Under the pieces are notes generated by a model that ran no database searches, had not been told where the DNA came from, and was given only the letters and a program-made list of their open reading frames with translations. From contig JALTLO010000011.1 in the NCBI GenBank assembly GCA_027001995.1, forward strand, positions 391-28,079: 27,689 nucleotides of DNA. The letters run 5' to 3'. The position numbers and the translations under genes are program-made. Origin of the DNA: Planctomycetota bacterium (GTDB taxonomy: Bacteria > Planctomycetota > GCA-002687715 > DRQF01). Positions 1 to 27,689 of the stretch are shown piece after piece (the first letter of the stretch is position 1; every line of letters starts with the position of its first letter).

Positions 1-222
1 CCAAGGATGCACATGGTGCGCTATTACGGCGTCTACGCCAATCGGGTCCGCAAGGACTACGCCAAATCTTCGTCAGTGGACTTGGCCTGCAATGATGATC
101 TCGACGATCTCTCAATAGGCGAGAAGAAGATGATTGGCCAAGTTCATAAGCGAGACTCAGAAGGGAATGGCAATTGTCGCAAGTTCGATGGCGTTATATC
201 GTCGAAATTTGAGAGGTCATAA
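1..222 (+). pseudogene. C-terminal fragment of an IS91-family (HUH/Y2) transposase, degenerate, runs in from the window edge
   Basis: Frame 1 reads PRMHMVRYYGVYANRVR, matching the P..HxVRYYG motif of IS91-family Y2 transposases. Downstream residues only weakly resemble the usual C-terminal zinc-ribbon region, so it is probably decayed. Confidence 0.6.
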
Positions 223-351
223 ACCTCTATTAGCCTTTATGCGCTTTTGACTGAGAGACGTCACTACGCCCTGGTAATACTTCACTTCACCCTCAACCAC
301 TTCCACATGTAACCTTTAACCCGACTCTTCTGGGATCATGGGTCCCCTTGC

Positions 352-376
352 CCATTCTTGGCTTGCCAATCAATGG
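352..376. terminator. Imperfect hairpin between convergent genes (copy at 6115-6139)
   Basis: CCATT-C-TTGGC-TT-GCCAA-TC-AATGG, followed by CCCGTTTT on the + strand. No U-tract on the - strand. Confidence 0.3.
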
Positions 377-393
377 CCCGTTTTGTCAGATCG

Positions 394-2628
394 CTACCAC
401 TGAAGTAGCTCTACGGCGTTACTGATGGCGAAGTAGGGGGCTGTGGGGACACCCATGACAGCTTGGAAAGTGGCGAACGGCAAACGGTGGTTCAAAGGAA
501 AAGGAAAGGGAGGAATCATGAAGTAAGGCATGGAGGCTTGGAGAGACAAAAGCCCTGTGGCATCGGTGTAAAATAGGTAATCGACACCACCTGCGGGGGC
601 AAAACCATTGCCCCAAACCGTCAGGGCCGTGGGGATGCCGGTCACCAGATCGACGGGACCGCCCATATCCATCTGGCCAATGCCTGGAAACGTCGCGTTC
701 CTTAGGTTGAGGTCACCAGAGAGAAGCATGACGGGTTGCAAGGGTAAACCTTCGAAGACGTAGTTCAAAACAGCGGGATAGAAATTGGAGGTGGTGTAGG
801 GCCCGTTCTCACCAGAAGTGACCTCTTGCACATTGGCGTTGGTAGCACCATTGATGTCCAGGGTAGCTAAGCCCAACTGGGGAGCTTGACCAATGAGGTT
901 TGTAGACTCATCGAAGATAGAAACGTCGTCGACGCTCATGGTGTTGTTATTGCCACCAAGGCCTTCAAAGTAAAGGACAATGATTTCGTCTTTCCAAGGC
1001 GTAAGATCGGCTCTAAAAAGTCGCCAGACATCGGGGCCAGAGTTGGCAAGCTGAGTCAGGATGCTCGTTGTTATGCCCGTCGTCAGGGAGTGGATCTTCA
1101 CACGCAGTTGGGCAGAGAATAGACCGAACGAACCGAACATTTCTCGGTTGTGGTAAAACGTCAAGGTAGGTTTGGTGAGGCCGCGGAGTTCGATGCAGGG
1201 GCTTTCCAAGCTTCGTTGGGGATTGCCCGTGCCCAAGGAGGCATAACGCCCCACATCGGAGTGGGAGGTGTGATCGACGTCGGGAAAGACAGAAGGAGAA
1301 CTGCCAAATTGTGGAGCCCGGACGATGAACCATTCTAATTCAGTTCCTATAGGACTGATTTCACCTTGCCTTTGATGCCAACCAAAGGGCGGTACAATTG
1401 TGGCGGACGGGATGCTCGAAGGGAAAACATCGTCATCGAAGTTTTCTAACCAAGGAAACTCAGACACGACCCCTGGGCCACCACCACGAAAATCAAGTTC
1501 TAAGACATCGTTGCCGGGCTGGGTGTCTCCAGGAAAATTAGTCGTCACCCGGACGGTGTGCAGTCCTTCTTGCTCTAAGTCGATGGTGTTTGCAAAAGTG
1601 AAAGGCAAACTTTCACCAGGATTCAAATTGTTCGCCAACACAAGAGATTCCGTCACCACGACAGAACCATCTACGGACACGGTCATGGGAATGGCCGAGC
1701 CCGCCGAAATGGGCGTCAAGCCAGGATTGCAAACCACCACTGAAAGCACTTCAGCTGATGAGTAGTATTGGCAGCGGGCCAGACGTCTATCGGGTGACGT
1801 GATCTCCCCTGCTCCCACGTCAATAACACCATTGGCTAATTCAACCTTGGAGGTCATGCGAATCAATGCTGGGCTTCGGGCCACGTCCCAGACTCGGAAT
1901 TCGTCGATGCTGCCTATCCAGGCCCCCTGGGCGGCCGACGGGAGTTGGCCAATTTGCCACATCCCTCCACTCGCCAAAGTTAGAATGACCGGACTGCCAA
2001 AGAAGTCCGTTGGAAACGCAACATCGACTAGTTCTGCGTCAAAATAGAGGAAAAGCAAGTTTAGCGATGGATCGTAAACAATGGAAACGAATGTCCATTC
2101 GTTCAGTGGCAGTGGCGGCCCAAGGTCTTGCACTAGGGCTGGCGAACTCGAGAACGTAAAACGGAACTCCCCAATGCTATTCTCCTGAAGCGAAAGACGA
2201 AACAAAGCACTCTCTGTAATGACACCAAGCGCACCAACAGGAATCGAGGGCTCAGGCTTAAGGGCAAATTCAAAACTAAAAGCTCCCGATGTCCCAAAAA
2301 TTGTACCAGCATTAACAATGTCGAGTCCGAGTTGACTAGGCTCCCATGCTGCACTTCCCAAATAAGGATCAGAGAGATTCCAACTATTAGAATTCGTCAA
2401 AGTTGGGTTAGTACTCGGCTGCCCAGGTACCGCCAAATCCGCCGTTGCTGTACCCGCCCCTTCATTGAATGGCAAATAGAGGATCTGTGGCAACTGCGCA
2501 TCTGCGCTCGTTGACACAAAGCAGATCATGAGCAAAATCATGAAACGACTCAAGTGAGCGCCCTTGAAGAGACTTCCCAGACAGAAAAGCACAGAGTCCA
2601 ATCCCATCAGATGTTTTCCGTTTGACAT
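394..2628 (-). CDS. Secreted multidomain protein: LamG-like (ConA) jellyroll + Ig/CARDB-like + MAM-like + C-terminal ~170-aa domain
   Basis: 744-aa ORF with AGGA 8 nt upstream of the ATG. Signal-like segment (ILLMICFVSTSADA|Q); LamG motifs (LPFNEGAG...EWTFVSIVYD...GSIDEFRVW); NPG...PGES...DTQPGND Ig-like segment; MAM motifs (FPWLENFD, DHTS, LESPCI, SVDDVSI). The true start may be a downstream ATG (2607 or 2541). Confidence 0.85.
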   Translation of the reverse strand: MSNGKHLMGLDSVLFCLGSLFKGAHLSRFMILLMICFVSTSADAQLPQILYLPFNEGAGTATADLAVPGQPSTNPTLTNSNSWNLSDPYLGSAAWEPSQLGLDIVNAGTIFGTSGAFSFEFALKPEPSIPVGALGVITESALFRLSLQENSIGEFRFTFSSSPALVQDLGPPLPLNEWTFVSIVYDPSLNLLFLYFDAELVDVAFPTDFFGSPVILTLASGGMWQIGQLPSAAQGAWIGSIDEFRVWDVARSPALIRMTSKVELANGVIDVGAGEITSPDRRLARCQYYSSAEVLSVVVCNPGLTPISAGSAIPMTVSVDGSVVVTESLVLANNLNPGESLPFTFANTIDLEQEGLHTVRVTTNFPGDTQPGNDVLELDFRGGGPGVVSEFPWLENFDDDVFPSSIPSATIVPPFGWHQRQGEISPIGTELEWFIVRAPQFGSSPSVFPDVDHTSHSDVGRYASLGTGNPQRSLESPCIELRGLTKPTLTFYHNREMFGSFGLFSAQLRVKIHSLTTGITTSILTQLANSGPDVWRLFRADLTPWKDEIIVLYFEGLGGNNNTMSVDDVSIFDESTNLIGQAPQLGLATLDINGATNANVQEVTSGENGPYTTSNFYPAVLNYVFEGLPLQPVMLLSGDLNLRNATFPGIGQMDMGGPVDLVTGIPTALTVWGNGFAPAGGVDYLFYTDATGLLSLQASMPYFMIPPFPFPLNHRLPFATFQAVMGVPTAPYFAISNAVELLQW

Positions 2629-2661
2629 GGCAAAATCCTGTTGAATCGAATTCTCGACTTA

Positions 2662-5600
2662 CTATTGAACATTCTTGACGTGAACCGTGACAGCGCCACC
2701 TTCAAACATGACATCAACACCCGGAACGGCAAAGCCTTTTGGAATGAACCAGGCCCCCGGTGGATTAAAAGTAGAATAAGGCCCCGTGACGCTATAGTCC
2801 ATCAACACAATTCGGAGATATAGGTCGCCATTGCCATTGCCATAGGGAACGTAGTCCCAAGCCAAACCATATGGCGACGTACTGACCACACCCCCATTTG
2901 TAGTCGGCGCCATCGTTGGCGGGGATGTACTCTCGCCTAAGGCCGCGCCAAGGAGGCCAACTGCCGAATCTGGAGAAATCGCATTCTCTTTCGACGTAAT
3001 GGAAAGTTGCTGACTAAGACGCTCATACACGATGGGGATAGGCTTTTTTTCTGGATCAATGTAGTTGCCCAATTTGGGCACTTTTCCGCCACTCATGGGA
3101 CCAAAGTAGTCCAAACAGTCCATGCGTTGATGCAGAAAGAAGCTAAGAAAATCGAACGACGAGGCTGAGGTCTTTGGCTTGTATTCGTTGGGCATCATCG
3201 GAACTGAAAGAATCATCGGTATCTTCAATGTCACCCAATCCCCCGGTCGGCAAAATCGCATGACGATGTTGAAGTTTTCAAAGTCAATAGGGGTACCGGG
3301 GCCGACCGTTGGCGTGGGAGGTGTCACTTCGTAAACCTCACCTTGCTTGATGTTGAAGGGATAGAGGTTCGAAAAAAAGCTTTCGGCTGCATCATGGATG
3401 TGATGGCTATCAATAAAAGGCGCTGGGCCTCCACCTGGGACGACACGGGTCAGACGCATGAACGCTGCCACGCCGTTGGACCCGGAGCCATGGGTCCCGT
3501 TCTTATCCCAGAAAAGCATCTGGACGATTCCCCTGCCCGACTCTGTCGCACTCCGCGGAAGATCGGGAACCCGCCAAGCATTCCAATCAGCATCCCAGAT
3601 AGCGTCATCTAAGCCAGGAGTCCCAGTTTTACTGGCTCCCGTGTGCAGCATAGCTGGTTGATCGGTGGTGATGTATCCGGCGGGCCCACTCTGGCCTGGA
3701 GCTCCAAAACTTGTGACCGAACCGTCAGGATTCCAGAGCACGGCGTGATTCACGGCGTTGGCACCGGGGAGTCCTGTACGAAAGAACACCCGGTTCTTCA
3801 TGGGTACGTTGGTGAAGGAAGCACCAATCATCATATTGCGGGGATCTGTGTTGTATTCGATCTTCTGGAGCCGGTTGATAATGGCGGCGGCTTTTCGCGG
3901 GATTCCCCCGGATGCGACTTGGTGAGTATTGAAATTCACAAACTCAACGTCATCAACCGTGACTTGGCCATCATAAACTTCAAAACCCCATACGCCACCA
4001 TTGGGGTACAAGTTCATCTCTAAACTAATCGTAGATAGACTGCGACCAGCGAAGATTTCCTCCACATCCCAACCGCTCGCAATAGTTCCCGTGTTTAAGG
4101 ATTCGCCGATAACAAGGGAGTCCTTGAAAGTTGTGACGGCCTCACCGTCGCTGCCAGGAAAGGCAATGCTCGCGGCATAAAGTCCGACTTGGCAATCAGC
4201 CACTCTCAAGTTTTCCCAAAGCACATGGCCAAAGTTGCGACTAAAGATGCCGTACTGCCCACATTTGTACGCAGTGAAACCATCTACTTTGAACGCGTGG
4301 TTCGCAGCTTGCCCCCATTGGATGACCTGATGGTCACCAAAGTAGCCATGCTCAACGGAAGAGTGGGCCAAATTGCCGTCAAACGACCATTTTGGGGTTG
4401 GCGTGTTCGTATTAGGCGCTGGGAGAGCTGGGCCGAATGGTACGCCATTCGGGACGGGCAAAGGCTCGATTCCCTGGTAGGAAAACACTTCATGAGGATT
4501 TTCAATCCAGAAGCCCGTTCCTTCAGACCCTGCTGAGATGTTGTTGTCGACAGTGCAATCCAAGGTCTTAATCCAAAAAGTCGACGGTGCCTTGTCTCTC
4601 TTGTTCAAGGGCTTCAGAATAGTTTGCCCTGTTGGATCCTTCGGATCGACAACACCGTCCTCAGCTGCAAGTGTCGAAAGCCCCAAGTTGCCGGTGAGGG
4701 TACAACCTTTTTCAAGGCCGGATGCGAAATAGAATGCGTGGCCGTAGGTGTGGTAAGAGACATTGTCGGTGAGCTGAACATTTGTTGTGTGGTGCACAAC
4801 GATGGAGCGATTGTAATTGTGATGAAACGAAGAGGCCCCAATGCGCCCCACCGCCATAGCCCCGCCGTAGTGGAAATGGATGGGATACTCGCCTTCGACT
4901 AGGCGATTACCAAGACCAGTGAATTCGACCCAGTTGATGTTGACCCGAGGAGCTGGAGTTGCTGGAGTATGGTCGCTGGGCCCCGTACCGGGTGCTGGAT
5001 TCTCGCCGAACCGAATGAAACCGCCCCATTTCGTTGTGGCTGGCCCCACAGGCCCTTGAACCGTAATATTGCGGGAAAGAAGGCCCACTTCCGCTGCAAT
5101 TTTCATGGTTTTGGATGGACCTGGATCTAAGGTGCCGACAAAATGCTGAAAGGTCGCGGGGTGATCTATGCCATATTCCATCCTGGAAGGTGGAGGGAGG
5201 TTCGTGACCGATGTTATAGTGAATTCTTCGGCATCGTTGGTGTCGTAGTCTGTTGAAGCAACCACGACCTTGTCGCCCACAGCCCACCCAGGATTGCCAA
5301 CTACTCGTATTCTGTTTTGGCCGGTGAGAAGAGTTTCTGAGAGACGACCGTGTGGGAGCTGGCCATTCTGATTGCCCCACATCCTGATGTTTCCACCGGG
5401 ATCCACGAAGAGTCGCCCAGGGGTTGGTGGCGAGGTGGAGAAATCTTCTGCTAATCGAATGTTCAGATTTCCTGTGAAAGGGGAAAGGGACGTGCCAACC
5501 TTCAATTTTCCGCCATTTCGAACATAGAGGAGTTCAAAGCACCAGTCCTGAAGGTTGTTGTCAACAATCAGCGTGCCGTCAACAATAATCGCCTTGGCAC

Positions 5601-5918
5601 AATCGATAAGAAGATCGAGAGTCACAGTGTGGCCTGCTTGGATCAGGATGATGTCTGTGGATTGAAGGGGGACTGTTGTGGTGATGGGCGCCACAGGAGT
5701 CCATGTTGTTGCCGAACTCCAAAGCCCAGTTCCTGCAGATGTATGTGTTGGGGGTTCCGTTGGATAAGGACCCGGGCTTTGGCTAAACGCCGTTAAGGTT
5801 AGGCAGCAAAGGACCATAACTGAACTGCTGAACTGCTGAACTGCTGAACTGCTGAACTGCTGAACTGCTGAACTGCTGAACTGCTGAACTGCTGAACTAG
5901 GGCGACGAGGCTTCTCAT
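2662..5918 (-). CDS. G8-domain / CEMIP-TMEM2-like right-handed beta-helix protein, secreted; out of frame with its likely native start because of an 8-bp repeat tract
   Basis: G8 start (GLWSSATTW..VP..I.AGHTVTLD), AEVGLLSRNI, VEFTGLG..GEYPIHFH, HHNYNRSIVVHHT, GHAFYF are all typical of the G8/PbH1 family. ATG 5918 has a GGAAGGA RBS and reads MRSLVALV. The body frame resumes at ATG 5817 (MVLCCLTLTAFSQ). The listed TTG start at 6132 lies inside a duplicated segment and is not credible. Confidence 0.85.
5820..5898. repeat. Perfect 8-bp tandem repeat (TGAACTGC on +, AGTTCAGC on -), 9 full units plus a partial unit
   Basis: Read directly: TGAACTGC x9 at 5821-5892, then TGAACT to 5898. Confidence 0.98.
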
Positions 5919-6097
5919 TGGCTTTCCTTCCACAGATTCCAAATGAACGGAATTTGAGTGATTCTCGCGAATGAATCGGCTCAAAAGTGATAATTTGGCG
6001 CGCTTGGCTCTCTAACAGATTCCCACAATAAACTGTGGACGAACCATTGCGCAAGATATTTCTTGCAAAATAGTGCCTACATCTGTTCTTGCCCAGA

Positions 6098-6433
6098 ATC
6101 ATGGGGCCCCTTGCCCATTCTTGGCTTGCCAATCAATGGCCCGTTTTGTCAGATCGCTACCACTGAAGTAGCTCTCCTGCGTTGCTGATGGCGAAGTAGG
6201 GGGCTGTGGGGACACCCATGACAGCTTGGAAAGTGGCGAATGGCAGAGCCCGCCGAAATGGGCGTCAAGCCAGGATTGCAAACCACCACTGAAAGCACTT
6301 CAGCCGATGAGGAGTACTGGCAGCGATCCAGACGTCTATCGGGAAACGTGATCTCCCCCGTTCCCACGTCAGTGACACCATTGGCTAATTCAACCTTGGA
6401 GGTCATGCGAATCAAGGCAGGGCTGCGGGCCAC
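6098..6433 (-). pseudogene. Remnant paralog of the 394-2628 gene with an internal deletion
   Basis: 6098-6245 aligns to 335-482 (offset 5763) and 6238-6433 aligns to 1689-1884 (offset 4549), about 94% identity. The two parts join at a GAA(C/T)GGC microhomology, with 1214 bp missing, which causes a frameshift. Confidence 0.9.
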
Positions 6434-6541
6434 ATAGACATCAACACAGATAGACATGATCCCTCCCCACTTCGATCTCACCATCTGCGGCCAATCAAGA
6501 ATTCTCGCGTCAACAAGAACGGAACGAAGAACAGGAACAAA

Positions 6542-6646
6542 ATGGTCCGACGGGTTAAGAAAGTCGGTCGTCGTCGTCGAAGAAGAAGGAAGAAGCTGGC
6601 TATCGCCAACAAGGAACTGTGGAGAAGGCGTTCTTCGGGTACATAA
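6542..6646 (+). CDS. Candidate 34-aa Arg/Lys-rich peptide (below the ORF-track cutoff)
   Basis: MVRRVKKVGRRRRRRRKKLAIANKELWRRRSSGT*, with AGGA 5 nt before the ATG. It overlaps antisense ORFs, so it may be a shadow. Confidence 0.25.
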   Translation: MVRRVKKVGRRRRRRRKKLAIANKELWRRRSSGT

Positions 6647-6792
6647 CGGACGGTGACGCAACAAAGAGAGATTGCGCAACTCTGCCCATGATCGTTGTTG
6701 TAGCCAACCAACCCCAAAGTGGTTGATTCATGAGGCGATGCTGGCGTGCAATATCCTCAACAACATGTCGGCTGTAGGGCGACCAGATTCTG

Positions 6793-7035
6793 TCAAAATC
6801 GCGAGCTGAAATGGGCTGTTGGAGCTACTGCTCTTGTCTCAGTTTGCTCCGTACACCAGCGGACCAAACGTTCGCAGCGGAGACAGCGCCCACCAAGTCT
6901 TTCTTTAGCTATGCCTCCGTGCCATACTCTTTTGTCGGCCAAGGCCGAGAACTCGGACACCAAGTCCATCACCCCATCGTCACCAAGAAGTTCGTCGAGA
7001 TCGTCTCTCATTTGTTTGAAGACCACATCTGACAT
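6793..7035 (-). CDS. Small hypothetical protein (possibly the 5' part of a decayed gene), divergent from the retron
   Basis: MSDVVFKQMRDDLDELLGDDGVMDLVSEFSALADK... reads as natural amphipathic helices. The 3' half is less convincing and no family was recognised. Confidence 0.35.
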   Translation of the reverse strand: MSDVVFKQMRDDLDELLGDDGVMDLVSEFSALADKRVWHGGIAKERLGGRCLRCERLVRWCTEQTETRAVAPTAHFSSRF

Positions 7036-7040
7036 CAATC

Positions 7041-7201
7041 AAATTGACTGGGTGCTGAGGAGAACTCCTCAGAGGTCAATCAGGTTCATAGCTCGCCGAG
7101 TTCTAAGATGGGATTGTGTTCCTGACGCCAAGTATCGGTGTTATCCAAGGAAGAGCTATGAATCATTCACGACCTGCTCGTTAGGGCCACCCGATCCATT
7201 T
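7041..7201 (+). ncRNA. Putative retron msr-msd non-coding RNA
   Basis: Outer inverted repeat AAATTGACTGGGTG (7041-7054) / CACCCGATCCATTT (7188-7201): 11 Watson-Crick pairs plus 1 GU of 14. Perfect hairpin CTGAGGAG/CTCCTCAG (7055-7072). Long stem with perfect TTCATAGCTC/GAGCTATGAA (7085-7094/7153-7162), extendable by CAGGT/ACCTG (7081-7085/7172-7176). Ends 5 nt before the RT ATG. Confidence 0.6.
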
Positions 7202-7206
7202 TTCTT

Positions 7207-8091
7207 ATGTGGAAAATCAGACACAAGAAATCGCTTGCCGACTTAGACGGCATACTCAAAGAGACCGGTCTAAGTCAGACGAATTGGCGAACCGAAATAG
7301 AAGACCTGAAGGAGTCTTATCGAGCCGTCTACATCCCCAAGGGTTCATCGGGGTACCGTACCCTGACTGTCCCAGGCCCCCTGTTGATGGGAAAGCAACG
7401 AAGTCTGCTTCGCCTTCTGAACCAGACGCTCAAGGCCCCAAACTTCGTTACAGGGGGTGTTCAAGGGGGTTCCATCCGATCCCATGCCAGACCTCACCTA
7501 AGCCAACTTTGGGTGGCGACCTTCGACGTGTGCAACTTTTTCCGACAAATCCGACCGGCGATGATCGAAAGAGTTCTTCTGTCTCTTGGTTTCTCCGACC
7601 CGGTCATTGAAGCGATCATCCGGCTATCCTTCGTCAAAGACATTTTACCCCAAGGGGCAGCCACGAGCCCTTTCTTGGCGAACATAGCCTTCCTGCCGGT
7701 CGATCGGGTGTTGAGACGAATAGCCAAAAAACGAGAGTTGACTTATACCCGCTATCTGGACGATTTGGCATTTTCGGGCATGACTGACCTGCCTCAACTG
7801 AGGGGCCCCATCAGACATGAATGCTCTCGATTCGGTTTTCCTCTCCACGAAGAAAAAGAACGATTCATGAAAGCAGGAACGAGACAGGTCATCACCGGGC
7901 TGGTGGTCAACAAGAAGCTTCGCCCAACTCCTGAATTTTTTCGTCGCCTGCAGGAAGACATGAAAAACTGCCAGGAAGCCGAAGGCATCACTGTCACCCC
8001 TGTGCTCGCGGGCAGACTCGCCTTTCTCAAACAGTTTGAACCTAAGTTAGCGATGCAAATCAGAGAGGAATTTCAGACGTCTTTGCCGTAG
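7207..8091 (+). CDS. Retron-type reverse transcriptase (RNA-directed DNA polymerase), 294 aa, stand-alone
   Basis: RT motifs IPKGSSGYRTLTVP, FDVCNFF, LPQGAATSPFLAN, YTRYLDDLAFSG, GFPLHEEK. Retron hallmarks: region X SIRSHARPH (NAxxH variant), region Y QVITGLVVN (VTG variant), and thumb GRLAFLKQFEP. No maturase or endonuclease extension. Confidence 0.92.
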   Translation: MWKIRHKKSLADLDGILKETGLSQTNWRTEIEDLKESYRAVYIPKGSSGYRTLTVPGPLLMGKQRSLLRLLNQTLKAPNFVTGGVQGGSIRSHARPHLSQLWVATFDVCNFFRQIRPAMIERVLLSLGFSDPVIEAIIRLSFVKDILPQGAATSPFLANIAFLPVDRVLRRIAKKRELTYTRYLDDLAFSGMTDLPQLRGPIRHECSRFGFPLHEEKERFMKAGTRQVITGLVVNKKLRPTPEFFRRLQEDMKNCQEAEGITVTPVLAGRLAFLKQFEPKLAMQIREEFQTSLP

Positions 8092-9251
8092 ACCATCTGC
8101 GCATAGAGTGACCGGATTGTCTCCGCATAGTCCTTGAACTTGTGACGCTCTTTCACCAAGATTTTCCCAGCGTGGCCAACGTTCTCTTTGAGCTTGGGAT
8201 CGTTCATCAACTCCCGTGTCGCTTCGGCAAATTGCCGTGGCCAGGCACCGTCGCGCATGATCGCTCCGCCGATCTCTCGGATGTCCTGAGCTAAGCCCGT
8301 GGTGTGGTCAATAATGACCGGTAAGCCAATGGCCATGGCTTGGAGGACAATCTCTTGCTCAGGAAAATCACGGCTGTGGGCCCAGAGAACATGGAGACGG
8401 CCAAGCAAAGAACCGGGCTCCTGAGGTAAGGGCATTTTCACGACCTGCTCCCCGAGCCCCAGATCTGAAACCCATGGTTCCACATTGACCTCCTGGGGAT
8501 CGCCAATCAGGATCAATCTGGCCTTGGGGCAATGACCCAGAAAAATCCGAAAGGCTTCCAACATCTCTCGGACGGCTTCGCATTGCCCTTGAGGCACCTT
8601 CATACCGATATCAAAGACACCCGCACTCAATTCTTGAAAGTCAACCAAGGGAGCAGTGACGGCCGCTGCTGAATCAATGCCATGGCCAACAACCGAGGTG
8701 TACTTGAGTCGCCCGAATCGTTTCAGAGCACTCATCCGCTGGTCATGATCAAGAAAAGCAAAACGAGGACGAGGAGCAAAAAGCCAACCGGCTCCGTCCA
8801 AGGCCCGTCCCCAAATTCCCCGCCGAGTCTCTGGGAGAGTCTCCGCCAATACAGGTAAATTCGCCGAAGCAGAAGCCCCCAGAACTCCCAATGTCCGGGC
8901 ATGATCGCCAATCAAGTGAAGGACTTGAGGATTGTTATGCTGGATCAAAGAACGAAGGCGCAACAAGGCTCCCAAACGCTGCCCCAAGCCTTCCCGTTTA
9001 CCCTTCTCTACCTCCAAACTGACCACAGGAACGTTCTTGCCCTGAATTTTTTCAACTGCCTGGCCATACACCTCAATGCTAGCCACCGCTGCCTTGAGTT
9101 GCATACGACCAAACTGGCCAAGTAAGCGGACAAGTTGTTTATTGGCATAACTGGGCGCGGTGGAGTCTACCACATAGAGAACACGGATAGGTCTTCTAAG
9201 CCCCTGCTCTTGTTCTCGTTTTTCGATCTCTTGGATATTCAATTCAGTCAC
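8073..9251 (-). CDS. GT-B fold glycosyltransferase family 4-like protein (degenerate motifs)
   Basis: IRVLYVVD start, GHGID, ARLILIGD, LQAMAIGLPVI, and C-terminal ELMNDPKL...GHAG pattern. The GTG start overlaps the trkH stop. Confidence 0.75.
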   Translation of the reverse strand: MTELNIQEIEKREQEQGLRRPIRVLYVVDSTAPSYANKQLVRLLGQFGRMQLKAAVASIEVYGQAVEKIQGKNVPVVSLEVEKGKREGLGQRLGALLRLRSLIQHNNPQVLHLIGDHARTLGVLGASASANLPVLAETLPETRRGIWGRALDGAGWLFAPRPRFAFLDHDQRMSALKRFGRLKYTSVVGHGIDSAAAVTAPLVDFQELSAGVFDIGMKVPQGQCEAVREMLEAFRIFLGHCPKARLILIGDPQEVNVEPWVSDLGLGEQVVKMPLPQEPGSLLGRLHVLWAHSRDFPEQEIVLQAMAIGLPVIIDHTTGLAQDIREIGGAIMRDGAWPRQFAEATRELMNDPKLKENVGHAGKILVKERHKFKDYAETIRSLYAQMVYGKDV

Positions 9252-10713
9252 GCCAAAGCACCACAGTCAACAAACTTAGAGCGGTCATGATCTCCAGGCG
9301 GCCCACCAACATCAACAAGGAGCAAAGAACTTTCCCCGCTTCTGGAATGTCGGCGTAATTGCAAGCTGGCCCAACACCACCGAAACCAGGACCAATGTTG
9401 CCCAAAGTCGCAATGGAAGCAGCAAAAGCTGTTTCCATTTCAACACCCAGTGCCGAAAGGCAGACGCCGCCAATGACAAAAGTGCAGATGAAGAGAAACC
9501 CCATCGCCAAGATAGGCTTCATCACATCACTCCCAATGGACACACCGCCCAAGCGTACAGGTGCCACGGTTCTGGGACGCACATGGGAACGAAGTTGACT
9601 CCCCATGAATTTGAGTATGAGAATGAAGCGAATCACCTTAAGGCCCCCCGCCGTCGATCCCGCAGAGCCCCCGATGAACATCGATATGCACAAGATTGCC
9701 TTCGAAAGAGCTGGCCAGCCATCGTAATCTGTGGTGGCGAAGCCCGTTGTTGTGCCAATGGAAACAACTTGAAATGAGGCATCCCGTAAGGCTGTACCTG
9801 AGTCCTTCATGGTATCGGTAACCATCAAATCAGCGGTGATCAAGATGATAGCGGTTGCCATCAATGCAGCGTAAATGCGAAATTCTGAATCGCGAAACAA
9901 AGAGCGCCAATGACCTGCTGCCACCCGATGGTAAAGGGTAAAGTTGACCCCCGCCATAAACATGAAAATGGTAATGATGACGTGAATCCAGGTCGAATCG
10001 TAGAATCCGATACTGGCAGTATGAACCGAGAAACCTCCGGTGGCCATGGTAGCGAAGCTATGGCAAAGAGCCGCGAACCAATCCATACCCGCCATCATGA
10101 GGCACAAAGACTCCACCAAAGTCAGGGCCGCGTAGATTGTCCAGAGAGTCTTGGCAGTTTGGCGAATCTGGGGCTTGAAACCCTTCTCTCCCACCCCTGG
10201 CACCTCGAAATGAAACATGATCCGAGATCCGACCCCAAGGGCTGGAAGAAGGGCCACCAAGAGAACGACAATGCCCACGCCCCCCAACCAATTGGTCATG
10301 CAACGCCAAAATAGGATCGATTGGGGGACCGCCAACCCATCGCCATAGAGTTCCATAGAGGCCATAACACTGGCACCGGTGGTGGTAAAACCACTCATCG
10401 TCTCGAAGTAAGCACCAATGAAGTCTGGAATGACTCCAGAGAAGACATAAGGCAAGCAGCCCACCAAAGCACAAAAGAGCCAAGCGAAACCCACCACCGT
10501 CAATCCTTCACGTCGGAAGAACGATTCAGGAGCGTGGCGGAACAAAAATGCTGGTACTCCGCCAAAGATCAAGCCAATGGTGATAGCCCCGACAAATGCC
10601 ATGGCCGCATCGCTCTCTCCGTAACCCCACGCAACCCCCAAAGGTGCGACCATGGTGAGAGAAATCGTAACAACGAGCATCCCGATGACATGAAGTACCC
10701 GACGAAGATTCAT
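9244..10713 (-). CDS. trkH: Trk system potassium uptake protein TrkH
   Basis: 489-aa polytopic protein with four pore loops (FETMSGFTTTGAS, TMATGGF, GTTTGF, TLGNIGPG), plus GSTAGGLK and LVGRLEI. Confidence 0.96.
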   Translation of the reverse strand: MNLRRVLHVIGMLVVTISLTMVAPLGVAWGYGESDAAMAFVGAITIGLIFGGVPAFLFRHAPESFFRREGLTVVGFAWLFCALVGCLPYVFSGVIPDFIGAYFETMSGFTTTGASVMASMELYGDGLAVPQSILFWRCMTNWLGGVGIVVLLVALLPALGVGSRIMFHFEVPGVGEKGFKPQIRQTAKTLWTIYAALTLVESLCLMMAGMDWFAALCHSFATMATGGFSVHTASIGFYDSTWIHVIITIFMFMAGVNFTLYHRVAAGHWRSLFRDSEFRIYAALMATAIILITADLMVTDTMKDSGTALRDASFQVVSIGTTTGFATTDYDGWPALSKAILCISMFIGGSAGSTAGGLKVIRFILILKFMGSQLRSHVRPRTVAPVRLGGVSIGSDVMKPILAMGFLFICTFVIGGVCLSALGVEMETAFAASIATLGNIGPGFGGVGPACNYADIPEAGKVLCSLLMLVGRLEIMTALSLLTVVLWRD

Positions 10714-12044
10714 GCGAACAAGGCCTCTACGTTTTTGCGGGCTTGAGTGAGGGCAAAGACAATCAACATGTCGTCAGACTCCAACACATCACCACCCCGG
10801 GGCACAAAGACACCTTCTTCACGAACAATAGCACCAATGATAGCACCGCGAGGAAAATTCAGATCTTTGAGAGCCGTCCCGATCAAGGGGCAATCTTTGC
10901 CCAATTCCAGCTCGATCACCTCAGCACGCCCATGCTCAATGGAGGTAACCCGAGAATCACCCCCAGAGCGCACAAAGCGCAGGATGCGTTCGGCCACCAA
11001 CGTGCGGGGCGAAATGATAGCGTTGACGTTTAGCCTCTTGTAGAGGTCTTGGTAGTCAGGTTTGCTGACAATAGCCATGGTCTTGGCGGCGCCGATCTCT
11101 TTCGCCAACTGACAAGAAATCAGGTTAACTTCGTCTTTGTCAGTAAGTGCCAAGAAAAGGTCAACTTTTTCAACGTTGCTCTCTTTGAGGTGTTGAATGT
11201 TCGTACCATTGCCGAATTCGATCTCAGCGTTTGGCAGAAGATTGGCCAAGACTTCACATTGCTCCAACGACTGATCTAAGATTTTGAGCTTGATCCGAAG
11301 GCGCTCAAGAGTTCGCGCCACCGCCCGCCCAGTTCGTCCACCCCCCACGATCATCACTTTGCGGGGAAGAGCGATACGACCTCCCAAAATTTTATCAACC
11401 CGCTCCATGGTTTCCGTAGCCCCAATCAAGAGGACTTCATCCCCTAAACGAACTTCGTCCTCGCCGGTAGGAATCAGGATTGAGGTGCCACGAACCAAAG
11501 CTGTGATCAGGCATTGCCGAGGTAATTTGATGTCTTTGATCTTTTTCCCGGCGGCGTCAAATCGCCCAGTCAGCTCAAAACGATGCAACTGGATCTTACC
11601 GTCGGCTACGGTTTCCACGCTGACCAGATCTTGGCCCCGAGCCTGCCTGGAAATGGCCGAGGCCGTCATTTCTTCTGGACTAATGGTGAGATCAAAGTCC
11701 AAAGTGCGCCGGTAGAAAAAGCGGCGTTTGGTGATGTGGGAGAGGCCATGGACCCGGACGGCGGTCTGCTTGGCACCCAGTTTCTTGGCCAAAAGGGACG
11801 CTAGCATGTTCAATTCGTCGTTAAAGGTAACGGCACAGAAAAGATCACAGGTGCCGACCATGGCCAAATCGAGCACATCCACACTGCCACCGTGCCCTTG
11901 AATAACCTCAATATCCAAGGAATCCCGGGCTCTTTGAACTGTATTCCGATCTGAGTCAATGAGGACCACCGCGTGCCCATCGCTCAAAAGAGCCCGTGCC
12001 AGGTGTTCTCCCACTTCGCCGGCCCCAAGAATCGTTATTCTCAT
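10710..12044 (-). CDS. trkA: Trk system potassium transporter regulatory subunit TrkA
   Basis: Two RCK N+C modules with Rossmann motifs (ILGAGEVG, IVGGGRTG). Start taken at MRITILG (12044). ATGA overlap with trkH. Confidence 0.95.
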   Translation of the reverse strand: MRITILGAGEVGEHLARALLSDGHAVVLIDSDRNTVQRARDSLDIEVIQGHGGSVDVLDLAMVGTCDLFCAVTFNDELNMLASLLAKKLGAKQTAVRVHGLSHITKRRFFYRRTLDFDLTISPEEMTASAISRQARGQDLVSVETVADGKIQLHRFELTGRFDAAGKKIKDIKLPRQCLITALVRGTSILIPTGEDEVRLGDEVLLIGATETMERVDKILGGRIALPRKVMIVGGGRTGRAVARTLERLRIKLKILDQSLEQCEVLANLLPNAEIEFGNGTNIQHLKESNVEKVDLFLALTDKDEVNLISCQLAKEIGAAKTMAIVSKPDYQDLYKRLNVNAIISPRTLVAERILRFVRSGGDSRVTSIEHGRAEVIELELGKDCPLIGTALKDLNFPRGAIIGAIVREEGVFVPRGGDVLESDDMLIVFALTQARKNVEALFA

Positions 12045-12239
12045 GGTGTCAACGGCTCCAAGTGTTTCGGAGCCTGAAAACCTCTCAAACGCGAGCAAAA
12101 TTAGGAGCGAAAGATCGTCCTTTTGTCATGGACAGATAGGGACGATCAACACAAAGTCCTTGGGGGTCCATTTTCGCCCCCGTGTACGGAAGTTACCATA
12201 CAGCCGACTTGTTTTCTGGACAAGATAGACTTGAAGACC

Positions 12240-14561
12240 ATGAATAGCAGCCCTCTCCATTCTATGACCAGCGCTGAGAGCCACCTTCCCTGGTGGCTGA
12301 GGCGTTTTGGAGCCATCGGAATCATCCTTCTGGCGGCATTTGGCAGTCATAGTTGGATGATGAACCTGGAGTTCCAGCTGGACGACTGGGAACAAATCAG
12401 CGATGCCATGCACCCATCTGTGGACGCTGTTCTTTTGGGTAAAGATTCAAGAAATCAAAAGGCAAAGAGGGGCCGCCCCACTTTTGTCGCCTTTTTCAGG
12501 CCCGTTTTGTTTGCTTCCATGTGGCTGGATGTTCAATTGTTCGGCTCCAATCCCCGGGGACATCACACCTCCAGCATCGTCTATCACATGGCCTGCGTTC
12601 TACTTTTCTACTTGAGTTTGCTGCGGATTCTGCCCCTGATCCTGACCAAGACAAAACACAAACAGATCGCTTTCTTGGCTTTTTGCTCCGCTCTCATTTT
12701 CGCTATCCATCCCGGCTGCTGGGGAGCCGTCAGTTGGGTGGCAGCCCGCGGGGACATCTTGGCCACATTCCTTTTCCTTCTGGCCACCAGAGCCCTCATC
12801 TCTCACCGAGAGCACCCAAGTCCCAAGAAAGTCGCCTTACTCTTTGGCTTTTTGCTCTTAGCGCTTTTGGCCAAAGAAGGGGCTATCATCTGCGGCCCCA
12901 TTCTGGCCTTCCTTGATTACTTCATCTTACGTCACCGAGGGCCGGAGCTGAAACGCTGGAATACCTTCAAAATTGGTATTCCCCTTATTCTTCTGGTGCC
13001 CGCCTACATGTACTTCCGTATCTGGATGTTCGGTCCTCTGGCCAACCTTTATGCCGGGCATGTCCGTGTCATCAACATGCAGATTTTGGAACGTACCATT
13101 ATCGACTTCTTTCGCTCTTTCCCCCACGTTGCCGGTGGCTACTTCTACTGTGACAAACTGAGAGCTTTGGAGATATTGCAAAGGGTGTCGGTGGTTTTCA
13201 TGTTCATCATGTCTGGGTTCTGGATCATGCGACGTCCAGTCAAGAGGACTTTGGGCTTCCTCTTCCTTCTGGGCCTGTTCACTATTTCCGTGGCTCCGGC
13301 CATGCGATTCTACCGCGAGGCATCTGGTTTCGACGCATCCAGGCTTTTCTATCTCCCATTCGTTTTCGTCTCCCTCATCATCGCCATCCCCATGCAACTT
13401 TTGATGGCCAGAATTCGCCTGATAAGAAGCCTGACATTTATCTGGTTATTGGTTTCTATTGTCACTTGGAGTTGGGGGGCTTACCACGCCACCACATCCC
13501 AACTAAGAGCAGCAGAGATCATTGCCCGAGTCAGACAAGACGTGCGGGCCTTTTCTCAGCGGGTTGATGTGAAAGACCCCTTCTATGTTGTGTTTCGCCT
13601 GCCAACGGAAGTAGGGAACGTGGCCCTCTATGGCACTTTCCTCAACACAGCATTCACCGCTGACTTCATGAAGGAACCCATTTTCGTACGTTCAACTTGG
13701 AGTAAGAATCTGCGATGGGAGTTGCGGGAAGGTCAACTCTTCGATTACCCATTCCCAGTTCAATTCTTGGAGTGGGTCGATGACGAAAGAGATGGTGGCC
13801 ATCTCAAACCCATGACCCGCGTTCTTTTGGGCCCCATAGGATACAAGCCCCTCATCCCCTGGCCCCAAGGGCAAGACACTGTCAAGCTCGAACAGAAAGT
13901 TCATCCCCGGGATATTCGTTCATTGAAGGTCAACTTCAAGAACAAGCCAAAGGACAAGTTCGCTTTTAAGCTGGTTTTTCGCGATGACAGGTCTGAGTAC
14001 GTGGTGGAGTCCAAGTGGAATCCCAAAATGTTCGGCACCGGCGATCACATGCACTTCTACTTTGTCGAAGAAGCAGACTGGCTTTTTTTAGGGGGCATCC
14101 AGGAAGTTGAGTTTGTTCCCGTCTCAGGAAAGCCACCGACTATCACGTCTATCGACTTTGGCAGTGCTTTGCCCAAAATTACCACCACAATTCCCAATCG
14201 CACGCCCTTCCCGATAGGCGGATCAGAACCGGAGATCCGCTTCAAAGAAGAGGAACCCTGCCCCTGGTACCGCGTGCGTGTCTTCTTCGGCATCAAGGAA
14301 CGCTCTTGGACATTCCCAAGAGCCGCTTTGCTCCAAGAGAACGGTGAGTTAGCCGTGCGCTTGTCCAAGGGTGGCTACTTCAAACACGAATTTGCCATCG
14401 GATGGGAAGACCTGAAGAAGAACTCCGTTTCTAAGTTAGACCTCATGGGTTTGACTCAACTGCCGTTCCGCTACAAGATTGAAGGACTTCGAGGCCAGAT
14501 CGATGCCCAAGGACAGCCCCAGTCGACTTCCGCCGAAGCGTCATTCCTCATCACCAGATAA
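12240..14561 (+). CDS. GT-C fold integral membrane glycosyltransferase (TMTC/PMT-like) with a large C-terminal extracytoplasmic domain
   Basis: FQLDDW loop, FFRPV, HP...AVSWVAARGD..., LLAKE, RLFYLP and many TM segments. ATG 12240 preferred over TTG 12123. Confidence 0.75.
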   Translation: MNSSPLHSMTSAESHLPWWLRRFGAIGIILLAAFGSHSWMMNLEFQLDDWEQISDAMHPSVDAVLLGKDSRNQKAKRGRPTFVAFFRPVLFASMWLDVQLFGSNPRGHHTSSIVYHMACVLLFYLSLLRILPLILTKTKHKQIAFLAFCSALIFAIHPGCWGAVSWVAARGDILATFLFLLATRALISHREHPSPKKVALLFGFLLLALLAKEGAIICGPILAFLDYFILRHRGPELKRWNTFKIGIPLILLVPAYMYFRIWMFGPLANLYAGHVRVINMQILERTIIDFFRSFPHVAGGYFYCDKLRALEILQRVSVVFMFIMSGFWIMRRPVKRTLGFLFLLGLFTISVAPAMRFYREASGFDASRLFYLPFVFVSLIIAIPMQLLMARIRLIRSLTFIWLLVSIVTWSWGAYHATTSQLRAAEIIARVRQDVRAFSQRVDVKDPFYVVFRLPTEVGNVALYGTFLNTAFTADFMKEPIFVRSTWSKNLRWELREGQLFDYPFPVQFLEWVDDERDGGHLKPMTRVLLGPIGYKPLIPWPQGQDTVKLEQKVHPRDIRSLKVNFKNKPKDKFAFKLVFRDDRSEYVVESKWNPKMFGTGDHMHFYFVEEADWLFLGGIQEVEFVPVSGKPPTITSIDFGSALPKITTTIPNRTPFPIGGSEPEIRFKEEEPCPWYRVRVFFGIKERSWTFPRAALLQENGELAVRLSKGGYFKHEFAIGWEDLKKNSVSKLDLMGLTQLPFRYKIEGLRGQIDAQGQPQSTSAEASFLITR

Positions 14562-14581
14562 GGTAGCAGTCAGCCCTAACC

Positions 14582-16861
14582 ATGCCCGAACGTAAGGACC
14601 CCCCATTGATCACCAACAATGACAGGAACAAGACGTTATGCTCTATCACCCTGATCATTCTTGCAGCCATCCTCAGCCATTACTGGATGACTTCTTTGGA
14701 ATTCCAGTTAGATGATTGGGTGCAGGTCTACGACGCTGGCAATCCTGGGCGCAAAGCTGCCCTTTTGGGGGGCGATCCAGAATCGACGCAATTCGTGTCC
14801 TTTTTCCGTCCTTTACTCCATTTATCTTTCAAGATGGACGTCAATCTCTTTGGGCCAAGCTCTTACGCTTTGCACTTGATGTCCTTGCTCTATCACGTTC
14901 TTGCAGCTCTGCTTTTCTTCTTCGTCATCAAGAGATTTCAGCGAGATTTCTGCAGCCAGCCAGATACAAAATTAGCCCTCGTTGCGGCCTTCATTTTCGC
15001 CATTCATCCGAGTACTTGGGGAGCTGTCAGTTGGGTGGCGGCTCGCAGTGATGTCTTGGCAACCATATGCTCTTTGGGGGCTTTTCTTGCCCTCATGTCA
15101 TGGCGAGTCCGCCCTCAAGGCAGCCGAATCTTCCTTGTCATTGTCTTGCTTATGATGGCCATGGGCGCAAAGGAAGGGGCCATCGTTGTTCCTATCATTT
15201 TCTTGGTCGTAGATCGGCTTATCTTGGCCAAAAACTTCCCCCGCCAAGGGAAGACGAGTTCCTGGCTCTTTCCCTTGCTTTTGATTGCCCTGCCCATCGC
15301 CTACACCCTTCTGAGAAAGAAAATTTTCGGCCAAGATGCCAGCCTCTATGGAGGCGCTGTTCGTGTCATCAACGGTGCCGTCATCAAGAACAGCCTTTTG
15401 TCCTTCGTGAAGACGATCCCCCAAGTATTAGGTGGATTCTTCAACTACGAATTTGCTTCAAAGGGGGCCTTGCTCCAATACGTCACGAGCGCCTTGCTCT
15501 TGACTTCCCTCGTCACTTGGATTGCTCAAGAATGGAGGTCACGACTGCGTGCTTGTGGCTTCCTCGTTTTCTTTTTTGGTTTGGCCATGGGCCCAGCTAT
15601 GAGTGTCTATCCCCCAGCTTCACTCTTAGATCCATCGAGGCTTTTCTATTTTGGATTTCCTTTTGTTGCCGTGCTCATTGCTTTGGCTTTGAGCAACGCT
15701 TATGACTCCCGGGGTCCAGCCCGCGCCTTAGGAGTTGCGACTCTGATTGTCTCACTCTTGAGCTGGATCTTAGGGGGTTACTCTCACGCCCATCAACAAA
15801 ATCAAGCTGCTCACATGATTCGAGAGTTGCGAGACAACTTGAGCCAGAAAATCCGACAAGCTGAGGACCCGAATCGTTTGTGGATCGTCACGGGGCTCCC
15901 CCACAAACTCAACACCATTCCACTTTACGGCGTTTATATGCCCGACGCATTTCGACCATTTTTTACCGATGCCCCGGGCCTCGTCTATCAAAGTTGGAAA
16001 AGTGATCTGCAGACAGACCTGCGTTCCGACTGGATCTTCAAACACAAAGGAAGTGTCCAGATTCTGAGATGGGATGAAGGTGAAGATGTGGTGTACGGCA
16101 ACCTTGTTGACCAAAGCCAAGTTCTCCCTGCGCCATCAGGTTTTCGCCCCCGAGTGGTTCTGTCAACAACCAGCACCGAGACCATTCTTAAGCAACCCGT
16201 TCACCCCCGTGATATCAACTCATTGGAAATCGAGTTCGACCAAGTCCCCAAAGATGAGTTTCTCATCTCAGTAAGTTTCTGGGACAAACTCGGCTGCTAT
16301 ACACGAAAAATCCATTGGCAGCCTCGGGAGTTTGGAAGCTCCAAATCTGTCTTCTTCGTGCTGGCGGAGGATCGCGACTGGTTGTTCCGCGGCGAGGTTT
16401 CGAAAATCGAAGTGAAGGCACTTGAGGGCTCAGCGCCCCAAGTCAGAGCCATCAACTTTGCCGGTCGTCCACCACGGGTGGAAGTGATAAACAAGTACGA
16501 AGAGCTCTTTCCTCTTTCAGGCCCAGAACCTGTCATCAAGTTCACAGAGAAATCCCCATGCCTTTGGTATCGATTACGTGTCTTTTTTGACCCGAAGGAA
16601 CAAACTTGGACTCTACCTCGCCAGCAACTCTTGCAACCCGATGGCACCATGAGTTTTCGGTTTTCCATGCCTGGCCGATTTCCAGACGAACCAAGCATCC
16701 CTTGGCCCCTCTTCAGCGCTGGCGCTTTAGAGGCCCTCAATAAGTCTGGCACCCAAGACCTAAGGATTAACTTCACCATTGAAGGCCTACGAGGTCAGAT
16801 TGGCCATCAGGCTTCAGCTCAAAGCAAGTCCCCCATCACCGCCATCATCCTACACCGTTAA
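14582..16861 (+). CDS. GT-C fold membrane glycosyltransferase, tandem paralog of the 12240-14561 gene
   Basis: Same motifs (LEFQLDDW, FFRPL, IFAIHP..WGAVSWVAAR.D, AKEGAI, SRLFY, VHPRDI, DWLF, IEGLRGQI). Confidence 0.75.
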   Translation: MPERKDPPLITNNDRNKTLCSITLIILAAILSHYWMTSLEFQLDDWVQVYDAGNPGRKAALLGGDPESTQFVSFFRPLLHLSFKMDVNLFGPSSYALHLMSLLYHVLAALLFFFVIKRFQRDFCSQPDTKLALVAAFIFAIHPSTWGAVSWVAARSDVLATICSLGAFLALMSWRVRPQGSRIFLVIVLLMMAMGAKEGAIVVPIIFLVVDRLILAKNFPRQGKTSSWLFPLLLIALPIAYTLLRKKIFGQDASLYGGAVRVINGAVIKNSLLSFVKTIPQVLGGFFNYEFASKGALLQYVTSALLLTSLVTWIAQEWRSRLRACGFLVFFFGLAMGPAMSVYPPASLLDPSRLFYFGFPFVAVLIALALSNAYDSRGPARALGVATLIVSLLSWILGGYSHAHQQNQAAHMIRELRDNLSQKIRQAEDPNRLWIVTGLPHKLNTIPLYGVYMPDAFRPFFTDAPGLVYQSWKSDLQTDLRSDWIFKHKGSVQILRWDEGEDVVYGNLVDQSQVLPAPSGFRPRVVLSTTSTETILKQPVHPRDINSLEIEFDQVPKDEFLISVSFWDKLGCYTRKIHWQPREFGSSKSVFFVLAEDRDWLFRGEVSKIEVKALEGSAPQVRAINFAGRPPRVEVINKYEELFPLSGPEPVIKFTEKSPCLWYRLRVFFDPKEQTWTLPRQQLLQPDGTMSFRFSMPGRFPDEPSIPWPLFSAGALEALNKSGTQDLRINFTIEGLRGQIGHQASAQSKSPITAIILHR

Positions 16862-16901
16862 TTCTCGAAGGGCCCAACACCTGAGAGAATTCAGAATATT
16901 A

Positions 16902-16929
16902 TTGACAAAGAATATCTCTGTTCCATAGT
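16902..16929 (+). promoter_or_regulatory. Candidate sigma70-type promoter for the beta-helix gene pair
   Basis: TTGACA (16902-16907), 16-nt spacer, CATAGT (16924-16929). AGAATAT repeated on both sides of the -35 box. Confidence 0.45.
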
Positions 16930-17038
16930 CTCGCCCCTGGTGTAGTTGCCGCCCATGTGTCCGACCTCGTTTTCTACTGAAGGTCTTCGATGGAACGGTG
17001 ATGCTTGTCGACCTCAGAACATGGCCGAGGGGAATCTC

Positions 17039-18868
17039 ATGAAGAACTTGTGTATGTGGCTAACTCTATGGCTATTGACCTCAATCGCCTATGGGCAAGG
17101 TCCTCCCATCCTCAACGTCCCCAGCATGTCCTACCCCACCATTCAGTCTGCCATCAATGCCGTCCCGATTGGAGGCACAGTTCTTGTAGCTCCTGGCACC
17201 TTCCAAGAGGCCCTGAATTTCCCAGGGAAGGATTTCTTGCTCCAAGGGGCCGGAGTGGGGCAAAGCATCATCGATGCTAACTTCATCGCTGCCTGCATGA
17301 CTTTCGCCTCCGCCCCTGTCACCAATGGCATGGTGGTCAGCGGTTTTTCCATGACCAATGGTATTGGCAACATTACCAATCTCATTGGGAGCTCCTTCCC
17401 GACCCGAGCTGGAGGAGGAATCTTCATCGAAGGAACTTTCGGCACCCCCACCCTCACTATCGCCCCATCTTTCTTAGACTGTGAAATCTACCAAAACACT
17501 TCCGGTGAAGCTGGAGGTGTCTTCCTCAACTATGGCGGCGGTGCTCGCTTCGAACGTTGCAATTTCCACGACAATACCGCCATCAACCTGACAGGCGTTT
17601 CGGCCACGGTTTATTCGTATTCCAGCTTTGCCAACCTCACGTTCTTGCGGTGCAAATTTCAAGACAACACCGCTAACGCTGGGTCTCTGGTCTACCTGAG
17701 GCGAAGTGCTGCGGTTTTTCAACGATGTGATTTTCTAAACAACATCGTCCCAGACGTGGGCGGCATATTCTTCGGTGATGCCAGCGGTGGAATTAACCCG
17801 GACACCCTCAAGGTCGTCCGTTGCTCATTTGTTGGTGCCCAAACGACATCCCCTGGCGCTTCGGCACTGTGGTCTCCTGGAACCAACTCAACGATCGTCA
17901 ACAACTGTCTTTTCGCCAACAACACGGGAGGCCGATTCGTTTTTGGCTTCGGAGGTGGCAGCCGTACCATTCGCAATTGCACCTTCGCCAACAATCAATT
18001 AGCAGTCAGTACAATCGCCGGGCCAGCCCTCGGTGTCGTGTTATTTGGCGGACAAGTCACCGACACCTTGCAAGTAGAAAACACCATCGTTATCGACAAC
18101 GTCTTAAGCGATGGTTCCGTAGCAGAAGGCCTCTACATACCCCCAGCTTCAACAATAGTCTCGACCAACTCCATCATCGAAAACCCGGTGAACTCGGGAT
18201 GGGTACCCCGCCCCATTTTCGTCGACCCCCTGGTGAATGACTTTCACTTGCTGCCGGAATCACCAGGCGTCAACAACGGAACAGTTGCCAATTTGTCTCC
18301 CCCTGCCCCCAACTACAGCAACACTTTCGACTTGGGCGGCCTTCCCAGGGTCGCATATGGTAAAGTCGATTTAGGATGCTACGAAGGTCACCACATCGCC
18401 TTTCATCCCGCGTCCAATAGCCGGGTAGGAGAAAACGCCGGTGGCCCCTACGACGTCTTGCACATCAACGGAACCAACGGTGGATCCTTCCGGACCCAAA
18501 CAGTTCCTTTAGGTTCATCATCCACCATCGGCATGCTGCAACCACCCAACATGAGCAACCCAGCGCGTTTTGTCATCTACGGCTACTTCGCCCGAGCCTC
18601 CAGGCAGACAGTCACGAACGTACCTTTAGGCATAGGCGAGATGATCATCACCCCTTGTCCTCTTGACCCGGCTTCTCCGAATCTCTTTACCATGACAAAC
18701 AACCTTGGGGTTTTCTGTCCTGAAGCGGTCGTTTCGACCCCCGCTCCATGGACATCTCCACCCTTCCCACCGATCTTCTCCCCCATGACTCTGACCTTTC
18801 AAGGTCTGATAGAAGAGAGCGCGGGTGTCTTCGCACGAACGAACATGATCATTTTCGAGGTGCAATAA
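17039..18868 (+). CDS. Secreted right-handed beta-helix (pectin-lyase-fold) protein with a choice-of-anchor-Q-like segment and a C-terminal domain
   Basis: GAGGGG RBS before ATG 17039; signal peptide; VP..YPTIQSAINA...VAPGTF.E cap; GGG/F.NN repeats; DFHLLPESPG...DLGGLPR...DLGCYE. Confidence 0.85.
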   Translation: MKNLCMWLTLWLLTSIAYGQGPPILNVPSMSYPTIQSAINAVPIGGTVLVAPGTFQEALNFPGKDFLLQGAGVGQSIIDANFIAACMTFASAPVTNGMVVSGFSMTNGIGNITNLIGSSFPTRAGGGIFIEGTFGTPTLTIAPSFLDCEIYQNTSGEAGGVFLNYGGGARFERCNFHDNTAINLTGVSATVYSYSSFANLTFLRCKFQDNTANAGSLVYLRRSAAVFQRCDFLNNIVPDVGGIFFGDASGGINPDTLKVVRCSFVGAQTTSPGASALWSPGTNSTIVNNCLFANNTGGRFVFGFGGGSRTIRNCTFANNQLAVSTIAGPALGVVLFGGQVTDTLQVENTIVIDNVLSDGSVAEGLYIPPASTIVSTNSIIENPVNSGWVPRPIFVDPLVNDFHLLPESPGVNNGTVANLSPPAPNYSNTFDLGGLPRVAYGKVDLGCYEGHHIAFHPASNSRVGENAGGPYDVLHINGTNGGSFRTQTVPLGSSSTIGMLQPPNMSNPARFVIYGYFARASRQTVTNVPLGIGEMIITPCPLDPASPNLFTMTNNLGVFCPEAVVSTPAPWTSPPFPPIFSPMTLTFQGLIEESAGVFARTNMIIFEVQ

Positions 18869-18869
18869 A

Positions 18870-20678
18870 ATGAATCTCAAGAACTCGACTCTCTTGCATG
18901 TTTGCGTATTTGTTCTCGGCCTGACAACTTTAACTTGGGCCCAAGCTACACTTGCGGTGCCAAGCGCCTCCTATCCAACAATTCAATCCGCCATCACGGC
19001 GGCATCAGCGGGAGACACAGTTCTGGTGGGCCCGGGCACCTTCGTTGAGAATTTGACCTTTCCTGCCAAAGATTTTCATCTACTGGGAGCAGGACAAGGG
19101 CAGACCATCGTTGATGGAAACTTCTCTGGGTCATGCCTCAACTTTAGCCAGCCAGTGAGCAATGCTATGGTGGTAGAAGGGATGACTCTGACCAATGGTA
19201 CCGGCGACATGATCGTTTATGACTCAACGACGATGATGACCGCAGGAGGTGGCATCTTGATTCACCAGATCTTTGGCGCCTTCGCTCCCTTGATCGAGCC
19301 CACCATCAAAGACTGCGAAATCACCAACAACGATGCGGAGTTGGGAGCGGGGATTTTCATGAGATTCGCAGGTCAAGTCAAGATTGAAGACTGCCACATT
19401 CACCAGAATCCAGCACCCCTAGGAACCGGCATCACTTCCGGGGCCATAGCCGCCCATTTTACCAACGAAATGTCAATGTCTGGTTGCTTGATGGAGAACA
19501 ACACAGCACTCACCGCATCTGGAGTCATCAACATTGACCAAAGCGGCCTGAGCTTAGATGACTGCGTCTTCTCAAACAACATCACCAACAGCGCTTCCGT
19601 CTTGGTGACCGAACCGTCGAATCTATTTCAAACGCAGTCGATCAAACGTTGTTCATTTATTGGCAACAAGACCCTCAACAATGCGGCCTCCGTACTTTGG
19701 CTTCAAGCCAACCAACGCATGGTCATCGAGAATTGCCTTTTTGCCAAGAACATGGGAGGCGTGGTGATCTTAGGATTCGGCTCTTCAGCGGACCAGACCG
19801 TCAGAAATTGCACCTTTGCCGATAACATGCTCGATGGTGCCACGGTGGGTGTCGTCTTCTTTCAGGGTGGCGCATTGAGGATCGAGAACTCTATTATCGT
19901 TGGCAATAGAGCCACCTCCGGTGCCGTTGTCAGAGGCCGAGCCTTGACTTCCACCGCCGGGTCTTACTCCGAAGTATTTTCGATTGTAGAGACTCCCGTC
20001 AACTCCGCCACTTTGTCCACGCCCACCTTCATAGATGCCCCCAACGGTGACTATCATCTGACCCCAGGCTCAACAGGTGTCAACGGGGGCACCGTCCAAT
20101 CTCTTTTTCCACCGATAGCAAACTTGTCCGCTGAGGTCGACCGAGACGGAGCCAAACGCCTCATTTTCACCAACATTGATTTGGGATGCTACGAAGGCCA
20201 AGAAATCGCCTACCACTCCTCGTCCACCAGTGCTGTCGGCCTCGGTGTTGGAGGGCCATTCGACATTCTGCGAATCAACGGATCAAAGGGCAATCTGTTT
20301 AGGACTGTCACCGTACCCTTGGGCAGTTCATCCACAATCGCCATGAATCAACCACCCAGTTCACTGGGCCCAAAAGGATTCGCAGTTTTCGGTCTCATCG
20401 GCGAAGCCCAGGAACAAACGATCACTTCAGTTCCGTTAGGAATCGGAGAGATGACTTTTGCACCTTGCCCTCTCAGCCCGACTTCCCCCAGTCTCTTCAC
20501 TTTGACCAACAACTTGACTACGGGCTGTCTTCCCCTCACCACGTCAACTCAAACACCCTGGACATCAGCACCGTTTCCTCCCATTTTCGTGCCTCTCACA
20601 CTCACCTTCCAAGGTGTTCTGGAGGAAACCATGGGGATATACAAGCGGACGAATATGGTGATCTTAAAAGTACAATGA
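18870..20678 (+). CDS. Secreted right-handed beta-helix protein, tandem paralog of the 17039-18868 gene
   Basis: Same architecture (YPTIQSAI, DYHLTPGS, DLGCYEG, GGPFDILRING, LTLTFQG...RTNMVILKVQ). Starts 1 nt after the previous stop. Confidence 0.85.
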   Translation: MNLKNSTLLHVCVFVLGLTTLTWAQATLAVPSASYPTIQSAITAASAGDTVLVGPGTFVENLTFPAKDFHLLGAGQGQTIVDGNFSGSCLNFSQPVSNAMVVEGMTLTNGTGDMIVYDSTTMMTAGGGILIHQIFGAFAPLIEPTIKDCEITNNDAELGAGIFMRFAGQVKIEDCHIHQNPAPLGTGITSGAIAAHFTNEMSMSGCLMENNTALTASGVINIDQSGLSLDDCVFSNNITNSASVLVTEPSNLFQTQSIKRCSFIGNKTLNNAASVLWLQANQRMVIENCLFAKNMGGVVILGFGSSADQTVRNCTFADNMLDGATVGVVFFQGGALRIENSIIVGNRATSGAVVRGRALTSTAGSYSEVFSIVETPVNSATLSTPTFIDAPNGDYHLTPGSTGVNGGTVQSLFPPIANLSAEVDRDGAKRLIFTNIDLGCYEGQEIAYHSSSTSAVGLGVGGPFDILRINGSKGNLFRTVTVPLGSSSTIAMNQPPSSLGPKGFAVFGLIGEAQEQTITSVPLGIGEMTFAPCPLSPTSPSLFTLTNNLTTGCLPLTTSTQTPWTSAPFPPIFVPLTLTFQGVLEETMGIYKRTNMVILKVQ

Positions 20679-20737
20679 GAGCCATCCCATCATTCTCATA
20701 GAGCAGAGTAGCAGCCTGGTGTAAAGCCATCAGCTGT

Positions 20738-21931
20738 CTACTTGGCCACGGCAAAAGTCTCTTTGTTGCTCTTCCACCATTGCCCCCAAGAGCGGGCAGT
20801 TGCTGGTCGGGATTGCCCTGTGAGTTTGGTCAAGGCAGTGCCGATGATACCCCGTTGTTGGTTGATCGAAACAACAGCGACGTCCAAGACCATGCCATCA
20901 ATCACAACGTCCACCACAGGGTCGGCGATGAAAGCAGTTTGGGCGACTTCTACGTCATAGTCTTTGACATAGGCGATCTGCGTCAGTTGAGAGAAATTGT
21001 TGCGAGCCGCCCGCACGTTGTCCGTAGCTTTCATGGCCCGAACCAAAGCGGGAACCGCTTTTTTGTCGCCTAAACGCCCCAAGGCCCAGGCCGCATTCAT
21101 GCGAATGACATCATTGTTGCCTCGTTTCAGCATAGTGCGCACCAAGGGACGATAGGTTCGGCCTCGGTCATGTTTCTTCAAAGACTCAAGAGCAACGACA
21201 CGAACTTGCCAACTGCTATCGCTCAAGACTGTCCGAAAAAGAGTCTTTACCCGCCGCACAGCCTCTGCACGTACAAGGGCCTGAACGCCAACCCACCTCT
21301 GAGCTTCGCTGCCCCGCTCGGCATTCTTGACGTCTTCATTGATCTGAGCCGCCATTGGCAGTGCTGCGAGTTGCTCCACAGCCATGGCTGCCTTGACCCA
21401 ATTGGCTTTCTTGAGAGCGCGGTAAGTGAGGTCTGCTTGAGTTCTCTTCCATCGCCCCTTGCCACGAGGATGGGGGTTTCTCTTGGTGATGCGATGGCGA
21501 GGAGCTTCCTTCCTGATCACACCCCAGACATAAGAATTGCCCGGATCTTTCTCCAAGATTTTCTCAAGATGCACAACAAGTTTCGAAGTGAGCCCCTTGG
21601 AGCGGCACCAGCGGGCGAGTTTTTGTTGGGCCTTCGGATCTTTCGCGGATACGCCATTGAGCTCGTTCTTGTAGCTTTCCAAGATGGGCTCCAGGGGGGC
21701 TTCCTGCAAGATGTTCTTTTCTTGAACGACGCGAATGCCCAAGGCTGTCTGGTAGACGAACTTGCCAGCTTTTTTCTTGATCAGCCGACCTTCAAAACGT
21801 TCCGCGGACTTCAAAGTCACAACGACGCCGGGGCCATCTGCCAAAGAACCTCCCGAAGCTTCATGGTCAGGGCTTGCACTGAAGAGACTAAGGCAAACCA
21901 AAATCAAGAGAATACGGTGAGACATGAACAT
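20738..21931 (-). CDS. Exported HEAT-repeat (PBS-lyase-like) protein
   Basis: Signal peptide; LARWC..KGL helical segment; HEAT repeats (DSSWQVRVVALESL, IRMNAAWALGRLGDKKAVPALV); C-terminal ALTKLTGQ...W..WW motif. ATG 21931 preferred. Confidence 0.75.
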   Translation of the reverse strand: MFMSHRILLILVCLSLFSASPDHEASGGSLADGPGVVVTLKSAERFEGRLIKKKAGKFVYQTALGIRVVQEKNILQEAPLEPILESYKNELNGVSAKDPKAQQKLARWCRSKGLTSKLVVHLEKILEKDPGNSYVWGVIRKEAPRHRITKRNPHPRGKGRWKRTQADLTYRALKKANWVKAAMAVEQLAALPMAAQINEDVKNAERGSEAQRWVGVQALVRAEAVRRVKTLFRTVLSDSSWQVRVVALESLKKHDRGRTYRPLVRTMLKRGNNDVIRMNAAWALGRLGDKKAVPALVRAMKATDNVRAARNNFSQLTQIAYVKDYDVEVAQTAFIADPVVDVVIDGMVLDVAVVSINQQRGIIGTALTKLTGQSRPATARSWGQWWKSNKETFAVAK

Positions 21932-22032
21932 GGTGAAATCCCCAAATGAAATTGGCTCCACCTCAAGGATGAATGGCAAAGGCCCTTACCTCAACAAATA
22001 TCTCACCCTCATTTTCTTTCGTGCGAATTCGC

Positions 22033-23283
22033 TCAAAGATCAGCGAGCCAAAGCTTTTCCAGCTCCTGCAAGTCTCGACCGTAGACCAGAGATAGGGCTC
22101 GGTTGATCTTCTCACCCTTCCCGAGGCGACGCAAAACATCGATTACACGAGACATACCAAAATGGCGCTCCAGATAGCCAATAAAGGAAAGGCTCTCTGC
22201 ATAGGCCAAGCGAACGGTCTTGGCATTCCGAATGGTGGCAAATGAAGCCGACAATCGCTGTAGGCTCTTCAGTGATTTCTTCTCCTGGGCTGCCCGCAAA
22301 AGGGGCGACGGAGCAAGAGGATCTAAGCCTTCCATTCTTTGGGCCAACCCCTCATTCATCCAAGCAGGAACTCGTTTGCAAATTTGGCTTACGACAAAAT
22401 GGGTGTACTCATGAATCAAAGTTTTGCGAATCGAGTTGCGAGAATTGGAGAAATTGCGAATCGGCACCCGGATTTTTCCGTCGTAGATCCCGGCTGCCCA
22501 ACCCTGGGCTCGGGTGGCACCGCGAAATTCTCGGTCCACATAGAGAATCGCTGTCAATGTTTCTTGAGGGTAAGTGCGAAAGTCAGCGCCGATCTTAGCG
22601 TAGGCGTCTTCCAACATTCTGAGGACCTCATTGGCGACGTCTCGGTTCTGGGCATCACCGTACTTGCAAGTGAAGTGAGTCGACCGCAAGATCTGCATTT
22701 TCTCTTCAATGGCCAACTCGCGTTTGGCCTTGGCAATCATGGAATCCAGGTGTTTCTTGCGCTTCTTGTCGTGCGAGATGGCCTTCTTCCAAGACTTGAT
22801 GGCATCCGCGATGCGCTCGCGCTTGTAGAGAATCATGCCAATGAACTCATGAGCCATGGCTAACTTAGGATCCAAGCGCAGAGCATCTTGAAGAAAGCTG
22901 GTGGCGGAAGTGAAGTGGCCACGGCGGTAAGCCAGGATCCCTTCATAGGCGGTGGTGTGAGGATTCTCTGGATCGAGCCTCTTCGCCTCCAAGATAGCCC
23001 GATCAGCGGTCGTGAGATCCTTCTTGGCCATGGAATTCGACGCTTTGCCCAAGAGCGCTACAACCAAGTTCTTCTTGAAGACCTCTTCCACCTTCTCTTT
23101 GGCGATTTTTCGTAGGCTGATCGCCGATCGCAGTTTGACGATGGCTTCTTCATGTTTTCCTTTTGACAACAAGGCCACGGCTTCGTTGTTAAGGACGATA
23201 CTAGGATCAAGTTCGGGGGCAGGCTTCGGCTCTTGCGCCAAGATAGACGTGCACAACAGCATGAAGACGCAGAAGAGACGCAT
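22033..23283 (-). CDS. TPR-repeat protein with peptidase MA-like (gluzincin) domain, exported
   Basis: Signal peptide MRLFCVFMLLCTSILA|Q; several TPRs; HEYTH...PAWMNEGLA zinc motif; AYAES motif. Confidence 0.85.
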   Translation of the reverse strand: MRLFCVFMLLCTSILAQEPKPAPELDPSIVLNNEAVALLSKGKHEEAIVKLRSAISLRKIAKEKVEEVFKKNLVVALLGKASNSMAKKDLTTADRAILEAKRLDPENPHTTAYEGILAYRRGHFTSATSFLQDALRLDPKLAMAHEFIGMILYKRERIADAIKSWKKAISHDKKRKKHLDSMIAKAKRELAIEEKMQILRSTHFTCKYGDAQNRDVANEVLRMLEDAYAKIGADFRTYPQETLTAILYVDREFRGATRAQGWAAGIYDGKIRVPIRNFSNSRNSIRKTLIHEYTHFVVSQICKRVPAWMNEGLAQRMEGLDPLAPSPLLRAAQEKKSLKSLQRLSASFATIRNAKTVRLAYAESLSFIGYLERHFGMSRVIDVLRRLGKGEKINRALSLVYGRDLQELEKLWLADL

Positions 23284-23332
23284 AGATTTACTCCCTGGCG
23301 AAAGCGAACGACGATCCAAAACGGCGAAAGGT

Positions 23333-24505
23333 CTATTTGCGACGGCGCTTGGGACTCAAACGATTCTTTGACCCTACCTTACGCTTCGACGAAACCGGAG
23401 CTGTGAATCCCTTCTTTTTTTCCTGATTATCAAAGGGAAGATCGAGGCTTAGGCCACCTCCTTTGCTCGATGCTGGGCCTTGTGTCAGGGTCTTGTTCCC
23501 TTCTATTTGCTCTTCGATGTCGCAGATCAATTCGTCCGGGGATTGGTAGCGAATCTCTTTATCTGTGGCCATCATCTTCTGCACAAAATAATGCATGTGA
23601 GGCGAAAGATGAGAGAGTGAGGAAGAACTGAGCGTCTCAAAGAAGCGCTTGCCCATGATTTCTTGCTCGTTGTCACCGGAGAAAGGCGTCTCCCCCACCA
23701 CCAGATGATACAGAGTCACACCTAAGGCATAGATGTCTGAACGAATATCCGCCTGATTCGCATCTAAGGCCTGCTCAGGGGCAATATACTCTACCGTACC
23801 AACGGTGACCCCTTCGTCATCCACATCTCCGTCGGCGGATGCCAATCCTAAATCGCAAAGTTTGATGGCGTTGTTTTCCGTGATCAAGATATTTCCGGGC
23901 TTAATATCTCGATGGACCACCCCTTGCTTGTACATATAGGTGAGAGCTCGGGCAATTTGCAAAATGACATAGAGGGCAGCGTCCTCTGCCATAGGCCCAT
24001 GCTCATCAATGAGCTCCAGGAGCTCACAGCCTGGGATCAAGTCCATAGCACAAGCATAAAGCCCGTCTGCCTGTGCCAGGGCATAACCCTTGACGATATT
24101 GTCATCTTCGAACGCGATCAAAAGCTCCGTTTCTTTCTTAAAGCGATTGAGAGCTTTCTCATTTCGAGCCAAATGGGGTTTGAGCACTTTCAAGGCAACA
24201 GTTCGATCTAAGTCGGCGGAGTGAGCTCGGTAGACTTGGCTCATACCCCCGGCCCCCAAGACCGCTTCGATGGTGTACCCAGGGATGAGGTTGGCCGGCG
24301 GTTTCGCGGGGTCGATCAAAAAGAGGGCTTCTCGTTTGGACAACCACCCCTTTTTCACGCAGATTTGCGGAATCGTGATTTCCTTGCCCTTCTCTAACAA
24401 CTGAGCCTGGGTCTTCAGAACCGATTGCATGAGGTCTTGGTCAATGTAGCCATCCATGACCAAGCGTGCTGCAAACTGAATGTCTTGTTCGTCGCGTGGT
24501 TTCAA
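23333..24505 (-). CDS. Cytoplasmic Hanks-type Ser/Thr protein kinase
   Basis: LGAGGMSQVY, VALKVL, HRDIKPGN, DLG, GTVEYIAPE, SDIYALG. No TM segment. TTG start with GGAG upstream. Confidence 0.93.
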   Translation of the reverse strand: MKPRDEQDIQFAARLVMDGYIDQDLMQSVLKTQAQLLEKGKEITIPQICVKKGWLSKREALFLIDPAKPPANLIPGYTIEAVLGAGGMSQVYRAHSADLDRTVALKVLKPHLARNEKALNRFKKETELLIAFEDDNIVKGYALAQADGLYACAMDLIPGCELLELIDEHGPMAEDAALYVILQIARALTYMYKQGVVHRDIKPGNILITENNAIKLCDLGLASADGDVDDEGVTVGTVEYIAPEQALDANQADIRSDIYALGVTLYHLVVGETPFSGDNEQEIMGKRFFETLSSSSLSHLSPHMHYFVQKMMATDKEIRYQSPDELICDIEEQIEGNKTLTQGPASSKGGGLSLDLPFDNQEKKKGFTAPVSSKRKVGSKNRLSPKRRRK

Positions 24506-24751
24506 AAAGTCTTCTCCGGCCCTTTCCAGGCATCTACAACAGGGGCGATCTTAGCAAAGCCCCCCCTTTGACTCGAATCGGTAAGAAAGTCCTCCGACTT
24601 GCATGATTATCGGTCCTTGGGGGCAAAAGTGGGAATTCTCATGAGGTGAGTACCCACTTCCTCAACCAAAAGTGCTTTTTCTCCAAGGTTTTGCGTCTGA
24701 TTAGCCGATCAAAATAGCGGGAAACATGAATGAATATGGGAGATTCCGCAG

Positions 24752-26104
24752 ATGATTCACAGCGACTTCAACCTCGTCTTGAAATACTGCGAAGTCCTCG
24801 ACGAGTTCATCAAGATCCGCGTCTACTCTGAAGAAGAGGCAAGTGATCTGATTAAGAAAGCGTCGTCCGGGGACAAAGCTGGTTTTCAGACAGAAGTGAT
24901 CCGCGTCTGCATCGCCGACTACAACGAGAACGTATTACCTCGCATCCGCGAGATTGATGAAGCCACGGGAATCGTTGACATCGAAGAGATGCTCTACCTG
25001 CTGTGCGTCGACGTGAATCCGGCTTTGGACATCCATCAAGTCAGTGTCCAGATGACCGCCGGAGAAGTTGAGTCAGAACAGGACCCCCGACTCGCTGCCC
25101 GTATGAAGCAGAAGAACAAGAAGAATCTGCGCCGAATCGCCAACATGGAGGACCAAATCTGTAGAGAAGTGATTGGCCAAGCTCATGCGGTAAAGACTGT
25201 CTGTCAATCCATCAAGAAGTCTGTTGTTGGCATGCGCGACATCGAGAAGCCCATTGGAGCTTACCTCTTCGCTGGTCAACCTGGTGTTGGCAAGACTGAA
25301 TTGGCCAAATCCATCGCCAACTATCTCTACGGCAGTCAAAGCCGTTTAATTCGGGTAGACTGCTCCGAATACGCACTCCCCCACGAGTACGCCAAACTCA
25401 TTGGCTCGCCTCCGGGGTACATTGGGCACAACGAAGGCGGCTATCTCACCGAAGCCGCAAAAGAGCTCAAAGACTTTGTCGTGCTCTTCGACGAAATCGA
25501 CAAAGCCCACTCCAAGATGCACAACATCTTGCTGCAGCTTCTCGACGAAGGCATGGTGACGGACAGCAAGGGTTTCAAGGTTTCTTTCCGCAACGCCTTG
25601 GTCCTCATGACCAGCAACTTGGGAGTCAAAGAAGTCGAAGAAGCCCGAAGCGCTCTAGGTTTCCATCAAGGAAACAGCGAAAAGATCCCTTACGAACTCA
25701 TGAGCACGGAAATCAATGACGCCCTCAAGAAGGCTTTCCGCCCGGAGTTCCTCAATCGCCTCGACGAAACCATCGTCTTCAACACCCTCACTTTGGATGA
25801 CAGCGTTCAAATTGTCGAGAAAATGATGGGTGAGCTCGAAATCATTGCGGAGCGCGCTGGACTTCGAGTCAAAGCAACGGAAAAGCTCAACCGGCACATT
25901 GCCGAGCACGGTTTCAAAGATGAGTGGGGGGCCCGGGAGATTCGCCGCACTATCAAGAAACTCATCGAGAACCCTCTCACCGAGCTCATTCTGAATGAGA
26001 CTGTGGAAGAAGGCGACATCATTTTGATGGATGTCAATGACGGCGTGGTTGACTTCAATAAGCTTGAGATCGAAGCAGAATCCGAGGTCGAGCAACCGGT
26101 ATAG
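24752..26104 (+). CDS. Clp/Hsp100 ATPase with only the second AAA+ module (ClpA/B/C D2-like) and an unrecognised ~130-aa N-terminal domain
   Basis: Walker A GQPGVGKTE, pore loop PPGYIG, Walker B LFDEIDKAH, MTSNLG, LGF loop, FRPEFLNRLD, GAREIRR. GGGAGA RBS; no D1 module upstream. Confidence 0.9.
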   Translation: MIHSDFNLVLKYCEVLDEFIKIRVYSEEEASDLIKKASSGDKAGFQTEVIRVCIADYNENVLPRIREIDEATGIVDIEEMLYLLCVDVNPALDIHQVSVQMTAGEVESEQDPRLAARMKQKNKKNLRRIANMEDQICREVIGQAHAVKTVCQSIKKSVVGMRDIEKPIGAYLFAGQPGVGKTELAKSIANYLYGSQSRLIRVDCSEYALPHEYAKLIGSPPGYIGHNEGGYLTEAAKELKDFVVLFDEIDKAHSKMHNILLQLLDEGMVTDSKGFKVSFRNALVLMTSNLGVKEVEEARSALGFHQGNSEKIPYELMSTEINDALKKAFRPEFLNRLDETIVFNTLTLDDSVQIVEKMMGELEIIAERAGLRVKATEKLNRHIAEHGFKDEWGAREIRRTIKKLIENPLTELILNETVEEGDIILMDVNDGVVDFNKLEIEAESEVEQPV

Positions 26105-26128
26105 TTCTTCTCCAATGAAGAAAGAAGA

Positions 26129-26157
26129 CAGGCCCGAAGGTAAATTCTTCGGGCCTG
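26129..26157. terminator. Intrinsic terminator between convergent genes, probably bidirectional
   Basis: 11-bp perfect stem CAGGCCCGAAG/CTTCGGGCCTG with a 7-nt loop. T-rich tail on + and A-rich flank on the left. Confidence 0.85.
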
Positions 26158-26191
26158 CTTTCGTTTCGTTAACTGCCTTGAAGGTTCCGGC

Positions 26192-26863
26192 TCACTTGCG
26201 CTGGGCAAGAATCCAGGTTTGGCTGCTGAAAAGGCGGTCGACAAATGCCCGTTTACATATCTGGAAACCACGGTCAGCGAGACGTTGCTCGAGATCACTC
26301 ATGTCCAAAAGGATTTCGCCTCGCTTGCGCAGGCCCATCTGAGTCCTTCGGTTGCGACACCAACCCTTGAAAGTAGATGTGCTGGCGCAGGTAAAAATCA
26401 GCCACTTGGCAGAAGAACCGCAGAGAAAGTCCAAGGAACTATTTTGCAGCTCAAGAGTTTTCATGTGGTGCAACATACGAATATTAAATACCAGCTCGAA
26501 ACCAGGAATTGCTTCATGGTTAGTGGCGTCGCACCTGCGGAAATTGATGTGGTCGCAACCCAGGCTTAACATTTTCTGGCGAGACTCCTCCAACATCTCG
26601 GAGGAGAAATCGGCATAGGTCACTTCTTTGCGACTCTCTGGGCAAAGCAATTCATGAAACCGCCCCGCTCCACAAGCTATGTTCAGCAGACTGCCCTGGG
26701 GGCTATCAATGTGCTTAAGGAAAGTATCGAGAATGCCATACTCACGCCTGCTTGTACGCCTGCGGGACCGAGAACGTTCGAACTTGCCAGCATACGCAGA
26801 AGCACCCCCTTCCGTTTGGTAGCGGTTGAGAGCGTAAGATCCTAAATGCTGCTTCGATTCCAT
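26192..26863 (-). CDS. Class I SAM-dependent methyltransferase
   Basis: LLNIACGAGRF (motif I), ADFSSEML, LVFNIRMLHHM. Start at ATG 26863 after GGAGGG; the longer ORF call overlaps asnS. Confidence 0.85.
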   Translation of the reverse strand: MESKQHLGSYALNRYQTEGGASAYAGKFERSRSRRRTSRREYGILDTFLKHIDSPQGSLLNIACGAGRFHELLCPESRKEVTYADFSSEMLEESRQKMLSLGCDHINFRRCDATNHEAIPGFELVFNIRMLHHMKTLELQNSSLDFLCGSSAKWLIFTCASTSTFKGWCRNRRTQMGLRKRGEILLDMSDLEQRLADRGFQICKRAFVDRLFSSQTWILAQRK

Positions 26864-26904
26864 CCTCAGTCCCTCCCAGAGATATTCCCTTTGGCCTAGT
26901 CTCC

Positions 26905-27689
26905 TTACGGATTGATGCGATAGATCGTTCGCGGGAAAGGAATACACTCGCGCACATGATCCGTGCCAGTAATCCAAGCCACGCAGCGCTCCAAACCAAG
27001 ACCAAATCCACCAGTTGGGCAAGCACCAAAACGACGCAGGTCTAGGTACCACTCAAATGCTTCTTTGGGCAATTCATGAGCGGCAATTTGTGATTCCAAA
27101 TAAGCCAGACTATCAGCACGTTGAGCGCCGCCGATGAGCTCACCTTTCCCTTCAGGAGCAATGACATCGACACCCAAGACCACACGGTCGTCTTCTGGAT
27201 CTGGAGCCATGTAAAAAGCTTTGATGTCCTTTGGCCAGCGGTGAATCATGATGGGTTTATCTGACCAAGCACCAATAGCTGTTTCATCGGGAGCGCCGAA
27301 ATCGTCGCCCCACTTGAAGTCATGGCCTTCTTTCTTGAGCCTGTCCACAGCCTCCGTGTAGGTCATCTTCACGAAGGGACCGGTGACACATTCAAGTTTC
27401 TCCAGATCCCTTCCCAAGGTTTCTAAGTCGTCCCGGTTCTTGGCTAAGACATCTTTCACCACGTAGATCAAAAAGTCTTCGGCCAGTTGCATGACGTCTT
27501 CGAGTTTGGCAAATGCAATTTCTGGTTCGATCATCCAAAACTCAGTGAGATGGCGACGGGTCTTACTCTTCTCAGCACGAAACGTCGGGCCAAAGCAATA
27601 GGCGCGCCCATGAGCCATGGCAGCGGCTTCCATATAGAGCTGCCCACTCTGGGTCAGGTAGGCTTTGGTATCAAAATAGTCTGTCTCGA
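26905..27689 (-). CDS. asnS: Asparagine--tRNA ligase (3' part; 5' end outside the window)
   Basis: [34 protein letters not shown] (motif 2), [18 protein letters not shown] (motif 3), IPFPR. Confidence 0.95.

Follow-up and report, generated by a model that had tools for sequence, protein, structure and literature searches.

Type VI retrons are probably the closest described relatives of the locus reported here. According to the available portions of two recent reports, their operon encodes a non-coding RNA (ncRNA), a toxic small protein (SP), an antitoxin of the HTH type and a reverse transcriptase (RT), they are triggered by phage recombination proteins or RecBCD-inhibiting proteins, and their toxin-antitoxin pair was recently shown to act without the RT and the ncRNA (10.1101/2025.10.22.683967; 10.64898/2026.04.27.721009). 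The retron Eco5 is described as chromosomal and not linked to prophages in the accessible text of Mestre et al. 2020 (PMC7736814) and of the SPIRE survey (PMC13712802).

We studied a retron RT in a Planctomycetota genome (G000), within a stretch of DNA of 27,689 nt that was analysed as a whole and is called the window. Positions 6930-8091 of the window, perhaps starting from 6866, probably form a minimal, type VI-like retron, which has lost its toxin-antitoxin pair but has kept its RT and ncRNA.

The reverse transcriptase and its flanks

The RT gene and the features that bound the retron are as follows:

7207..8091, + strand: stand-alone retron RT of 294 aa, with an ATG start and no internal stops
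8073..9251, - strand: GT4 glycosyltransferase (GT), downstream boundary, assigned with Pfam; last gene of a TrkA-TrkH-GT row
6436..6860, + strand: frameshifted 3' remnant of a presumably IS5-like transposase gene, upstream boundary outside the retron, found by nucleotide matches
6100..6433, - strand: two fragments of a gene paralogous to the LamG-domain gene at 394-2628, upstream boundary outside the retron, found by identity to the window

The genome contains a single copy of the RT. Orthologs were present in five of the eight other genomes of the same Planctomycetota family, and in none of 14 genomes elsewhere in the order. The six family loci belong to three genera, g1 (G000 and G008), g2 (G001 and G002) and g3 (G003 and G004), and the RT is absent from two of the five genera of the family. 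A protein homolog search added the closest ortholog, P0002 (82% identity), which brings the number of orthologs to seven; the others, obtained by genome search, were 36-49% identical to the window RT. The best metagenome relative shared 40% identity.

The open reading frame at 7207-8091 is a real, full-length retron RT. The only domain found was RVT_1 (Pfam, E = 7.6e-16) and the length is that of stand-alone retron RTs, so the absence of a fused domain, claimed in a first-pass annotation of this DNA, is upheld. Seventy-one PADLOC RT models matched the protein, with RT_III-A as the best (2.3e-51). E-values were 1e-31 to 1e-51 for retron models, compared with 1e-8 for the group II intron RT and 1e-7 for Drt2. 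When a profile of the seven orthologs was searched against solved structures, the 12 best matches were all retron RTs. Ec86 ranked first (E = 4.6e-41), and positions 12-291 of the profile aligned end to end with residues 21-303 of the Ec86 RT chain.

Translation confirmed that the intact 294-aa frame carries HARPH, YLDD and ITG, as had been noted before. Region X reads S-I-R-S-H-A-R-P-H (H93, A94, H97), the catalytic motif Y183-L-D185-D186 and region Y Q-V-I-T-G-L-V-V-N. The three motifs had been called non-canonical. They indeed differ from NAxxH, YADD and VTG, and the key H and G are kept. The first residue of region X was H instead of N in all seven orthologs and in six of 25 related metagenomic RTs, and a Y[L/V/I]DD box occurred in 10 of these 25. 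ITG was restricted to the window RT and P0002, with VTG in the other five orthologs and in all 25 relatives. In total, 55 columns did not vary across the seven orthologs. Among them are PQG, Y183 and both aspartates of YxDD, and residues H93, A94 and H97 of region X; T230 and G231 of region Y were invariant as well. The available text of Mestre et al. 2020 (PMC7736814) names the H of NAxxH and the G of VTG as the most conserved residues of these motifs, and the window RT retains both. HARPH is NAxxH with a variant first residue rather than a lost motif, and all three motifs are ordinary variants within the lineage of this RT.

Downstream, the GT gene runs towards the RT gene, and the two share the final 19 nt of the latter, which leaves no room for a downstream partner, as the first reading had it. 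G008 and G003 show this convergent arrangement too, with the RT facing the same GT-TrkH-TrkA block. Upstream, the transposase remnant had nucleotide matches of 66-82% on 11 other contigs, including C40, C149, C142, C30 and C4. Intact copies on C40 and C149 contain an open stretch of about 200 aa ending in ...EAMLACNILN...SVKI(T/A)S, and the fragment at 6436-6860 has the same end; the name IS5 is our assumption, based on the motif. Farther upstream, 6100-6245 was 96.6% identical to window positions 337-482, and 6238-6433 was 92.3% identical to 1689-1884. No intact gene was found in 6133-6860. The decayed ORFs noted upstream are the LamG-paralog fragments and the transposase remnant.

A proposed link to the adjacent variable surface genes was not sustained. 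The LamG and G8/CEMIP genes adjoin the retron in the window genome only, beside the IS remnant. The RT is preceded by a small BamE-like gene in G008, G003 and G004, with a thioesterase gene and RadC next in line in G008 and G003. The BamE-like gene co-occurs with the RT by genus (in g1, g2 and g3, not in g4 and g5), which kinship alone may explain. As an effector, the BamE-like protein was rejected: it has a signal or transmembrane anchor, it stays by thioesterase-RadC, and it is unlinked from the RT in G000, G001 and G002. PADLOC gave no matches for it.

A structured RNA upstream of the reverse transcriptase

Directly upstream of the RT, at approximately 6930-7206, is a non-coding RNA that is conserved and structured. 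The first-pass annotation had not mentioned this RNA, which lies between the decayed ORFs and the RT. We distinguished the following parts:

6866..6929, + strand: conserved upstream element that may serve the retron transcript as promoter or as 5' leader, recognised by a second copy and by conservation
6935..6948, + strand: 5-bp stem-loop UCGGC-CAAG-GCCGA, directly 5' of candidate a2 (-7.9 kcal/mol when folded alone)
6948..6958, + strand: candidate a2 inverted repeat AGAACUCGG (6948-6956) and invariant motif C(U/C)CGGAC (6952-6958)
6957..7095, + strand: inner msr/msd-like region, a succession of conserved blocks (CCCCAUCG, UGGGUGC) and variable hairpins, seen in the G000/G008 alignment
7096..7104, + strand: candidate a1 inverted repeat CCGAGUUCU, the complement of a2 (I14, a perfect inverted repeat of 9 nt)
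7083..7164, + strand: long-range helix enclosing a1, with 5' arm GGUUCAUAGCUC (7083-7094) and 3' arm GAGCUAUGAAUC (7153-7164); its core is the 10-bp repeat I9
7105..7206, + strand: structured 3' tail and RT leader, with a hairpin (7124-7129/7137-7142) and a conserved block GCUCGUUAGGGCCACCC (7175-7191)

The upstream RNAs of G000 and G008 were 72% identical, with perfect blocks and non-triplet indels, and their RTs 48%. Rfam gave no matches over the whole window at E ≤ 1. The element at 6866-6929 has a second copy in its own genome (C204:90939-91002; 92% over 64 nt, blastn), and its first ~25 nt (GTTCGCAGCGGnGACAGCGCC) are kept in G008. A sigma-70 promoter scan of 6100-8300 returned no sites, and the two terminator-like sites in this interval did not exceed shuffled sequences.

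Equivalents of the stem-loop at 6935-6948 (4-6 bp) were present in G008, G003 and G004 and absent in G001 and G002. Thus, the stem-loop 5' of a2 occurs in four of the six loci (g1 and g3), and long hairpins occur in all six. A stem-loop at the same position is described for type VI ncRNAs in the available part of one report (10.64898/2026.04.27.721009). The motif C(U/C)CGGAC was found in all six family loci; its reading frame varies from genus to genus, so 6948-6958 is not coding. In L100, a type VI-like relative, AACTCGGACAC precedes the small-protein gene by 186 nt. Within the inner region, a hairpin such as CUGAGGAG-AA-CUCCUCAG at 7055-7072 keeps its position in G008 with a different sequence.

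The a1 and a2 assignments are candidates, and the candidate branching G is G6955 or G6956. The a1 repeat was the best partner of a2 in G000 and G008 (0 and 7 of 1000 shuffles as good). The pairing at the same place was not significant in the GC-rich G003 and G004 (165 and 141 of 1000 shuffles), nor was it in g2 (249 and 106 of 1000), and within g1 no pair had changed on both sides. The distance from a1 to the ATG is 112-141 nt in all four g1 and g3 loci, and CUC-N-CCGRG is conserved in both genera. Two other elements were discarded after comparison with G008: the possible a1 that immediately precedes the ATG (CCGA...UUCUU) has no counterpart there, and hairpin I7 (7034-7048/7075-7089) is not conserved in position. 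Whole-region duplex searches for a1 and a2 were unspecific.

One helix of this RNA covaries. In all four g1 and g3 loci, the stretch of 16 nt on the 5' side of a1 pairs with a segment whose start lies 47-52 nt beyond a1 (1, 26, 1 and 0 of 1000 shuffles as good). The helix sequences differ between g1 and g3, and RNAalifold recovered the helix with five pairs changed on both sides. The g2 loci gave no such helix (659 and 524 of 1000 shuffles as good). The helix crosses the a2/a1 pairing, so that both can exist together only as a pseudoknot and otherwise are alternative folds. We know of no studied retron with a helix that crosses a2/a1. All nine sequencing runs are of DNA, as contigs. Two population variants come from one of them, X2: 7163 T>C changes a G.U that extends the long-range helix into G-C, and 7142 T>C does the same for G7124.U7142 in the hairpin of the 3' tail. 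G008 has a hairpin of other sequence at the same place as this 7124-7142 hairpin.

By analogy with described retrons, the RNA and the RT would be made from one transcript, and the RT would bind the folded RNA. The pairing of a2 (6948-6956) with a1 (7096-7104) would position a G of CUCGGAC, whose 2'-OH could prime synthesis, and the RNA just 5' of a1 would be copied into msDNA. The competing helix 7083-7094/7153-7164 may gate the priming step. Synthesis of msDNA and any function of 6930-8091 are thus predictions from this analogy.

Inheritance and kinship of the retron

The retron occupies one chromosomal site in g1 and g3, and another in g2. In G001, the GT and the small BamE-like gene are direct neighbours, without an intervening RT, and the retron lies between an M28 peptidase gene and a GDSL-like gene. 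The relocation in g2 took only the ncRNA and the RT together. The RT tree was (g2,(g3,g1)), with support of 99-100 for each genus. The seven orthologs span 34-82% identity, and all have intact frames and invariant catalytic residues. The closest pair, G001-G002, gave a dN/dS of 0.158 (dS 0.65), and G003-G004 gave 0.40. Vertical inheritance of the RT and ncRNA under purifying selection since the loss of the toxin-antitoxin pair is the best explanation. Between G000 and G008 the RTs were 48% identical versus 64-90% for their neighbours; the faster divergence of the RT also fits relaxed constraint.

RT trees were calculated with FastTree and IQ-TREE from loci picked by two peptide patterns; they were midpoint-rooted and did not include named type IV, V and VI reference RTs. 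In both trees the family shared a split (support 97) with RTs directly preceded by an HTH gene; in IQ-TREE this split had 34 rows. Among the related loci in this split, 24 of 29 had an HTH gene directly upstream of the RT and 19 of 29 had an SP-like ORF. All seven HTH ORFs tested had HTH_VI as their best PADLOC model (8.5e-18 to 3.5e-23). Labelled Ec107, III-A and clade-11-like RTs fell on the other side of the split.

PADLOC did not assign the RT to a retron type. The window RT scored 150-173 bits with a changing top model, compared with 304-850 bits for type-labelled loci in the same library. RT_III-A reached 173 bits, against 351-485 in seven labelled members, and there were no PRTase neighbours, although type III-A retrons come with PRTase and winged-helix genes, so the RT does not fit type III-A. 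Nor does it fit type X, with an RT_X score of 166 bits, versus 317-363 in 10 labelled members (nine distinct); moreover, no upstream IHF-like/VHL protein, the type X partner, was found among the window neighbours. The RT_Ec107-like model gave 162 bits against 380-462 in 12 labelled members, which is not Ec107-like at member level. RT_VI gave 150 bits, and RT_other/outgroup about 150 bits in two pieces. The RT had earlier been proposed to represent an unclassified retron lineage. This holds in so far as no PADLOC retron type fits, but it goes too far, since the family shares a well-supported split with type VI HTH-associated RTs. The placement comes near to a described type whose effector was lost, with kinship to type VI judged from trees without named type IV, V and VI reference RTs.

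None of the six family loci had an HTH gene upstream, and none had an SP-like ORF (tblastn). SP and HTH queries gave no match at E 1e-3 in these loci, with a best E of 0.075 in the upstream regions, and no SP-like match at E 1e-3 in the G000 genome. An HTH_VI search of nine family genomes returned generic XRE proteins only, and such a genome-wide search is unspecific because controls match in 13 of 14 genomes. The best look-alike of a type VI HTH (C84:52437-52619 in G000, E = 3e-8) was rejected as a generic 89-aa XRE protein without the C-terminal extension.

The SP and HTH genes were most likely lost rather than never present. Alternatively, the retron is ancestrally minimal, a sister of type VI, with SP and HTH gained on the other branch; this is the less probable course, and the trees bear on it in both directions. 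In IQ-TREE the family (98) is sister to, not inside, a 22-row clade of HTH-bearing RTs (98), and three loci of the same 34-row split (L085, L117 and L162) also lack an HTH gene, as do about 22% of 158 type VI entries in the available part of one report (10.64898/2026.04.27.721009). However, two HTH-bearing RTs, L060 and L028 (a long branch), diverge outside the family and the 22-row clade. In IQ-TREE the loss reading depends on these two RTs and on nodes supported at 84 and 94. A tree with all HTH-bearing RTs as one clade without the family was worse by 14.35 lnL units and disfavoured by the AU test (p-AU 0.0255), for a group named after the tree had been seen. In FastTree the family lies inside a group (support 96) with nine other RTs, of which eight have an upstream HTH gene; the ninth, L102, is at a contig edge and its upstream region is unreadable.

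An effector encoded in cis could also have escaped recognition, as a peptide within the structured RNA, as the GT or as the GDSL-like gene of g2, although we consider this improbable. A type VI toxin ORF is embedded in structured RNA according to the available text of one report (10.1101/2025.10.22.683967), and the window has two short ORFs in this part (73 aa at 6811-7032, + strand; 81 aa at 6793-7038, - strand). Yet across the genera no upstream frame of at least 25 aa on the RT strand or at least 40 aa on the opposite strand was conserved, and the shared motif falls in differing frames, which argues against the micro-peptide effector suggested earlier. The GT matched the GT4-conflict family PF20706 (E = 0.009; 15.4 bits) under the cutoff of 26; it was rejected as effector since it occurs without an adjoining RT in G001, G005 and G006. 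For the GDSL-like gene of g2, which encodes 456 aa and lies 82 nt beyond the RT, there is no homolog in G000. PADLOC found nothing in the window ORFs, the BamE-like protein or the GDSL-like protein. The description as a stand-alone retron RT without a cis-linked effector stands, with no fused domain, linked effector, SP or HTH found. Least probable is an inactive relic, in which RT and RNA decay after loss of the toxin module. The missing effector, the absence from two genera and the fast divergence of the RT relative to flanking genes would agree with decay. The intact frames, the invariant catalytic residues in all seven orthologs and the dN/dS of 0.158 would not, nor would the conserved RNA blocks, the helix pairs changed on both sides, the structure-preserving variants and the retention of RT and ncRNA as a unit after the move in g2.

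Meaning of the locus and comparison with known retrons

If the locus is a type VI-like retron that lost its pair, the toxin that its type VI relatives encode in cis is ruled out as its output. The RT-msDNA complex may plausibly be read by a host or defence factor that is not linked to the retron, although we hold this view tentatively. A toxin-free role is somewhat more doubtful, either as an msDNA decoy for phage recombination or nuclease-inhibitor proteins or in a host function. It is likewise possible, but rather unlikely, that the retron has been domesticated without the toxin-antitoxin pair, with RT and ncRNA chromosomal, vertically inherited and selected across genera. If so, retron RT/msDNA would have a toxin-independent activity, for example as decoy or sponge DNA that counters phage recombination proteins or inhibitors of RecBCD, or in host regulation. 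Should the RT turn out to be inactive, or should an unlinked effector come to light, the locus would be one more orphan retron.

The function of orphan retrons has been in question since the 2020 classification. This locus presents, in nature, the converse of a type VI pair that acts alone: purifying selection has maintained RT and ncRNA (dN/dS 0.16) although the pair is absent. A 1.2-kb construct would make the own function of retron RT/msDNA testable, and the compact 294-aa RT with its cognate RNA is a possible editing scaffold.

By sequence, the closest solved RT is that of Ec86 (Eco1), a type II-A retron whose effector is nucleoside deoxyribosyltransferase-like. The two RTs align over their full length, with the same domain order and size class, at the level of remote homologs only. 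The family retron resembles orphan retrons (the Retron-Eco5/Ec107 branch of clade 2, and clade 11) in having an RT and an ncRNA but no recurrent accessory gene, as these are described in the available text of PMC7736814 and PMC13712802. Both raise the same question of an effector in trans or another mechanism. Unlike the Eco5/Ec107 orphans, however, its RT belongs to a different lineage (162 bits; the other side of the split with support 97).

The family retron also resembles type VI (Retron-Vpa2 and Retron-Sen3; clade 3 of Mestre et al. 2020), with which it shares a compact stand-alone RT that groups with HTH_VI-associated RTs. Its RNA, with a stem-loop 5' of the candidate a2 in the four g1 and g3 loci, may also correspond to the available descriptions of Sen3 and Vpa2, which mention an upstream RNA of several hundred nt, a stem-loop 5' of the 5' repeat, a long hairpin with a variable centre and a competing long-range pairing. 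Furthermore, the SP-bearing relative L100 shares AACTCGGACAC upstream of its SP gene. In contrast to type VI, the family loci lack SP and Cro/C1 HTH genes (0 of 6) and the RNA abuts the RT directly. The RT_VI score is only 150 bits, and the family RT has HAxxH in region X and a YLDD catalytic box. Finally, type VI is patchy in its distribution, whereas the family retron is vertically inherited at a fixed chromosomal site.

The reverse transcriptase and its surroundings

The reverse transcriptase (RT) gene lies among the following features.

6100-6433: two fragments of a paralog of the LamG-domain gene (394-2628), 96.6% and 92.3% identical to window 337-482 and 1689-1884, respectively
6436 to about 6860, plus strand: frameshifted 3' transposase remnant, of a family with multiple copies in the window's genome (G000)
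6866-6929: 64-nt element, with a 92% identical copy at the end of another contig of G000 (C204:90939-91002)
7207-8091, plus strand: RT gene, 294 open codons from ATG
8073-9251, minus strand: GT4 glycosyltransferase (GT) gene, overlapping the last 19 nt of the RT gene and ending a TrkA-TrkH-GT row

The ORF at 7207-8091 is a retron-type reverse transcriptase, present in a single copy in G000. It matched Pfam RVT_1 (E 7.6e-16) and 71 PADLOC RT models, the best 25 of which were retron RTs throughout; scores included 172.9 bits for RT_III-A, 165.8 for RT_X, 162.1 for Ec107-like and 150.2 for RT_VI. The NCBIfam model retron_St85_RT gave 154.9 bits, below its cutoff of 235, while group II intron RT and Drt2 models gave only 35 and 31 bits. 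Furthermore, the entire profile of the RT orthologs could be aligned with the solved Ec86 RT (E 4.6e-41), and its twelve top solved-structure matches were all retron RTs.

The first-pass annotation had described an intact 294-aa retron RT with three non-canonical motifs. The translation confirms this protein and its motifs (H93-A-R-P-H97, Y183-L-D-D and I-T-G), but the motifs are not peculiar to it, as variants recur in its relatives. In region X, H93, A94 and H97 are invariant across seven RT orthologs. Among 25 related metagenomic RTs, HAxxH occurs in six and Y[L/V/I]DD in ten. ITG is a conservative change limited to the window's RT and its closest ortholog (P0002); all other relatives have VTG. 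The H of NAxxH and the G of VTG, described as the most conserved residues by Mestre et al. 2020 (PMC7736814), are both retained.

No intact gene was found upstream of the RT at 6133-7206. The decayed ORFs reported there are real, but they consist of LamG paralog fragments and the transposase remnant, and hence represent rearrangement debris rather than effectors. The LamG fragments lie between a G8/CEMIP gene and the remnant. Further copies of the LamG-domain family occur in G000 (see also C202, C123 and C58), and metagenome contigs show fragment pieces in several contexts. The transposase family, which we take to be IS5-like from its motifs, has copies on C40, C149, C142, C30, C4, C86, C31, C100, C117 and C187. 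Several of these are at contig ends, which suggests that the assembly breaks there. The window copy of the 64-nt direct repeat leads into the retron RNA, and the second copy follows an asparagine-synthase-like gene on C204, the contig with the ancestral upstream neighbours of the RT. This repeat pair may mark the breakpoints of an insertion that split the retron locus. At about 5799-5984, in the 5' part of the minus-strand ORF 2662-6132, the peptide SSAVQQF occurs four times in the long, TTG-started G8/CEMIP reading, and a short ORF that overlaps in a different frame contains it too; the probable cause is a tandem repeat of 21 nt lying 5' of the true G8/CEMIP start.

A conserved structured RNA upstream of the RT gene

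The RT occurs in genera g1 (G000, G008), g2 (G001, G002) and g3 (G003, G004) of one Planctomycetota family. In all these genera it is preceded by a conserved structured ncRNA, which was absent from the first-pass description. We treat it as such on the basis of alignment, shared motif, helices and reading frames. Between about 6930 and the RT start codon, alignment with the stretch preceding the G008 ortholog gave a mean identity of 72%, with perfectly matching blocks broken up by indels of lengths not divisible by three; the two RTs are just 48% identical. The motif C(U/C)CGGAC is present in all six orthologous loci, 255-354 nt before the RT start codon, and falls in different reading frames in different genera. 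Across genera, the region contains no conserved open frame of at least 25 aa on the RT strand or at least 40 aa on the opposite strand.

A long-range helix, in which 16 nt just 5' of candidate a1 pair with a segment starting 47-52 nt after a1, is the best-supported helix of this RNA. It was found in all four g1 and g3 loci, where 1, 26, 1 and 0 of 1000 shuffles did as well. Its sequences differ between g1 and g3, and RNAalifold reported five pairs changed on both sides. In one metagenome run covering 6942-7282, the sole differences were 7142 T>C and 7163 T>C, each of which converts a predicted G.U to a G-C pair. A short stem-loop of 4-6 bp (window 6935-6948) lies 5' of the shared motif in the same four loci.

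The assignments of a1, a2 (the inverted repeats of retron ncRNA) and the branching G are inferred. Candidate a2 AGAACUCGG (6948-6956) is a perfect complement of candidate a1 CCGAGUUCU (7096-7104), and in G008, G003 and G004 an equivalent a1 partner is located 112-141 nt 5' of the ATG. This pairing exceeded shuffles in g1 only (0 and 7 of 1000 did as well, versus 165 and 141 in g3). Since the long-range helix crosses the a2/a1 pairing, the two form either alternative folds or a pseudoknot. The g2 RNA is longer than that of g1 and g3, and neither pairing was recovered there. An Rfam scan of the window gave no match, and a promoter scan of the retron region showed no sigma-70-like promoter.

Relatives, synteny and descent

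None of the PADLOC types claims the window's RT. Best-model scores were 304-850 bits for type-labelled RTs drawn from the fetched locus set, versus 150-221 for the window's RT and its orthologs, whose best model flips between III-A and X. Trees were calculated from the orthologs and the RTs of the fetched loci, with type labels from PADLOC at E<=1e-90, using FastTree (122 rows) and IQ-TREE (LG+C20+F+G4; 62 rows). In both trees, the seven family RTs formed one clade (support 98-99) within RTs claimed by no type model. Moreover, an IQ-TREE split with support 97 separated 34 rows, i.e. the family and 27 others, from all labelled RTs of other types (Ec107-like, III-A, X, XIII, clade-11-like, II-A, I-C, XI and XII).

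Outside the family, 24 of 29 loci of this kind have a Cro/C1 HTH gene immediately 5' of the RT gene. Of the remaining five, two end at a contig boundary, and L085, L117 and L162 genuinely have no such gene. A gene for a helical protein of about 95 aa lies 5' of the HTH gene in 19 of the 29. All seven HTH ORFs tested had PADLOC HTH_VI as top match (8.5e-18 to 3.5e-23) and also matched Pfam HTH_3. This gene order is the SP-HTH-RT arrangement of type VI retrons, whose small protein (SP) acts as toxin and whose HTH acts as antitoxin (10.1101/2025.10.22.683967; 10.64898/2026.04.27.721009), and it explains the group of RTs claimed by no type model. The first-pass interpretation is supported in part: no PADLOC type fits, but an unclassified lineage goes too far, since the trees place the RT with type VI-like RTs.

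The genes just downstream of the RT vary among these relatives, abutting or overlapping it in three loci.

L041 2172-2747; L027 1973-2557; L107 4925-5521; L058 1922-2479
L076 2081-2842; L020 2472-3341; L024 4866-5729; L064 2774-5674

They encode RNase T/DEDDh-like and PolB-like exonucleases, a ClpP-like protease, a PD-(D/E)XK nuclease, a DpnII-like REase, an Abi_C protein and a DrmD-like SNF2 helicase, and may be extra modules or defence-island neighbours.

SP and HTH were found in none of the six family loci. Genome-wide, G000 gave no SP-like match and, for HTH, only generic XRE proteins. One G000 cluster (C84:50500-54400) resembles a defence island. As labelled from the translations, it comprises an ATPase-like ORF, a 371-aa ORF, an 89-aa XRE HTH, a 316-aa GTPase-like ORF and a 174-aa ORF.

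The SP-HTH pair was probably lost in the family's lineage. If the tree is rooted on the branch that leads to the other types, HTH-bearing L060 and L028 fall outside the family plus a 22-row HTH clade, so parsimony favours loss, although the relevant nodes have support of 84-94 and L028 is a long branch. That the family is instead an ancestrally minimal sister lineage, without SP and HTH from the start, appears unlikely: an AU test against all HTH-bearing RTs as one clade without the family, a group named after the tree was seen, gave a delta lnL of 14.35 (p 0.0255). The tree loci were sampled via two peptide patterns and included no named reference RTs of types IV, V or VI.

In a collection of 5.8 billion proteins, the only close relative was P0002 (82%), all others being at most 36% identical. 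Whole-genome searches found orthologs (36-48% identity) in five of the eight other family genomes and in none of 14 genomes of the order's other families. Metagenome and genome scans, whose RT relatives were Planctomycetota MAGs, added nothing closer than 40% except L016, whose upstream ncRNA stretch equals that of G001 in the alignment bar one base at either end.

In G008 and G003, the RT is convergent with the same GT-TrkH-TrkA block. A small BamE-like gene lies upstream of the retron in G008, G003 and G004, followed by thioesterase and RadC genes in G008 and G003. In G000, the BamE-like/thioesterase/RadC block is on C204, and the LamG and G8 genes and IS remnant separate it from the RT. In g2, GT adjoins the BamE-like gene with no RT in between, and the retron is at another site, flanked by an M28 peptidase gene and a GDSL-like gene specific to g2. 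The latter, lipoprotein-like and 456 aa long, lies 82 nt downstream of the RT on the same strand (L010 9306-10676 in G001; L009 4542-5915 in G002). Its match to GDSL/SGNH is weak (E 0.0013), and it has neither a homolog in G000 nor a match in PADLOC; it might conceivably be a lineage-specific partner of the RT. Genera g4 and g5 have the GT...thioesterase interval without the RT and with other genes inside, including a DUF4388-domain gene that adjoins GT (L014 5852-6709 in G005; L015 2791-3675 in G006).

Hence, the ncRNA and RT are the only constant unit. The RT tree reproduces the genera as (g2,(g3,g1)), each with support 99-100, and RT dN/dS was 0.158 for G001-G002 (dS 0.65) and 0.40 for G003-G004. 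Together, these patterns favour a functional gene passed on vertically over a relic.

Possible function and comparison with known retrons

By analogy with studied retrons, one transcript would comprise RNA and RT, and the folded RNA would be bound by the RT. The a2/a1 duplex would present a G of the invariant motif, and the 2'-OH of this G would prime cDNA synthesis with the RNA 5' of 7096 as template. The competing long-range helix would sequester the first template bases and could gate priming, which recalls the IR1-IR2 pairing around the SP ORF described for Sen3 (10.64898/2026.04.27.721009). The output cannot be the cis toxin of its relatives; it may depend on an unlinked factor that reads the RT-msDNA complex, or be a role that involves no toxin. 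For a mobile defence gene, it is unusual to see fixed synteny, tree congruence and purifying selection; fast RT divergence and species-specific hairpins still fit a conflict setting.

The SP ORF of Vpa2 is reported to lie within a structured "hybrid RNA" that also contains the RT template (10.1101/2025.10.22.683967). For Sen3, the toxin-antitoxin pair is reported to be functional without RT and ncRNA, and HTH is missing from about 22% of catalogued type VI entries (10.64898/2026.04.27.721009). Effector-less clades have also been described in the Ec107/Eco5 branch and clade 11 (PMC7736814; PMC13712802). The category of effector-less retron is therefore known. A full-text literature search returned no toxin- and antitoxin-free type VI-like lineage, although the supplements of both type VI preprints may list some. 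The new finding is a type VI-like lineage that lacks toxin and antitoxin alike yet is orthologous across genera and under selection, RNA included.
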